Positions 1-64,000 of a stretch of DNA of 64,000 nt are shown one piece after another. The stretch spans positions 1,764 through 65,763 of the forward strand of contig JABCSY010000003.1 in assembly GCA_018238625.1 (NCBI GenBank), given 5' to 3'. Origin of the DNA: Promethearchaeota archaeon (GTDB taxonomy: Archaea; Asgardarchaeota; Lokiarchaeia; Sigyniarchaeales; SOKP01). The notes beneath the pieces were generated by a model. It ran no database searches, was not told the DNA's origin, and saw nothing but the letters and a program-made list of their open reading frames with translations. Each line of letters starts with the position of its first letter. Within the stretch, counting starts at the first letter, position 1. Made by a program: the position numbers and the translations under genes.

Positions 1-560
1 TGATGACCATCAATTATTGTAATTCCCCTACCACAAGCCTTAATATCTTCTGTTATTATTGGATTTATTCTTGGTAAGGGAGCATTATTTGAAAAAGAAA
101 GTGCGTGTAATTCAAAAAAAGGTTCTGCTTCATCAATTTTTTCAAATCCAGCTTTTTTAAATATCTTAGCATTAGCAAGACCACTACATTTATTTGAAGT
201 CATTGCTACTATTCCACTCTTTCCTTGTTCTTTAGCATCATTAATTGCTTCATTCAAGAGCTTGGTCCCATTCCCTTGATTCTTTGCTTTTCCAGTGATC
301 CAGAGACAATGAATTACCATCCACCCATCAGCTTGAATTCCACGCCAGTTATACTCTCCTGGGATATATTCTATAAATCCACGTGAGTTCTGTTTGCCTT
401 TTTCATTAATCATTAGCATTTTATATTTTAATCCTTCTTTGAAGCGTTTTTTAATCCAATTAACTTTATTTTGATACCCTGCTTGCTTTTTTTGAGACTT
501 TTTGCAGAAGAGTCCATCTAAATCCACATTATCTTCATTTATATCAATTATTTTTGCCAT
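1..560 (-). CDS. GNAT-family N-acetyltransferase (YoaP-like), truncated by the window edge
   Basis: Not in the ORF track. Minus-strand ATG at 560-558, frame open to position 1. Translation MAKIIDINEDNVDLDGLFCKKSQKKQAGYQNKVNWIKKRF...DGWMVIHCLWITGKAKNQGNGTKLLNEAINDAKEQGKSGIVAMT looks like a GNAT acetyl-CoA-binding core. Confidence 0.55.
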   Translation of the reverse strand, partial: MAKIIDINEDNVDLDGLFCKKSQKKQAGYQNKVNWIKKRFKEGLKYKMLMINEKGKQNSRGFIEYIPGEYNWRGIQADGWMVIHCLWITGKAKNQGNGTKLLNEAINDAKEQGKSGIVAMTSNKCSGLANAKIFKKAGFEKIDEAEPFFELHALSFSNNAPLPRINPIITEDIKACGRGITIIDGH

Positions 561-611
561 ATTTTTCACTTTTTTTTTTCAACATTTTTAAAAGAAATTA
601 GAAATATAGAT

Positions 612-1124
612 TTATGTTTCTTCCTCGAAAAATCCTTGTTTTTGCCACCAAATGATTCCATCTTCTAAATATTCAGGCCAATCCTTTAACCATGGTGCGA
701 TATGACAATCTCGGACACGATCGCATATCGGGAAGTATGCCTTTAAGTCAAAAACGGGAGTTCCATTAAACGCGTCGATTCCCCCAATTTTTATTATCCC
801 TTTCTTATCATCTACATCTAAAATGCCACATGTAGTTAGGCCCATTGGATTTGGTCGATATTCCGCTCTTGTGGCAAAGATCCCTGTAGTTGGTGAGCCT
901 TCCGCATATGGAACCTCTATTGCCCAATCGGCAGCATTTCTATATTCTTCTTTATCCATTTCGTGCGCCCACCAGAAAACCATAACATGACTAAATTTAT
1001 CTAATTCTTTTAAGGCCGTTCGATATGGTTCTAGAACATCTATGAAATAATTAGCTTCTATTGGGTCATCCCCTTCAACCCTAATGTAGCCTATCGGTTT
1101 AATTTTATATTCTTTTTCTTTCAT
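612..1124 (-). CDS. TsaA/TrmO-like tRNA methyltransferase (UPF0066 family)
   Basis: 170-aa ORF. Motifs FATRAEYRPNPMGLT and GTPVFDLKAYFP are typical of the YaeB/TsaA/TrmO fold. Confidence 0.7.
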   Translation of the reverse strand: MKEKEYKIKPIGYIRVEGDDPIEANYFIDVLEPYRTALKELDKFSHVMVFWWAHEMDKEEYRNAADWAIEVPYAEGSPTTGIFATRAEYRPNPMGLTTCGILDVDDKKGIIKIGGIDAFNGTPVFDLKAYFPICDRVRDCHIAPWLKDWPEYLEDGIIWWQKQGFFEEET

Positions 1125-1272
1125 ACAATTTTACCATTTTTATTCAGTAGGAAATATTAAATGTACTTAGTATTTAAATTTCTAGGATTTTGTTCATTTT
1201 TTTTAGGCAGATTTTTAAAGGTTAATTTCTTATCCATAATTAAGCCCATACAATTCATATCGATCGAAAAAA

Positions 1273-1797
1273 ATGGAACCAATTATCACAGAAGAGAAAG
1301 TATTCAATCTTCTTGGATGTATTTATTATGGAGATCCATTCCATTCCGCAGCTCCATGGAGCTATGAAAATGAGATAGGACTCTTATGGAAAAGATATGC
1401 GAATCTTGCAAAAACATATAAGAATTTCCTAAATAAAATTAATGTAAATCCAAATGTAGGATATGAAGTCCACATTGAACCTAAAGAATTTCAAGATACT
1501 AAGAACTTTTATGTTTTTGTAGGAATCGAGGTATTTTCGCTCGAATTCGTACCATTAGAGATGATTGTTAAGAAGCTTCCAAAAACGGAGTATTTATTTT
1601 TCACTACTAAAGCAGATGATTTTAAGACTTGTGGTAATATTTATAATGATTGGTTGCCGAGTTCGGAATATGAGCAATCCTATCCTTATATAATTGAAGC
1701 TTATGAACATCCTAGATATAAAGGTCTTACGGATAAAGAATCTGAAATCGATTGGTATATACCTATAAAAAAGAAGAACGAAAGTGATAATGAATGA
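1273..1797 (+). CDS. GyrI-like small-molecule-binding domain protein
   Basis: 174 aa. Pattern of beta-rich segments (EVHIEPKEF..FYVFVGIEV..LPKTEYLFFT..IYNDWLP..YIIEAYE) resembles AraC-effector/GyrI-like domains. Overlaps the next ORF by 4 nt (ATGA). Confidence 0.4.
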   Translation: MEPIITEEKVFNLLGCIYYGDPFHSAAPWSYENEIGLLWKRYANLAKTYKNFLNKINVNPNVGYEVHIEPKEFQDTKNFYVFVGIEVFSLEFVPLEMIVKKLPKTEYLFFTTKADDFKTCGNIYNDWLPSSEYEQSYPYIIEAYEHPRYKGLTDKESEIDWYIPIKKKNESDNE

Positions 1798-2180
1798 TTT
1801 CTGAAAACATATATGACGACTTAATCGAATCTATTGAAGAATCTTTCGAAGAGATTGTCACGATTGCAAAATCTTTAGGAAATGAAAAAAGACTCAAAAT
1901 ATTAATTTTTTTACTAAAGAGAACTCATTCGTTTGGTGCATTAATGAATAAAATAGAGTTAAAAAAAACAGCGCTGTCGAATCATCTATCGCATCTAATA
2001 AACGCTAAATTGATAGAAAAGGTTGACTTTGGCGTTTATAGCATTACTGGAGACGGTATTGAGTTTATGGAAGCTATTAAAAGGGCTTACCATCAATCTC
2101 CAAGTAGAGAAAAAAATAGATTTAAAACATTGCAAACAAGAGCGATTTCTAATTCCTTTTTAAATAGATTTAGTCAATGA
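1794..2180 (+). CDS. ArsR/SmtB-family winged-HTH transcriptional regulator
   Basis: GNEKRLKILIFLLKRTHSFGALMNKIELKKTALSNHLSHLINAKLIEK is a typical ArsR HTH. Translationally coupled to the upstream ORF. Confidence 0.6.
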   Translation: MISENIYDDLIESIEESFEEIVTIAKSLGNEKRLKILIFLLKRTHSFGALMNKIELKKTALSNHLSHLINAKLIEKVDFGVYSITGDGIEFMEAIKRAYHQSPSREKNRFKTLQTRAISNSFLNRFSQ

Positions 2181-2297
2181 GAGCAATTGAAAACACCATG
2201 AAATCATTATTAATAAGATTAGAATTTTTAAAAATAAACCGTTAAGTAATAAACATTATTTCCATTATTTTATTAATATCAAAAAAGTTGGACTAAA

Positions 2298-2783
2298 ATG
2301 GTTATTAAGAAGGGCGATATAATTAAAGTAGAATACGAAGGGCGATTAGAAGATCTAACGATATTCGATAGCACGGAACTTCAAGGAGGGTTACCAATGA
2401 AGTTTGAGGTTGGCGCGGGTTTGTTAATTCGAGGTTTTGATAACGCGATTGTGGGTAAAGAAGTTGGAGATGAATTTACTATTGAGCTTAAAGCTTCTGA
2501 AGCTTATGGTGAGGTCGATCCAGAATTAATTCAAATTATTTCCAGAGATCAACTTCCAAAAGATATTGACCCTGAACCTGGGATGATGTTGAACGCATTT
2601 GATGCTAACGGGGCACAATCTATGATCTGGATTAAGGAAGTCGACGACGAGTTTGTAACGCTTGATATGAACCACCCAATGGCCGGAAAAACGCTAATTT
2701 TTAAAATTAAAATTTTAGAAACAGGTTGCGAACCAGATCCACCTGGTGCTCATGAATGTGGGTGTGGGTGTGAGCACAATTAA
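2298..2783 (+). CDS. FKBP-type peptidyl-prolyl isomerase, SlyD-like with Cys/His-rich tail
   Basis: VEYEGRLEDLTIFDST..FEVGAGLLIRGFDNAIVGKEVGDEF..MNHPMAGKTLIFKIKILE, plus C-terminal HECGCGCEHN. Confidence 0.8.
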   Translation: MVIKKGDIIKVEYEGRLEDLTIFDSTELQGGLPMKFEVGAGLLIRGFDNAIVGKEVGDEFTIELKASEAYGEVDPELIQIISRDQLPKDIDPEPGMMLNAFDANGAQSMIWIKEVDDEFVTLDMNHPMAGKTLIFKIKILETGCEPDPPGAHECGCGCEHN

Positions 2784-2970
2784 AAAGAATATAATTATAC
2801 AACATTTTTATTATTTATTAGAATATAATTTCAACTAATTTTTGCTTTTAGTAATAGTTCCACGAAAAGAAATTAGAAATAATCTTTCTCTTCTTAAAAT
2901 TCAATAAACAATTTTATTTGTTTTAGATAATTTTACTAAATAATAAATTTGCCCACAATAGTAATCAAAG

Positions 2971-4293
2971 ATGAGCTATAAATTTACAAAAGAGGAATTA
3001 GAAGAACTTTTAATTGATTACAATAAAATCGCTTTAAAAGAGCAAAAAGTTGATCTTCCTTCTAAAGTTTGTATCTGGGACGAAACATTGAGAGATGGTG
3101 AGCAAAGTCCTGCTGTTTACCTTACTTTAGACGAAAAAATCCATTTAGCGAAATTAATGGACGAAATAGGAGTAAAATTAATCGCAGTTGGGTTTCCAGC
3201 AGTCTCAAAAACCGAAAAGAAAATAGTTAAGGCGATAGTAAATGAAAATTGTAAACACGCTACCATCCTTGGAATTGCTCGCCCAAAGAAGGAAGATATT
3301 AACGCGTGTATCGATGTAGATCTTAAAGAAATCGTTATTTTCATGCCAATTTCTCCAATCTTTAGAAAAACTTTAAAACAAACACCTGAACAGCAACTAG
3401 AAATAATCGAAGGATCTATTCATTACGCGCAAGATAACGGATTTAAGGTCAATTGGGTTTCAGAAGATGGTACTAGATGCGATTATAATCATTTGATAAA
3501 TGTTTTCAAAACAGCAATAAAAGCTGGGGCAGAAAGGATCGTTCTTGGAGACACAGTAGGAGTTTTAACGCCTCGTTCTACTTCGTATTTGATTAAACAA
3601 ATAAAAAATGAAGTTATAAAACCGCTAAAAAAAGAGATTCCAATGGGTATTCACACGCACAACGATTTTGGTTTAGCGGTTGCTAATACAATTACTGGCG
3701 TGTTTGAAGGATGCACTTATCCGCATACATGTATAAATGGTTACGGTGAAAGAGCAGGAAATGCCGCTTTAGAAGAAGTCGCTACGAATCTTGAACGGAT
3801 AGGTATTAAAACAGGTATAGATTTGACAAAATTACCAGAATTAAGCGAAATTTGCGAAAAATATTTTTGCCAACCATTAGCCTTAAACAAAGCTATCGTT
3901 GGTGAACACGCTTTTAGTCACGAAAGCGGACTTCATATTGCTGCAATTTTGGCACATCCATTAACATATGAACCAATCAACCCACATATAGTAGGTAGAA
4001 GAAGGAAATTCTATTTAGGTAAGTTTTCAGGGTCTAAATCTATACTAAACGCGCTACAAAAAAAAATTAAGGTATTAGATTTAGACATTCCAGAAGAAAT
4101 TATTAAACGAATCGTTTTAGAAGTGAAAAAGAAACACGAGGAAACATCTAAAAAGGAATTAAGAAAGTCGTTTAAGATAATTAAACAAGAATTAGAGAAA
4201 GTTACAAAAGGAGTGGGGGATAAAGAGTTCTTTGAAATTGTAAATAAATACGCTCAACCATACGTTCCTGAGGAATTTAAGCCAAAAACTTAG
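2971..4293 (+). CDS. 2-isopropylmalate / homocitrate / citramalate synthase family enzyme (DRE-TIM aldolase)
   Basis: WDETLRDGEQSP, GIHTHNDFGLAVANT and HESGLH motifs. 440 aa, no obvious LeuA regulatory domain, so the exact substrate is unresolved. Confidence 0.75.
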   Translation: MSYKFTKEELEELLIDYNKIALKEQKVDLPSKVCIWDETLRDGEQSPAVYLTLDEKIHLAKLMDEIGVKLIAVGFPAVSKTEKKIVKAIVNENCKHATILGIARPKKEDINACIDVDLKEIVIFMPISPIFRKTLKQTPEQQLEIIEGSIHYAQDNGFKVNWVSEDGTRCDYNHLINVFKTAIKAGAERIVLGDTVGVLTPRSTSYLIKQIKNEVIKPLKKEIPMGIHTHNDFGLAVANTITGVFEGCTYPHTCINGYGERAGNAALEEVATNLERIGIKTGIDLTKLPELSEICEKYFCQPLALNKAIVGEHAFSHESGLHIAAILAHPLTYEPINPHIVGRRRKFYLGKFSGSKSILNALQKKIKVLDLDIPEEIIKRIVLEVKKKHEETSKKELRKSFKIIKQELEKVTKGVGDKEFFEIVNKYAQPYVPEEFKPKT

Positions 4294-4324
4294 AACTTAT
4301 TGAATATAAACCCTACTTAGCATC

Positions 4325-5671
4325 TTATAGTTGTTTATCAATTTCTCCAATTTTGTTTTTAGTTACCTTCAAATCATTCTTCAGTTGATCAGACCGTTTT
4401 TCGTAAGATTTCTCATCCATTTGTCCTGCTGCATACTTCTTTTCTACAAAATCAAGTAAGTTTCGAACCGAATTAAGTTTACTTTCTAGTCCTTTCTTTT
4501 TGGCTACTAAATCTTTCTTTTTAACTTTCTTTTTAGTATGTGGTTTTGGAGAAGATTTTAATTTATCGGAGACATCGAGTCTTGGCAATCCAATAAAATA
4601 TTCGTCCTCTTTTTCATTTAAACTCTCAGGTCTTCTGGGTAGATCGGTAAGTGGTTCATTTGAGGCTATTAATTCGTCAAAACCATCACTTGTTGTTTGA
4701 GAGTAGCTCTGTTGCTTATTAGATGGGGGACCATTCAATTCCGAAAGTTTAGATTCCGAAGAAGCAACTGTTCTAATTAGTTTATCGATTGTAGTCTTTA
4801 TTGTATCGATTTGATTTTGAAAAATCTTTAGCAAATCGATTAATTCACTTTTATTAGATATTTCCATAGAAAAACTGATGTTCCTTCCATTTATTGCCGA
4901 ACTAATTGGTGGCACTTGGTAATCCATAGTTTGTGTTGTAGAAGATACCTCTTGAGGGGCAATCTCGGGGATAGCACCACTCGAATGCAATTCCATTCTA
5001 TAATCTGAAACTAACCATGAAAAAATATTAAACGCTAAATTGGGATGCTCGTCGTTACCAAAACCTCCTCCAACGCGGTCTCTAAATAGTTCATAACTTC
5101 CTATAGCACATACTCTTCCTTTATCTGGTTCAGCAACACAAATTAAGGGCGTAGAAAAAGGTTCTGAGGTTTCATTTGAGGACACAATAGAAATCGAACT
5201 ACCTACTAACGAAAGCGAGCATCCAGATCTAAAGCACAATGAACTAATACTATTTGTAATTGGATGTGGTGGAATAAATGCTGTAACTATAGGCATATTT
5301 TCCAAGCCTAAATTATAGGTGTTATCTAAAACTTGATCGTTTTCAAATACTATTCCAAATGTTTGACTTAGTTCGCTTAAGTTACTATTTCTTCCTCTAT
5401 CGCCCCCCGCATGTGACATCATCAATAACCCGCCTCCATCTTCTGAAATCCAACTTTTAATTTCAGTTATTTCCATCGAAGAGATTTTTGCAAAATCGGG
5501 GCAAACAAACACTAAAATATCAAAAGACTTTAAAGAATTTCGAGTAATCGGTGCTTCTAAGAAATTGTAACAAACAAAATCGTTTGCATTTAAGAAATCT
5601 CGTAATTCCGTTAGATTCTCGTCTAATTTTCCACGGGGCTTATGAGCCACATCAAACGCTATATTATACAT
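4325..5671 (-). CDS. Hypothetical protein: N-terminal GATase1-like/DUF4350-like domain, Ser/Thr-rich linker, C-terminal Lys-rich coiled coil
   Basis: 448-aa ORF. The N-terminal 220 aa (DILVFVCPDF..GGGLLMMSHAGGD) resemble the GldG/DUF4350 fold. The assignment is weak. Confidence 0.35.
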   Translation of the reverse strand: MYNIAFDVAHKPRGKLDENLTELRDFLNANDFVCYNFLEAPITRNSLKSFDILVFVCPDFAKISSMEITEIKSWISEDGGGLLMMSHAGGDRGRNSNLSELSQTFGIVFENDQVLDNTYNLGLENMPIVTAFIPPHPITNSISSLCFRSGCSLSLVGSSISIVSSNETSEPFSTPLICVAEPDKGRVCAIGSYELFRDRVGGGFGNDEHPNLAFNIFSWLVSDYRMELHSSGAIPEIAPQEVSSTTQTMDYQVPPISSAINGRNISFSMEISNKSELIDLLKIFQNQIDTIKTTIDKLIRTVASSESKLSELNGPPSNKQQSYSQTTSDGFDELIASNEPLTDLPRRPESLNEKEDEYFIGLPRLDVSDKLKSSPKPHTKKKVKKKDLVAKKKGLESKLNSVRNLLDFVEKKYAAGQMDEKSYEKRSDQLKNDLKVTKNKIGEIDKQL

Positions 5672-5731
5672 TTTTTTTTTTATAAAAAAAAAATCTTTTT
5701 TTTGTCATTTAATAAAAAGATTAATCTATTA

Positions 5732-6829
5732 TCAATAAATACTTTTGTCTCCAATAATTAAATTATTTTTAGTAATATTTTCTACTCTTACATTACTTCC
5801 TGTGATTGAACCCTCAGTTATCACATTTTTTAAAGTAGCATTCTTTTCAATAACGCAATTTTCTAAAATGCAATTTTGAATAGTAGAGTCGCAACCAATC
5901 GAAACATATGGTCCAACAACTGAATAAGAAATTTTGGTATTCTTCCCTATATATACAGGCCCTTTTATGAACGACCTTTCAGAAACGATATTTAGCTCTT
6001 GAAAGTCTTCGATATTGACCGATTTTTGAGCTAAAAGATATTTATTACCGTTCAACACTTCAGAAGGTCTTCCAAAATCCAATATTCCTTTTTTAAGCTT
6101 AACTGCTGCGATTTTGAATCCGCTATCGATTAGATCTTGTAGACTTTCGGTTAAATAAACCTCTTTAGAGCCTTCCTCTCTTTTATCTATGTATGTTTTT
6201 AATTTATCAAAGAGAGCTTGTGTTGCAGAGTTAGAAAACGCGTATATACCCGCTATAGCTAAATTGGATACAAACTCTTTTGGTTTTTCAACTAATTTTT
6301 GAATAAGTGAATTATCGTCCACGGCAACAACACCATAAGAGCTTGCATCTTCTTTTGGGACTTCCATTACTGTAATAATACCATCTATGTCAGATTCATA
6401 ATATCGATACATTAAGTAAGAAAATTCATCAATTGGAATCATATCTGCTAAGAAGATTAACGAGCCTTCTCGTTTATCTGCTTCTTTACTTGTGTATTCT
6501 TTTTTTTCAAACCTTGAATTAGCTAAATATACGGCTTCACCTAAGCCCCAATAAAACGGGATGTCGTCATTATAGCCTCTAGGTACCTGCTCGATAAAAG
6601 TTAACCTAAATTTATCGCTATACTTTTGTTTAACGAATTCTGTTATTTGTCTTCTCTTATATCCGACAATTAAAATTAATTCCGTTTTTGAATCAAATGT
6701 ATCGCTAAGTTTATTAAGGATGTGTTCCAACACCGTCTTTCCAGCAACATTCATGAACGTTTTAGGTTTGCTTAGGGTAAATGGGCGTAATCTTGAACCT
6801 ATACCTGCACATGGACCTATAATTTTCAT
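5732..6829 (-). CDS. Sugar-1-phosphate nucleotidylyltransferase with C-terminal left-handed beta-helix
   Basis: N-terminal GPCAGIGSRLRPFTLSKPKTFMNVAGK signature. C-terminal hexapeptide-like repeats (IGCDSTIQNCILENCVIEKNATLKNV). Confidence 0.7.
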   Translation of the reverse strand: MKIIGPCAGIGSRLRPFTLSKPKTFMNVAGKTVLEHILNKLSDTFDSKTELILIVGYKRRQITEFVKQKYSDKFRLTFIEQVPRGYNDDIPFYWGLGEAVYLANSRFEKKEYTSKEADKREGSLIFLADMIPIDEFSYLMYRYYESDIDGIITVMEVPKEDASSYGVVAVDDNSLIQKLVEKPKEFVSNLAIAGIYAFSNSATQALFDKLKTYIDKREEGSKEVYLTESLQDLIDSGFKIAAVKLKKGILDFGRPSEVLNGNKYLLAQKSVNIEDFQELNIVSERSFIKGPVYIGKNTKISYSVVGPYVSIGCDSTIQNCILENCVIEKNATLKNVITEGSITGSNVRVENITKNNLIIGDKSIY

Positions 6830-6884
6830 ATTTTAACTCAAATATTATCTTTTTACTTTATATAGTGTTTTAAATCATTTAATT

Positions 6885-7661
6885 TTAATAAAACTTTGAC
6901 TCATCCGAATCGAAAATTCTTTGTAAATAGCCAAATAATAGATCGAGCCCATATTCTTCCTTATTTGAGCAGGGAATCAACTCTGAAGTGGTGCCTAATT
7001 GAACGAATACGTCTGAAATTAACATAGATAACTCCCTTATCAAACCACTTTCTCTTTCATTAGTGGAATCCTCTAACGCTCGAAAGTCTTGACTCCAATT
7101 AACAATCATATCGATTTGATCTTCGCCTAATAGATCAACTTTGGATAAAACATTAATTTGGGAAATATTTCTAAACCTAAATTGTACTGAGGCTGCTAAA
7201 AGTAGTGTAGAGATGAATCCATTAGGTCTGAGTACTAAGTTTGAATCAAAAAGAAAAGAAACTGCCTTTTGAATCGATCCAAAACCTAAAGAGCTTGCAA
7301 TTAAAGGACCCGTCTCCCTAAAAGCAAACAGTTCGAGCTGTCCCGCAGTATCTACAAATACCCAATCTGGATTGTATTCGTCAATTTCGTACTTTAAATC
7401 GTCTAGGAAGTTAACCATTAAATCAGAGGCTAAGATCATGGCTCCATTTGGCCCCAATCCGTATTCAGCCATTACTTCTTCGAGAACGATGAAGTCTCTT
7501 ACATCTATATCGGGAGTATAGGGCATTCTTTTAACGCCAGGGTCCAAGTTTAAAGTAATAGCCGAAATCTCAGGATTTCTTTTAAGAACGTAATCTTTAA
7601 ATAATCCTGTTAAAGTGGATTTACCGCTTCCAGCGGTACCAATAAAGTAGTTTAGTAACAT
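6885..7661 (-). CDS. GPN-loop GTPase
   Basis: P-loop GTAGSGKST, the diagnostic GPNGAM motif, DTAGQLE, and NVLSKVD (NKxD-like). Confidence 0.8.
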   Translation of the reverse strand: MLLNYFIGTAGSGKSTLTGLFKDYVLKRNPEISAITLNLDPGVKRMPYTPDIDVRDFIVLEEVMAEYGLGPNGAMILASDLMVNFLDDLKYEIDEYNPDWVFVDTAGQLELFAFRETGPLIASSLGFGSIQKAVSFLFDSNLVLRPNGFISTLLLAASVQFRFRNISQINVLSKVDLLGEDQIDMIVNWSQDFRALEDSTNERESGLIRELSMLISDVFVQLGTTSELIPCSNKEEYGLDLLFGYLQRIFDSDESKFY

Positions 7662-7813
7662 GACGGAAATTTTACCTCAATTAAGTTTTCTTTCCTCATT
7701 AGTATTTAAATAATCGAAGATAATTAAAGATTCATAATAAAACTAATAATGAACGCTAAGAATGAATATTAGGGATAGAGTTAAAAAAAGTGAGTTCCGT
7801 ATTCATTTATAGC

Positions 7814-8812
7814 TTATTTTGGTTTATTTAATTTTTTCAATTTGACTTTTTTTTCTTTTTGTTCTTTTTGTTCTTGCTTTTTTCTAAATCTTTCAATTTG
7901 ATTGTTGATTGTGATTTCTTCCTTTTTCTTTAATTCCTCATCATTCAATACGATAGCTTTGAGTTCATCCTCGCTCATTGGTTTTAAAATATCTGTGACA
8001 CTAAATCCATTGTTTTTCTCTGTAATTTCTTTGAATTTTGTTTTCATTTCTTTCATCACTAAAAGTTTAGCTGATGATCCTCGGCCTTGTATCAATGACG
8101 ATATTTCGACTCTTTTAATTCTTTCGATACCAGCCCCAGGGATTCTTTGGGGCGTGCGTACTGGTGGTCCATATGATATGGGGTTAACCGGCATATTTTG
8201 CATGGTTAAGGACAGATTTTTTAAATGTAGCTCTATATTTTTTAAAGTCTCGTTGCTCTCTTTCATCATTGAAATTACTGATTGATCCCCTGAAACACTC
8301 TCAATACTATTTTTTTCGTAGATTATAGTTCTTTCTTCTTTATTTTGGTTGTAATCCGTCTTAATCGATTGCACTACTCTTTCTTGAGTGACTTTTCTTT
8401 TTTGACCTCTGCCTAAACTTAAATCTATAAATTGAAAACCATCGTAGCACTCGTCGTTAATTCCAATGTCTAATATGTTAAATTTCTCTGAAAATATATA
8501 CTCGATTCGGTCCCCAGAATTTAGATATATCGTTAATTTTAAAACTTTAATCTGGATATCTGTATAACCTTGAATTTCATCTAATTCAATTGTAAAACAT
8601 AGAAGCTCGTTTGAGTGATAAATTTTTTTTATCGAAATCAGCGATGGAGATTGCTTGTAATAAATCTCTTGTCTAACAACCTTAGATATTTCAAACTGGA
8701 AATTCAACCTTTTAATCTTATCTGGAAGAAATTGAACTTGCTCTTCATCGTTTTTTTTAAATTCTAAAAACAGTTTCCTTTGATCGTCCCAAAAGACTTG
8801 GAACAATTCCAT
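7814..8812 (-). CDS. Hypothetical protein with Lys/Glu-rich C-terminal tail
   Basis: 332-aa ORF with no recognisable motif. The antisense ORF 7902-8285 is judged a shadow. Confidence 0.4.
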   Translation of the reverse strand: MELFQVFWDDQRKLFLEFKKNDEEQVQFLPDKIKRLNFQFEISKVVRQEIYYKQSPSLISIKKIYHSNELLCFTIELDEIQGYTDIQIKVLKLTIYLNSGDRIEYIFSEKFNILDIGINDECYDGFQFIDLSLGRGQKRKVTQERVVQSIKTDYNQNKEERTIIYEKNSIESVSGDQSVISMMKESNETLKNIELHLKNLSLTMQNMPVNPISYGPPVRTPQRIPGAGIERIKRVEISSLIQGRGSSAKLLVMKEMKTKFKEITEKNNGFSVTDILKPMSEDELKAIVLNDEELKKKEEITINNQIERFRKKQEQKEQKEKKVKLKKLNKPK

Positions 8813-8978
8813 TTTTGCTTATAACCCTTAGTTTTTATCGTTAATTTTTTCAATCGATCTGCTTATGTCTAAAATTTAATCTATCCTTTAAAATATCTCG
8901 ACTTCACCAAATTATTGATTTTTAAGGGACATATTTGTTGAATAGATGAAGATTCCTTGATAAAAAGAAGATTAAAAA

Positions 8979-9365
8979 TTAGTTTAATTTAAGTTTGGAA
9001 AAATAATATACTGGCTTTTTTAGTTTAACTTGAAAATATTCGATTTCTTCTTTTGATTGATCCCCGATATATTTATTGACATCAAGTACTAAAATTGCGT
9101 CTTGATCGCGTAGTTTCCTTAAAGCAACCTCTTGGAGATCGTCCCATTCTTCCACTGAAAACCTTTCTTTATTTAATAATCCGTCAACTGAACAGATTTC
9201 GACAAGTTTTTTATATTTAATTTGTAAAATTGACTCGATCTTAATAAAATAATCCTTAAATCGAATGGAACCTACCAAAAAGATTTTATTTTCTTTTATT
9301 TTTGAAAAATCGTAATCTTGGAACTCATTCAAGAAATTCTTATTTAACCGTTCTTTTTTTATCAT
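8979..9365 (-). CDS. Small hypothetical protein, possibly nucleoside 2-deoxyribosyltransferase-like (Rossmann-like)
   Basis: KIFLVGSIRF...DQDAILVLDVNKYIGDQSKEEIEYFQVKLKKPVYYF resembles the NDT/DUF4406 pattern. Weak. Confidence 0.3.
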   Translation of the reverse strand: MIKKERLNKNFLNEFQDYDFSKIKENKIFLVGSIRFKDYFIKIESILQIKYKKLVEICSVDGLLNKERFSVEEWDDLQEVALRKLRDQDAILVLDVNKYIGDQSKEEIEYFQVKLKKPVYYFSKLKLN

Positions 9366-9400
9366 AATTGTATTAACATTTATTCCTATTTAATTCTCGC

Positions 9401-10210
9401 ATGAAGTTAAATATTGTCTATCTCGCAGAAAACTTAGAATTTATGAGAAAACTGGATTCAGAAGTAATCGATCTTATCTATATCGATCCTCCTTTTTACA
9501 GTGGCGTCGATTACAAGGATTTCTCTGATTTATGGAGATCGCTAGATGACTATTTAGATTTTATGAAATTAAGAATAAAAGAATTGTATCGTATCCTTAA
9601 AAAAACAGGTAGTTTTTACTTACATTGCGATACAAACGCAAAATTTGACTTGAAACCTATTTGTGATGACGTTTTTGGACGAAAAAGTTTTCGAAGAGAA
9701 ATCATCTGGAATGTGGGAAGCGTTTCGGGATTTAAAAGTCAAGTAAACGGTTGGGTACGCCAACACGATACAATAATGTATTACACTAAGTCACCAATTT
9801 TCACTTTTAATAAACAATATTTACCATATCGAGAAGAATACATTAAAAAAATGTTTAGATACAAAGACGAAAACGGACGATTGTATCGAAAACGCCGAGA
9901 AGGTAAACAATACTTGGACGAAAGACCCGGAACACTAGTTGGTGACGTGTGGAACGATATTTATTCTTTTCAAACGACTACGAGATCGAAGGAATATTTA
10001 GGTTATCCTACTCAAAAACCCGAAAAATTACTCGAACGTATAATTTTAGCGTCTTCAAATGAAGGAGATATCGTTGCTGATTTTTTCTGCGGCTCTGGAA
10101 CAACTCTATCAGTTGCCAATAAGCTAAATAGAAAATGGATTGGTGTTGATATCAATCAGAATGCCATCGAATTGTGTAAAGAAAGGCTAAATTTAAACTT
10201 AAAAACCTAA
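9401..10210 (+). CDS. Beta-class N6-adenine/N4-cytosine DNA methyltransferase
   Basis: Motif IV DLIYIDPPF precedes motif I FFCGSGTT, the circular permutation typical of beta-class amino-methyltransferases. Confidence 0.8.
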   Translation: MKLNIVYLAENLEFMRKLDSEVIDLIYIDPPFYSGVDYKDFSDLWRSLDDYLDFMKLRIKELYRILKKTGSFYLHCDTNAKFDLKPICDDVFGRKSFRREIIWNVGSVSGFKSQVNGWVRQHDTIMYYTKSPIFTFNKQYLPYREEYIKKMFRYKDENGRLYRKRREGKQYLDERPGTLVGDVWNDIYSFQTTTRSKEYLGYPTQKPEKLLERIILASSNEGDIVADFFCGSGTTLSVANKLNRKWIGVDINQNAIELCKERLNLNLKT

Positions 10211-10263
10211 ATACAAATGTTTTTATTCAATTTTATTCACTTTAACATAAAATTAAACAACAA

Positions 10264-10632
10264 TTGAAAAAAGTGGAAAAAATGGGAGAAAAATTCGCGT
10301 TATTTGCGTTTAATGGAGATCCTATGTGTTTTATTCACGTTGTATTGAACGCGTTAGATCTTGACAAGAAGGGATTTGAAGTAAAAGTAATCGTCGAAGG
10401 TTCAGCTACGAAATTAGCGGAGCAATTCGAAAACAAAGAGAATCCTTTCTTTAAGCTTTATCAAGAGCTAAAAGAATCGGGTTTAATCGATTGTTTCTGC
10501 AAAGCGTGTTGTAATAAAATGGGATCTTTAGATAAAGTTGAGAAGCTAGGCTTTCCTCTCTGCGACGAACTAATGGGGCATCCTAGTATGGCTAGCTACA
10601 TCAAAAAAGGATTTACAATAATTACATTTTGA
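10264..10632 (+). CDS. DsrE/DsrF-like family protein
   Basis: About 120 aa with the alpha/beta pattern FALFAFNGDP..VKVIVEGSATKL..CKACCNKMG. The real start may be the ATG at 10282. Confidence 0.45.
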   Translation: MKKVEKMGEKFALFAFNGDPMCFIHVVLNALDLDKKGFEVKVIVEGSATKLAEQFENKENPFFKLYQELKESGLIDCFCKACCNKMGSLDKVEKLGFPLCDELMGHPSMASYIKKGFTIITF

Positions 10633-10636
10633 TAAT

Positions 10637-11926
10637 TCAAAAAGATTCTGCTCCTAACGATAAATAGGCAAACCTAGCAACTGCTGATAGAATTTGGCTA
10701 TAGAAGATTAACATCAAAATCCCTATTATTAGGAAAGAACAAAAAGTTATGAGAACAGAATAATCTAATTTTTTAATTTTTTTAGAAGCTCTCTTATAAT
10801 GTTTAATTTTTTCGTACCTATAATAAAGAACAATTGAAGAAATTGCAATCATAATGATTAAATTAAGGTAAATTAGGGATTTTACTATAGAAAAACCGTA
10901 CTTCCATACAATTATTCCATTTCTATTCACCTCTAAAATAATTCCGTTATAAGCACTACTAATTAAGATGTTTCCATTATCTAATAAATCTGCTTCGTAA
11001 GGAATAATTAAATCTTGAGCAAAACTCCACACAATTTGTTTACTGTCTTTGTTAACTTCTATAATTCTACTATTACTACTGTCTGTAATCAATATATTTC
11101 CATTACTCAACTCGTCAGCGTCTCTCGGCCAATTTAATCCTTGGTCTAACTGCCACTCTACTTCTTTTGTTGTATAATTTATTTCAATAATTCGATCGTT
11201 TCCAGAATCAGAGATAATTACATTTCCACTATCTAAATAATCGGGATTATGTTGTCTAAATAAGAGAGTGTGGTTTTCAAAATCGCCATACCACCAGATT
11301 ATATTATCTGAATTATTTGGGTCGTTAAAATCTGCGGTGTAATTAACCTCTACTATCAAATCAAAATTTCTTATAGAAATTAAACATGAATTCCAAGTAC
11401 TATATTGTTTAAAATCCACATCGTTAAGATGGGACCAGTCATAAGTTAAAGGATTATTATAATAATGATCTGAACCCCATTCAGGATTAACTTTAGTCCA
11501 ATTTATTTGTGCTGGCTCCCAACTCCAAATTATACTCTTATTAGGATAGTCCACTTCTATTACTCTATTATAACCCGTGTCGGCAATTAATAAATGCCCG
11601 TTAGGCAATTCTAAAACCTCGTGAGGGTATGCCAAACCCCTTAGTTCCCAGATTACATTTCCCGCTGGATCAACTTCAGATATTTTATGGGCGGGGTTAT
11701 TCGGTTCTACTGGTTTTTGATCGTCAACTCTATTTAAGTGATTTAACATTTCAGAAAAAGAAGCAGACACTATTAAGGTATTTCCATTAGTTTTACGGTC
11801 AGCATCGTGAGGTACATCAATCAATTCAAGGTTATTAAATACAAAAAACATTATAATATTTGAAGATAACAATAAGATTACGAAAAACAGAAGAATTTTG
11901 TATCTTAATCTTAATTTTCTTAACAT
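10637..11926 (-). CDS. Membrane-anchored beta-propeller protein (arylsulfotransferase/NHL-like repeats)
   Basis: N- and C-terminal hydrophobic segments. Repeated blades: NGHLLIADTGYNRVIEVD, GNVIISDSGNDRIIEINY, GNILITDSSNSRIIEVN, GNILISSAYNGIILEVN. Confidence 0.5.
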   Translation of the reverse strand: MLRKLRLRYKILLFFVILLLSSNIIMFFVFNNLELIDVPHDADRKTNGNTLIVSASFSEMLNHLNRVDDQKPVEPNNPAHKISEVDPAGNVIWELRGLAYPHEVLELPNGHLLIADTGYNRVIEVDYPNKSIIWSWEPAQINWTKVNPEWGSDHYYNNPLTYDWSHLNDVDFKQYSTWNSCLISIRNFDLIVEVNYTADFNDPNNSDNIIWWYGDFENHTLLFRQHNPDYLDSGNVIISDSGNDRIIEINYTTKEVEWQLDQGLNWPRDADELSNGNILITDSSNSRIIEVNKDSKQIVWSFAQDLIIPYEADLLDNGNILISSAYNGIILEVNRNGIIVWKYGFSIVKSLIYLNLIIMIAISSIVLYYRYEKIKHYKRASKKIKKLDYSVLITFCSFLIIGILMLIFYSQILSAVARFAYLSLGAESF

Positions 11927-12032
11927 AAATCAGATTTTGCTTTTATTATATAAATAAGTTTCGCGTAGTTTATAAATTAATGAAGAATTATAAAAAATAT
12001 TTGATAATTCAAAAAAAATAGAGAATTTGAAA

Positions 12033-13118
12033 ATGACTGAAGCAAACATATATTTCGAAACCAATGCCAATCTAGAAATAGTAAAAGATAAGAAAATTGC
12101 AATAATAGGGTATGGAAATCAAGGAAGAGCTCAAGCACTTAACCTAAGAGACAGTGGTCTGGATGTGATAATTGGTAATAAAGAAGACTCTTACAAAGAA
12201 AAAGCCTTGAAGGATGGTTTTAAGAGATTCACCATCTCTGAGGCTGTAAAGCGCGCAGATATTGTCTTTCTACTAACTCCAGACGAGACTATGCCAGATA
12301 TGTTTGAAAAAGAAATTGAGCCAAATCTTAAGGATGGAGCTTGTATAAATTTTGCAAGCGGGTATAACATTGCTTTCAATCTTATAAATCCTCCAGATAA
12401 CATTGATGTAATAATGGTCGCTCCGCGTATGATAGGTGTTGGTGTCAGAGAGAATTACCTTAACGGAGAAGGTTTTTACAGTTTTATTGGAGTACATCGG
12501 GAAGTAACTGGAAATGCTAAACAAATCCTGTTAGCACTTGCAAAAGCACTAGGAACTCTGAAAAAAGGGTGTGTTGAAATATCAATGAAACAAGAAGCGA
12601 CATTAGATTTGTTCAATGAACAGGCGTTTGGTCCCGCATTTGGAAGAGTTCTTTTAACATGCATTAAAGTTTTAATTAAAAATGGTCTTCCTCCTGAGGC
12701 AGTTCTTATTGAAATGTACATGAGCAATGAAATGTCATATACATATCAAAAAATGGCTCAAATAGGGCTCGTGAAGCAAACAAATTTCCATTCTCATACT
12801 TCTCAATATGGAGCAATGTCAAGAGGAATTAGATATCTAAAACTGCCTTTGGAAGAGAAAATGCAAAGGTCTTATGATGAAATAGCATCTGGAAAATTTG
12901 CAAAAGAATGGTCTGGAAAAGTCTCAAAACTTAAATTTAAAATTATAAAATATTTCGCCATGAAACAAGAAATAAACAAGATTGAACAAGAAGTCCGCAA
13001 AAATTTAAAATTGAAAGATTTTGATGTATACTCCGCTCCTGAGAATATTGAAGAACTTTTAAAAAAACCTGAGGTCAAAAACGAGTTAAAAAACATAATG
13101 GATTCTTTTGAATTTTAG
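12033..13118 (+). CDS. ilvC: Ketol-acid reductoisomerase
   Basis: KIAIIGYGNQGRAQALNLRDSGLDVIIG Rossmann motif and an IlvC-like knotted C-domain. The track starts at TTG 12027; the ATG at 12033 is preferred. Confidence 0.9.
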   Translation: MTEANIYFETNANLEIVKDKKIAIIGYGNQGRAQALNLRDSGLDVIIGNKEDSYKEKALKDGFKRFTISEAVKRADIVFLLTPDETMPDMFEKEIEPNLKDGACINFASGYNIAFNLINPPDNIDVIMVAPRMIGVGVRENYLNGEGFYSFIGVHREVTGNAKQILLALAKALGTLKKGCVEISMKQEATLDLFNEQAFGPAFGRVLLTCIKVLIKNGLPPEAVLIEMYMSNEMSYTYQKMAQIGLVKQTNFHSHTSQYGAMSRGIRYLKLPLEEKMQRSYDEIASGKFAKEWSGKVSKLKFKIIKYFAMKQEINKIEQEVRKNLKLKDFDVYSAPENIEELLKKPEVKNELKNIMDSFEF

Positions 13119-13155
13119 CACTTATTAAAGGGGTTAAATTGCTTTTAAAAGAGAT

Positions 13156-13986
13156 GTGTTTAAAATGACTAATGAAAATATTATCATTGGATTAATTCTT
13201 GGATTAATTGCTTATATCTGTCTTGATATAGGGAAAGGAATCCAAAAGTATGCAATTGAAGGTTTTAAAGAAGAAAACTCGATTAAGAAAAAGAATTCTG
13301 GAATATGGGTCGTTGGAACTATTTTAACAAGTTTGTACATGTTCATCCAATGGGCTGCTTTATATTTTGCCCCAATTAATATCGTAGCTCCATTAGAAGG
13401 TGTAGGGTTAATCATTCTTTTACTTTTTTCTTATTATATCTTAAAAGAACATATAACCCCTGTTGAAATTAGTGGTGTCTTTTTCATAATTGTTGGAACT
13501 GTTTTAGTAACACTGTTTAACATAAATGTTGGAAGCACTAGCATGAGTAATTTCAACCTACCTTTTTTCTTGTGTTTTTCTATAATTATTCTCGTAATTG
13601 AGGTGACTTTTATTATTATATCTAAATTAAATGATTATAAATTAGTTGGAATAACTATTGCATTTACAGCAGGAACCACTAATGCATTGCAAACTGTTTC
13701 AAAGCGGATTACAACTATTCCCGAAATGACTTTATATTTCACATTAGCTACATTTATTTTTGCGATATCAACTTTACTTATAACTCAATACGCCTTCACT
13801 AAAGCAAAAGCTAATCAAGTTATACCTTGTTTTACATCTACTAGCATTATTTTGGCATCCTTAATGAGTATTTTAGCTTTAAATGGAAGTATTAGTTGGA
13901 TTCAAGTTATTGGAATTATTTTAATTGTAATTGGGATTATATTAATTTCAGCATTTCAAAAAGAAAGCGAAAACTTAACTAAATAA
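13156..13986 (+). CDS. DMT-superfamily membrane protein (NIPA/EamA-like)
   Basis: 276 aa with about 9 hydrophobic helices. GKGIQKYAIEG resembles the NIPA Mg2+ transporter motif. Confidence 0.45.
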   Translation: MFKMTNENIIIGLILGLIAYICLDIGKGIQKYAIEGFKEENSIKKKNSGIWVVGTILTSLYMFIQWAALYFAPINIVAPLEGVGLIILLLFSYYILKEHITPVEISGVFFIIVGTVLVTLFNINVGSTSMSNFNLPFFLCFSIIILVIEVTFIIISKLNDYKLVGITIAFTAGTTNALQTVSKRITTIPEMTLYFTLATFIFAISTLLITQYAFTKAKANQVIPCFTSTSIILASLMSILALNGSISWIQVIGIILIVIGIILISAFQKESENLTK

Positions 13987-14011
13987 AAATAAGTCGTTAG
14001 ATAATCTTCCA

Positions 14012-14392
14012 TCAATCCTTTTTAAAAATTATGTCTCCAATGCCAATCCATTCTTTGGCGTCCTCAAGGTTGGATACGATTTTTCTTTTAGAAGATTCAG
14101 CGTGCTCTAGAAGATATTTGAATTCTACGCCTAATGGTGGGTTTTTCGAGATTATAAATACAGATTTACTAAGTTTTTCATTGTTTCGTTTTAGTAAATC
14201 TAAGATTATTTCGATTGACTCTATCTGTAAAAGAATCGCTTCGGTAATGTCGATAATTACATTCAAATTCTCGTGAATATCTTTAGTTAAATCCTCAAAT
14301 TCTATTACAAATCTTTCAGTTACAGGTAAAGGGAAGGTTCCAATTGCTTTTATGTAAAAACTATTGTCACCTATTTTCTCAATTTGATACAT
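14012..14392 (-). CDS. Hypothetical protein, possibly STAS/SpoIIAA-like
   Basis: 126-aa ORF with an alternating beta/alpha pattern. Weak similarity only. Confidence 0.3.
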   Translation of the reverse strand: MYQIEKIGDNSFYIKAIGTFPLPVTERFVIEFEDLTKDIHENLNVIIDITEAILLQIESIEIILDLLKRNNEKLSKSVFIISKNPPLGVEFKYLLEHAESSKRKIVSNLEDAKEWIGIGDIIFKKD

Positions 14393-14498
14393 TTTATTTT
14401 ATGTAAATTTTTCTGTTTTAAATAAGAGTATACCAAATTGTTTATATTAACTTTTTTATTTTTAGTTCCATCTTATTTTATAAATTTGTTAAAATCCC

Positions 14499-15791
14499 TT
14501 GAAGACAAACGATTTATGCCATGTTCCATTTAAAAATGTAATGAAAAGAGGAGAAAAAATATCGGAAAGCATTTCCACAACGGATAAATCAGACCGAGTA
14601 AGAAGAAGAAATTTGTGGTCCCAGATCATTATGAATCTCGTACATGGATTTGGATTTAGTGCTTTTAATGTTGTTCTTCAACCTTTCATAGTAAATTTTA
14701 CAGGCTCTCTCTTTTTCACAGGTATTATAATTTCAATTTCAAGCATAATGCAATTTTTACCAATGCCCTTTATAGGAATTTTGTCCGATAAATATGGTCT
14801 CAAGAAAATATGGTTATTTGGCCCCCCTATTTACGCATTTGGATTAATGATATTAATCGTTACAAATAATATCCCCCTTCTTATAATAGGGGTTCTCATC
14901 TATATGTTGGGAGCTATGGTTAATAGTTTAAATTTTCAAATATTCGTATCTGAAAACAGTGGTGGAACTAAAAAGGGAATAATGTACGGTCTTGTATTCT
15001 TCGCATTTTTTGGAGGAAGTATTGGGGGTACATCCTTAGTTATGCTCGATTTCGGGTTGAGTTTTCAATTCTATTGTCAAATTTTCATAACCATTCTAAT
15101 AATTGAGTGGCTTATTCTAGTTTTAATTATTAGAAGTCCAAATGCTATTGAAAAACACAGAGAATTAGAATTAATAAAAACAGCAAAGCTAAAACAGAAA
15201 AAAGGAACTAAACTCTTTCAAAACCCCAAAATAAAAGTAGCTACTATTTTCTTTACGTTAGATGTTTTTGTATGGGGTATAGCTTTATCTATATACAATG
15301 CTGGTTTAACAACTTATTATCATTTCACACCTGCAGAAATTGCTTCTATAGCTGTATGGTTTCACATTTCAAATATGGTTTCCCAGATTCCCGCTGGAAA
15401 AATTGCAGATAAGATTGGGATTAAAAAATGTTTAATTATTAGTCAATATTTTGGAATGGTGTTTTTTTCCATGAACATTTTGATTTCGGTTTTATGGTCG
15501 CAAGGGATTACAGGATTCGCTTTTCTTGGATTAATCATTGGAGAAATATTTTTTGGAATTGCCGTAACTACTTTTATCCCTTCTGAGCAGATGACCTTAA
15601 CTAATTTAGATGAAAGCAGAAAAGCCGAGTCTTATGGGATTGTAGCATTTATCAGAGGGATTGGTATGATGCCTACTGGAGCAATTGGGGGCTTCCTTGC
15701 AGAAAGCGTGCATTACATTGCTCCTTTTGCCGTAGCTTTAGTAGGTTTGGTTTTTGAAATATGGTTTTTAGCGAAATATTTTAAGGATTAA
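14499..15791 (+). CDS. MFS transporter
   Basis: 430 aa, about 12 TM segments, with the MFS loop motif GILSDKYGLKK between TM2 and TM3. Confidence 0.7.
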   Translation: MKTNDLCHVPFKNVMKRGEKISESISTTDKSDRVRRRNLWSQIIMNLVHGFGFSAFNVVLQPFIVNFTGSLFFTGIIISISSIMQFLPMPFIGILSDKYGLKKIWLFGPPIYAFGLMILIVTNNIPLLIIGVLIYMLGAMVNSLNFQIFVSENSGGTKKGIMYGLVFFAFFGGSIGGTSLVMLDFGLSFQFYCQIFITILIIEWLILVLIIRSPNAIEKHRELELIKTAKLKQKKGTKLFQNPKIKVATIFFTLDVFVWGIALSIYNAGLTTYYHFTPAEIASIAVWFHISNMVSQIPAGKIADKIGIKKCLIISQYFGMVFFSMNILISVLWSQGITGFAFLGLIIGEIFFGIAVTTFIPSEQMTLTNLDESRKAESYGIVAFIRGIGMMPTGAIGGFLAESVHYIAPFAVALVGLVFEIWFLAKYFKD

Positions 15792-15924
15792 TCTTAATCT
15801 CCATCAAATTGGATAAATTACTAAAAATATTAAGGAAAAAAATAAGTTTATTTTTTAATTTATCGTTCATTTGGAAAATTGAAATATTTACTTAATATTT
15901 CAATTAGATTAAAGGGCAATTGAA

Positions 15925-16968
15925 ATGAAAAGTGATGAAGCATATGCTAAAATGTATGTTACTAAAGGTTTAAAGTTTACTAAGCAAGGAGCCCATAAAA
16001 AAGCTCTTAGAGCTTATAAAAAAGCGAAACTTTTGGATCCTAAAAACGCATGGGCATGGACTAATACGGGATATTCTTATTTTCAGCTAAGGGATTTGGA
16101 CAAGGCACTTCTTAACTATTTAGAAGCAGTTAAAATTGATCCTCAAAATTGGCAAGCTTGGATCAATTTAGCTGTTGCATGTGAAACAGATGCAAAATTC
16201 GATGCCGCTCTTAAGGCATATGGACAAGCTCGAAAGATTAATCCTAAAAATGCATGGGCTTGGCATGGCGCAGGACTCATGTATTACTATCTGGGAGACT
16301 CTGAAAAAGCAATTTCATATTTGAAAGAAGCAGTTAGGCGAAAATTAGGCATTAAAAAGATAAGAGAAACCCTTCAAATTGTTACGGGCCAAAGGGATAT
16401 AAGATCTCCAATCCTTCATTTTAAAAGATGGTCTAATCCTTTACTTTTGGGAAAAATTAAGAAACTTATAGAAAATTCTATTCCTGATAAATGTTTATAT
16501 TGCGGGTCAAATGTTAAAGAAGGAGAAAATCAAGAATTTGTATGCGCCCAAAAACTTCGAAAGCATATATGGTTAATAAATTATAAATTACCATATCAAG
16601 CAAAAGGGGATACAAAATCGATGCAAAGTGTTGAAGTTACAAAATACCACCAAAGTTTATCAGATTATTTGTGTAGTACAAAAGGAGATTTATTTTATTA
16701 TACAACAAAATCTAATGAAATGAAATTATTGCGTGATATGGTTAGAGTGATGAAATTTTCAGCAGATTTCATGATTCCATTAAAGGGAACATTGTGCAAG
16801 GATTGTTCAAATAAATTTTTACCAAGTGCGAAAGAATTATTTAATGATTTAAAAATTGGAAAGTGGGCAAAAGAGATAGATCATTCTGTGACTAGTATCT
16901 ATAAAAATTATTATAAACTTGTTAGTTTATGGGTGGATAAAGCTTCTGAGAGGTTAAATATTAAATAA
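15925..16968 (+). CDS. TPR-repeat protein with Cys-containing C-terminal domain
   Basis: Four to five 34-aa repeats with recurring DPKNAWAW / DPQNWQAW / NPKNAWAW. C-terminal CLYCGS...C...CKDC. Confidence 0.65.
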   Translation: MKSDEAYAKMYVTKGLKFTKQGAHKKALRAYKKAKLLDPKNAWAWTNTGYSYFQLRDLDKALLNYLEAVKIDPQNWQAWINLAVACETDAKFDAALKAYGQARKINPKNAWAWHGAGLMYYYLGDSEKAISYLKEAVRRKLGIKKIRETLQIVTGQRDIRSPILHFKRWSNPLLLGKIKKLIENSIPDKCLYCGSNVKEGENQEFVCAQKLRKHIWLINYKLPYQAKGDTKSMQSVEVTKYHQSLSDYLCSTKGDLFYYTTKSNEMKLLRDMVRVMKFSADFMIPLKGTLCKDCSNKFLPSAKELFNDLKIGKWAKEIDHSVTSIYKNYYKLVSLWVDKASERLNIK

Positions 16969-17188
16969 TTTTTTTTAGTTATAAAAGAATTAATAAAATT
17001 GCATCTGACTAATCTACTAAACATTTAAAAAAGCTAAGAATTTTATTGGCTCTTACCTTGCAAAAGAATTAAACGCGTCATACTTCGATAAACATGTTAT
17101 AGATATTAATGAATTTGAAGATATCTTTGCTTTTATTTCACTCCAATTACTCGTAAGATGTCAAAATGCGCTAAAATAATATATTTTT

Positions 17189-17938
17189 TTATTTTTTTTC
17201 AGAGACATTTAAATCAAAATCAAATAGTTTGTCTTGGATTTTGTTCCTAATTTCCTTAGAGATGTTGTTTATTATTTCTTCAGGTACATATTCCAAGTAG
17301 GCGTACAACTCATTTTGAATAATCAACCCAATTTCACTCATCGATTTTTCAATAGTTTCGTGTTTTCTTAAATAAATGTTTTTGTATGTTTGTATATACT
17401 TTACATTAAACTTTTTAAGCCAATTTTTACCCTTATTTTCCAATATCCTAAGGACTTCTCTGGAACTCGCATCGTTAAAATTCTCGAATTCGTATTTGTA
17501 TTTAGTTAGCTTATCTTCGCAGTATTTTAAAACTTGAGCTCTTTCTTTTGAAGTCAAATTAGTTTGAGAATTTAGAAAAACAATAACCATATATTCGAAT
17601 AAGAAATATATCTGAGCTTTAATGTTGGAACCATAGATTTCAAGATGGGACAGGTTTTTTATGTTGGTTTGTCCCGCAAATATTTTAAATGAACTCAAAT
17701 ACATGGAAATTAGATCGAGTTCCAGAAGACTTTTATCTCCTTCTGATAGATAAGACTTGATTGGACCGTAACCATTATCGCTTTTTGGACCATACTCAAA
17801 AACGGTTATGGTATTTCCGTATTGATCTGAGACGATAATACCAATGATGGGCGGTATAGAGTTAAAATTATGTGTGCGATATGCCGTTTCGGTTAATTTT
17901 TTTTCAACGAAACTATCGTCTTTTTGAGTTCCAAGCAC
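17189..17938 (-). CDS. Hypothetical protein, N-terminal Roadblock/LC7-like or longin-like domain (tentative)
   Basis: IIGIIVSDQYGNTITVFEY...LISMYLSSFKIFAGQ...IKAQIYFLFEYMVIVFL has the alpha-beta pattern of roadblock-type domains. Not verified. Confidence 0.3.
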   Translation of the reverse strand: MLGTQKDDSFVEKKLTETAYRTHNFNSIPPIIGIIVSDQYGNTITVFEYGPKSDNGYGPIKSYLSEGDKSLLELDLISMYLSSFKIFAGQTNIKNLSHLEIYGSNIKAQIYFLFEYMVIVFLNSQTNLTSKERAQVLKYCEDKLTKYKYEFENFNDASSREVLRILENKGKNWLKKFNVKYIQTYKNIYLRKHETIEKSMSEIGLIIQNELYAYLEYVPEEIINNISKEIRNKIQDKLFDFDLNVSEKK

Positions 17939-18000
17939 AAATCAAAATAAATAATAACGCTATAAAGATAAGAGGGAGTGCTGATTTTTAGGAAAAAAGC

Positions 18001-18030
18001 GAGAGATTCCGACATTTATGATCGTGAAAC
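18001..18030. repeat. Left copy of the direct repeat flanking the vapBC cassette
   Basis: gagagat[tccgacat]ttatgatcgtgaaac matches 18887-18908 (gagagatttatgatcgtgaaac) apart from an 8-nt insertion. Confidence 0.7.
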
Positions 18031-18135
18031 TTGATAGCAATATAACAATCAATTGGGCAAAATTGGGATGATAAAGGGAAAAAAGATATCATTTAAATTG
18101 TAAAAACTCTTAGATTCTAAAATTTACTATTGAGA

Positions 18136-18540
18136 CTATTTCCAAGATCTTAGTTGTAATTTGAAGATTTCTTCAAATTTTTTATCAGTAGAATAAATGA
18201 TACTTGTATTGTATTTTTTACAAGTCATAGCAATTATCTCATCATGTAATTCGTGGCTTTTGATGTTTTCTATCATTAATTTGATAATTTCAATGTCAAA
18301 ATCATCAATTATTACATTTTCAGATTTTTCCCATCTCTCAATGGCTCTTTTAACCGCATCTACTTTACCCGTTTTTCGCATTTTCCACAATAATTCAGAT
18401 ATTGCAATAGTGGGAATTATTACAGTTATTTCTCCATCTATTACTTTTTTCTTCAGTTCTTGAAGCGTTGACGGGACTTTTTTGTAGTCATAATGGAAAT
18501 AAAATAAGACTTGTGCATCAATTACTGCTTTTTCTGTCAT
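18136..18540 (-). CDS. vapC: PIN-domain ribonuclease toxin
   Basis: 134 aa. N-terminal acidic VIDAQVLF, central E (ISELLW) and C-terminal D residues, in a PIN-like layout immediately downstream of an AbrB-type antitoxin. Confidence 0.7.
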   Translation of the reverse strand: MTEKAVIDAQVLFYFHYDYKKVPSTLQELKKKVIDGEITVIIPTIAISELLWKMRKTGKVDAVKRAIERWEKSENVIIDDFDIEIIKLMIENIKSHELHDEIIAMTCKKYNTSIIYSTDKKFEEIFKLQLRSWK

Positions 18541-18560
18541 TTTAGCTCAACAAAAAGTAA

Positions 18561-18821
18561 TTAATCTTTATTTGGAAACAATGATCTTTTTGCTTCTTCT
18601 AGCTCTTCGTCTGTGAATGGGGAAACTCCTTCAAACAGGTTATCTTCAATTTCGAGGGGATGGATCTTTTTTCTAATTAGGATTACCTTATCCTCATTTA
18701 ATTCCATTTCGACTAAATTTGTATCGTTTATAGCTAATTTGTCTCTCCACTCTTTTGGAATGACTATTCTTCCATTTGAAGAAACTTTTTGGGTTAATTT
18801 TTCAACCATTTTAAATTTCAA
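18561..18821 (-). CDS. vapB: AbrB/SpoVT-family antitoxin
   Basis: SSNGRIVIPKEWRDKLAI is the swapped-hairpin AbrB/MazE motif. 86 aa, 20 nt upstream of vapC. Confidence 0.7.
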   Translation of the reverse strand: MKFKMVEKLTQKVSSNGRIVIPKEWRDKLAINDTNLVEMELNEDKVILIRKKIHPLEIEDNLFEGVSPFTDEELEEAKRSLFPNKD

Positions 18822-18886
18822 TTTTTTTAATTGTCATTATATTAATGTAAATGACATCTAATAAATATTATCGCTTACAAAAAAAT

Positions 18887-18908
18887 GAGAGATTTATGAT
18901 CGTGAAAC
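18887..18908. repeat. Right copy of the direct repeat flanking the vapBC cassette
   Basis: gagagatttatgatcgtgaaac. Its 3' part is also the left arm of the palindrome cgtgaaa-N6-tttcacg (18901-18920). Confidence 0.7.
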
Positions 18909-19264
18909 AAGTCTTTCACGCACAAACATATCATATAACTATGTAAAAAACTTTAGGAATTAGGAAAATATAGATATAAAACAGACTAAAATAAAAAGAA
19001 AATTATATTTACCAAAGACTTAGAATCAGACCCGTAATCATAATAGAATTAAAGTGATATCTTGAATCTATAAGATAAGATATTTTTATCTTCAAATAAA
19101 ACATCGTATAAGTCTATAGAAAAGAAAAAATCGATTTCAATAAGTAAGTTAACTAATAAACTAGTTAATACATCATATGTTCCAATTCCTTATTATGATG
19201 TTTTTTATACCCAAGAATATAAAAAAAGGAAATTTTTTATAAGTAAGGAAAAAGAAAAATATAC

Positions 19265-19546
19265 ATGAAAGAATTTAAACTAAATGTAGAAAAAGACGAA
19301 AAATTAAAATCTCAAATTAAAATTGCTGCATACCATCTTTCGAAAAAAGAATTCCCTTATGATGTTTTATGCTGGGAACTTGCTGAATTTCAATTAATTA
19401 CTGAAAAGGGTCATGGAAAATACTCTGAACACGATATTGTCAAAAGAGCTGAGGAAATTTTTGACTCATCTCCTAAATATGATGAATTATGTTGGTTAAT
19501 CTCTGAATTTAAAATGTATCTTAAACAAGAGAATCTATATCCATAA
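19265..19546 (+). CDS. Small protein with two DUF2934-like repeats
   Basis: Internal duplication YDVLCWELAEFQL / YDELCWLISEFKM. Resembles the AY..W...G.P.G.D...W..AE..L motif. Confidence 0.35.
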   Translation: MKEFKLNVEKDEKLKSQIKIAAYHLSKKEFPYDVLCWELAEFQLITEKGHGKYSEHDIVKRAEEIFDSSPKYDELCWLISEFKMYLKQENLYP

Positions 19547-19761
19547 TTTAAAATTTAAGGATTTGAATAACAAAGAATTTGAGGTTTATAAGCTGAAAAG
19601 CAATAATTACTTAAAAATTATTTTTAAAAATTGGATAATTTGTTAGTCTCGAAATTTACGAAAATTTTGGCATTTTCTTTTTACAGGATTACAAGAAAAT
19701 TCTAAGAAAGCAGAATGATAATATTAACTTTTAAAAAAATTACTGAAAATATTAAAAAAAG

Positions 19762-19865
19762 TGGGAGCGACCGGATTTGAACCGGTGACCAACAACTCTG
19801 GAGGCTGCCGCGTTCGGTACTATGCACCGAAAGGACAAAGTTATACCGGGCTTCGCCACGCCCCC
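19762..19865 (-). tRNA. tRNA-Trp: tRNA-Trp (anticodon CCA) with a roughly 30-nt insertion/intron in the D-arm
   Basis: Minus strand: GGGGGCG-TG-GCGA-AGCCCGGTA-T[AACTTTGTCCTTTCGGTGCATAGTACCGAA]CGC-G-GCAGC-CTCCAGA-GTTGT-TGGTC-ACCGG-TTCAAAT-CCGGT-CGCTCCC-A. The 7-bp acceptor, T-arm and anticodon loop CU-CCA-GA are all intact. Removing 30 nt restores a GCGA/TCGC D-stem and a 74-nt tRNA. No CCA is encoded. Confidence 0.75.
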
Positions 19866-19993
19866 GTGATATATATAATAAATTCGTGGCGTAAGGTAAT
19901 TTATATTAAATAACTACAAATTTTTAATTTTATTAATTACTCATAATATTTCAGTTTTATGAAATGTTAAAAAAATTTTGAATTGAAAAAAAC

Positions 19994-20575
19994 ATGGCAC
20001 TTAAGAAATTAGGCGATTTAAATAGGAAATATATAACGATCATTCAATTTGCAGTTGCTTTACTTATATCTTTACTATTTCAATTCATTATTCCCTTTTC
20101 TTGGCAACCGTTGGACGCGTATGAAAGCGGTTATAACATAATGCATGGCGATCCTGAGACTAATTTAGTGTTCTTTACGATAAGTCAATGGTATTTTTCG
20201 TTTTCTATCGTATGGTTTTTGCGTCGTGATAATAAATACATAAATCACTTTATCCTTTATTCGATTTTTCCTTTAAGCTTAATTGTCGTATTGGAATTTA
20301 GCGTATTGGGACTCTATTACGATTATATCCATATTTTCCCATTAATAATTGCGTTTTATATCACATGGAAAAAACGGGATAGTTTAATACCGCATTATAT
20401 AATCTATTATACAATCTTTTTAACTACTTGGCTCTTTACGGTATATTTTTTAGAATTGGCATATTACGGGGCTCCACTATGGACATTTATTTTAAACTGG
20501 AGTGTTAATACATTGCTTAACATAGCCTATACTTTCTTCGTTATATATTTAAAAAAAAGGAGTAAAAAGTCCTAA
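19994..20575 (+). CDS. Integral membrane protein (about 6 TM), unknown function
   Basis: 193-aa hydrophobic ORF. Confidence 0.5.
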   Translation: MALKKLGDLNRKYITIIQFAVALLISLLFQFIIPFSWQPLDAYESGYNIMHGDPETNLVFFTISQWYFSFSIVWFLRRDNKYINHFILYSIFPLSLIVVLEFSVLGLYYDYIHIFPLIIAFYITWKKRDSLIPHYIIYYTIFLTTWLFTVYFLELAYYGAPLWTFILNWSVNTLLNIAYTFFVIYLKKRSKKS

Positions 20576-21070
20576 CTATACAATTTTCGAACCACAGAAT
20601 TCGCAAAATCTAAGATTTTTAGCCTCTTTCATGGAAGCTCCGCAAGTAGGGCAAAAATTAGGTTTTTTTTGAGTGGGAGCGCCCTTTTGAAAAACTTCAT
20701 ATTCAGCAACTATTTTATCTTCTTTTATTGCTGGGAATTCATAACCGCAAATATCGCAATACTTATTGTTTTTGTGCGTATAAATATTGCAATTTGGACA
20801 TTTGCTTATTAATTTCAAGCCGCAATTGCGGCAATACTCTGTGTAAACGCTAGTTGGATAGTTGCAACGTGGACAATACTTTTTTGATTCTCCCGAATAA
20901 CGATAAACAACAATACCTATTATAACAAATATTATTACGGGAGTTACGACGAGTAGAAAAATGTTAATTCCAATGAAAAAAAGTGCGACCACTATAAAAC
21001 CGACTACTAAAAAAGTAACTAAACCACTCAATACGGAGAAACTTTTACGTTTGACTTGTTTAAAACTCAT
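20576..21070 (-). CDS. Membrane-anchored multi-zinc-ribbon protein
   Basis: N-terminal double TM segment, then CPRCNY..CRNCG, CPNCN..CDICG and CPTCG..CEFCG ribbons. Confidence 0.55.
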   Translation of the reverse strand: MSFKQVKRKSFSVLSGLVTFLVVGFIVVALFFIGINIFLLVVTPVIIFVIIGIVVYRYSGESKKYCPRCNYPTSVYTEYCRNCGLKLISKCPNCNIYTHKNNKYCDICGYEFPAIKEDKIVAEYEVFQKGAPTQKKPNFCPTCGASMKEAKNLRFCEFCGSKIV

Positions 21071-21121
21071 TTGATACTACTCTAATTGTACTTTGTAATA
21101 TTTTCTAATGTTCTAAAGAAT

Positions 21122-21325
21122 TCATTGTTTTAATATTGATTCTTTTTCATTCTGTTTTGTTTTGCAATAGGGACAAATCTTAGTATTGCTATCAATTTTT
21201 TCTCCACACGCAAAACATAGATTTTTGCTTTCTCCATATTGGATTTTATTACCTGTATCTTTTACGGTTTTTCTTGCTTTATCTGTAATATTAATTTTTG
21301 ACATAATAAGCTCAATTTGATGCAA
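21122..21325 (-). CDS. Small zinc-ribbon protein
   Basis: CFACGEKIDSNTKICPYCKT. Confidence 0.4.
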   Translation of the reverse strand: MHQIELIMSKINITDKARKTVKDTGNKIQYGESKNLCFACGEKIDSNTKICPYCKTKQNEKESILKQ

Positions 21326-21523
21326 TAATTATTTTGTAATCTTCAATTAATATATTTTAGACAAAACCTATAAAAAAAATGGAGTCCAATTTTTATTTTC
21401 TAAGTACCAATAAATTCGCTATAATAACAAAATTTAAGTTCTTGAATCGACTTTAAAATAATACGGAACGTCTTTAATAAAATTAATTAAGTAAAAAAAT
21501 TACTATAAAGAGATTAATGAAAA

Positions 21524-21727
21524 ATGCCAGGAAGTCATGGTAGTTTAACAAAAGCTGGAAAAGTTAAGCAGCAAACACCAAAAATACGAAGGACTGGAGT
21601 GAATTCAAGGAAGAAAAAGCCTCCAAGAATGAGATACCGCGATCTTTATATACAGAGAATTGAGAAAGGGGAATACGCTGGACAGCGTGAATCTATAGGC
21701 GCTAAACGAGCATCCTACAAACGATAA
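21524..21727 (+). CDS. rps30e: Ribosomal protein eS30 (S30e)
   Basis: MPGSHGSLTKAGKVKQQTPKI... is the conserved eS30 N-terminus. Basic, 67 aa. Confidence 0.85.
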   Translation: MPGSHGSLTKAGKVKQQTPKIRRTGVNSRKKKPPRMRYRDLYIQRIEKGEYAGQRESIGAKRASYKR

Positions 21728-21746
21728 ATCTAGTTTTTTTATAATT

Positions 21747-23636
21747 TTAACCTAACACTCCAATCTTCTTTAATTGGTTAATTAAAATTTGACTTTGTTT
21801 ATAATAGTGTGTTGAGTTATTACTATCACCAGCTAGTATGTCAAAATAATCACACATTAGCAAATTCCATCGAATTGCTCTACGGATTCCTGATATTTTT
21901 TTTAGGTTAAGATAAAGTCGCTTTTCGATTTTTTTCATTAAATATAGTGATTTTTTTGAATCGACCCTGTGATGAATATAGAACTCGGCTAATTCTAAAA
22001 CTAAATCAAATAAAATAGAAGAGTTTTTCTTCTCGTCATAATCTAAACCAACGGCCTCTATGCCAGTGCGTAACGATTTTTGAGCTTGGGATAAATTATC
22101 TTTTGATTTGTAGTATTTGGCTCGCTTGAGATGATAATTTAACTTAACTTTAATCGAACTGTTTCCTAATTGAAAAGTTTTCTTGAAATAATTTTTAGAC
22201 TGAGCTAACTTATTCTGTTTCAAATTAATTAATCCCAAGTATAAGTAAGCCATACCAAGGAATTCGTCTTTATCAGTAATTTCTTCTTCTTTTTCCAAGA
22301 AATTGACGATAATATTAAAGTGAGACAAAGCTTCATCAAATTGTTCAGTTTTATAAAACCACTTACCTAAATAATATTGTATTTTTATAATATATTCTAT
22401 TGGTACCTCTCCAGATTTAGCAACTCCCATCGCGCTTTGTAAATAATTGAGCGCAACTTCATCTTGATTTAGTAATGAGGCGATTTTTCTTAATTTTAAT
22501 AATATTGAGACTACAATTTTCTTTTGCCTGTTTTTATTGAAAATTTTTAAAGAGTTATTTAGCAATTGAGTAGCCTCATCAAACCTATAATTCTTTATTA
22601 ACTTTTCTGCTTCTGTATAGGAATTAATTGATTCGATCAGTTCAAAATTAGTAGGTGGTGTATTAAATAGGTCGTTGTGAATCTGATATAATTCTCCTTT
22701 TGATAATGTGCTTTCGTAATGTAACGCTGAAAATGGAAAGTTATTTCTTTCTAACTCAAATCCTTTTGATTCTAATTCTCTTTCAGGGATAAATGTTACA
22801 TAATCATTTTGATTAATTTCTGCTAAAGTTATTATTTCTAATATCGAATTCAACATCATTCTGGAAAACTTAATCCAATTCTCAACATACATTTCTAACT
22901 TAAACTCAGTATCGTTAAACAAAGAACTTAAAATATAAGGAGAATAGCAATCGAAAGAAGATCTAATAAAAAATTTATGATATTCCAAATCCTTAAAAAA
23001 AGTGAAAAAGCCTTTTTCTAATATGAAAAACTCATCAAATTTTTCTTCATTTGAAAAAAATAACGTTTCAGAAGCTCGAAGTTTAGGAACTCCATCTCTC
23101 AATTCCCACGGAAGTTTAAATGTAGGTTTTAATCTAGTGTTTTTCAAAGCGTTTACTATTTTATTTGTATACACTCCGTCAAATTGTTGGAACTTGTCGT
23201 GTTTATTCATTAAAGAAATGCGTATACGATTTAACCACGTATTATTGTTCTCGTCGGTTATTGGTTCAGGCATTAACAGATTTAACAGGTCAAGTAACTC
23301 GTTCTCCTTACCTTTGATGGGAAAATTATGCTCTAAAGAAACTTGAAGGGCTAAATCTCGGAGCATCTTCATTAAAAGAAGAATAACCTTATGAGTATTT
23401 TGATTTAGATCCCATAATTTAAAAGCCATACATATGCGAAAACTAATTACCTCAAGCGGAAAATTTAACCTTAGAGGGAGCGAAACTGGAAATTTAATTG
23501 TAAATATTATTAATTTATCCTTTTTAACGCTATACCTGAAATAGTTTTCAATAGTTCCATCTATTTTCCAACCATTTCGTTCGATTACTTCTCTTAAATT
23601 GTTTAATTCGTTAGAGGAAAAAGGTCTTATTGACAT
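21747..23636 (-). CDS. Large hypothetical protein with C-terminal TPR-like repeats
   Basis: 629 aa. The C-terminal half has helical-repeat signatures (AEKLIKNYRFDEATQLLNNSLKIF, LGKWFYKTEQFDEALSHFNI, LGLINLKQNKLAQSKNYFKKT). Confidence 0.5.
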   Translation of the reverse strand: MSIRPFSSNELNNLREVIERNGWKIDGTIENYFRYSVKKDKLIIFTIKFPVSLPLRLNFPLEVISFRICMAFKLWDLNQNTHKVILLLMKMLRDLALQVSLEHNFPIKGKENELLDLLNLLMPEPITDENNNTWLNRIRISLMNKHDKFQQFDGVYTNKIVNALKNTRLKPTFKLPWELRDGVPKLRASETLFFSNEEKFDEFFILEKGFFTFFKDLEYHKFFIRSSFDCYSPYILSSLFNDTEFKLEMYVENWIKFSRMMLNSILEIITLAEINQNDYVTFIPERELESKGFELERNNFPFSALHYESTLSKGELYQIHNDLFNTPPTNFELIESINSYTEAEKLIKNYRFDEATQLLNNSLKIFNKNRQKKIVVSILLKLRKIASLLNQDEVALNYLQSAMGVAKSGEVPIEYIIKIQYYLGKWFYKTEQFDEALSHFNIIVNFLEKEEEITDKDEFLGMAYLYLGLINLKQNKLAQSKNYFKKTFQLGNSSIKVKLNYHLKRAKYYKSKDNLSQAQKSLRTGIEAVGLDYDEKKNSSILFDLVLELAEFYIHHRVDSKKSLYLMKKIEKRLYLNLKKISGIRRAIRWNLLMCDYFDILAGDSNNSTHYYKQSQILINQLKKIGVLG

Positions 23637-23779
23637 AAATTACAATAAAAAAGTATTTTCTTTTAATAAACTAAGAAAAAACTCTATTATTAATTTTTAC
23701 AAAACATATTATCAATTATATATAGTTGAATTTACTTAGATAATCTTGAGAATTAATTAAAATTACATTAGGTTTTATA

Positions 23780-24475
23780 ATGGATATTACAAAATTTAAC
23801 AAAAACCTAGCGGAAAAAGTTGCTAAAGCGAACGCTTACGAAAAAAACAATAGAATTCAAGACGCTATAGATTCTTGGGTAGAAATCTCTGAAATGGCAC
23901 TCAAAGCTTCAAAAACACCTAATTTAGATTTCTCTTACAGATCAATGATAATTAAAAAGGCTCAGCAAATTATTGAACACATCAAAGAGTTAAAAGTAAA
24001 AATACAACAAAGTATTGAACCAAGTTCTTTACTTATTGATGATGCATTTGACGAGGAATCTTTTCATGAGACCGACTCTTCTGAAGAAATTATTTATGAA
24101 GAAATGGAACAAAAATCTCCTAAGACTGTAAGTACTTCTAAGGACATAAACAATAGCGATATCCTCGAGAAGGACAATGAAACTAAAATCGTAGAAGATA
24201 GTGAATTTAAAAATTTACCAAAAGGATTTAAAGAAATCGAAGTTTCTAAAGATTTTGAAATTGTTACCCCACACGACAAGGATTACGTAGAGAAAATTAT
24301 AAAACAAGACATTGATATGAGTATTTTTAAACACGACAAGCAGAATTCTCAACCTCAACAACACATTGAGTTAGAACAACCAAAAGACGACAAACAAATC
24401 GTATGTTTTGCGTGTGGTACTATCTCACCATCCAACACCAAGATTTGTCCAAATTGTGGAACACAACTAAGCTAA
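23780..24475 (+). CDS. MIT-like three-helix N-domain, acidic linker, C-terminal zinc ribbon
   Basis: AEKVAKANAYEKNNRIQDAIDSWVEISEMALK...IIKKAQQIIEHIKELK resembles MIT domains. C-terminal CFACG..CPNCG. Confidence 0.35.
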   Translation: MDITKFNKNLAEKVAKANAYEKNNRIQDAIDSWVEISEMALKASKTPNLDFSYRSMIIKKAQQIIEHIKELKVKIQQSIEPSSLLIDDAFDEESFHETDSSEEIIYEEMEQKSPKTVSTSKDINNSDILEKDNETKIVEDSEFKNLPKGFKEIEVSKDFEIVTPHDKDYVEKIIKQDIDMSIFKHDKQNSQPQQHIELEQPKDDKQIVCFACGTISPSNTKICPNCGTQLS

Positions 24476-25155
24476 AAATTGTAAAAGTTTCCAGCATCTT
24501 TCAGAGAATAAACTCCAAACCTTTCAGACCTTTTTCTTTTCAACGTAATCCAACCTAACCTTGTGTCTTTAAGAGCTAATTGAGTTTTATACAATGCCAT
24601 GATGTTGTAAACTTTATCCCGATATTCTGCCATCCGAATTTTTATTTGTTTTTCCATTGGAGCCTTCATTACATTATATATCGCGTAGACGTAAAATTCC
24701 ACATCCTTTAAGTTGAGCTCCATTGCGGCGGTCTTAGCTATACTGTGAGTTGCTTGATGATCTGAATGGTTATTATTATCGCTCGGCAAAACAATTCTGT
24801 TCGCATCTTTTATAATTTCCTTAGAGAGCTCTACTCCTTTGTCAATTTGATTGATTGCGTCTTGATCGTGAATTTTAAAAAGGTGAACATTACTATTGGG
24901 AAATCCAAAAGCTTTTGCTACTTCTTCGGCTTCACTTAACCCTATTTTTCCTATTTCGTCCTCGCTCAGATTAATATAATCTTTCGCTTCTTCTTCTAGC
25001 AGTTGATCGTGTTCTATGCCCCATGTAATTAAAACGCGGTTGTCGGTAACATATACGATATGGACATCATGGCCCTCTTCCATCCATTTTAAAATACTTC
25101 CACCGCATCCATAAATCTCATCGTCGGGGTGTGGCGCAAATACAACAATTTTCAT
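24472..25155 (-). CDS. PIG-L/LmbE-family N-acetylglucosaminyl deacetylase
   Basis: VVFAPHPDDEIYGCGGSILKW and HSDHQATH zinc-site motifs. Confidence 0.8.
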   Translation of the reverse strand: MKIVVFAPHPDDEIYGCGGSILKWMEEGHDVHIVYVTDNRVLITWGIEHDQLLEEEAKDYINLSEDEIGKIGLSEAEEVAKAFGFPNSNVHLFKIHDQDAINQIDKGVELSKEIIKDANRIVLPSDNNNHSDHQATHSIAKTAAMELNLKDVEFYVYAIYNVMKAPMEKQIKIRMAEYRDKVYNIMALYKTQLALKDTRLGWITLKRKRSERFGVYSLKDAGNFYNF

Positions 25156-25456
25156 CCTTTTTATCCTAGAAATTATATTAATAATTCTTTATATTTTATA
25201 TTTTAAACGATATTTAATTTTAATTATTCCGCTTTTATTTGTACATTTTGTTGTTAAAAGAGTTAAGAGGTAAATAGTAATAAATATGTATGAAAATAGT
25301 ATAAATTTCAGTTATTGTCTAAAAAATATTTCGCTCTACAATTATCTCAATTTTTTATATCTCATAAAAAATTATCATAAATTTTATTAATTCGTTTGAC
25401 GAAATCTATATTGTAATTTAAAATTTGAATGATAATGATTTGTTTTTAATAGTGGA

Positions 25457-26317
25457 TTGATTCCAAAAATGAATGACCTTGTGTTATTAAGTTTAATAAT
25501 TTTTATTTTTATAAGAGTCATAGGATTAGGAATTTCAATTGATTTTCTAAACGGTACAAAAGCAGAAAAATTTAAATTTCTCGCTTTGGGGTGGTTTTTT
25601 TGGATGTTAGGCGTAGTAACTCCCATCCTTTCAAATTTAGTTGAAAACATTTTCCTGAAAGAGATTTTACTTGTTCTTAACGCATTTCTTGCTGCTTTAG
25701 GAACAATTTTTGTTTTATGGGGGTTTTTTAAATATTTTATGACGGTTTCATTTAAAAAAATGGTAATATTAATTTTCATTTTCTTTATTAGTACTGTTCT
25801 TCTTTTCTTAATTACGGATTATGTAGTAACAATTGCGTTCTGTGCTCTGTTTATGAACTTATTATTTTTTAGTACTTTTGTAATTCCACCAATAAAGAAA
25901 AAAAGTTTTAAGAAATTTATGGGAAGAAGTATTATTTGGTATTATGCTTCAGTTCTAATCTTATCCATATTCTTTCCGGTTTCAATAATAATTGCTTTAC
26001 AAGGATATAGGTATGGGCTATATAACGCAGACGATCCCGTACTAATAACATTCAACTATCTTCCTATTATGATCACAAGTATTTTATTTATTATCTTACT
26101 TGTTCATTTAGAATATACTACATCATCTCGCCAACAATTAGAGTTGAAAGATAACTACTCTCACGATTTAGGAAACATATTGCAAGTTATCTCCAGCGCT
26201 TTTGAACTAATCGAAATGAAAGGTAGATCTGAAGCAGAAACATCTGAACTAGGAGAATTATTAAAAGATAAGTTGAATGAGGCTGCTAAACAGATAAGAG
26301 ACATCCGTGAGCTTTAA
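25457..26317 (+). CDS. Polytopic membrane protein ending in a HisKA-like H-box, with no ATPase domain
   Basis: About 7 TM segments, then ELKDNYSHDLGNILQVISSAFELIE (H-box SHDLxN). The ORF stops about 55 aa later. The likely start is the ATG at 25469. Confidence 0.5.
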   Translation: MIPKMNDLVLLSLIIFIFIRVIGLGISIDFLNGTKAEKFKFLALGWFFWMLGVVTPILSNLVENIFLKEILLVLNAFLAALGTIFVLWGFFKYFMTVSFKKMVILIFIFFISTVLLFLITDYVVTIAFCALFMNLLFFSTFVIPPIKKKSFKKFMGRSIIWYYASVLILSIFFPVSIIIALQGYRYGLYNADDPVLITFNYLPIMITSILFIILLVHLEYTTSSRQQLELKDNYSHDLGNILQVISSAFELIEMKGRSEAETSELGELLKDKLNEAAKQIRDIREL

Positions 26318-26369
26318 AATCGTTAATTCTTTTTTTTAGAATTATTAGAAAAACCCAAAATTTGAGTTA

Positions 26370-26960
26370 TTAATATCTTTTTTTTCTATTCCTATTTGCT
26401 CGTGTTTCTTCATATCTTTCAATAGCTTTTTCCCGCCAAACCGTATTCCACTTTTTGAATCCAGATTTAACGTATTTTTCTCGTTTAAAGAAATCGTAAG
26501 AAACCCAATTAAAAAGAACAAAATAACGCTTTGCCCCGCTTTTACGAGTCAATTTTTTTGATCGAACTCCTAGATCGTTTCTCAAATGTTCGACTAGCCT
26601 ATCTTCTACAGCATCTTGTAATTTTCCTTCAATTATGGCGGGTTCACTCTTTATTCCAACGTCGTTAAAGTATTCCCTTACTTGATCGAAGATGTTCCCG
26701 CGACATAATAGCACTTTTTCAGTTTTCTTATCAAATTTTAATTCTTTCAGCCCTTCCTTGACTAAATCAACGGTCATTTTATAAGGTTCTTTATTTTTCC
26801 AATTATCTCCCTTGAATAGTTCCACGGAAAGTGCTTTGAATAACATTTCGCCCGTTTCTTGCCTCAAGAAACCAATAAAAGCGTCTCCTACTAAGTCCCC
26901 AGTCCCACTATCGTCTATTTCGATTGTCAATGGTTTTTGTGTTAAAAATCTTGTGTTCAA
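26370..26960 (-). CDS. Hypothetical protein with basic C-terminus
   Basis: 196-aa ORF. N-terminal IEIDDSGTGDLVGDAFIG is faintly RNase H-like. No firm family. Confidence 0.4.
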   Translation of the reverse strand: MNTRFLTQKPLTIEIDDSGTGDLVGDAFIGFLRQETGEMLFKALSVELFKGDNWKNKEPYKMTVDLVKEGLKELKFDKKTEKVLLCRGNIFDQVREYFNDVGIKSEPAIIEGKLQDAVEDRLVEHLRNDLGVRSKKLTRKSGAKRYFVLFNWVSYDFFKREKYVKSGFKKWNTVWREKAIERYEETRANRNRKKRY

Positions 26961-27081
26961 AACTTTTTATAAAAATTGCTGATTATATTATGATATTAAG
27001 AATAATTTAAAATACCTTTGAACGATAAAGGGTTGTCTAAATAAATAAAATCAAATCAATCTTGCTAATAATCGAAAAAAA

Positions 27082-27870
27082 ATGGAAGTAGAAATTTTAG
27101 TAATTGGAAACGAAATCCTTATTGGAAAGACCCAAGATACTAATTCAAATTGGATGGCTAAAAGGGTAACGAAATACGGGCATAGGTTAAAAAGAATAAC
27201 TGCTATAGAAGATAGTATTGAGGTTATTTCAAATACCCTACAAACTATTTTAAAACGCAAACCAGATATGATAATTACTTCGGGAGGGATTGGACCTACA
27301 TTTGACGATATGACTTTAGCGGGGATAGCAAAGGGTTTAAATCGAGAATTAGAGCTAAACGAACACGCTTACAATTCTATAAAGAAGGCATATGAACACG
27401 CTTACGAAAGAGGAATTTTGAAACTTGAAGGCATGACCAAAGAAAGAGAAAAAATGGCACATCTTCCTCAAGGATCGACACCACTACCAAATATAAGAGG
27501 GACCGCCCCTGGAGTGAAAGTTAAGGAAGGTGAAACGGCAATTTTCGTGCTACCCGGTGTTCCCGCTGAAATGAAAGCGATTTTTCTTAACATTGTCAAA
27601 CCAATACTTAAAGAAAAAAGGGGAAAATTCGTAGAAAAGGGTTTCATTTTTACGGGTATTGGTGAATCTCAGATAGCTCCTTATGTTACTAAAGTTGAAG
27701 AGAAGTATCCTCAGTTATGGATTAAAACACACCCAAGGATCGGACTTGCAGTTGAAGTAGAAGTATCGATTACCTGTTTTAACGTTGAAAATGGAGAAGA
27801 ATTAGCAGAAAAAGCTTTGAAAGAAATAAAGGAGGTTATAGTAAAATTAGATGGTGAAATTAAATTATAA
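27082..27870 (+). CDS. CinA-like / MoaB-Mog molybdopterin-binding-fold protein
   Basis: ILVIGNEILIGKTQDTNSNWMAKRV...ITSGGIGPTFDDMT is the CinA N-terminal domain signature. Confidence 0.75.
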   Translation: MEVEILVIGNEILIGKTQDTNSNWMAKRVTKYGHRLKRITAIEDSIEVISNTLQTILKRKPDMIITSGGIGPTFDDMTLAGIAKGLNRELELNEHAYNSIKKAYEHAYERGILKLEGMTKEREKMAHLPQGSTPLPNIRGTAPGVKVKEGETAIFVLPGVPAEMKAIFLNIVKPILKEKRGKFVEKGFIFTGIGESQIAPYVTKVEEKYPQLWIKTHPRIGLAVEVEVSITCFNVENGEELAEKALKEIKEVIVKLDGEIKL

Positions 27871-27910
27871 ATGGAAATACTACCATAAAATTAAGGAATA
27901 AATTATTTTA

Positions 27911-27977
27911 GATGCCACCTTACGGGTGGAAACTCAATAAGCGCTCACTATCCAAGTGTTTTTTGCTTATATCAAAG
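27911..27977 (-). promoter_or_regulatory. Candidate SECIS element in the selD-1 3' UTR
   Basis: RNA sense: UGAU-AUAAGC-AAAAAA-CAC-UUGGAUA-GUG-AGC-GCUUAU-UGAG, followed by the hairpin CCACC-CGUAA-GGUGG. Begins about 10 nt after the stop. Conserved with 29436-29499. Confidence 0.55.
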
Positions 27978-27986
27978 ACATCTCTA

Positions 27987-29012
27987 TTACTTGATAATCT
28001 CAATATTTTCTGCATTATCAGCAATTCTAACTAAGCTTGGTTCAATGTTATCAATTGTGCCTACAATCCAATTCTCTATACTATTACTAATAAGAGCATT
28101 TGAAAATTCTTCAACCTTTTTAGGATCAATAGCAATCAACATCCCTCCAGCAGTTTCATGACAGCTACAATCGTCAAAAGCGTATCCTAATTCTTCTGAA
28201 AGTTCCTTTGAAAATCTTATTGATGGAATGGTTTCAATGATTGCTGATAAGGTAGAATTCTGCAGCATTTCTTTTATATGACCACTTAATCCAAAACCCG
28301 TTACATCTGTAAGCGCATGAACGAATGAAAAATCTTGATAAGAATGAATAGTTTTTACTACATTCTGATTTGGTGTAATCATTAATTCTATAGCATAATC
28401 AATTGATTTTTGTAGTTCACTTCTTGAATATTGTTCTAACATTTCAGGCATATTATTAAGTATCCTATAAGCAGCCATAGTCGCCTGTAGGCCAATGGGT
28501 TTAGTTAGAATCAATTTATCTCCTTCTTTAACTCCTTGTTTTAGAATTATTGAGTCTTTGTGAGCAAAACCCGAAGCCTCCCCCCCAATCATTGGCCATT
28601 CGCTATATATAGTATGGCCTCCAACTACTTGCGAATTAATTTTTTCTTCCATAAAATATTTAATTCCTTTTAATATTCCTTCAGCTACTTCCATTGGAGT
28701 ATTAGTATTGATCCCTAAAAATACTAACATTCCAGAAATATCTGGAACATTCATCGCAAATATGTCACTGGTTACATTAGACGCAGCAATTTGACCCATA
28801 ACTTCTGGTTCGTCGACAATAGGGGTAAAAACATCAATATTTTTGACCATCACTAAATCACTGTTTGGGACTGGGATGATCGCAGCATCTTCAATATCGC
28901 CTTGTAATCCCGCTCTCGCTAGTAAGTTCTCTAGGCTATTTGGACCAAGTTTACAACTTCATCCGTGAATCTTAACCTGTGAAGTAAGTCTATATACTTC
29001 CTTTTTCTCCAT
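27987..29012 (-). CDS. selD: Selenophosphate synthetase, Sec-containing (in-frame UGA at 28961-28959)
   Basis: The track ORF 27987-28853 extends upstream through TGA to the ATG at 29012 (SD GAGGTGA): MEKKEVYRLTSQVKIHG-U-SCKLGPNSLENLLARAGLQGDIEDAAIIPVP... The G-[U/C]-x-C-K motif and AIR-synthase-like body (GGHTIYSEWP..GGEASG, TDVTGFGLSGH) are typical of SelD. Confidence 0.85.
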
Positions 29013-29435
29013 TTTTCACCTCAAATCTTATTTTATTTTAAATTTTATTGATTTAATTTTGTAATAAAGGAATCAAGAATAGTTAATTGAAAAAATCTCT
29101 CTTATTTATTAATATTATCGATTCTATTTATCTATTTTTTCGATAAGGAAATTTATTCAATTTTAAAACAATATTACACCCGTGTTATAAGGACTTTAAT
29201 AAAACAGTTGGTGTTCAAGGTAACTAAAAACTACTTAAGTAATTTTATTGTATGCTTATTTTCCGGTTAAGACAAAAAAAAATTGAAGATAATTTCAATC
29301 AAAATGTAAATTCTTTAGGGTTTTCAAGGCGTTTTTTTAGATTGTACTTAAAAGAATGGAAGCGCAAAAATCTAAGTGAAATTTAAGATTTGGAAAATTA
29401 ATTATAAATTGATAATAAAAACAGTAAAGCTTTTC

Positions 29436-29499
29436 GATGCCTTCTTGCGAGGGTACTCTCAATAAGCTCTCACATATAGTGTTTTAGCTTATTTCATTG
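29436..29499 (-). promoter_or_regulatory. Candidate SECIS element in the selD-2 3' UTR
   Basis: RNA sense: AUGA-AAUAAGC-UAAAA-CAC-UAUAU-GUG-AGA-GCUUAUU-GAG. Same architecture as 27911-27977, with divergent loops and conserved stems. Begins about 7 nt after the stop. Confidence 0.55.
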
Positions 29500-29505
29500 A
29501 CATCG

Positions 29506-30543
29506 TTAAATTTTAGTTATTTCGACATGCTCAACATTTTTCGAAATTTGAACAAGTCGAGGTTCATTAATGTTATCGATTGTTCCTACAATCCAATTAG
29601 ACACATGATATTCATTGGCAAGTCTCTTGGAAAATTCTTCGGCATATTCGCGATCAACAGAAAGGAGCATCCCCCCAGCGGTCTCAGGCATTTCGCATTC
29701 ATCGAATTTGTATCCAAAATCGTACGATAGTTCTTTTGCTAGTTTAAATATTGGGACCTTCTTAATATTAGCTGAAAGGTTAGATTCTTGGAGCATCTCC
29801 TTTAAGTGTCCTGAGAGTCCAAAACCGGAAACATCTGTCATTGAATGTACGAAAGATACATCTTGATAAGAATGGATAGTCTTTACAACGTTTTGTAGCG
29901 GCAAAGTCATAAATTCTATGGCCAAATCAATGGATCTATTGATTTTAGCTTTGGAGTATGTTTCTAAGAGGTCTGGTCTGTTTTTTTGTAAGCGATATGC
30001 GGCCATGATTGCTTGGTTTCCCACGGGGTTAGTCAGTATTAATTTATCACCTTCTTCTACGTAGTTCTTTTTAATCAGTTTGTTTTTATTGACGAATCCT
30101 GAAGCTTCGCCGCCAATTAAAGGCCATTCTGAATAGATTGTATGTCCTCCAAGTACTTTCGAGTGTATTTTATTTTCCATGAAATTTCTAATACCTTTCA
30201 ACATCCCTTCTGCGATGTGCATAGGCATGTTTTTTTTCAAGCCAAGAAATATTAGCATTCCTGAGACATCTAGAACGTTTAGCGCGAAAACATCGTTAGT
30301 GACGTTTGCAGCAGCGATCTCACCCATTATATCTGGTTCGTCGATAATCGGTGTAAAGATGTCAATGTTTTTTACCAGTACTAAATCGGTATTTGGTACG
30401 GGAATTACAGCAGAATCCTCGATATCTCCTTTCAAGCCAGCGCCAGCCAACAATTCGTCTAATTTTTTAGAATCAAGTTTACAGTTTCATCCGAATAATT
30501 TTGTCTGCAGTGTCAGTCGATAACTATATTCTTCTTGTAGCAT
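29506..30543 (-). CDS. selD: Selenophosphate synthetase paralog, Sec-containing (in-frame UGA at 30489-30487)
   Basis: The track ORF 29506-30453 extends through TGA to the ATG at 30543 (SD GAGGTGA): MLQEEYSYRLTLQTKLFG-U-NCKLDSKKLDELLAGAGLKGDIEDSAVIPVP... The body is collinear with the neighbouring SelD. Confidence 0.85.
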
Positions 30544-30710
30544 TCACCTCACGATTTTTTAAATATATTATAAACCTTCTCGATTGTGAATCTAAAAGAC
30601 TATCTGGTTATATTAATATTTTTGTAATAAATTATTTATTATTTCGATATAAAGAGGAGCTTTTTTTAGGATCTACAAAAAAAACTAATAAATTATTAGG
30701 AAGTAAAAGA

Positions 30711-33620
30711 TCACGGCAATAATAGGTCTATTTTTTTAGTTATTCTACGTGTAATATCGAACGGATCTTTATAATAAATGTTAAGGTTAACTTCGTCAAC
30801 TGTGGGGTCTGTTAAGTTTTTTTCAATATTTCGTTCGATTCTTAAGACATAATTGAACTTAAACACATTTCCAGGTTTTAACTCTTTAATATATAGATAT
30901 TTAGGAAAGCTTTCTTTTCTCAAAAATGTTAGGTACACAGGAGTCTTAAGAGAAATTTGTAATTCTGAAAACATTAGATTGGTTGGATTGTTCAATTTAA
31001 AATTAAAATAAATCTTATTTCCGATCGTCTTTATGCTCTTGAAGAAAAGGATATCCTTCGGTTCAATAATATCTTCTATCCTTGGCGAATAAAGGCTGTC
31101 CTTAATAATTTTTGCATTGAGTTTATTTTTATTAACGAACTTTACAAGTTTTTCTTTCAACGGATCGATATCTAAATCTATAAAAGAGGAAAGACTCTCT
31201 AATTTAATAGGATTCATGACATCGAGATAATATTTTATTTGGTTTAAGAGAAGTTTATCTTTACTCTTTTGTGTAAAGATTTTTAGTTTATTGATAAGCA
31301 TTTCCTTAAACGATACAAATTTTGTAATAGAAGGTCTTATGTATAGGTTAAAAACATCATTTTCTTCAGTTAGTTTTCCTACAATATTGTCTATTTGATT
31401 TTCATAATCCTCGATATAATTTTGAATTTGGTTAGTATTCATTTCTATAAGCTTTTTAGCGTCCGAGAATTCACTCCTTTTTAGCAAGATACTTAATTTT
31501 GATTCTAAATTAACGAAACTATCGTTAAATCGTTTAAGACCTTCGATTCCTTGCGTGATGATTGATTGTATATGACCTTGGAATAATATTGAAGATAACA
31601 TTTTAAGTTTTTGATCTTTAACTTTGCTATTAGAGCGTTGAATTTCAAGTACGATTCTATCTTTTATTAACCTTACTTTTCTATCTAAATCGCTCAAATA
31701 TTCTTGAAGTTCTATCTTAACAGCAACCCAGTTTCTTAACAAATCTTTAAACATTTCATTAAATTCTACATTCTGCACTAAGATTTCACGAATATCGTCA
31801 TCAAGTTTGAATAGATAATTTCTAAGTTGTGTAATTTGTTGGAATCTTTCTTCGATTTCGTCATCGGGAAAATTCTCTAATAGCAGCTCGTCAAAGCTTT
31901 CGGGAAGTTTATAATCCTTCAGATAATCATATTGAACTTTTAATACTTTAATACGGTCATCTAAAAGTTTAACTTTTGATTTTAGGCTAACAGTAAATTC
32001 TGCTTTCTTTTCTTCAAAAATCTCGGAAATGAATCCTCTGATAATACTGAGTTCATCAATAATGGTAACTTTAGTTTCTTCCCAATCCTCTATTAAATTA
32101 AACGCTAATCTCTTGTACTCGAATTTGTTTAGCCTCTTATTAAATTTCTTTACTTTTTTTAGTATTTTACGGTACACTTTATCTAATTCCATTTCAGTCT
32201 CGTGAAATTTGAATTCTTTTATGTAAGAATTCATTTTTTCTCTAAATTGAGCTGGAATTTTTTGGAATTCGTGAATTTTTTTATGAAACATTTCTAAATC
32301 TTCGTTAACAATTTGGATTGTTTTATCAATTTCTTTAAATTTTGCTTTGATAATTTTAATCGTATAAATGATTTCTTCGTTTACATCTGGATCGCTTTCA
32401 GATTTTAAAACTTTTTCCAATTCTATAAAAATCCAGACAGCTACTTTTTGACTTTCTAATATAAAACTTATATTCCTCAAAAGAATAATAGTTTTTTTTC
32501 TTTGACGCCAATATTTAGATTCTAATTGGTATAAAATTTTTGCAATTTCGTTTTCAATTTCTACTTGATATTCTTCATAAAGGCGCTTAAAAACGAGAGC
32601 AACTGCTTTTCTGACGTTTTCAGATGGATTTTCAAACTCTTCAAAGATGTAATTAAAAACTTCCATAATATTGTTTTGACACAAGTGATACAGCGCATTA
32701 ATAATTACATTTCTAAATTCGGGCTCGCCTGTATATAATGCTGTTTTTAAATTCGCCCAAATTTGATCGAAATTATTCTCCGCAATGTTTACCAAAGAAT
32801 CGATTACTCTAAGTTGGATACGGTAGTTATTTTCTTTTAAAAGGTTAATCAATTTAGGTATAATTGGAATTATTTCTGACGATTTTTCTTTTCCTATTTC
32901 TCCAATTAACCAAATAATGAGTTCTTTTACGCGAGCTTGTTCGTTGTTAAGAAGGTTTAATAGAACATATATAATATTTTCCTTTGATAGAAAATAAGTA
33001 CCAAGGATTTTCAAAAGTTCTGCGGACGACCTCGCAACGTCATCGTCTTCGTCCCTTAAATTAACGATTACAATAGAAAGTAACGGCTCTAATTCTCGTA
33101 TCTTAGTGTAGTCTTGATTTATAATTTTCTTAAGAGTCTTGATAACTTGAAGTTTAACTTCCCAGTCATTATCCATCAATTTTTCTGTAAATTCTTCAAT
33201 AATGTCTCGTAACTTTTCTCTATCAATGTGTAAAGAAAGAATTAGATTCCCAATAATCTTTACAGCTAATCTCCTAATAGAGGGTTCTTGATCAAAAAGT
33301 CGTGACCTTATCTTATTTATTAGATCAATTAATAAATTTGGACGGTACATTGAAATTTGATACAGAATTTCCAAAGAAACTAATCTAATCCAAGAGTTAA
33401 TATCATTTATTGTATTTGCTAAGTTTCTTACTGTTCTTAAAGAAATTGCCGGTGACTTATCGCAGATTTTATTCAATAAAGTTAAACTATCGTATAGTAG
33501 TTCTTTATTTGAGTGCTCTGGATTTTCAATAATTTCAAAAAGTTCTTCAGCGGCATTTTCATAACTACCGCTTAAAATTAATTCTTCAACTTTTCTTTCG
33601 TCTAATGTCAGAATAGTCAA
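30711..33620 (-). CDS. Large HEAT/ARM-repeat protein with central coiled coil and beta-rich C-terminal domain
   Basis: 969 aa. The N-terminal 400 aa or so contain repeated HEAT-like units (SIRRLAVKIIGNL, DWEVKLQVIKTLKKI, DDDVARSSAELLKILG, ARVKELIIWLIGEIG, YRIQLRVIDSLVNI, ENVRKAVALVFKRL, DPDVNEEIIYTI). Confidence 0.55.
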   Translation of the reverse strand: MTILTLDERKVEELILSGSYENAAEELFEIIENPEHSNKELLYDSLTLLNKICDKSPAISLRTVRNLANTINDINSWIRLVSLEILYQISMYRPNLLIDLINKIRSRLFDQEPSIRRLAVKIIGNLILSLHIDREKLRDIIEEFTEKLMDNDWEVKLQVIKTLKKIINQDYTKIRELEPLLSIVIVNLRDEDDDVARSSAELLKILGTYFLSKENIIYVLLNLLNNEQARVKELIIWLIGEIGKEKSSEIIPIIPKLINLLKENNYRIQLRVIDSLVNIAENNFDQIWANLKTALYTGEPEFRNVIINALYHLCQNNIMEVFNYIFEEFENPSENVRKAVALVFKRLYEEYQVEIENEIAKILYQLESKYWRQRKKTIILLRNISFILESQKVAVWIFIELEKVLKSESDPDVNEEIIYTIKIIKAKFKEIDKTIQIVNEDLEMFHKKIHEFQKIPAQFREKMNSYIKEFKFHETEMELDKVYRKILKKVKKFNKRLNKFEYKRLAFNLIEDWEETKVTIIDELSIIRGFISEIFEEKKAEFTVSLKSKVKLLDDRIKVLKVQYDYLKDYKLPESFDELLLENFPDDEIEERFQQITQLRNYLFKLDDDIREILVQNVEFNEMFKDLLRNWVAVKIELQEYLSDLDRKVRLIKDRIVLEIQRSNSKVKDQKLKMLSSILFQGHIQSIITQGIEGLKRFNDSFVNLESKLSILLKRSEFSDAKKLIEMNTNQIQNYIEDYENQIDNIVGKLTEENDVFNLYIRPSITKFVSFKEMLINKLKIFTQKSKDKLLLNQIKYYLDVMNPIKLESLSSFIDLDIDPLKEKLVKFVNKNKLNAKIIKDSLYSPRIEDIIEPKDILFFKSIKTIGNKIYFNFKLNNPTNLMFSELQISLKTPVYLTFLRKESFPKYLYIKELKPGNVFKFNYVLRIERNIEKNLTDPTVDEVNLNIYYKDPFDITRRITKKIDLLLP

Positions 33621-33784
33621 TAGCCTTCTATCTTGTAATTCTAATATTGAACTAATTATATTTTTGATGTTAATCTTTAAAAATGTTTTTCAACAATAAC
33701 ATAAAATTATATCATTTTATAATTAATCAGAAAATAAACAAAAAAAAATAGTAATAATATCTAAAAAAAAATTGAAATTGATAT

Positions 33785-34348
33785 TTATTCTAATAATTCA
33801 ATTATCGCAGTACCGGGAGTTGCAATTCTCTCTCGATATGTAAGAATACCCTCTGGAACATCCTTTGTTTTGACTAAACCTTTCTCAATATCTTTTTCAG
33901 AAATATACCCTCTCTCACCAGCTTCAAATTGCTTTATAATATTACCGTCTTTGTCTTTAATATCAACATCTGTTATTGTAGTTTGCTTAACATCGAAATA
34001 AACGCTCTTCCCTTCAATTTTTGTAATATTAGCTTCAGTGATAAGTAAATCTCCACACCTTACCATAGATCTCATTGAAACATCTGTTTCAATTAGTGTT
34101 CCATATTTTCCATGCTCTAGAAAATCTTCAAATAATTTTGTAATGAATCCAAAACTAAAGAGCCCATGAGCTATTATGCCTTTAAGTCCCGCCTTCTCAG
34201 CTACAACATCGTTGGTGTGTATTGGGTTGGTATCTCCCGACGCTTTCGCGTATTTTTTTAACAAATCTCGGGTAATTCCATTAAATTCATTTTTAATAAC
34301 TTCTCCAACTTTAACATCTGAAATTTTTACCATTTTTTTTACCTCCAT
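33785..34348 (-). CDS. MaoC-like (R)-specific enoyl-CoA hydratase/dehydratase, hot-dog fold
   Basis: YAKASGDTNPIHTNDVVAEKAGLKGIIAHGLFSFGFI is the hydratase-2 motif. Confidence 0.8.
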   Translation of the reverse strand: MEVKKMVKISDVKVGEVIKNEFNGITRDLLKKYAKASGDTNPIHTNDVVAEKAGLKGIIAHGLFSFGFITKLFEDFLEHGKYGTLIETDVSMRSMVRCGDLLITEANITKIEGKSVYFDVKQTTITDVDIKDKDGNIIKQFEAGERGYISEKDIEKGLVKTKDVPEGILTYRERIATPGTAIIELLE

Positions 34349-34363
34349 TTTTTTTCTGCGGCA

Positions 34364-34864
34364 TTAGTAGCCTCCCGGCCGCACTGCAACTATTACTGTA
34401 GGTTTGCAAACTAATTCGCTATTTTGATTTTTTACGGAGACGAACAATTCAGCAAATAATACCATGTTTTTCTCTACAACCCAAACTTTACCCCATTTAG
34501 CAGTTATTTTAAGTTTATCTCCTGGCTTCACATTTACGCATCCACCCCAGTCATATTTCTGACCCCCATGTAATAGTTTTCCTACATTTAACATAAAAGG
34601 TCGTTCTATGCCATCTTGTATTAATTTCATTCCTAAAAGCAATTTATATAATGCCTTGATTGTGAAATTATTAGCAAAAGCGTGACACGCAATTATTCCT
34701 TCCTCTTCGGGTCCAACATATTTTGGATCGGTGATGCCATATACTTTAGCAAATCCGACTAACGTTTTATATCTTACATTTACTGTTGCCGATCCTTCAA
34801 CTTCTTTTCCAGCAAGATTTTTGACTAAGAAATCTGCATTTTTCTTAACTTCTTCTGGTTCCAT
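34364..34864 (-). CDS. MaoC N-terminal-type hot-dog protein (non-catalytic partner subunit)
   Basis: 166 aa, FAS1-like dehydratase N-domain pattern (FAKVYGITDPKYV..ACHAFAN...LLHGGQKYDW). 15 nt upstream of the MaoC gene, a HadA/HadB-like arrangement. Confidence 0.6.
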   Translation of the reverse strand: MEPEEVKKNADFLVKNLAGKEVEGSATVNVRYKTLVGFAKVYGITDPKYVGPEEEGIIACHAFANNFTIKALYKLLLGMKLIQDGIERPFMLNVGKLLHGGQKYDWGGCVNVKPGDKLKITAKWGKVWVVEKNMVLFAELFVSVKNQNSELVCKPTVIVAVRPGGY

Positions 34865-34964
34865 TTTTCTTAACTTCTTTTGTTTTTTACTTTTAAAATT
34901 ATTAATTATATATTTTAATTATTCTCATTTTAATTAAAACTTTAATTTATATCCAATTTTCTTC

Positions 34965-35687
34965 TTAAACCTTAATTTTAGTATAAACTTGGTTTTGCAA
35001 TTCAATATTTTTAAAGTAATTGAATATGCGTGAATTTAGGAAGGTGCCGTTTAATAAAATACAGCTAATTTTGTGTTTATCTATTAATGTTAATAAATAA
35101 GAATCAATTGGTTTTGATTTTTTTAAATTATCTTGACTTAATCCGATTTCAGCCAAACCCCCGCTTTTTTTTAATTCTCTATATTGTATTGTGGAGATTT
35201 CTTTAATCACTTCATTATTTTTGTTATAAATTCCCTCTACATCCTTAATCAAATAACATTCGTTTAGATTTAATTTATTAGCAATATAGATTGCTATTGA
35301 ATCAGAAGTAACATCCCAGCTATGTGGTATGTCGTCGTTTTTCTTGAGATAATTATAAGGCAAAAAGATGCAAAAAATTCTTTTAGCGCGTTGTATTTTC
35401 TCGAAATCATCGATACATTCAAAATCGGGAAACTTCCTATTCAAATCTGTTCCGTTATAATCCATAGAAAAGATGGCCATCCAATGGGCAAGGTCATCTC
35501 CAATAACTAATTTTTTATCGATGCTTCTAATAAAATTAGCATACGATCCACCACCAGGGATTATAATTATTTTCTGAAGGGTGTTATCGTCATACAATTT
35601 TTTAAGCTGGGATATAGTACATTCGAGGTTTTTATAATCTTCTAAAATTTTTCCACCTATTTTAAAAACTGCGTTATTATGTGGCAT
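34965..35687 (-). CDS. Amino-acid-kinase-family protein, MfnE-like (methanofuran/H4MPT-linked kinase), tentative
   Basis: FKIGGKILED...IIIPGGGSYANFIRSIDKKLVIGDDLAHWMAIFSMD is an AAK fold. It is paired with a hydantoinase-like ASKHA protein, as in H4MPT/methanofuran clusters. Confidence 0.45.
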   Translation of the reverse strand: MPHNNAVFKIGGKILEDYKNLECTISQLKKLYDDNTLQKIIIIPGGGSYANFIRSIDKKLVIGDDLAHWMAIFSMDYNGTDLNRKFPDFECIDDFEKIQRAKRIFCIFLPYNYLKKNDDIPHSWDVTSDSIAIYIANKLNLNECYLIKDVEGIYNKNNEVIKEISTIQYRELKKSGGLAEIGLSQDNLKKSKPIDSYLLTLIDKHKISCILLNGTFLNSRIFNYFKNIELQNQVYTKIKV

Positions 35688-35702
35688 TATTGACCCCAGA
35701 TA

Positions 35703-36782
35703 TTATAATTGAAAATAAAATGCTCCCGCAACAGCAAAAGCGGAAGAACTAATACGATCCGGAATATTAGTTATTTCTTCATAGCTTAAAATATTCCTAT
35801 AACCTAATTTTTGTAGAACATTTTTAATTAAAAATCCAGCAGATAATCCGGTAATAACAAATTTTGGCTCATTGTTAAATTCAGGCTTTCTAAGAGTTAA
35901 ATCTTTCATAAATTCTTGAATTTCGGTTATAATTATCTCCAGTTGTTCGTCATAAATATATTTCGCAATTGTATCTAATTCTGTTTTTGTAATCGTTTCT
36001 AAGTCCATACATATCACCCTTGCTAATCGGGCGTAGCAATTTTCTAACGATTTTGAACGATTATCTGCTGTATCATTAAGATATTCTTCGTTAGAAATAT
36101 TGTTTAATATTCTATGAACATCCGAAACTAGAGCAAACTTTTCGAAAGAGATTCGAGCCATCTTTCCTTTATAGGGAACGAAGTGAGTTAGAGAAGGTAT
36201 TGTCGGCCTTAAACCCCCCGTATAAATCAATTCGTGATTTATTAATCTCTCAACATCGTTTTTTCCCTTAGCAACAGGTACAGAATTTAAAATAGGGATT
36301 ATATCAATAGTAGTAGAGCCCGCATCTATTAAAATACATTTTGAAACGAATTTACCTAAAAATAACGAGGTTGACACCCAATTTGCAGCCTCTATTGATG
36401 CATATTCTTCTCTTGCTTGAGAAAAATTAATAAACTTGCTATTATTGTTAATAAAGAGCATTTTTTCGGCATCAAAGACTTGTTCTAAAGCATCTAATAT
36501 TGTAGAAATGCCTTCGCGTTTAGTTGGAAACGCATCTGAAAGCTCGGCAGTAATAGTAATAGAGATAAAGTCTACTTCTTTCAAGGATACCTTGTTTTTC
36601 ATAATTAAGTTTTCTACGATTCTTCTGAGCATATTAGGAATATCAGTTATTGTTTTTTCCCAGAAAGGAAAATATTCTATAAATGAAAACGATTCAAAAA
36701 TTTCTGAGTTTTTAAATTTAACAAGAGCTGCTTTAGTATTCGCTCCACCAATATCGAGCCCTAAAATGTATTTACATACCAT
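35703..36782 (-). CDS. Hydantoinase-A-like ASKHA ATPase (H4MPT-linked C1-transfer pathway protein, MfnF-like), tentative
   Basis: LGLDIGGANTKAALV phosphate-1 motif, IDAGSTTIDIIP, YTGGLRPT. Confidence 0.45.
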   Translation of the reverse strand: MVCKYILGLDIGGANTKAALVKFKNSEIFESFSFIEYFPFWEKTITDIPNMLRRIVENLIMKNKVSLKEVDFISITITAELSDAFPTKREGISTILDALEQVFDAEKMLFINNNSKFINFSQAREEYASIEAANWVSTSLFLGKFVSKCILIDAGSTTIDIIPILNSVPVAKGKNDVERLINHELIYTGGLRPTIPSLTHFVPYKGKMARISFEKFALVSDVHRILNNISNEEYLNDTADNRSKSLENCYARLARVICMDLETITKTELDTIAKYIYDEQLEIIITEIQEFMKDLTLRKPEFNNEPKFVITGLSAGFLIKNVLQKLGYRNILSYEEITNIPDRISSSAFAVAGAFYFQL

Positions 36783-36831
36783 AATTACAGTATAAGCTTA
36801 TTTAGAAGTTCTAAAACATCGTTATCGTATT

Positions 36832-37302
36832 TTAAGTCGTCTTTTTTCTTCTTTTTCTAGTTTCTTGTACTTCAAGAAACATGCCTAAAATTTCTTCTGT
36901 ATCAAAATATGCATATGTTTGTTTTCCTATTGATCCTGAATAAATCTTTTCAATTCCACGTTTTTCGAAATATTCAATATATGAATCTATATTTTCAATA
37001 AAAAGACTGACATGATGAAGTCCTTCCCTGCCTTGATCTAAAAATTCTTTAAAGACTGATTCACCTTCAATAAGTTGAATCAATTCAATTTGAATGTTAA
37101 ATTGGCGACTTAGAGCTATCTTTGTGTTTACTTTGGAGTCTTTTCCTCTATATTTAACAACTTGAGTTGTTTCTGGTATAATTGCAAATTTTGGCATATT
37201 GAAGAGTTCTTCAAAAATTTTTGCTTGTTTTTCAATATCCTTATAGACAAAACCTAATTGTTCGACTTTCAGATTTTTAAAATTAACATTAAATTCTTCC
37301 AT
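36832..37302 (-). CDS. VOC-family protein (glyoxalase / methylmalonyl-CoA epimerase-like)
   Basis: LGFVYKDIEKQAKIFEELF...GLHHVSLFIENIDSYIEYFEKRGIE. The start is moved to the ATG at 37302 (MEEFNVN) from the track start at 37353. Confidence 0.65.
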   Translation of the reverse strand: MEEFNVNFKNLKVEQLGFVYKDIEKQAKIFEELFNMPKFAIIPETTQVVKYRGKDSKVNTKIALSRQFNIQIELIQLIEGESVFKEFLDQGREGLHHVSLFIENIDSYIEYFEKRGIEKIYSGSIGKQTYAYFDTEEILGMFLEVQETRKRRKKTT

Positions 37303-37420
37303 AATTATTTTTCTCCGGCTAAGCATATAAAAATTTCTAAATTGAACTATCATGAAAAATAATAAATAAAGTTTGTAAAGTTTGTAATAAAGATTAATAG
37401 TTTCGAGTCAATCTTGATAA

Positions 37421-38476
37421 TTACTGTGAGTTATCGTACTTATCCTTTAAATAAGATACCACTTCATCAAGATTTTCTCCAGTTAAGGCGTTAATTAAAA
37501 AGTACTCTTCGTCTCTGATATTTAACTTTTCTTTAAGATATTCAATCTCATCAGCGTTGGCTAAATCCATTTTATTGAATAGAAGTACAATCTGGATTTT
37601 TCCCTCTTTTGTAAAATTATTTTTAATTTCGTAAAATAAGTCCAATTGCGAATCAATAGAATAACCACATGCGGGAGTTGGGTCAAATACGAAAAGAATT
37701 AAGTCAGATATTAGTTTTAGAGCTAAAACTGCTTGTAATTCAATGTTGTTTCTTTCTACCATTGACCTGTCCAATATTCCGGGTGTGTCCATAATTTGTA
37801 ATTTAATTGAATCAAATTTCCTCTCGATAAATAGATGGCCTAACGATAATTTTTTTGTTGTGAATGGGTATTCTTGAATTTCAACTTTTTTGTTCGTCGA
37901 AATATTTTTCACAATACTACTTTTACCCACGTTAGGATATCCCGCGACTACGATACAATGTATAGTGTAGTCGAGCGAGGGGATTTCTTTTAATCTCCCT
38001 CTAACGCTATTTAAATATTCGAGGTTTTTATTTTGTTTTCTAATTATCGACGAAATTCTTCCAAATGCAGCTCTTCTGATTCGATCAGCGTCTCTAGGTG
38101 CTTCAATCTGGCTTAATTGTTTTGAATGTTCTCTTTCTAATTTGCTTAAAAGGGGTAAAATTCCATTAAGTTTTCCAAGAGTTAATTTTAACTCGTCAAC
38201 ATCGACCAATAATGACGCCAACTCTTTGTAAAAATCAGGCAGATCGTCTATTATTGGCACTTTCTTAATTATGCCAAGAATTCTATCTATTAATTCCTTA
38301 TTTGCTACTTTTATTCGTGTAAATTCCTTTTTTTTTGCCTTTAAAAGAATAGGCGCATTCTTTGAGACTTTAGCGCTACTTTTCATAGCTCTCTTAAAAG
38401 CTATGTCTAATAATTCTTTTGAATTATGGACGTGGGAAAATTCTAAAAAGGGGTTCTTCATGAAATTTTGTAACAA
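37421..38476 (-). CDS. NOG1-family GTPase
   Basis: NOG1-type helical N-domain followed by the G domain AGYPNVGKSS, DTPGILDR and NKMD. Confidence 0.8.
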   Translation of the reverse strand: MLQNFMKNPFLEFSHVHNSKELLDIAFKRAMKSSAKVSKNAPILLKAKKKEFTRIKVANKELIDRILGIIKKVPIIDDLPDFYKELASLLVDVDELKLTLGKLNGILPLLSKLEREHSKQLSQIEAPRDADRIRRAAFGRISSIIRKQNKNLEYLNSVRGRLKEIPSLDYTIHCIVVAGYPNVGKSSIVKNISTNKKVEIQEYPFTTKKLSLGHLFIERKFDSIKLQIMDTPGILDRSMVERNNIELQAVLALKLISDLILFVFDPTPACGYSIDSQLDLFYEIKNNFTKEGKIQIVLLFNKMDLANADEIEYLKEKLNIRDEEYFLINALTGENLDEVVSYLKDKYDNSQ

Positions 38477-38514
38477 AATTTAATTAATTAGTTATATAAA
38501 AGAAGCCTAAAATA

Positions 38515-39876
38515 TTACAATTTCGCTTTTAGCTTTAAAATCTTTTGCTCGATTTCTGAGATTTTGATAGATAAATCAATGGAATCTTTAGGAATTGATT
38601 CGTATAATTGAAGAATATACTGATACCGAGCCAGAACCCTGGAAAATTTGTTCATACTCTCTTCTTTTTCTGCTTTAGCTCTTATTAGCTCTGCTTTCTC
38701 TAACTTATTTTTAATTTCAGGAGAAAGAGCAAGTTGTCTTTGCTGCAGCTTTGCTTTATATTTTTGCTTCTCACTTAAAACACTTAATACTTTTTTCTGA
38801 AATTCTTGTTCATCTTCTAATTTTTTTAGTGTAGCTCGCTCTAACTTCAATTCTTCTTCTTTTTTATATCGATCTATATTTAATAACTCATTTCGCAAAA
38901 TAGTTATTTGATCACGCCAACCAAGCTGAGTAAATAATTCAATCGCTTGTTTATATAAAGATTTAGCCTCATCGTAATCCTTTTGTTGAAGACTTTGGTT
39001 TCCTTCGTTTAAAAGATCCTGTGCTTTTACAGTAAGAGTTTCTACTTGCATTTTCTTTTCTCGAAGTAGTTTTAATTTGTTTTGCTGTTCTTTCCATTTT
39101 TGATTACTATGATCATGTTGTTCTTGTGCCATTGAAATTGACTTGGTTGATAGCTCCTTTTCAATTTCCTCGTTTTTTTTCATTTGTTCAAATAATTTGT
39201 ATTTTTTACGTTGAGTTATAACGTGGTCTTTTTGTTTTTCTAATTTACTTCCGGCAAGTTTTATAGGTTTTCTCACTACGCCTAAGCCTTTTTGTATCCT
39301 CTGTCGTCTTTTTTCAGCAGAAGCTAACGCTACGATATCTTTTAAGGGAACTTGAATGCCTTTAGATTTTCGAAATTGGCCCCATCGTTGGTACTCTTTA
39401 ATTTCATTTATTTGCCATAATATTTGCTTACATTCGTAGTTATAACTAAGTTGATTGAAAATTTTATACGCTTGGTTATAAAGCTTCACAGATTCATCAA
39501 ACTTGTCTTCTAGAGCTAAATCTCTAGCGAGCTCTAAAATCTCGTTTCCCTTTATCTCCGATATCTGACTATCTTCAGACTGTGCTACTTTTTCTTTATT
39601 CAGACTGGATTTAAAAGGGAGTCTCTCGCTGGGAGTAATAAATTTATCTTTAGACACGGTTAAAGAGCCATTTTCATCTTTTTCTAAATTCTTTAATCGA
39701 ACAATTTCTTTTATTACTATCCCAATTTCTCCTGTTAATCCTAATTTAGTGTAGAGATCTTTAGCTATTAATAAAGAAGAAATAGCTGATGTGTAATTTT
39801 TATTTCTTAATGCAATTTTTGATTGAAAGATCATCTTTTCAGCTTTTTTCAATAAATCAGCATTCTGGCTTGCCAT
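38515..39876 (-). CDS. Helical-repeat / coiled-coil protein, unknown function
   Basis: 453 aa. Three similar modules (AKDLYTKLGLTGEI.., AYKIFNQLSYNYECKQILWQINEIKEY, AIELFTQLGWRDQITILRNELLNIDRY) are separated by Lys/Glu coiled coil. Confidence 0.45.
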   Translation of the reverse strand: MASQNADLLKKAEKMIFQSKIALRNKNYTSAISSLLIAKDLYTKLGLTGEIGIVIKEIVRLKNLEKDENGSLTVSKDKFITPSERLPFKSSLNKEKVAQSEDSQISEIKGNEILELARDLALEDKFDESVKLYNQAYKIFNQLSYNYECKQILWQINEIKEYQRWGQFRKSKGIQVPLKDIVALASAEKRRQRIQKGLGVVRKPIKLAGSKLEKQKDHVITQRKKYKLFEQMKKNEEIEKELSTKSISMAQEQHDHSNQKWKEQQNKLKLLREKKMQVETLTVKAQDLLNEGNQSLQQKDYDEAKSLYKQAIELFTQLGWRDQITILRNELLNIDRYKKEEELKLERATLKKLEDEQEFQKKVLSVLSEKQKYKAKLQQRQLALSPEIKNKLEKAELIRAKAEKEESMNKFSRVLARYQYILQLYESIPKDSIDLSIKISEIEQKILKLKAKL

Positions 39877-39991
39877 GTATTTTTTACAACAAGTTTTTGA
39901 TTATTATGATATTTATAAATTAATAATTTTAATAATTATTCTATAATTACTCATTTAAGTGTATAAAAATTTAATATAAACTTGAACTAAT

Positions 39992-41086
39992 ATGCCTTCG
40001 GAAAAAATACAAATTGGAATTTTAGGGGCAACAGGTATGGTTGGTCAAAATTATATTAAATTATTGAAAGAGCACCCTTGGTTTGAAATTGCTGATGTTG
40101 CAGCCTCACCCAGATCTGCAGGTAAACCTTACGAGGGAGCCGTTAAAGAAAAGTGGCAGATGTCAATAGAAATCCCAAAAGAAGTTAAAAACTTAATCGT
40201 TAGAGATGTTCAAGATTTTGACTCCCTTAAACCTAATATAAGCTTCGTGTTTTCAGCAATGGACTTACCACAAAAAGAAGATACAAAAATAATTGAATTT
40301 AAGTACGCTAAGAAAGGTATTCCGGTTATCAGTAACAGTTCAGCAAACAGATGGACCGCGGATGTGCCTATGATAATCCCAGAAATCAACCATAGTCACA
40401 CAGAAATAATTCCTATCCAACAAAAAAATAGAGGAATATCAAAAGGATTTGTCGTAGTTAAACCTAATTGTTCAATTCAGAGTTACATAACGCCAATTTA
40501 TGCTCTCGAAGAAAAGGGATTTAAAGTTGAGAAATTGATCATAACTACACTTCAAGCTGTTTCTGGGGCGGGATACCCGGGAGTCCCTTCTTTAGATATG
40601 TTGGATAACATCGTACCTTATATTGGAGGGGAGGAAGAGAAATCTGAAAAGGAGCCCTTAAAGGTTTTTGGAAAAATTGGAGAAAAAGAAATAATTAACA
40701 ACGATTCTATACAAATAAGTGCAACTTGTACACGGGTTCCAGTTACAGACGGCCACACGGCATGTGTCAACTTGAAGTTTAAAAACAAAATACCCACTAA
40801 AGAAGAAATTATTAAAATTTGGAAAGAATTTATATCGATTCCTCAAGAATTAGATTTACCGTTCGCGCCAAAACAACCGATTATTTACTTAGAGGACGTT
40901 ACTAGACCACAACCGAGGAAAGATAGAGATAACGATAAAGGTATGGCAGTTACTGTTGGTCGATTAAGAGAAGATAATGTTTTCGATTACAAGTTTGTTG
41001 CGTTAAGTCATAATACAATTAGAGGTGCGGCAGGTGGAGCAATCTTAAACGCAGAATTATTAAAAGTTAAGGGATTTTTAAATTAA
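39992..41086 (+). CDS. asd: Aspartate-semialdehyde dehydrogenase (archaeal type)
   Basis: GILGATGMVGQ Rossmann motif, active-site KPNCSIQ, SHNTIRGAAGGAILNAE. Confidence 0.85.
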   Translation: MPSEKIQIGILGATGMVGQNYIKLLKEHPWFEIADVAASPRSAGKPYEGAVKEKWQMSIEIPKEVKNLIVRDVQDFDSLKPNISFVFSAMDLPQKEDTKIIEFKYAKKGIPVISNSSANRWTADVPMIIPEINHSHTEIIPIQQKNRGISKGFVVVKPNCSIQSYITPIYALEEKGFKVEKLIITTLQAVSGAGYPGVPSLDMLDNIVPYIGGEEEKSEKEPLKVFGKIGEKEIINNDSIQISATCTRVPVTDGHTACVNLKFKNKIPTKEEIIKIWKEFISIPQELDLPFAPKQPIIYLEDVTRPQPRKDRDNDKGMAVTVGRLREDNVFDYKFVALSHNTIRGAAGGAILNAELLKVKGFLN

Positions 41087-41095
41087 TCGTCTTAT

Positions 41096-42646
41096 CTAAA
41101 AGTCGTGTTTATCGATAACAATAGACAAAACGTCTTTTAACAGAGAGAAACTCCTTCTATTCTTTATTAATGTATATGGGGGTATTTCAGGATATACTTG
41201 AAAATATTGGGGGGTTTTCAGCAATTTAACAACTCTTAAGATCGAAAACAAAGAAGCTTTGTGAAAATTGATAAGAAAAGTGCTTAAAAAGGTCTTAATA
41301 AGGAATTTATCTACTTTAAAAACTGTTGTAATAAAACCAAATTTTTCAGAAACGCTTAACCTAATTGATTCAAGCGACTCTCGATTAACTTTTGAAAGAA
41401 AATTTTTATCGCTAATATATTCAAGCTTATTTATTGCCCCATTTTCAATTCTCACGAGCATAAGATTATTTGAATTTGGAGTTTTTTTTATTTGCTCAGT
41501 TAAGATAATTAAAATATTAGCATTTAGTCCGATATAAGTATCGAAAAGCCCGAAAATAAAGTCCGGTATAGCCCAATGAGAAAGTTTCTTTAGATTGAGA
41601 TTGATTCCAAAAAGTCTAATTAAAAACCTAACTAATGTATTGGATATTATTGGCTTGGGAACCATATTCCAATATAAATCGTAACTTCTAATTCCGTACA
41701 AAAGCTTTTGGAAGATTAATCTTACTTTCTCTTTGCTTGGGGGAACTTCCATTTCAAATAATTCCGAAAGAAAAATGAGGAGAGAACTTTGGTCTATGCT
41801 AAGTACTTTATCAGTTTTAAAATCAGCTTGAAGGCCCTTTAAATCGGGTAAGAGGTTTTGCTCGTTAAAATTATATTTTTCGCTTTCTAACAAATTTAAA
41901 TTGAGTTCAATTTCGGGATGTAGAGATTTTGTATTTTCCTTTTTAATTTTTAGCAAGATTGGCAAATTATTGGAATTTATTATAAATAAAGCGTTAAATG
42001 AAGGGATTACGCTTTCAATGAATTCAAAGACTTTTGAGAATTTAATGCCTTCCAGTAAACTAACGCTACTTTTCAAAAATCTTAAAATATTTGGTTCTGG
42101 GTAAATAAAAATTAATTCTTGCTCTAATAAAATTTGAATTATATTTAAGAAACTCTGAATAAATTCGTAATATGTGGACTTGGTCAATCTTTCGCAGTGA
42201 CTATTCATTAAATCAATGGTTCTTTTTTTTAACAATCTTACACAAGAAATCTTTATCCCGTGGTCTTTTTGTATAATTGATTGAATTCTATTGAAGAGTA
42301 CATCCAGGTTGCGTAAATCATCTTGCTTAATTTCGATAGATTCTTTAGGAAGGCCTTTAATTCCCGCATGTATTCCTGGTTTAGTCGTTTCATACAAGTA
42401 AAGTCCAAAAACGATGTTATCAAGCTCGAAATCCGATATTACTATATCAAGAATGTTTTGTTGGTCGTTTATGAATTTTGGATATAAGAGCTCAAACAAG
42501 CGATACAAAAGGAAGGGATTGACTTCGTTTGGTGTTAAGGGGATTCTTACCGTTTCTTTTAACTCTTTTGGGTCTTCAATTATATTTACTTTTGAGTTAA
42601 ACTTTAAGATTTTTAGCCAGTTTTCTTTGAAAATTTGATTTATCAT
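41096..42646 (-). CDS. Hypothetical protein
   Basis: 516-aa ORF with no recognisable motifs. Three antisense ORFs inside it are judged shadows. Confidence 0.4.
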   Translation of the reverse strand: MINQIFKENWLKILKFNSKVNIIEDPKELKETVRIPLTPNEVNPFLLYRLFELLYPKFINDQQNILDIVISDFELDNIVFGLYLYETTKPGIHAGIKGLPKESIEIKQDDLRNLDVLFNRIQSIIQKDHGIKISCVRLLKKRTIDLMNSHCERLTKSTYYEFIQSFLNIIQILLEQELIFIYPEPNILRFLKSSVSLLEGIKFSKVFEFIESVIPSFNALFIINSNNLPILLKIKKENTKSLHPEIELNLNLLESEKYNFNEQNLLPDLKGLQADFKTDKVLSIDQSSLLIFLSELFEMEVPPSKEKVRLIFQKLLYGIRSYDLYWNMVPKPIISNTLVRFLIRLFGINLNLKKLSHWAIPDFIFGLFDTYIGLNANILIILTEQIKKTPNSNNLMLVRIENGAINKLEYISDKNFLSKVNRESLESIRLSVSEKFGFITTVFKVDKFLIKTFLSTFLINFHKASLFSILRVVKLLKTPQYFQVYPEIPPYTLIKNRRSFSLLKDVLSIVIDKHDF

Positions 42647-42662
42647 AGGGAATTTAATCTCT

Positions 42663-44072
42663 CTATTTAGTTTTTTTGTCTGTCTCTTGATTATAATATG
42701 TTTTTATTAGATTATTAAAAAAGAATAAATTTGGGACTTGTGATTTTCCGTAATATCTGATAAGAGTATTTAAGCAATCAATTCTACTTGGAGGACATCC
42801 TGGAAGTTCGACAATCTTTTTGTTCACTTTTTCTTTAATTTTGGCTTTATCTTGAGCTTTTGAATCTTTTTTTAGCTTTTTTTTAGCAGTTTCCAAGTAA
42901 TCTTTGCTATTTGTAATAATGATTTTTCTAAACTCACGATTCTCTGTGCTTTCAATAGCACAATCTCCAAACAGAATAATATTTTCTAAAGATTCCGGTT
43001 TTGAAGGCTTTTCTCCGATTAAGAAGGATTGTTTTATTATGTATTTTAAATCTTTTGTCATGTGAGTTTTCATTAGATTCAATAGATGATACGCTTCATT
43101 GAAGCATCCAGAGCAAAGGCGCCCCGATTTCACATATGTATTTTTAAAATTAATATCTTCTAATTTACTCACGCAAAAATCAACGGTTAACTTGATAGCT
43201 TCAAGATTTTCGCCTATTAACTTAATATTAGATATATCAGTTATTCCTAAGCTTCTATTACGCGCTTCTAAGAGGATATCACTGCTTAATAAATCAATCT
43301 CTAACAATCTTAAAGTAGTTAAATCAACTGCTACCGCGTCATTTCCTACCACAATTAAATTTGTCCGCATTAAATTAGAATCTTTGTAGATAAACGGTCC
43401 AGCGCCTTCTAAAAGGTAGAACAGATCGTTTATAACTAGACTTGGCTTTTTAACGCTGAAAACATTAAGGATGTTAGTAATTAAATCTTGTTTGTATTGA
43501 TCTAAATGTAGGTAATCTTTTCCACTTCTTACATTTTTTTGAATTTTTTGAAATTGATTAGACACAAGAGAATAGGAGTTTAGTAACGATATCGTGCATT
43601 TAAACAGAGGATCTACGCTAACTTGGTTCAACAAGATTAACCTATCAGATTCAAGTATTACTTTTGGAAATTCTATAGTTTTTCCACTTATCTCAACGGA
43701 TTTTAAAGGGTATTTGTTTTGATCGTCTAAAAATACAAATTCTGCCCCCAAGTTTTCTATATACGACTGAATCCCTAAAGTTTTAGCAATCGAATCAGTT
43801 TTTAATCCATTAAAGGGATAACTCCCAACAAAAATCTTTTTCGCTTCTGCTTCTTTGCATAAATTTATTATAGTTTTAATTGTATCAAAATTAGTATTAA
43901 CGGGGAAACCACTGGGCGTTCTTAAATTTATTTTAACGAAAACTTGATCTCCCTTTTCTACGAATCCCGAAATTCCGCCAAGTTTTTCGACTCCGTCGGT
44001 TATTGCTTCACTTGGACTACTACTTTTAATAATTGCAACTTCTGTACTATTCATATTAGAGTTCTCTATCAC
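42663..44072 (-). CDS. DUF362-domain protein with Lys-rich C-terminal extension
   Basis: GDQVFVKINLRTPSGFPVNTNFDTIKTIINLCKEAEAKKIFVG is typical of DUF362. Confidence 0.55.
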   Translation of the reverse strand: MIENSNMNSTEVAIIKSSSPSEAITDGVEKLGGISGFVEKGDQVFVKINLRTPSGFPVNTNFDTIKTIINLCKEAEAKKIFVGSYPFNGLKTDSIAKTLGIQSYIENLGAEFVFLDDQNKYPLKSVEISGKTIEFPKVILESDRLILLNQVSVDPLFKCTISLLNSYSLVSNQFQKIQKNVRSGKDYLHLDQYKQDLITNILNVFSVKKPSLVINDLFYLLEGAGPFIYKDSNLMRTNLIVVGNDAVAVDLTTLRLLEIDLLSSDILLEARNRSLGITDISNIKLIGENLEAIKLTVDFCVSKLEDINFKNTYVKSGRLCSGCFNEAYHLLNLMKTHMTKDLKYIIKQSFLIGEKPSKPESLENIILFGDCAIESTENREFRKIIITNSKDYLETAKKKLKKDSKAQDKAKIKEKVNKKIVELPGCPPSRIDCLNTLIRYYGKSQVPNLFFFNNLIKTYYNQETDKKTK

Positions 44073-44134
44073 AAAATATTAAAATTAAATAATTAAATAA
44101 ATCTTTATTAAAATAATAAGAATGGTTAAATATT

Positions 44135-45016
44135 TTGAAGCAATTTGAATTAAAGGTTCGGTTAGAACATCCAGAAATAAATATTTCTTCCGATATTGTA
44201 GGAATAGATATCGGTCAAAGCTTAACCAAGGTTGCGTACCGTAAAGAAAACGAGATCGCGCTATCTATAAGCCAAACGGGGTCAGATTTTCGTGAATTAA
44301 TCGAATTTTTAGATTTTAATAAAAAAAAATTTAAAGTTATTAATTTCACTGGAGGAAAGGCTTTTTCGCTATATAAGAGATATTCTAACGAGACTAAAAC
44401 TAATTTAATTAACGAATTTGAAGCAAATATAGAAGGATTGGAGTTTCTTTACAAACATTCTAAAAACAGGCCTCTCCCAGCTTCAATAGTAGTTACTATA
44501 GGGACTGGAACATCAATCGTGCTAAAAAGCGATAATGTTGAACATATAGGAGGTTCTGCCATGGGTGGAGGTTTATTCATGGGACTCATTAAATTATTAT
44601 TTAATATAAATGACTATTTTGATGCAATTGATCTTGCTCGTAAGGGGAATCGATTTAACATTGATTTGAAAGTAGCTGACATTTACGATATTGAAGATAC
44701 TAGAGTTGATAAACTATTTAGAGAATTTACAGCAGCTTCTTTAGGCAAGATTAAAAAAGATTTTGACATCAAATCGTTAAAAAAGGAAGATCTAATTAAT
44801 TCCCTAATTGGAATTATTGGAGAAAACATTGGAACGATTGCTACTCTTATGGCTGATAATTATAATGTGAAAAATATTGTTTTCTGTGGAGGCTTCCTGA
44901 TAGGGAATAAAACTGTAAAACAAATTCTATCATTACTTTGTAAACTCAAGAGGAAAAAACCAATCTTTATTGAAAATTCAGAATATAGTGGGGCTATTGG
45001 AGCTCTTATTTTATGA
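44135..45016 (+). CDS. Type II (eukaryote/Staphylococcus-type) pantothenate kinase, Fumble family
   Basis: VGIDIGQSLTKVAY; VTIGTGTSIV..IGGSAMGGGLFMGL; DLARKGNRFNIDLKVADIY; NIGTIATLMA..IVFCGGFL; ENSEYSGAIGALIL. These are collinear with the PanK-II signature blocks. Confidence 0.8.
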   Translation: MKQFELKVRLEHPEINISSDIVGIDIGQSLTKVAYRKENEIALSISQTGSDFRELIEFLDFNKKKFKVINFTGGKAFSLYKRYSNETKTNLINEFEANIEGLEFLYKHSKNRPLPASIVVTIGTGTSIVLKSDNVEHIGGSAMGGGLFMGLIKLLFNINDYFDAIDLARKGNRFNIDLKVADIYDIEDTRVDKLFREFTAASLGKIKKDFDIKSLKKEDLINSLIGIIGENIGTIATLMADNYNVKNIVFCGGFLIGNKTVKQILSLLCKLKRKKPIFIENSEYSGAIGALIL

Positions 45017-45061
45017 GTTCTAATAAAAATAAAAATAGAATAAAAAAAAAATAAGTGTTAA

Positions 45062-46615
45062 TTATATTTTTCGCTTCTTATATATTACAAGCCCGATAAT
45101 GCTAATAGCTATAAATAGCAAGTAAAAATTCCCGAAAGGAATACCCCCCGGACTACTAGTGGGAGGGACAGGTATAGCAAAATTTACATACATTATTTCA
45201 TAATCTGTACCCCACACGCCATTAGTGCCATCTTCCCAGACCACATGAACTTGATTTGCACTAATAACAATCGTTGGATCGCGGCTATGACCATCGTTCC
45301 AGAAAACACCGTTATAACCGTCTGAAAGTATAGTTATATTTGACCAGCAGTTTATCTTTGTGGAATTGGCATACATTATTTCGTCATCTGTACCCCACAC
45401 ACCGTCAGTGTTATCGTACCATACTACATGAACTGAGTTGCTACGATCAACAACGATTTTGGGGTTATAACTATGTCCATCGTTCCAATAGCTGCCATTA
45501 TATCCGTCAGAGATTATTATAGGTAATAACCATCCTAAATCAGATGAGAAATAAGCATACATTATTTCATAATCTGTACCCCACACACCAGCAGTGCTAT
45601 CGCACCATACTACATGAACAGCGTTGCTACGATCAACAGCGATTGCTGGGTTAGTACTACCACCATCGTTCCAGTAAATATCGTTTAATCCATCAGAAAT
45701 TACGGTGGCATTAGACCATCCTGTTGTGGTTGTATATGTAACAAGCATTATTTCGATATCTATACCCCACACACCGTTAGTATGATCTTCCCAAACTACA
45801 TAAACTTTATCGCTACTATCAATAGCGATTGCTGGATCGTAACTACCACCATCGTTCCAGTAAATATCGTTTAACCCATCAGAAATTACGGTGGCATTAG
45901 ACCATCCTGTTGCGGTTGTATACATAGCATACATTATTTCGAAATCTGTACCCCACGCACCGTCAGTATTATCGTGCCATACTACGTGAACTTGATTGCT
46001 ACTATCAACAGCGATTGCTGGATTGAAACTGTTACCCTCGTTCCAGTAACTGCCACCATAACCATCTGAGATTACGGTGACATTGGACCATCCTGTTGCG
46101 GTTGTATACGTAGCATACATTATTTCGATATCTGTACCCCACACACCGTCAGTATAATCGTACCATACTACATGAATAGCATTGCTACTATCAACAGCAA
46201 TTGCTGGATCCCAACTACCGCCATTGTTCCAGTAAGTACCATTATAACCGTCTGAAATTACGGTGGCATTGGACCACCCTGAAGAATCTGTGTATGTAGC
46301 ATGCATTATTTCGATATCTGTACCCCACACACCGTCAGTATAATCTTGCCATACTAAGTGAATTTTGTCGCTACTATCAACAGCGATTGCCGGATCGTAA
46401 CTACCTGCATCGTTCCAGTAACTACTATTAAATCCATCAGAAACCACAGTAGCGTTAGAAAAATCCACCGCACTTGATTTAAGATCGTAATTATTATAAG
46501 TGCTAGAAGAAGCTATTGTAGGATTTAACGCAACTACCAAGAGCCCACAGAAGAAGAATTGCAATATTATAAAATATGTTATTAAAGTTTTTTTTTTCAT
46601 TGTTTTTTTAACCAT
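45062..46615 (-). CDS. Secreted, C-terminally anchored seven-repeat (beta-propeller-like) surface protein
   Basis: N-terminal signal/TM. Seven copies of an approximately 62-aa repeat (GWSNATVISDGYNGTYWNNGGSWDPAIAVDSSNAIHVVWYDYTDGVWGTDIEIMYATYTTAT). Pro/Ser linker, then the hydrophobic anchor IPFGNFYLLFIAISIIGLVIYKKRKI. Confidence 0.7.
   Translation of the reverse strand: MVKKTMKKKTLITYFIILQFFFCGLLVVALNPTIASSSTYNNYDLKSSAVDFSNATVVSDGFNSSYWNDAGSYDPAIAVDSSDKIHLVWQDYTDGVWGTDIEIMHATYTDSSGWSNATVISDGYNGTYWNNGGSWDPAIAVDSSNAIHVVWYDYTDGVWGTDIEIMYATYTTATGWSNVTVISDGYGGSYWNEGNSFNPAIAVDSSNQVHVVWHDNTDGAWGTDFEIMYAMYTTATGWSNATVISDGLNDIYWNDGGSYDPAIAIDSSDKVYVVWEDHTNGVWGIDIEIMLVTYTTTTGWSNATVISDGLNDIYWNDGGSTNPAIAVDRSNAVHVVWCDSTAGVWGTDYEIMYAYFSSDLGWLLPIIISDGYNGSYWNDGHSYNPKIVVDRSNSVHVVWYDNTDGVWGTDDEIMYANSTKINCWSNITILSDGYNGVFWNDGHSRDPTIVISANQVHVVWEDGTNGVWGTDYEIMYVNFAIPVPPTSSPGGIPFGNFYLLFIAISIIGLVIYKKRKI
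45179..46465 (-). repeat. Intragenic tandem repeat, 7 copies of about 186 bp
   Basis: DNA-level periodicity. Two adjacent units share a near-identical stretch of about 85 nt (about 45659-45745 vs 45845-45930). Confidence 0.8.
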
Positions 46616-46851
46616 TTAAAATTTGGATAATGGTAAAGAAATAACATTCATATTTAAAACAATTTAATTCAATATAAATAGAAAAAACAATCAGACTTAA
46701 GATAAAGCGTGCCCATGGGAGATATCTATTCATTGATATTTAGTTATAAAACTACTCTCATAGATACACTATAATGGGCACAAGAACTATAAGTAACTAT
46801 AATTTTTATAGTTTTAAATTAGAACAAAAACTCAGTGTGGAACAATACAGT

Positions 46852-47499
46852 TTAGATAGATTTAGAGTGTTTTTTTAGCATATCTTCGTTTGTTCGACCC
46901 ATTTTGATCGCTAGCTCCGCTATAATTGCGTCTAAGTACACAAATGCGGCAATCTCGAACATTGTACCTTCGGGAGTTAGAATAGCAGTGTCGTCGTGAA
47001 GATCGACTTTATCTCTTTTAGTTCTTCCCTTTAATTTTATAGTGATATCCCCAATTCGCCCTATTATCGTTTCAGGATGGGAAGTAATACTAATAATCCC
47101 ATAAGGTTTAACAGTATTTACGTAATTTTTAAGTAAACTTACAACAATCGCAGTTGTACCTGACCCGGAGAGAACGATTAGAATATCCTCGTTCGAAAGA
47201 GCAGGAATAGAACCTAAATTGGTAACCATGTAAACTTCGGCTCCAAGATGCACTAATCTAGTGGCAAAGCATTGTAAAATGAAAGCTGAACGCCCGCTTG
47301 CTAATAAGAAAAATTTTCGCTTTTGTACTAATCCATCATAGACTAAATTAATAAATTTTTGAGTGTGCGAGAAATATTTGGCTTTACTCAAATGTTCCAT
47401 GTTGGATTTAAGGTTTCCCAGTATCACATCCATAGATTGAAAGAGTATCTGTCTTTCTTTCCCATTTAGCCTTTGCTCGTTTCTAACTTTATCAGCCAT
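46852..47499 (-). CDS. SIS-domain 6-phospho-3-hexuloisomerase-like protein
   Basis: FLLASGRSAFILQCFATRLVHLGAEVYMV and ILIVLSGSGTT SIS motifs. 215 aa. Confidence 0.7.
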   Translation of the reverse strand: MADKVRNEQRLNGKERQILFQSMDVILGNLKSNMEHLSKAKYFSHTQKFINLVYDGLVQKRKFFLLASGRSAFILQCFATRLVHLGAEVYMVTNLGSIPALSNEDILIVLSGSGTTAIVVSLLKNYVNTVKPYGIISITSHPETIIGRIGDITIKLKGRTKRDKVDLHDDTAILTPEGTMFEIAAFVYLDAIIAELAIKMGRTNEDMLKKHSKSI

Positions 47500-47802
47500 A
47501 TTTAATCAAAAATAACATTGTTAGAGAGATATATTAAATAAGTTAAGATTTAAAAAATACATTTCGGTTAATTGTATTTTTGTTTTAATTCTTTTAAATC
47601 CCATTTATCAAGGGATTAATTCAATGATTATACAGAAATTTATTTAAATACACCAAATTAACGCTTTAAAAAATTTGGAATTTAGGTGATGAATGGGAAA
47701 TCTTAGGTAATAGTGATGCTACTGAACCTTAAATTTTAAAAAATTATCTTTTTTTTTATCACATTAGCATTTTAAATTTTAAAAAACATTAATATCGTAC
47801 TA

Positions 47803-48549
47803 ATGAAAAAAGATATTTCGATTAAGCAAATAGTAATGTTATTTTTAAGAAAGTTTTTATTAATTTTTTTTTCAGTTTGGTCGTATATTCCTATAATTGT
47901 AGGAATATTACTTCCAATGTTAATAATTTTACCCATAGCTTATGCTTCATGGATCATTCCTTCTTTACTACCAGGAGAATTACTTTTTGATGCGTATATT
48001 CCAATCTCCATAGAATACCCTTTCCAGTATGTATGTATTCTTGCGATAGAAATCATCATTTTCATAGGAGGGTTTTTTTTGTTTTTATTAGGATTATGCC
48101 ATCTTACGAAAGGGAAGAAGCAGAAAGCATCAATTGTAACTACAGGAATATATCATTATTTCCGGCATCCTCAAAATTTGGGTATTGGTCTAATCGCTTT
48201 ACCATTAGCGCTTTATATTCCTGGATTTAATGATTTAGGGATACGTATAGGTGAAATTTTTTCGTGGCTCCTTTTTACTTTTATTCTTACCATTTATTCA
48301 AACCTAGAAGAACAAATTCTTATTGATAAATTTCCAGAAGAATATTCAACCTATCAACATCTCACAGGATTTTTTCTGCCAAAACTCCACTTTCGAAGGA
48401 AAAATTTATCCAAAAAAACAATGTTTATGACAACTCAAAAGCGTTATATTTTTCTCTTTCTGAGTTATCTTATTTCAGTAATTTCAGTATTTATTGTAAT
48501 TGAATTAATGTTGGCATTAAAACTTATTACAATTATATTATACTTCTAA
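47803..48549 (+). CDS. ICMT/Ste14-family membrane methyltransferase
   Basis: Polytopic. LCHLTKGKK...IVTTGIYHYFRHPQNLGIGLIAL...EEQILIDKFPEEYSTYQ matches the isoprenylcysteine carboxyl methyltransferase-family core. Confidence 0.65.
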   Translation: MKKDISIKQIVMLFLRKFLLIFFSVWSYIPIIVGILLPMLIILPIAYASWIIPSLLPGELLFDAYIPISIEYPFQYVCILAIEIIIFIGGFFLFLLGLCHLTKGKKQKASIVTTGIYHYFRHPQNLGIGLIALPLALYIPGFNDLGIRIGEIFSWLLFTFILTIYSNLEEQILIDKFPEEYSTYQHLTGFFLPKLHFRRKNLSKKTMFMTTQKRYIFLFLSYLISVISVFIVIELMLALKLITIILYF

Positions 48550-48551
48550 AC

Positions 48552-50924
48552 TCATCTTCTAAAATTTGAGCCATATAAATTGAAGAGATACCGATGAAGT
48601 TTGCTTCCATATTTAGCATATTCTTCCGCCCAAATTCTTACTATGACATCATGAGTAACATATCTACCAATCAGTTCTTTACTTACAACTCTCATTTGTC
48701 TTGCTGAATAACCTTGACTAAATAACCAAATAATTCTAGGTTTCCACCAATATTCATCTCTAGCGCGATAAAAATCCATGTTTAGTGTTTCAGGAATCCA
48801 ACGGGTTACATGAAAGTGGTCCCATTCAAATAAGGTTTCAATTTCTTTTTTGTCATATCCTAAGCCAATTAATAGTTTCAACATTTCTTGATCTATTTCT
48901 TTGACTGATAATCCCGCATTAACCCAGTCTTGTAACAGAGATTCATCAATCTCTTTTTTATTTAGTAAGATCTTTTCAACTTCAGGATATAACCAATAAA
49001 TTCTGTTAGCTTCTGGTAAGGAAATACCAAAAACTTCATAAGATTTTTCATATAATGTTCTCTCTCCAATTTTAAGTCTGCTAGCCATATCAGTATAATG
49101 AAGTTGTTGGTGAATCAATTTGATAAATAAACTTTCATCCACTTCTATCCATTGAGAATGAGTTTTCCCTTTACGCGCATTCTTAATTCTTTTTTCACTC
49201 ATTCTTTCATTATAAATATCATTTACTCCAAATGCGTCTCTAGCTCCTGTGAACGTATTGAATCCTATAGATTTTAACATGGCGTATAAAGTAGCGTGAT
49301 CAATTTCCATCTCCATTTTAATTTCAGATGTGGAAAAACCTTCTTTTATTAGTTTTTCAAATCTTACTAGATATTTGTGCTCAATTGTATCTATTTCAGA
49401 TTTTGTTCTTAGAACAAAATGTCTAACTCTAGAATTATAGATTTTTATTCCACCAAAATGGTTCCTAGCATCATCAATTGAATATATACCAAATTTCGCC
49501 CAAAATTCTTGAATTTTAGAATAGATAATTTGATCAGGTACTCGAAATTCCATTGCTATCTCAGATATGAATAAACCCCGCCCTATTAAGTTTTTAAGTT
49601 CGCCTTCTTGAATAAAACTAAATACGACTGCGTTTTTATCACTTAATGTCAAACTTCTGTGAGTTCCTCCTCTTGTAACATTATATCCATAAAGTGGAAC
49701 AATTTCGTTATCTTTAATTGCAAAATAATCTAAAACACACGATTTTCTTTTCTTAATTTCTTCTATTTCCATCTTATTTAATTCATCTTGATTCGAAGCG
49801 TAACTAATTAATTTGATAGTAAATTCATCATTTTCTGTCCTTGCGAAACTCTCACTCACTTTTGTAATTCTTAAATTATTATCTTTTTCTATATAATATT
49901 TTATCGCCTTTCTGAGATATTGATTACATGGGTCGCGTAAATGTTCTGCAAATCTAATAAAAATACCTCGTATTGTTTGCCCAATATATACTTTATTTGT
50001 TCTCTTATCAGTAAAAAGATATAATGCGCCATAGTTCTCGTCATTGACTGAAGGTTCTGTATGAACTGATGTAAGTAAGCCTTCGATATCAGATTTAGTA
50101 AATTTTTTGGTTATTCCTTCTTTGAAAAAATCAAAATAAGCAGAATAGCGGTCAAAAGCCGTAATTCGATTTTTCTTGGGATTTGTTCCTTCAGGAGAAA
50201 GTCCGAGGAGACATCTACAAGTTCCCATATTAAGGATGCGATCATAATATTTTTTCGTTTCAAAAAGTGATATTCTTCTCTCTCCTTCTAAGGCAAGTAG
50301 TTTAGTCTCTTCATTCGAGTACAGTCTTTGCCAAGTTTGAAGTGAATTTATTAGATCCTGAGAAAATGGTTTGAGTTTATTGATATCTGTGAGAATTTCT
50401 GAGTGAATTCGAAGATGCTTAAGGAGTCTTGTATATTGTATAGTGATTTCTTGCATTCCATCTCTTATCGCTTGATGTACACTGTGTGTTTTCAAAGTTT
50501 TTTCACCCTTTAGTGTTTTTATTTGTTTTTTAGTCAGTTTTTTGAGATAAGCATTAGAAAGAGAATCCATGTAACGAGAAATTATCGGAGCACCCCTTCC
50601 AATGGTTATGCAGTATAACCAGCTGTAAATAAACGATTGTAGGTCTTTAGGAAATTGTTTTTTAATTAAACTAAGTAAATTTTCAGGAGGAAGTCCTGCT
50701 TTATCAAATAAACAGGAGAGCGCAGCATCAATAAAAATACTAATCCTTTCATCTATATAAACTAATGGAGTGCCATGTTTTTTGCATTTTGGATATTTAT
50801 TAAATCCAAAAAATCCAAATTTCAGTGGTTTGACTCTTGTTAGCTCCTCACATCCAAATTTCGGACAGATTGCGATACGATCTCCTTTTAAAGATTTCCG
50901 ATTTACTTGAGAATACGCCTTCAT
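48552..50924 (-). CDS. Large GIY-YIG nuclease-domain protein with N-terminal zinc ribbon and repeated C-terminal HTH-like modules
   Basis: 790 aa. CPKFGC..CKKHG; GIY-YIG core ALYLFTDKRTNKVYIGQTIRGIFIRFAEH...MEIEEIKK...YGYNVTRGG. At least four similar modules of about 50 aa follow (e.g. GLFISEIAMEFRVPDQIIYSKI, GFSTSEIKMEMEIDHATLYAML, LHYTDMASRLKIGERTLYEKS, GYSARQMRVVSKELIG). Confidence 0.7.
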   Translation of the reverse strand: MKAYSQVNRKSLKGDRIAICPKFGCEELTRVKPLKFGFFGFNKYPKCKKHGTPLVYIDERISIFIDAALSCLFDKAGLPPENLLSLIKKQFPKDLQSFIYSWLYCITIGRGAPIISRYMDSLSNAYLKKLTKKQIKTLKGEKTLKTHSVHQAIRDGMQEITIQYTRLLKHLRIHSEILTDINKLKPFSQDLINSLQTWQRLYSNEETKLLALEGERRISLFETKKYYDRILNMGTCRCLLGLSPEGTNPKKNRITAFDRYSAYFDFFKEGITKKFTKSDIEGLLTSVHTEPSVNDENYGALYLFTDKRTNKVYIGQTIRGIFIRFAEHLRDPCNQYLRKAIKYYIEKDNNLRITKVSESFARTENDEFTIKLISYASNQDELNKMEIEEIKKRKSCVLDYFAIKDNEIVPLYGYNVTRGGTHRSLTLSDKNAVVFSFIQEGELKNLIGRGLFISEIAMEFRVPDQIIYSKIQEFWAKFGIYSIDDARNHFGGIKIYNSRVRHFVLRTKSEIDTIEHKYLVRFEKLIKEGFSTSEIKMEMEIDHATLYAMLKSIGFNTFTGARDAFGVNDIYNERMSEKRIKNARKGKTHSQWIEVDESLFIKLIHQQLHYTDMASRLKIGERTLYEKSYEVFGISLPEANRIYWLYPEVEKILLNKKEIDESLLQDWVNAGLSVKEIDQEMLKLLIGLGYDKKEIETLFEWDHFHVTRWIPETLNMDFYRARDEYWWKPRIIWLFSQGYSARQMRVVSKELIGRYVTHDVIVRIWAEEYAKYGSKLHRYLFNLYGSNFRR

Positions 50925-51571
50925 GAAATCAACACCTCGCTATGTTTCTTCATCTTCCTTTTGTCATTCTTACTCCCTATTTCAGGAACTATAGATGTAA
51001 GATCTTTTTCTAAATTATGATAATTCTCCCCTAACTCAGCATAGAATTCAGAAAATGCATGATTCATGTTTTTATATGTTTTACATGCTTCGATAGATAG
51101 TTGTATCAAGGATTTGAGAAATAAAGGGTGATTATAAAGATCTTGTTCCGAAAAGTAATGGATCTTCATAAATATCTGAAGTGTTAAATCTTCTAATTCT
51201 TTCAGGAGAGATTTAGATATCTCATTTCGTTTAATAGACACTTGGTATAAAAGGATTTGAATTTCTTCCTCTAGATCCCTTCTACTGATTCCATTAATTT
51301 TATTAAGGAGTTTAATAAACCTTAATGCTAACGATTCGAATTGTTTTTTGTTTTCATAGAATTTTGTATCTTGCAACTTCGTAGATATATTGGACTTGGA
51401 ACGAAACCTACATCGTATCGTGTTGGTCTTAAGATTTAACAAGGATCGAACTTGTCGTGAAAGTTCAGTTATTTTTCTTACCCCTTCAGTTTCATACCAT
51501 CCAAGAATTATATCATCAACTTCAAGATCTAAGTCGAAATTATCCAAATCAAATGACATTTCAATATCCAT
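50921..51571 (-). CDS. Hypothetical helical protein, translationally coupled to the GIY-YIG gene
   Basis: 216 aa with an acidic N-terminus. The stop overlaps the downstream start by 4 nt (ATGA). Confidence 0.45.
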   Translation of the reverse strand: MDIEMSFDLDNFDLDLEVDDIILGWYETEGVRKITELSRQVRSLLNLKTNTIRCRFRSKSNISTKLQDTKFYENKKQFESLALRFIKLLNKINGISRRDLEEEIQILLYQVSIKRNEISKSLLKELEDLTLQIFMKIHYFSEQDLYNHPLFLKSLIQLSIEACKTYKNMNHAFSEFYAELGENYHNLEKDLTSIVPEIGSKNDKRKMKKHSEVLIS

Positions 51572-51713
51572 TTTTTTTTTCTTATACTACCCAATTAAAG
51601 TAGCTGTATTTAAAGAACAAAAAAAATGATGAATTTATCTTAGTGTCTATTAAAAAACTATGAAAAAAAAAAAGAAAAAAAATTATAATGTTCGGGTGTT
51701 AAGTTCTTATCCT

Positions 51714-51961
51714 TTATTTATACTTGATCGACAATAGGAGATCGTTTTTAGTAATCTTTTTACGATTAGCATGCATGGTAAAAGCTCGTGCTTGTTCAGT
51801 TAAGCCAATTGCAGTCTTTTCGAGATGGTCAATTAAAAGATCTACTGCGTTTCTGGCTACGATGCTTGCACCTTGCTGCTTCATTAATCTCCTTATTGGC
51901 GACCAGGCAAAACTCCACTCAGAATCGAATCGATCCTTGAACTATGTTTCTTTTTAGCCAT
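51714..51961 (-). CDS. Archaeal histone (histone fold) with an apparent 1-nt frameshift near the N-terminus
   Basis: Not in the ORF track. GGAGG-N9-ATG at 51961 gives MAKKKHSSRIDSILSGVLPGRQ*. A frame offset by one base reads ...FAWSPIRRLMKQQGASIVARNAVDLLIDHLEKTAIGLTEQARAFTMHANRKKITKNDLLLSIKYK* (stop 51716-51714), matching the archaeal HMf-type histone pattern (P..R....GA.R.S..A...L...LE....I...A...A.HA.RKT....D..LA). Confidence 0.65.
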
Positions 51962-52585
51962 GGTCTTATTCCTCCACTATTGAAAATTTTTAAATTCTAA
52001 TTTTTAATTTTTTTTGAATTTATAATTAAAGTTTCTTAGATAGTAATATATCCGAAGAGTTATTTAAATCTTTTGCCTAAATGTGAAGAACTTCAAGAAT
52101 TAAATGCATAAAAAATCACGACAAAAAATTTTGGTTATAATTTAATGGTCATTTTGTATGATCATCCAATGGTTGATCATTCGAAAAATATGAATCCACT
52201 TTTTTAGAATCAAAATAATTCAAATATCAAAATAGAATAATTCTCTATTTCTATTGGTTTTGTTATCATTTATTGAGGTAGTAAAAAATATTGAATTGAA
52301 AAACATCATCCCCAATGAATATTATTCTATCGACTGTACGATCATAATTATTAAGTCATAATTAACCTAAGTAATAAAAATTAGTTTCAATCTATAAATC
52401 ATGTAATTAAATCAAATATTAAAAATAATAACTTTAATTCTTGGATAATAAATTTTTATTTTTTGGAGATTTCAACAGAATGTTATAATTTAAAACGAAA
52501 ATTTTAATTAATTCTGACTTTTTTAATAGTATTAAGAATAACAATTTATTATTTCTTAAAATTAGTTTTTGAAAGGTAAAATGAT

Positions 52586-53203
52586 ATGTCTCAACAAATA
52601 ATGGTACCCGGCGCAACAGCAGTTGCTATCAAATGTAAAGATGGAGTGGTGCTAGGAAACGATCGCAGGGCAACATGGGGTTATACTGTAATAAATAAAT
52701 CCACAAAAAAATTATTTAAGATTACAGATCATATTGGCTTGGCAGCTTATGGTTTAATAGGTGATTTTCAATTCGTCGTGAGGGTGTTGAAAGCTCAAAG
52801 CGTGTTATACGAATTAGATGCTTACGATAGAATTAGCACAAAGAGCGTAGCTAAAATGCTTTCTAATATGTTGTATTCTCGAAAAATGATGCCTTTATAT
52901 ACAAGTTTAATCATTGCGGGAGTAGACAAAGATGGCCCAATCTTGTACACTTTAGATGGGCTTGGCTCATTGATCCCAGAGGATTATGGTGCAACGGGAT
53001 CAGGTATGCTCCTTTCTATGGGACTTTTGGAAGCAGAATATAAACCAGACATGACTATGGAAGATGGCGTAAAGCTTGTCGAAAAGGTGATAAGGAACTC
53101 AATCAAGAGAGATGTTATGTCTGGAAATGGTATTGATTTACTAATAATTACCCAAGATGGTACTAAAGAAAAATCAATTGAGATAAAGGAATTAGGGGAA
53201 TAA
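52586..53203 (+). CDS. psmB: Proteasome beta subunit with Thr1 replaced by Ala (predicted non-catalytic)
   Basis: By eye, aligns without gaps to the Thermoplasma beta subunit as I recall it. G-ATAVAIKCKDGVVLGNDRRAT...KKLFKI versus G-TTTVGITLKDAVIMATERRVT...KKLFQI. Asp17 and Lys33 equivalents are present; position 1 is Ala. Confidence 0.85.
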   Translation: MSQQIMVPGATAVAIKCKDGVVLGNDRRATWGYTVINKSTKKLFKITDHIGLAAYGLIGDFQFVVRVLKAQSVLYELDAYDRISTKSVAKMLSNMLYSRKMMPLYTSLIIAGVDKDGPILYTLDGLGSLIPEDYGATGSGMLLSMGLLEAEYKPDMTMEDGVKLVEKVIRNSIKRDVMSGNGIDLLIITQDGTKEKSIEIKELGE

Positions 53204-53315
53204 AAAAGATTTTTTGTTTAGTTATTAGTTATTTCTCTCTTATTATTGCAAAAAATTTTATTAAATGATATATTTTTTTACTTGTTAGTTAATCTAATTA
53301 TTTTGGTGTTTTTAT

Positions 53316-55352
53316 TTGCGTCTATTTGGTAATACATTTGAAGGTTATAGAGAAATAAAAGGATATAGTAAAGAAGAAATTTTAAGGATTAAAAATTCTA
53401 TTTCAAGCCTTAAATCTGACAAAACAAAATCACAAGAGATCGAAGATTTCCTTAAATCTGAATTTAAGCTTGAGGTTCTCAACTCTTTCACAGATTATTT
53501 TAATGAAATTAAACCTTTTTGCGAGAATTATTTATTTTCTCAAACAAAAAAGGATTATTATTCTATAAAAGCAGTAATTATTGACGAGTTAAAACTAATC
53601 TCTAGCAATTTAACAAGCTTAAGCTCAAATGGTAGAAACGTGAAGCGGATCGTAAAGAATGGAGGGCACCTTGAAAATTACTTAACAATTTGTAAGGAGT
53701 CTATTAATAACCTTGACGATTTTATCCTTCGTTTAGAGAATTCTTCAGTAAAAATAGAGCACGATTACGAAAACGATATATCCTTATGGATTGAAGCAAA
53801 TAAAATAAAAAACCTATCTTTTAAATTAAACCTTATTCCAGACGATTTGAATAATTGGAAAGAAATTCAAGAGTTTGCCATCTACATACAAAGTTTGGTT
53901 GAGGCTAAAACAGCAAAAAAAATAAAATCTCGTAAAGGAACTTTATTAACATTTCATTTCGATGAGCTTTACCAGTTTTTTTTAAGTAAATCAGATGGAA
54001 AAAAAGATTCTTACGGTGATCTAATTTATTTGTTATATCAAAATAAGATATTCGAAGAATTTGAAGGAGAAGAATTTGTAAACGTCCTTGAAAGGAAAGA
54101 GTCAGTGCAAAGATTAAGGGATAAAATGCGTTCGCCTATAATTGCATTAATAAAAAATAAATTAAAAGAAAACTTGCAAGAACTTGAAGATTTAGATAAG
54201 CAATACGATTTAACTGGAAATGGACAAGGTAAACTAGATTTAAACCACGTTATGGAGCAAAAATTCAGTGTATTTCTCCCTCAAGTCGTTGATTTATATT
54301 TTAAGGGCATAGATAAGAAATTTCAAGGAGCGATAAACGATGTAAGTGACTCCGAGAAATTCGTAAAAATCGTGAATTCAAATTACGATAAAGTGGATGA
54401 TTTTGCGTTAAAAATTGACGAAATTGACACATGGATATTAACTTTTGATAAAATTATAAAACCCTATGAGAATATTACAGCAACTTTAAAAAAGACCTTG
54501 GCAAATATTATATCTGAAATTATTCGACGCAAGGAGGAGTATGTAAATTATCTTAATAATATTAAAGATGAGGGCTTACGAGTAGATGTCAGAAGTTTTG
54601 TTGACGAAAAAATTGCTGAAGTGAATAAATTAATTAATTCATACGAAGATGAGACATCTATTATCATTAGAGAAGAATTACCGCAACTAAGAGAAATAAG
54701 AGACTTATTAACGAATTATAAAGTAAAAATTGAACAAATTAAAGAAGAAGTTTACATTAAATTGGATACTTACAAGGAAAGCAACATAGAGATGTATTCA
54801 ATCATCAAATATTGGGAAGATAATTTCAATCGCAAGAAACAACAGCTCACTTTCTTATTAACAGTTTTGATGAATAAAATTTTTAAAAGTTTTAAGGGTT
54901 TAATTGATAAAGAATCAATATTATTTGCTGAAATTACTGAAATCACTAAGCAAACCGAGAATTTCGAAGGGTTACCTTTAAATTTCGCTTTATCGTCTTT
55001 TTTAGCAAATAAATTATCTGAAGATGAACTTAGAGAAAGGATTTCTGAAATTAATTCAAAAATTAATCAATTGACAAGCAGTCTTGGTTTATATCAAGTA
55101 GAACACTCAAGAATAGAAGAAATACTATCTACTAAAGTTAAAATAAGAGAGGGTGTATCAGTATCCAATGTTCAATGTACTGTTTGTCATAAACACATAA
55201 ATTTTGCCAAAGATAAATTAATTACATGCCCTTTCTGTGGATCTACCTATCATTATCTATGTGTTGCTGATTGGCTTGCGAGATATAATTCATGTCCTAT
55301 GTGCCAAAACCAATACTTGGATCCAAATTTAGGATTGTTTGAAAGCGAATAA
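53316..55352 (+). CDS. Large coiled-coil protein with C-terminal C4HC3 RING/PHD-like zinc finger
   Basis: 678 aa. The finger lies at 55176-55304: C-x2-C-x13-C-x2-C-x4-H-x2-C-x10-C-x2-C, with the RING-typical HYLCVADWL....CPMC. Start codon uncertain (TTG). Confidence 0.7.
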   Translation: MRLFGNTFEGYREIKGYSKEEILRIKNSISSLKSDKTKSQEIEDFLKSEFKLEVLNSFTDYFNEIKPFCENYLFSQTKKDYYSIKAVIIDELKLISSNLTSLSSNGRNVKRIVKNGGHLENYLTICKESINNLDDFILRLENSSVKIEHDYENDISLWIEANKIKNLSFKLNLIPDDLNNWKEIQEFAIYIQSLVEAKTAKKIKSRKGTLLTFHFDELYQFFLSKSDGKKDSYGDLIYLLYQNKIFEEFEGEEFVNVLERKESVQRLRDKMRSPIIALIKNKLKENLQELEDLDKQYDLTGNGQGKLDLNHVMEQKFSVFLPQVVDLYFKGIDKKFQGAINDVSDSEKFVKIVNSNYDKVDDFALKIDEIDTWILTFDKIIKPYENITATLKKTLANIISEIIRRKEEYVNYLNNIKDEGLRVDVRSFVDEKIAEVNKLINSYEDETSIIIREELPQLREIRDLLTNYKVKIEQIKEEVYIKLDTYKESNIEMYSIIKYWEDNFNRKKQQLTFLLTVLMNKIFKSFKGLIDKESILFAEITEITKQTENFEGLPLNFALSSFLANKLSEDELRERISEINSKINQLTSSLGLYQVEHSRIEEILSTKVKIREGVSVSNVQCTVCHKHINFAKDKLITCPFCGSTYHYLCVADWLARYNSCPMCQNQYLDPNLGLFESE

Positions 55353-55353
55353 A
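55315..55353 (+). repeat. Direct repeat copy 1 (3' end of the RING gene)
   Basis: atacttggatccaaatttaggattgtttgaaagcgaata. 36/39 identical to 55979-56017. Confidence 0.85.
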
Positions 55354-55474
55354 TTTTGGCACGAGATACACTTAAAGTATCTCTTGCAATAACACAACGC
55401 ACATAAATGTTTGTTTAATTCGTGGAAAATCATAAGATATCTTTACTAAATTAGCAACAAAACATCTTTAATAT

Positions 55475-55915
55475 TTACAATATTACATTCTTTTTTTTAG
55501 CTTTAATAACGCGAGGATTTTTTAATTGGGGGTTTTTTTTTAAATAATATGAAATAAATACTCCTCCAAAGAAAACAATGAACCACCATATCGTAAGATA
55601 TGTAAATTTACCTGTATACTTGTAAATATTTATATCGACAAAGAGAAAAAAAGTTATTATTATTGTGTTTGCACAAATAAATATAATTAAATGCTCTAAT
55701 TTTAGAGGGAAATTATTTTTCAGTTTGATTATATGATACACATCTTTAGTTTTTATTAATAATATTAATGCAATACAAAAAAGATTCCATCCACTAATTT
55801 GAATAATAAAAAATAAGTTCGGAGATGCTATAAATATTGATAGAATCAAAGATAATACAATAAAAAAGGTTCCAATTATAGGTAATATTAATCCTATATC
55901 TGATAATTTTGACAT
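55475..55915 (-). CDS. Small integral membrane protein (about 4 TM) inside the repeat-bounded segment
   Basis: 146-aa hydrophobic ORF. Confidence 0.5.
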   Translation of the reverse strand: MSKLSDIGLILPIIGTFFIVLSLILSIFIASPNLFFIIQISGWNLFCIALILLIKTKDVYHIIKLKNNFPLKLEHLIIFICANTIIITFFLFVDINIYKYTGKFTYLTIWWFIVFFGGVFISYYLKKNPQLKNPRVIKAKKKNVIL

Positions 55916-55978
55916 ATTAAGTTAAATTATGACATTTTCGTATAAATATATTTTCCTCTAAAATCAGAGCATTTAATT

Positions 55979-56017
55979 ATACTTAGATCCAAATTTAGGA
56001 TTGTTTGAGAACGAATA
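55979..56017 (+). repeat. Direct repeat copy 2 (orphan duplicate of the RING-gene 3' end)
   Basis: atacttagatccaaatttaggattgtttgagaacgaata. Encodes LDPNLGLFENE-stop, versus LDPNLGLFESE-stop in the gene. Confidence 0.85.
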
Positions 56018-56120
56018 GTATTGTATTGTGAGTTAAATTTTTTATTCTAATTCTTCTCAAGATTCTTTCTAAGAAATCATTAAAAACCTGCACTAAAGTT
56101 TGATAGTAGCAAAGAAGAGG

Positions 56121-56984
56121 TTAGACTTTAATCTCTTTGAATAAATCATTCATGAATAAACGAATTTGCTTGTTAGAAGAGGGATCGTTATTAAAATTGG
56201 AATACAAGTAATTACCCAAATAATTTTTTATTTGAAATTCAAAATCTTCAAATTTAATAAACTCGTACCCTTCTTCAAGTTGTTTTTTGTTAATTAAAGG
56301 CTTTATATGTTTTCTAATCAAGAATAAAACGAAATCAACGAGAATATTATCTATATTTTCCTCATCATCATCCGAGAGTTCGTAGTCTCCTTTGACAATT
56401 CCGTCTTTGATGTTATTTAATTGTATTAATGAAATTTCGATGTCTTTTGGAAGTTTTAACCTTTGTATTTTATTCGACACATTTTTATCGTTTCCCATTC
56501 CTGACAGGGAAAAATAATTCTCTAAATTGGCAAAAAAGCGCACAAGAAACTTAAAATTGTCGTCAATGGCGTATAAACTTTCCCAGACTTCGAAATTTAA
56601 ATTTTTTAACTCTGTCTCGATCTTGCTTTTAATTTTCCCAGTTATTTCTTTTAGGTGTTGTGAATAATCTCCGTAAGGGAATCCAAAGTAAAAACTGTTG
56701 TATTTTTCTCTTACTTCTTTTGATTCTTTATTTTTAGAAACAATCTTTTCTTTTCTTACAATTTCTTTTACAAATTTTAAAATGTAATTACATGAAGGGC
56801 AATACGTTATCCATGTACTTAAAATAACTTCTGGGGGTTTTACAGTTCTAGAACTTATATATCCATTAAAGCCTGATAATTTCTTTCCATCGTGTGTAGA
56901 AAAAATAGATTCTTCAGGGTAAAATGTTCTGGGAATAAACTTAATCCCGCATACGGGGCAATTAATCATTTGTTTTTCGTTCAT
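56121..56984 (-). CDS. Hypothetical protein with N-terminal zinc ribbon
   Basis: CPVCGIKF...CPSCNY followed by a helical domain. 287 aa. Confidence 0.45.
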   Translation of the reverse strand: MNEKQMINCPVCGIKFIPRTFYPEESIFSTHDGKKLSGFNGYISSRTVKPPEVILSTWITYCPSCNYILKFVKEIVRKEKIVSKNKESKEVREKYNSFYFGFPYGDYSQHLKEITGKIKSKIETELKNLNFEVWESLYAIDDNFKFLVRFFANLENYFSLSGMGNDKNVSNKIQRLKLPKDIEISLIQLNNIKDGIVKGDYELSDDDEENIDNILVDFVLFLIRKHIKPLINKKQLEEGYEFIKFEDFEFQIKNYLGNYLYSNFNNDPSSNKQIRLFMNDLFKEIKV

Positions 56985-57246
56985 AATTCATTTGGTGGCG
57001 TTAATTATTCTTTTAAATTAAATAATCAAAAATTCATTTCAATTGAAATAACAAGATTCTTGAAATTGTTTAAAACAAAATTATTTTTTCTCTTAATCCG
57101 ATAAATTTTGAAATTTACATTCTTATTTGTAAGAAGAGTGTTGGTATTGATTATATATATGTGAGTGATATTAGGATATCTCTGCATTTTATATGTCTAA
57201 TAGAAAGCGCCTAATGCTATTACTTTAAGTTTAAAAGAAGTTAAAT

Positions 57247-57906
57247 TTAAATTAATGGTGGATTGAAAATTATATTAAAAGCTAAATAAATACCAAAAAT
57301 GATCATGAAGGCACCACAAACGATTAAAATATATTTATAAACTTTAGGATTTAAAGATTTCCCTCCATAATAGACGAAGGTAGAGATAGGCAGATACCAA
57401 ATCATATCTCCTAACTCGTGACCCATAAAAAACAATAAAATGCCAAGTGGATTTGCAAAGGAGATGTTGAAACTTACCATAAATCCCAAGCCGATAACTG
57501 CCCACCAAAAGGTCCAAAATGGGTTTGATAAGCTAACGACGATTCCTCCAACAAAACTATTCCCTTTAAAGCCCTTTACATTGTCATTCTCGAATGAGAA
57601 ACTCGCATCAAAATTAGTTTTTGTTACATCTCTTATAACAACTACTCCGAAAATTACTAAGAATAATCCCCCAATAGTCCCTACTAACGTTAGAAAAACG
57701 ATATTTTGAAAAAAGAAGGATGATCCAGCAAGTAAAGCAATGATTAGCACGAATTCGATTGTAGCGTGGCCCAAAATGATATAAATGCCCGCTAAATAAC
57801 CCCTTTTTTGCTTAAGCGATCTATAAATAGTAAACGTCAAAAGGGGTCCTGGAGATAGGGCTCCAGTTAACGCGATTAAGAACGAAAAGACGAGAATTTC
57901 TATCAT
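57247..57906 (-). CDS. LysE/RhtB-family amino-acid exporter
   Basis: LIALTGALSPGPLLTFTI N-terminal LysE motif, 6 TM. The start is moved to the ATG at 57906 to remove the overlap with the upstream ORF. Confidence 0.65.
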   Translation of the reverse strand: MIEILVFSFLIALTGALSPGPLLTFTIYRSLKQKRGYLAGIYIILGHATIEFVLIIALLAGSSFFFQNIVFLTLVGTIGGLFLVIFGVVVIRDVTKTNFDASFSFENDNVKGFKGNSFVGGIVVSLSNPFWTFWWAVIGLGFMVSFNISFANPLGILLFFMGHELGDMIWYLPISTFVYYGGKSLNPKVYKYILIVCGAFMIIFGIYLAFNIIFNPPLI

Positions 57907-57931
57907 ATTTATGGATAAATCAATATTCAAT

Positions 57932-58516
57932 TTATTTCGGCAAGAATTGAGTGAGGTAATACATAATAATGACGAAGACAACCAAGATAGGTAGCATGAA
58001 AATTAAAAACATGTAAGAACCCTTAATCATCTCTCTTCGAAATGATTTTAGCCCTTTTTCCCAATCTCTTTTCGTTTGCTTTTGCCAACTTTTTATATCT
58101 TGGTTAATTTTCTGTTTTCTCGCTTCCCATTGTTCCTTATTCTCGATTTGTCTTTTCTCTAAGTCATTAGTCCATTCTTTTAATTTATTATCCCAAGTTT
58201 CTTGAGTATTTTTGAAATATGTGTTAATTTTTCCTAAGTTGTTATTCCACAATTCTTTGTTGTCTTTGTGAGTATTTTTGAATTCTGTGCCCCAGTCTTT
58301 TAATGTAACATCCCAGTTTTCCTTGGTATCTTTAAGGAATTTATTAATCTTTTCTTGATTTTGATTCCATGACTCAGTATTTTTTTTAGTGGTTTCTTCA
58401 ATACTTTTTTGGAATTTATTGTATCCATCTGTAATGCTAGAAACAAAATCGTTCCAGCCCTTAAATAGCAAGTTCTCTATTGGCTTGGTTTCGTCAATAT
58501 TTTCTTTTTCAGACAT
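57932..58516 (-). CDS. Tail-anchored protein with Trp-periodic Lys/Glu/Asn repeats
   Basis: Three units of about 40 aa (ESWNQNQEKINKFLKDTKENWDVTLKDW.. / ELWNNNLGKINTYFKNTQETWDNKLKEW.. / EQWEARKQKINQDIKSWQKQTKRDW..), then a single C-terminal TM. Confidence 0.45.
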   Translation of the reverse strand: MSEKENIDETKPIENLLFKGWNDFVSSITDGYNKFQKSIEETTKKNTESWNQNQEKINKFLKDTKENWDVTLKDWGTEFKNTHKDNKELWNNNLGKINTYFKNTQETWDNKLKEWTNDLEKRQIENKEQWEARKQKINQDIKSWQKQTKRDWEKGLKSFRREMIKGSYMFLIFMLPILVVFVIIMYYLTQFLPK

Positions 58517-58625
58517 TTTTTATTAATATTCCTCAAAACTTTTTTCTTTATTTATATGAGGTTATATATCTTTTTTATATTTAAATCTAGTATTAAGGTT
58601 TTTAATTTCCTATTAAATTCAGTTA

Positions 58626-58994
58626 TTATAAAAATAAAATGAATGGAGATAAAAACCAACCTATTATGAATACTGCACCTAATAATATAAAATAAAACAA
58701 GATAAATATGCTAAATATAAACCAACTAGAAAATCTAAGAGAAGTTATAAAATCTAACTCATAAAACTTTGATATTAAAAATGCACCTATAATTGAACTC
58801 ATGAAATATGAAATTATCCATTCAAAAGGAAATATCACAAAATATTCCATAAGAACAAAAATAATAAGTATGACAAAAATAATTGGAAAAGAATAAAAAA
58901 AGGGTTTATTTATTCCTTTTTTCTTAGCCCAAAACATCAGCAATATTGACCCCATCAAGAAAAAAATAATAAATCCAATTATTGTGGAAATCAT
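58626..58994 (-). CDS. Small integral membrane protein
   Basis: 122 aa, 4 hydrophobic segments. Confidence 0.45.
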   Translation of the reverse strand: MISTIIGFIIFFLMGSILLMFWAKKKGINKPFFYSFPIIFVILIIFVLMEYFVIFPFEWIISYFMSSIIGAFLISKFYELDFITSLRFSSWFIFSIFILFYFILLGAVFIIGWFLSPFILFL

Positions 58995-59119
58995 ATAATA
59001 TCACTAAATAGTGTAAATATGCTAGCACTATTTAATTATATTGAAAAAATTTATGTCATTATAAAAATAGTAAGAAGGGTTTAAAACTTTTATTCCATGA
59101 AGAATTACATTTGATAATT

Positions 59120-60499
59120 ATGGAATTTGATATTATTAAAAAAACTCCTTTCTATAAAGCTTTATCGGAGCTAGGAAAACGCATTTATTTGCCTCAAGGC
59201 GTTTTTTATTGGGCTGGAAGAGCCAAAAAGGAAGCAGAAATAATGGGTACGCTTGGGTCTGCTTTCGGTTACGAAAAAGATTTTATTGAAGGAGGTACTT
59301 CTGAATGGCTTCCTTGTTATTTAGAAGATATTAAGAATTATACCAAATTTAATATAAATGAAATCGTACCATATCCTAAAATCTCTGGGCTTGAAGATCT
59401 AAAAACAATCTGGAAGAATTGGATCATTGAAAAATCGCTTATCAATAAAGATGTAGAAAAAGAAAAGTTAAATAAACTTGAAAGTTATATTTCAACGCCA
59501 GTGATAACATCTGGTTTAACAAATGGAATATTTTTGTGCTGTAGTTTGCTCCTGAATTCAGGAGATTACGTTATTTCTGCAAACAAAAGATGGGGAAACT
59601 ACGATAACATTATAGAGAAATTACTTGGTGCAAAAATTAAATCTTTTGATTTTTTTATTAAGGGTAAATTTAACGCTCAAGGATTAAAAGACGCTATTTA
59701 CGAAGTTTCAAAAATCCAAGAAAAAATCGTTCTTATTTTAGGTTTTCCTAACAACCCTACGGGATATGTTCCCCAAAAGAAAGAGCTTGAGGAAATTATT
59801 AATGTTTTAAGGCTAGCTCAAAAAGATATTTCTAAACCTATTATTGTACTTATCGACGATGCTTACGAGCCATACATCTATTCTGATAACGTTATAAATC
59901 GCTCAATTTTTTACGACTTACACGATTTAGAAGAGGATATAATCCCGATTAAAATAGATGGAATAACTAAGGAATTTCTAATGTATGGCGGACGCATTGG
60001 GTTCGTTACAATTGGATTAAAGCCAAGCTGGGTTAGCAACGAAGAAGATCTACGTATTTTAAAAACAGAGATTAATAACAAATTATCTGGTTTAATTAGA
60101 ACTACGATTTCAAATTCTAATCATTTTTATCAAAGCTTAATTATAAAACTCTTTACGGATGTAGGAACGGATGGTTTAATTGAAAAAAGAGATAAAGTAA
60201 AGGCTCTCCTTAAAGCGAGATACGAAAAAATTAATGCGGAACTTAGAAAAATAAAAAGCTCTGATATTTCAGTAGATCCAAACGCAGGAGGTTTCTTTGT
60301 TTTTGTAAATCTAAACCCTAAAAAATTTAGCGCAAACGATTTTGCTGATCACCTTTTAAAAAAATATAAAGTAGGTGTCATTCCCATAGAAAAACCAAAT
60401 GATAACATTAATGGAATTCGAATTGCATATTGCTCTATTGATCTTACACAGATTACTGAATTCGTTAACCGAATTAGCCTTGCACTCGTAGATTATTAA
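59120..60499 (+). CDS. Class I/II PLP-dependent aminotransferase
   Basis: LGFPNNPTGYVP, IDDAYEPY, GITKEFLMYGGRIGF (PLP-Lys region). The ATG at 59120 is preferred over the TTG at 59111. Confidence 0.7.
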   Translation: MEFDIIKKTPFYKALSELGKRIYLPQGVFYWAGRAKKEAEIMGTLGSAFGYEKDFIEGGTSEWLPCYLEDIKNYTKFNINEIVPYPKISGLEDLKTIWKNWIIEKSLINKDVEKEKLNKLESYISTPVITSGLTNGIFLCCSLLLNSGDYVISANKRWGNYDNIIEKLLGAKIKSFDFFIKGKFNAQGLKDAIYEVSKIQEKIVLILGFPNNPTGYVPQKKELEEIINVLRLAQKDISKPIIVLIDDAYEPYIYSDNVINRSIFYDLHDLEEDIIPIKIDGITKEFLMYGGRIGFVTIGLKPSWVSNEEDLRILKTEINNKLSGLIRTTISNSNHFYQSLIIKLFTDVGTDGLIEKRDKVKALLKARYEKINAELRKIKSSDISVDPNAGGFFVFVNLNPKKFSANDFADHLLKKYKVGVIPIEKPNDNINGIRIAYCSIDLTQITEFVNRISLALVDY

Positions 60500-60604
60500 T
60501 CGAACTCGGATGTTTTTTACATATTATATCATTTGACTTAGTTATTTTTTCCAAGTAATTAAAAAGACTGAATTTATAATTTTTATAATAAAAAAAAATT
60601 CTAC

Positions 60605-61636
60605 TTGAGGAGTATTTTATTGAAATTATATTTAGTCGATCAAGGTAATTTAAAAGAAATTAAGAAACCAGTTTTTAGTATCGGAGACACATACATCGTG
60701 GACGACGATAAAACAATTTACGTGTGGATAGGAAGTAAATGTAGCGTAGATGAAAAGACAGCTGGGGCAGCACAAGCTCGAACTTTGGACCAACAACGGG
60801 GTGGAGCAGCAAAAATAATAACTGTTGATCAAAATCAAGAAACATCTGATTTCATGAAATCAATTAATACTATGGGCGCTATGAAGGTTGTTGAGAAGAA
60901 TTACGCAAAAACTCTTCTCAAAGATGTATCTACGGGGGATTTTGCGGGATTCACAGAGTGGAAGAATGTTCTATATCGCGTTTCAGCCGAAGAGTTTGAT
61001 GGAATTAACACTATGAAAATGATTCAAGTCCCATTCGCTAAGGATTCTTTAGAGTCAGAAGATTGTTTTATTGCCGATTTAGGTAATAAAGTTTATATCT
61101 GGCAAGGAAGTACGTGCAACGTAAAAGAAAAAGTTAAGGCGGGTCAATGGGCTAGACACATTGATGCTGAGAGAGCTGGTGCCCAAAACGAGAAGATTTT
61201 TGAAGAAGGGGACGATGGCGAATTTCTCGCAGCGATAGGTAGAGGAGTGGATTATAAAGAATCGGACGCCGTCCAATTTAGAGCTGAATCAGTGTTAGAA
61301 CCCGAAACAGATGCCGACAGAGCCGCAGCAGAAATTCAACCTGAACTCAAATCAGAAGTTAAAGATGTCACTCCTGACGACATAAAAGCAGAGATTGCCC
61401 ATATTAAAGCCCAAAGTGCTTCTAGCGCCAGTCCGGGAATCCCAGGACGAAGTGACGATTCTCTTTTAACCGTTGAAAAACCTGAAGGACGCAGAAGATG
61501 CCCAAAATGTAACACCGAAAATAAGATGATGCTTCACGAAACCGTTGATAAAAGCAACATAATTCTTGACTACCCGCGAGTTTACGGTAAGAAATATAAA
61601 TGTGGCCAATGTGGACAAGAGTGGCGTGAAAAATAA
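60605..61636 (+). CDS. Two-domain gelsolin-family protein with C-terminal zinc ribbon
   Basis: Domain 1: FSIGDTYIVDDDKTIYVWIGSKCSVDEKTAGAAQARTLD. Domain 2: LESEDCFIADLGNKVYIWQGSTCNVKEKVKAGQWARHID. Acidic/Ala-rich linker. CPKCN...CGQCG. The start may be the TTG at 60620, after GAGGAG. Confidence 0.8.
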   Translation: MRSILLKLYLVDQGNLKEIKKPVFSIGDTYIVDDDKTIYVWIGSKCSVDEKTAGAAQARTLDQQRGGAAKIITVDQNQETSDFMKSINTMGAMKVVEKNYAKTLLKDVSTGDFAGFTEWKNVLYRVSAEEFDGINTMKMIQVPFAKDSLESEDCFIADLGNKVYIWQGSTCNVKEKVKAGQWARHIDAERAGAQNEKIFEEGDDGEFLAAIGRGVDYKESDAVQFRAESVLEPETDADRAAAEIQPELKSEVKDVTPDDIKAEIAHIKAQSASSASPGIPGRSDDSLLTVEKPEGRRRCPKCNTENKMMLHETVDKSNIILDYPRVYGKKYKCGQCGQEWREK

Positions 61637-61701
61637 GCTATTTGATTTATTTTTTTTATCTTTTTTTAATTTAATTTTACAAATTTATGAGTTTTAAAGG
61701 T

Positions 61702-62970
61702 TTAGGATTTTTTAATATCTCTACGCATAACTTTAATTTTTTTCTTTAATTCAATTATTTCACTGTCTTTGGCTTCGTATTTGGATTCAAGCTTCAGTTT
61801 TTCGTCCTTAACTTTTTGCATTTCTGTTAGAATCCTGTCTTCGATTTGTTCCTGTTCGTACAACTTGTCTTTTGATTTTTTTCCATTTTCCCTCAAGTCT
61901 TTTATTTCGGCTATTTGTTCGTCAATAACATTTCTTAAATTTATTATTTCTAATTCGAGTTTCCCAACGCTGTTGCCAGATTTTTCTTGGGATTCTTCTA
62001 GCCTCGCTTGAATTTGATTGATAAATTCTTCATTGGTTATATTTTTTTGAGTTAATTTTTCAAGCTCTAACACTAAATTATTAATCCGTTCTTCTTTTTT
62101 CTCTACATCTTTTTTCACTAAACTGAAAGTTTCAAGCTTCTGTTGCATATCTTTTATCGATTGATTGAAAGATTGTTGCAAGCTTTCAAGTTTAAATATT
62201 TCTTTTTCTTTTTCAGTAATAATTTCGTCTTTTTTCTCTATTAATATCGTGACTTTTTCGAATTTCGATTTTTGAACGGTGTCATTTTCTAAATATTGGA
62301 GTTGTTCCGTCATCTCTTTAATTTTGTTGTCTTTTTCTTGTAGTCGTTCAACTAACCCTTTACTCGCCGATTCTTCGGACTTTAATTGCTCTAATTCTGA
62401 AGTAAGGTTTTGAATTTTCTGATTTTGATCGCTAATGTCATTGTTTAGCTCGTTGATCTTGCTAGTTTGATCTTGGATAGTTTGGTTTTTTTCTTTACTC
62501 GAGAAATCTAATTCTTGAACTTGTTGGTCTTTATCTCCTAACTGAGATTTTAACGCTTCAATTTCTTGTTCTTTGCTCTCGATTGAACTGCTTACCTCTG
62601 AATCCACTATTGTGGCTTCGTTTAATAGTTGAATTTTTGATTCGAGCTCACTTATAACTTCATCTTTTTGAACAACTATTTGAAGGACGTCTTCTATTGT
62701 AGAATTGGTTTCATTAGTCAATTGAAGGGCTTTTTCTTTTTCTTGAGAGAGGGTATCAGATGCAATCTGAAGACTTTCGTTTTCTTCTTTAAGCTTACTG
62801 ATTTCTTCGTTTAGTTGTTTATTCTGTTCTATAAAGAGATTCAACTGCTCTGTGAGTTTCTCTTCTTCGGAAAGTGGAGCTTCCTCTTCCAAATCTTTCT
62901 CTTCAATCCAGCCAAGTGAACTTAACGCGTCTACCATTGACGCATCTTCTTCTTTTTCTCTCTCTGCCAT
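61702..62970 (-). CDS. Long coiled-coil protein with acidic N-terminus
   Basis: 422 aa, almost entirely heptad-like Glu/Lys/Gln/Leu sequence. Confidence 0.5.
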   Translation of the reverse strand: MAEREKEEDASMVDALSSLGWIEEKDLEEEAPLSEEEKLTEQLNLFIEQNKQLNEEISKLKEENESLQIASDTLSQEKEKALQLTNETNSTIEDVLQIVVQKDEVISELESKIQLLNEATIVDSEVSSSIESKEQEIEALKSQLGDKDQQVQELDFSSKEKNQTIQDQTSKINELNNDISDQNQKIQNLTSELEQLKSEESASKGLVERLQEKDNKIKEMTEQLQYLENDTVQKSKFEKVTILIEKKDEIITEKEKEIFKLESLQQSFNQSIKDMQQKLETFSLVKKDVEKKEERINNLVLELEKLTQKNITNEEFINQIQARLEESQEKSGNSVGKLELEIINLRNVIDEQIAEIKDLRENGKKSKDKLYEQEQIEDRILTEMQKVKDEKLKLESKYEAKDSEIIELKKKIKVMRRDIKKS

Positions 62971-63152
62971 AATATTATAAACAATTTTTGGTCTATTAAA
63001 TTTTTCTAGTTGTAATTAAAAATATAATCTTATTAAAATGAAAATCGTTAATCAGAATTAAACAAAACTATATTTACATTAACTTTAGGAAACCTAATTG
63101 TCTTAAATTTTTAACGTGAAATCAAAAAATCTGGATTAGCTTTTGACGCTTG

Positions 63153-63629
63153 TCAGTATTCTTTTGTGAAGACATATTTTTTGTCTAGAAAAAACTTTGT
63201 AATATAACCAATAGATAAAGCTATCACAAAAGAAATTTCTAAAGGTGCATTGAAAACATTGGTTAAGATAAATTGAATTCCTATGTTTAATATTGTTGTT
63301 AAGATCGCGAATCCAAAGTATTTAAAAAACTCTTGCGAAGTTTCCTTCATCTTTAAGCTTGATTTTTTGAAAACTATATATTTATCTAGAAAAAATTTAA
63401 TTATGTACGTAATCCCTACGGCTGCAATCGAGCCTATTAATTCATGCATATTAGGCGTATTAGAGCAATAAAACAACTGTAAAAACTCTATAGTTCCAAA
63501 ATTCCCACAGATAAAAGGTGCTATAACAATTTCGTTTGTCTTTTGAATAACATAGTTTAGCGCAATCATACAAGCGGCAAAAATAAAATAGAGTGCCATT
63601 TGCTTTTTGGCATTGTTTTGATCTTCCAT
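63153..63629 (-). CDS. GtrA-family membrane protein
   Basis: 4 TM with KFFLDKYIVFK / KFFLDKKYVF GtrA-like motifs. Confidence 0.65.
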   Translation of the reverse strand: MEDQNNAKKQMALYFIFAACMIALNYVIQKTNEIVIAPFICGNFGTIEFLQLFYCSNTPNMHELIGSIAAVGITYIIKFFLDKYIVFKKSSLKMKETSQEFFKYFGFAILTTILNIGIQFILTNVFNAPLEISFVIALSIGYITKFFLDKKYVFTKEY

Positions 63630-63684
63630 ATTTTAAATCAATCTAAAACTAGTAGAATATTCAAAATTTATTTTCTAATTTAGG

Positions 63685-64000
63685 TCATTTTTTAACGCGG
63701 TTTTTCCAAGAATCTTCTTGTTCATCGACAAATTCTCGTTCTTGAATTGGTTCGTTAACTTGTCTTGTCAACTGAATAAAGCTTTCGGAATCCTCTGATT
63801 TGGGTGATACTCTCCCTAATATTGATGGTTTTTTTCGTTTAACTTCTTTACCAGTCAATTTTTTATACAATCTCTTAATCCCATAAAGAATTAAGCTAAA
63901 TGTTATTGAGAACAAAAAGTATACTGCAAACCATCCACTTCCAAAAATTAAGATTGGAAACGGAAGAAGTCCTGCCTCATAACCCGCATATACTGTTCCA
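63685..64000 (-). CDS. C-terminal part of a membrane protein (5' end beyond the window)
   Basis: The frame of track ORF 63685-63915 stays open to position 64000 (..GTVYAGYEAGLLPFPILIFGSGWFAVYFLFSITF..). Confidence 0.45.
   Translation of the reverse strand, partial: GTVYAGYEAGLLPFPILIFGSGWFAVYFLFSITFSLILYGIKRLYKKLTGKEVKRKKPSILGRVSPKSEDSESFIQLTRQVNEPIQEREFVDEQEDSWKNRVKK

Follow-up and report, generated by a model that had tools for sequence, protein, structure and literature searches.

Tandem selD paralogs with predicted in-frame selenocysteine codons and eukaryote-like type II SECIS elements in Lokiarchaeia

Introduction

Selenophosphate synthetase (SelD or SPS) supplies the selenium donor for all selenocysteine (Sec) synthesis. 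The closest described counterparts of the locus analyzed here are the Sec-containing SPS genes of Lokiarchaeota, for which Mariotti 2016 (PMC4989117) reports a distinct type II-like element, the "SPS lokiSECIS". According to Huang, Xiao & Zhang 2024 (PMC11227280), 51 organisms of the Loki- and Thorarchaeia have at least two selD genes, multiple copies being rare in other prokaryotes; selD mostly comes with eSECIS-like structures of type II, and the authors consider that it may play a more active role or have gained a new function. That these archaea encode Sec-containing SelD and can carry selD in multiple copies is already published, and Asgard selD together with its SECIS has been proposed as a bridge in the evolution of the eukaryotic Sec system.

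Here, we analyze a 64-kb stretch of DNA (the window) from an Asgard archaeon of the Lokiarchaeia/Promethearchaeia that harbors two adjacent selD paralogs, selD-A and selD-B. The locus belongs to the same clade as the Lokiarchaeota SPS of PMC4989117, encodes the same enzyme and has UGA at the homologous Sec position; the SPS lokiSECIS also resembles the element described below in lying just past the stop and in having an AUGA...GA core, an A-rich apex, a main stem that is short and one more stem at the apex. The present survey also retrieved contigs (LAZR01...) from that paper's Loki's Castle metagenome. What seems undescribed is only the arrangement in tandem, the division into two subfamilies of orthologs and an additional hairpin of the SECIS. 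A literature search gave nothing that specifically describes paired tandem selD genes in Lokiarchaeia; the main text of PMC11227280 mentions neither a tandem layout ("tandem" occurs 0 times) nor orthologous A and B subfamilies nor lineage-specific loss of A, and a term search of its supplementary files returned none of these. PMC4989117 treats SPS as one family ("nine Loki-like SPS genes") and, in the parts consulted, describes neither tandem paralogs nor an additional 3'-side hairpin with covariation. Our result is an incremental refinement of published work and no new kind of system. With Sec kept in both orthologous subfamilies and a SECIS belonging to each, the pair nevertheless makes a clean natural system, which opens the questions of why two Sec-dependent selenophosphate synthetases are kept and which SECIS features decoding needs.

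Other known arrangements resemble the pair in part. The HdrA-VhuD/FrhD tandem of Lokiarchaeota and Methanococcales likewise consists of adjacent, same-strand Sec genes decoded by a 3' SECIS; there, however, the proteins are different, the spacers are very short and a single SECIS after the second gene is shared, whereas the selD genes are paralogs separated by 230-500 nt, have one SECIS apiece and show a T-run after that of the first gene. The SelD of Methanococcales and Methanopyrus is also an archaeal Sec-SelD, the synthesis of which is Sec-dependent and the SECIS of which lies in the 3' UTR, but that SECIS is of the classical archaeal type (GAA_A), in contrast to the eukaryote-like type II element of selD here. 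In the metazoan SPS1/SPS2 pair, as Mariotti et al. reportedly described in 2015, SPS1 has a different residue in place of Sec/Cys and no longer makes selenophosphate. The Lokiarchaeia pair is like SPS1/SPS2 in that SPS was duplicated and two diverged copies were retained, and SelD-A and SelD-B are closest in sequence to eukaryotic SPS structures (3fd5, 9hjt); unlike metazoan SPS1, both keep Sec and the catalytic motifs.

Results

Two adjacent selD genes interrupted by an in-frame TGA

Both genes lie on the reverse strand. On translation, selD-A (29506..30543, TAA stop included; ATG at 30543-30541, TAA at 29508-29506) encodes 345 aa including Sec19, and selD-B (27987..29012, TAA stop included; ATG at 29012-29010, TAA at 27989-27987) encodes 341 aa including Sec18. 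Each contains one in-frame TGA, located at the catalytic G-U-x-C-K position: codon 19 of selD-A (30489-30487, in the context ...KLFG-U-NCKLDS) and codon 18 of selD-B (28961-28959, in the context ...KIHG-U-SCKLGP). An earlier note on this DNA had read through precisely these two codons to give LFG-U-NCKLDS and IHG-U-SCKLGP, and had pointed out that the ORF track truncates both genes; coordinates and sequence are confirmed, and the ORF list does cut the genes to starts 3' of the TGA, at 28853 and 30453. The GAGGTGA ribosome-binding motif that the note placed before both ATGs abuts the start codon in selD-A (30550-30544) and lies 3 nt upstream of it in selD-B (29022-29016); comparison of ortholog start regions locates the motif 5' of nearly all other selD orthologs as well. 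In public annotations, almost every one of these selD genes is cut short or has W in the place of Sec.

SelD-A and SelD-B align collinearly with 62% identity (214/343, E 3e-167), in keeping with the 60-70% first estimated by eye, and the DNA of the two genes is only about 68% identical. An alignment to a SelD profile had been proposed as a check, and both proteins pass the SelD equivalog model TIGR00476 (203.8 bits for SelD-B and 174.3 bits for SelD-A; curated cutoff 125); with the narrower archaeal model NF010705, they score 279.9 and 257.8 bits, respectively, slightly below the cutoff of 291. PF00586 and PF02769 (AIRS and AIRS_C; PurM superfamily fold) are above the gathering score in both, and profile matches and motifs suffice to settle the fold. 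The closest solved structure is human SEPHS1, followed by Leishmania, Aquifex and E. coli SelD. Alignment to SEPHS1 (3fd5, 9hjt) reveals the motifs EDxAxIP (xDxxxIP), D-x-FTPIxD, NVxxDxFA (NVTxDxFA) and TDVxGFG in SelD-A and SelD-B alike, the Asp residues of which we take, from known SelD structures, to be metal/ATP ligands. The loop in which the catalytic Sec is followed by x-C-K (HG-U-SCK in B, FG-U-NCK in A) is kept in all orthologs. Because Sec, Lys and the Asp motifs are retained in each copy, both look like working selenophosphate synthetases.

Conservation of the TGA and coding constraint

A TGA is found at the homologous codon in 37/37 selD genes from the window and 21 related genomes (15/15 A-type and 22/22 B-type) and in 97/98 additional metagenomic selD start regions, the one exception being a metagenomic A-type ortholog that carries TGT (Cys); the two surveys combined give 134/135. 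The codons around the TGA vary synonymously, with four GGN codons used for Gly-1 and five codons for Leu-3, and the amino acids encoded by the 11 codons 5' of the TGA are nearly all conserved across the A and B clades, with abundant synonymous change. Values of dN/dS range from 0.06 to 0.16 for selD-A and from 0.08 to 0.16 for selD-B, about 0.1 for both. Elsewhere in the window, TGA is an ordinary terminator, ending 7/50 long ORFs, the neighboring HEAT gene among them; when TGA was read as sense throughout the window and the candidates were inspected, no other convincing TGA-split ORF or selenoprotein gene emerged. Synonymous change 5' of the TGA, dN/dS of about 0.1 and the use of TGA as an ordinary stop elsewhere together argue that the duplication is old, real and under selection. 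In line with the earlier argument that a TGA in two diverged copies speaks against a pseudogene or an error, we consider selD-A and selD-B to be genuine Sec-encoding genes rather than pseudogenes, sequencing errors or a mix of strains.

A type II SECIS-like element after each stop codon

Both 3' flanks contain a conserved structured element of ~80 nt that starts 0-8 nt past the stop, and the proposal that each copy has its own downstream element is thereby borne out. The selD-A SECIS (29429..29505, reverse strand, 3' UTR) comprises helix I (CGAUG/CAUCG), a core AUGA...GA, helix II (AUAAGC/GCUUAU) and then an apical AAA with a ministem; it has an extra hairpin on its 3' side and is followed by a T5 run at about 29421-29417. 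It is supported by a fold z-score of -2.95, a covariance-model match of 91.7 bits (E 2.5e-18) and covariation. The selD-B SECIS (27904..27986, reverse strand, 3' UTR), delineated by alignment to the A element, has the same architecture, but with the core UUGA...GA and the 3' hairpin CCACC/GGUGG, and matches the covariance model at 75.8 bits (E 1.4e-14); folded alone, it is no better than shuffles (z -0.35), its support coming from covariation. The UUGA core of the B element in the window, in place of the canonical AUGA, is a variant common to three other loci (L002, L021 and L019).

The covariance model has exactly one match after each selD stop, and thus two in the 64-kb window, with no comparable match elsewhere in 296 kb (two weak ones at 18-19 bits, E about 0.5); a further 95 matches were obtained in contigs left out of model building. 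In the covariation analysis, 91.7% and 94.4% of cells are paired, with compensatory changes in 14 and 15 of 20 pairs; on nearly every measure, none of 500 shuffles attains the value of the real alignment, and slid controls are 24-51% paired. Across 33 elements, the UGA of the core is invariant and its 3' GA is conserved fully or to at least 90%; the 6-bp helix II is 98-100% paired, the apical AAA is invariant, and the ministem is 83-92% paired, with compensatory changes in 3/4 of its pairs. With a K-turn core, a short main stem, an A-rich apical start and a ministem, the elements are, as judged from predicted structure, Asgard eSECIS-like type II elements (SPS lokiSECIS). The Rfam SECIS models give no match at 27000-31000 even at E up to 10, and the selD element is eukaryotic-SECIS-like, yet outside these models; this null agrees with the finding of Mariotti 2016 (PMC4989117) that existing SECIS tools miss Loki elements.

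Synteny and phylogeny of the tandem pair

The A-then-B order is found on one contig in 14/21 related genomes, including the complete chromosome CP070805.1, and on 46/48 informative metagenome contigs. selD-B is present at all 21 related genome loci, a count that is partly a sampling effect, given that the genome survey was seeded with selD-B and the metagenome survey with selD-A; on two contigs (L043 and L046), selD-A occurs without selD-B within 4 kb. Gene order is conserved as HEAT-[A]-B-CinA-like, with the CinA-like gene convergent, and in single-copy genomes the HEAT gene lies directly upstream of B. selD-A has been lost at least once, as seen in the deletion in locus L004 and in single-copy relatives. 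The pair is the common and conserved state within Lokiarchaeia. Its description in the earlier note as unusual is apt for prokaryotes in general but not within this group, for which multi-copy Sec-selD has been published (PMC11227280).

A neighbor-joining tree with bootstrap, the kind of analysis suggested at the outset for dating the duplication, agrees with an old event. A orthologs, recovered from 14 genomes, group together at 100% bootstrap, and a long stem branch leads to them; A and B jointly are separated with 100% bootstrap from outgroups at 40-46% identity; monophyly of B is weak (16-34%). The two clades are fixed differently at 23 sites, including positions near the catalytic loop (F/H at -2, N/S at +1), beside the first Asp motif (S/A) and in TDV(S/T)GFG. 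Single-copy genomes have B-like residues at most of these 23 sites, including all that flank Sec. Because B monophyly is weakly supported, the polarity of the duplication rests on character states and branch length, from which selD-B, kept in nearly all loci, looks ancestral and selD-A derived.

Selenocysteine machinery in the window

The earlier note named PSTK, SepSecS and EFsec as genes to search for; the choice was correct, as an Asgard archaeon is expected to use the archaeal/eukaryal machinery. None of these, nor tRNA-Sec, is found in the 64-kb window by Rfam, ARAGORN or Pfam, the last applied to 30 neighboring or large ORFs. Rfam at gathering thresholds yields one match in the whole window, an intron-containing tRNA at 19762-19865 with the anticodon CCA by reading, which assigns it to Trp rather than Sec; at E up to 10 over 27000-31000, Rfam likewise gives no tRNA-Sec match, and ARAGORN finds zero tRNAs in the window. 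Sec machinery has been reported for Lokiarchaeota (PMC11227280 and PMC4989117), and only from this clade literature do we infer it in the present genome.

Discussion

We put at roughly 85% the probability that the locus represents two functional, separately expressed SelD/SPS genes that arose by one old tandem duplication and in which UGA is read as Sec via a type II SECIS. A single ancestral selD between the HEAT-repeat gene and the convergent CinA-like gene would have been duplicated once to give A and B. Each mRNA would then have one UGA to be decoded as Sec, some 975 nt before the start of its 3' UTR. The predicted signal is a type II SECIS of eukaryote-like form that begins only a few bases past the stop codon; it would combine the K-turn core (A/U)UGA...GA with a helix II of 6 bp, an AAA and ministem at the apex and a further hairpin on the 3' side. 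selD-B (IHG-U-SCK) may be the ancestral-type housekeeping enzyme, providing selenophosphate for Sec-tRNA synthesis, with selD-A (LFG-U-NCK) a derived yet probably still catalytic copy that would be dispensable in some lineages. Since both SelD enzymes would need Sec, selenium activation would depend on its own product, as it does in other Sec-SelD organisms.

Any functional difference between A and B we infer from sequence only. The changes fixed in A near the Sec loop and the Asp motifs suggest a tuning of activity, regulation or partner, and because SelD acts as a dimer, an A/B heterodimer is one conceivable possibility. A more novel reading, that A and B constitute an obligate two-enzyme system peculiar to Lokiarchaeia, with A heterodimerizing with B for selenophosphate supply tuning or regulation or channeling activated selenium to another pathway, and with the extra SECIS hairpin as a selD-specific regulatory handle (e.g., for autoregulation of the Sec-dependent production of SelD), strikes us as quite improbable. 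We regard as unlikely that selD-A has taken on a new role, either directing activated Se (or S) elsewhere than into Sec-tRNA, for example toward selenouridine, a Se-cofactor or a small molecule of the selenoneine type, or serving B solely as a regulator or heterodimer partner. The long stem branch of the A clade, the fixed differences by the catalytic loop, the first Asp motif and TDV(S/T)GFG, and the dispensability of A in the L004 deletion and single-copy relatives are in line with such a change, and the "new function" raised by Huang 2024 (PMC11227280) is a similar idea. Against it, A keeps Sec, the loop Lys and all Asp motifs, and purifying selection on A is the same as on B. The division of labor envisaged in the earlier note, Sec synthesis versus selenouridine or Se-cofactor pathways, finds no backing: no SelU/YbbB-, YqeB/C- or SenA/B-like gene was found in the window, where Pfam was applied to 30 neighboring or large ORFs, or in the conserved neighborhood, and Mariotti 2016 (PMC4989117) did not find ybbB or yqeB/yqeC in Lokiarchaeota.

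Three further explanations were rejected. Were the TGA a true stop, with only the ORFs from 28853 and 30453 being made from pseudogenes or N-terminally truncated genes, standard ORF calling would give exactly what it does, and the public entries of relatives, mostly truncated at 287-321 aa, would be correct. Such products, however, would lose the catalytic Sec/Cys-x-x-Lys loop, and the near-invariant amino acids with abundant synonymous change 5' of the TGA, the consensus ribosome-binding site and ATG that precede the extended ORF in almost every ortholog, the TGT in one ortholog and the low dN/dS already contradict this reading, which we consider very improbable. Reassignment of TGA genome-wide to Trp or Gly (codes 4 and 25), which would make these ordinary sense codons, could explain the W at the Sec position in some database entries (P0001, P0002, P0005 and others), but these come from contigs of 1-4 kb and most likely reflect gene calling under an alternative code. 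Such reassignment is rejected, with next to no probability left to it, by the 7/50 long ORFs that TGA ends and by the restriction of in-frame TGA in the window to the two selD genes; the alignment of the codon with the catalytic Sec/Cys of SelD, the conserved SECIS after each gene and the CCA anticodon, by reading, of the intron-containing tRNA also stand against it.

An assembly or binning artefact that merged the selD genes of two related strains deserves mention in view of the warnings, in Mariotti 2016 (PMC4989117) and in a 2026 review, that Asgard MAGs can mix strains. We reject it as extremely improbable: some 60 independent assemblies, a closed chromosome among them, have the two genes on one contig in the same arrangement and orientation; the genes show only about 68% DNA identity, and each falls into an orthologous clade of its own. 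The "multiple selD genes" of Asgard MAGs are, at this locus, true and ancient tandem paralogs and not strain mixtures.

An in-frame TGA in each gene of a tandem selD pair

The tandem selD pair of the window, on the minus strand, is real, conserved, and correctly read and represents an instance of a published phenomenon. The upstream paralog, selD-A (30543..29506), harbors a TGA as codon 19 at 30489-30487 (...TKLFG-U-NCKLDS), and the downstream paralog, selD-B (29012..27987), one as codon 18 at 28961-28959 (...VKIHG-U-SCKLGP). An earlier note had read the active-site motifs IHG-U-SCKLGP and LFG-U-NCKLDS through these codons, and its factual statements are all correct: translation returns both motifs, mechanical ORF calling indeed yields shortened forms of both genes that begin shortly past the TGA, and each extended ORF begins at an ATG preceded by the ribosome-binding motif GAGGTGA, which directly adjoins the ATG of selD-A and is separated from that of selD-B by 3 nt. 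Both proteins contain AIRS and AIRS_C domains and, on the proposed comparison with a SelD profile, score above the curated cutoff of 125 for the SelD equivalog TIGR00476 (203.8 and 174.3 bits). They are collinear and 62% identical, within the 60 to 70% estimated in that note by eye.

To place these TGA codons in a comparative context, we collected 21 related genome loci and 66 metagenome loci. A TGA is found at the homologous codon in all 37 selD genes of the genome set and window (15 A-type and 22 B-type) and in 97 of 98 N-terminal motifs of the metagenome set. Over the eleven codons 5' of the TGA, the amino acids in the former set are nearly all conserved while the codons vary synonymously; in A-type genes, Gly-1 is encoded by GGA, GGG, GGT, or GGC, and Leu-3 by five different codons. 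Ortholog dN/dS values are 0.06 to 0.16 for A and B alike. Elsewhere in the window, TGA is the ordinary stop of 7 of 50 long ORFs, among them the gene immediately upstream, and we found no further TGA-interrupted ORF besides the selD pair. Taken together, these observations exclude sequencing errors and pseudogenes, bearing out the argument made previously from two copies, as well as a genome-wide reassignment of TGA.

The sole non-TGA metagenome motif is that of the A-type gene of locus L048 (Ga0209977_10003738), with TGT (Cys) at position 2741. The swap of selenocysteine (Sec) and Cys at the catalytic site is a classic exchange, of which this gene is an example, either as a recent Sec-to-Cys conversion or else as a sequencing error; it still has a full-scoring SECIS element downstream (3755-3835). 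Five full-length database SelD proteins (P0001, P0002, P0005, P0021, and P0032), all from short contigs, have W at the Sec position, most likely because an alternative genetic code was used to call the genes, and most remaining database entries of this family lack the N terminus. At the active site, this SelD family is systematically misannotated in public databases.

The Sec-containing, multi-copy nature of selD described here is already known in substance, because Mariotti et al. 2016 (PMC4989117) describe Sec-SPS in Lokiarchaeota with a distinct type II-like SPS lokiSECIS, and Huang et al. 2024 (PMC11227280) report two or more selD genes in 51 Loki-/Thorarchaeia organisms, with mainly type II elements. 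In the literature on Lokiarchaeia selD, including these two papers as far as their text was accessible, we found no description of the tandem layout, of two orthologous subfamilies A and B, of a putative repeated loss of selD-A, or of a covarying 3'-side SECIS hairpin.

Synteny and history of selD-A and selD-B

In 14 of 21 genomes, the two genes share a strand and lie 230 to 500 nt apart, with A 5' of B; these genomes include one with a closed chromosome (CP070805.1) and some with orthologs only ≈75% identical to the window proteins. The same order is found in 46 of 48 informative metagenome contigs with A as query, and two contigs carry A without B within 4 kb, past a synteny break. The spacer reaches 1.1 to 3.7 kb in contigs L023, L030, L038, L055, and L062/L063, compared with the usual 0.23 to 0.5 kb, which implies insertions between the two genes. 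Gene order is conserved as MaoC/dehydratase, HEAT-repeat, [A], B, convergent CinA-like MoCF, and hypothetical, with the HEAT gene directly upstream of B in loci lacking A.

In a neighbor-joining tree, the A clade sits on a long stem branch with 100% bootstrap, and A plus B, including the single-copy genes of relatives L017-L019, separate with 100% from the nearest outgroups (40-46% identical); B monophyly is weak (16-34%). On these sequences, selD-B appears ancestral-like and selD-A derived, because the single-copy genes match B at most of the 23 A/B-fixed sites, including all Sec-flanking ones, and the A stem is long. Contig L004 (JAUWHC010000249.1, 3300-3520), which shares 93% identity with the window, has a clean deletion of the A coding sequence (window 30719..29525 absent); what remains upstream of selD-B is the last ≈19 nt of selD-A and its SECIS, now an orphan. 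If this strain naturally lacks A, selD-A would have been lost secondarily here; the alternative is an assembly error.

SECIS elements downstream of each gene

The 3' flanks of selD-A and selD-B align across ≈80 nt, and we derived a structure from 33 genome-set elements using RNAalifold and an explicit structure count. The structure opens with helix I, (C)GAUG/CAUC(G), followed by (A/U)UGA on the 5' strand opposite UGA(G/A) on the 3' strand, the predicted tandem G.A/A.G K-turn core of eukaryotic SECIS elements; the 6-bp helix II (AUAAGC/GCUUAU) leads to an invariant AAA and an apical ministem. The 3' side also carries an additional hairpin, located between helix I and the GA core, in which compensatory changes are numerous (e.g., CCACC/GGUGG versus CUGUU/AACAG); the accessible text of PMC4989117 reports that the main stem is short and that there is an additional apical stem, and does not mention this hairpin. 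In the genome set, 91.7% of cells are paired (30-51% in slid controls), compensatory changes occur in 14 of 20 pairs, and none of 500 shuffles attains the observed value on four of five measures.

A covariance model trained on these 33 aligned elements returns one element, and only one, for each selD gene, beginning 0 to 8 nt past the stop (selD-A, 29429-29508; selD-B, 27904-27986; both minus strand), and nothing comparable elsewhere in 296 kb, where two weak matches score 18 to 19 bits (E ≈0.5). The model matches 95 elements in metagenome contigs outside its training set, with 94.4% of cells paired, 15 of 20 pairs compensatory, and, for each of the five measures, 0/500 shuffles attaining the observed value. 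The earlier suggestion that each copy has its own downstream element is upheld. The UGA lies ≈975 nt upstream of the element and recoding therefore follows the archaeal/eukaryal 3' UTR mode. Rfam SECIS models give no match to the selD elements, paralleling what Mariotti et al. (PMC4989117) report for Loki elements. The selD-B element of the window has UUGA in place of AUGA and folds alone no better than shuffles; the support for this predicted element is comparative. A T5 run 3' of the selD-A SECIS and a separate ribosome-binding motif for each gene suggest two transcription units.

At locus L001 (7027-7106), the SECIS following selD-B pairs a B-type 3' half with a 5' half that hardly differs from the A-type SECIS found in that lineage, a mosaic suggestive of gene conversion between tandem elements. 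At locus L016 (7027-7105), the selD-B 3' UTR lacks a sequence match to the covariance model and folds (z -2.9) into an equivalent three-way shape whose main stem is bordered by AUGA...UGA.

Predicted function

Sec and the Lys of the loop are preserved in both copies, as are the Asp-containing motifs seen in alignment to human SEPHS1, and the two copies are under equal constraint (mean within-clade identity 81% for A and 81% for B). Two active Sec-dependent selenophosphate synthetases are the best-supported reading of these sequences. Fixed A/B differences close to the catalytic loop (F/H at -2 and N/S at +1), beside the first Asp motif (S/A), and within TDVxGFG (S/T) are compatible with sub-functionalization or heterodimer formation. 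The selenouridine or Se-cofactor role proposed earlier finds no backing: no such genes occur within the 64-kb window or the conserved selD neighborhood, and none were found in Lokiarchaeota according to the accessible text of Mariotti et al. 2016 (PMC4989117).

Genomic surroundings

The best selD homologs are annotated as Promethearchaeota/Promethearchaeia (Lokiarchaeia, Asgard archaea), and the G+C content of the window is ≈31%. A 104-nt intron-containing tRNA (19762-19865, minus strand; Rfam match of 49 bits), which ARAGORN does not detect, has D and anticodon arms separated by an additional intron-like hairpin; its anticodon loop, CUCCAGA, is read as a probable CCA (Trp) anticodon, and we rejected it as tRNA-Sec on this reading. 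As is typical of Asgard genomes, the window also harbors several genes for proteins with eukaryote-like domains, including an IFT52 GIFT-domain protein (4325-5671), a GPN-loop GTPase (ATP_bind_1; 6885-7661), a 969-residue HEAT-repeat protein (30711-33620) syntenic with selD in all relatives, and a NOG1-type GTPase (37421-38476), all on the minus strand, and a RING-finger protein on the plus strand (53316-55352).
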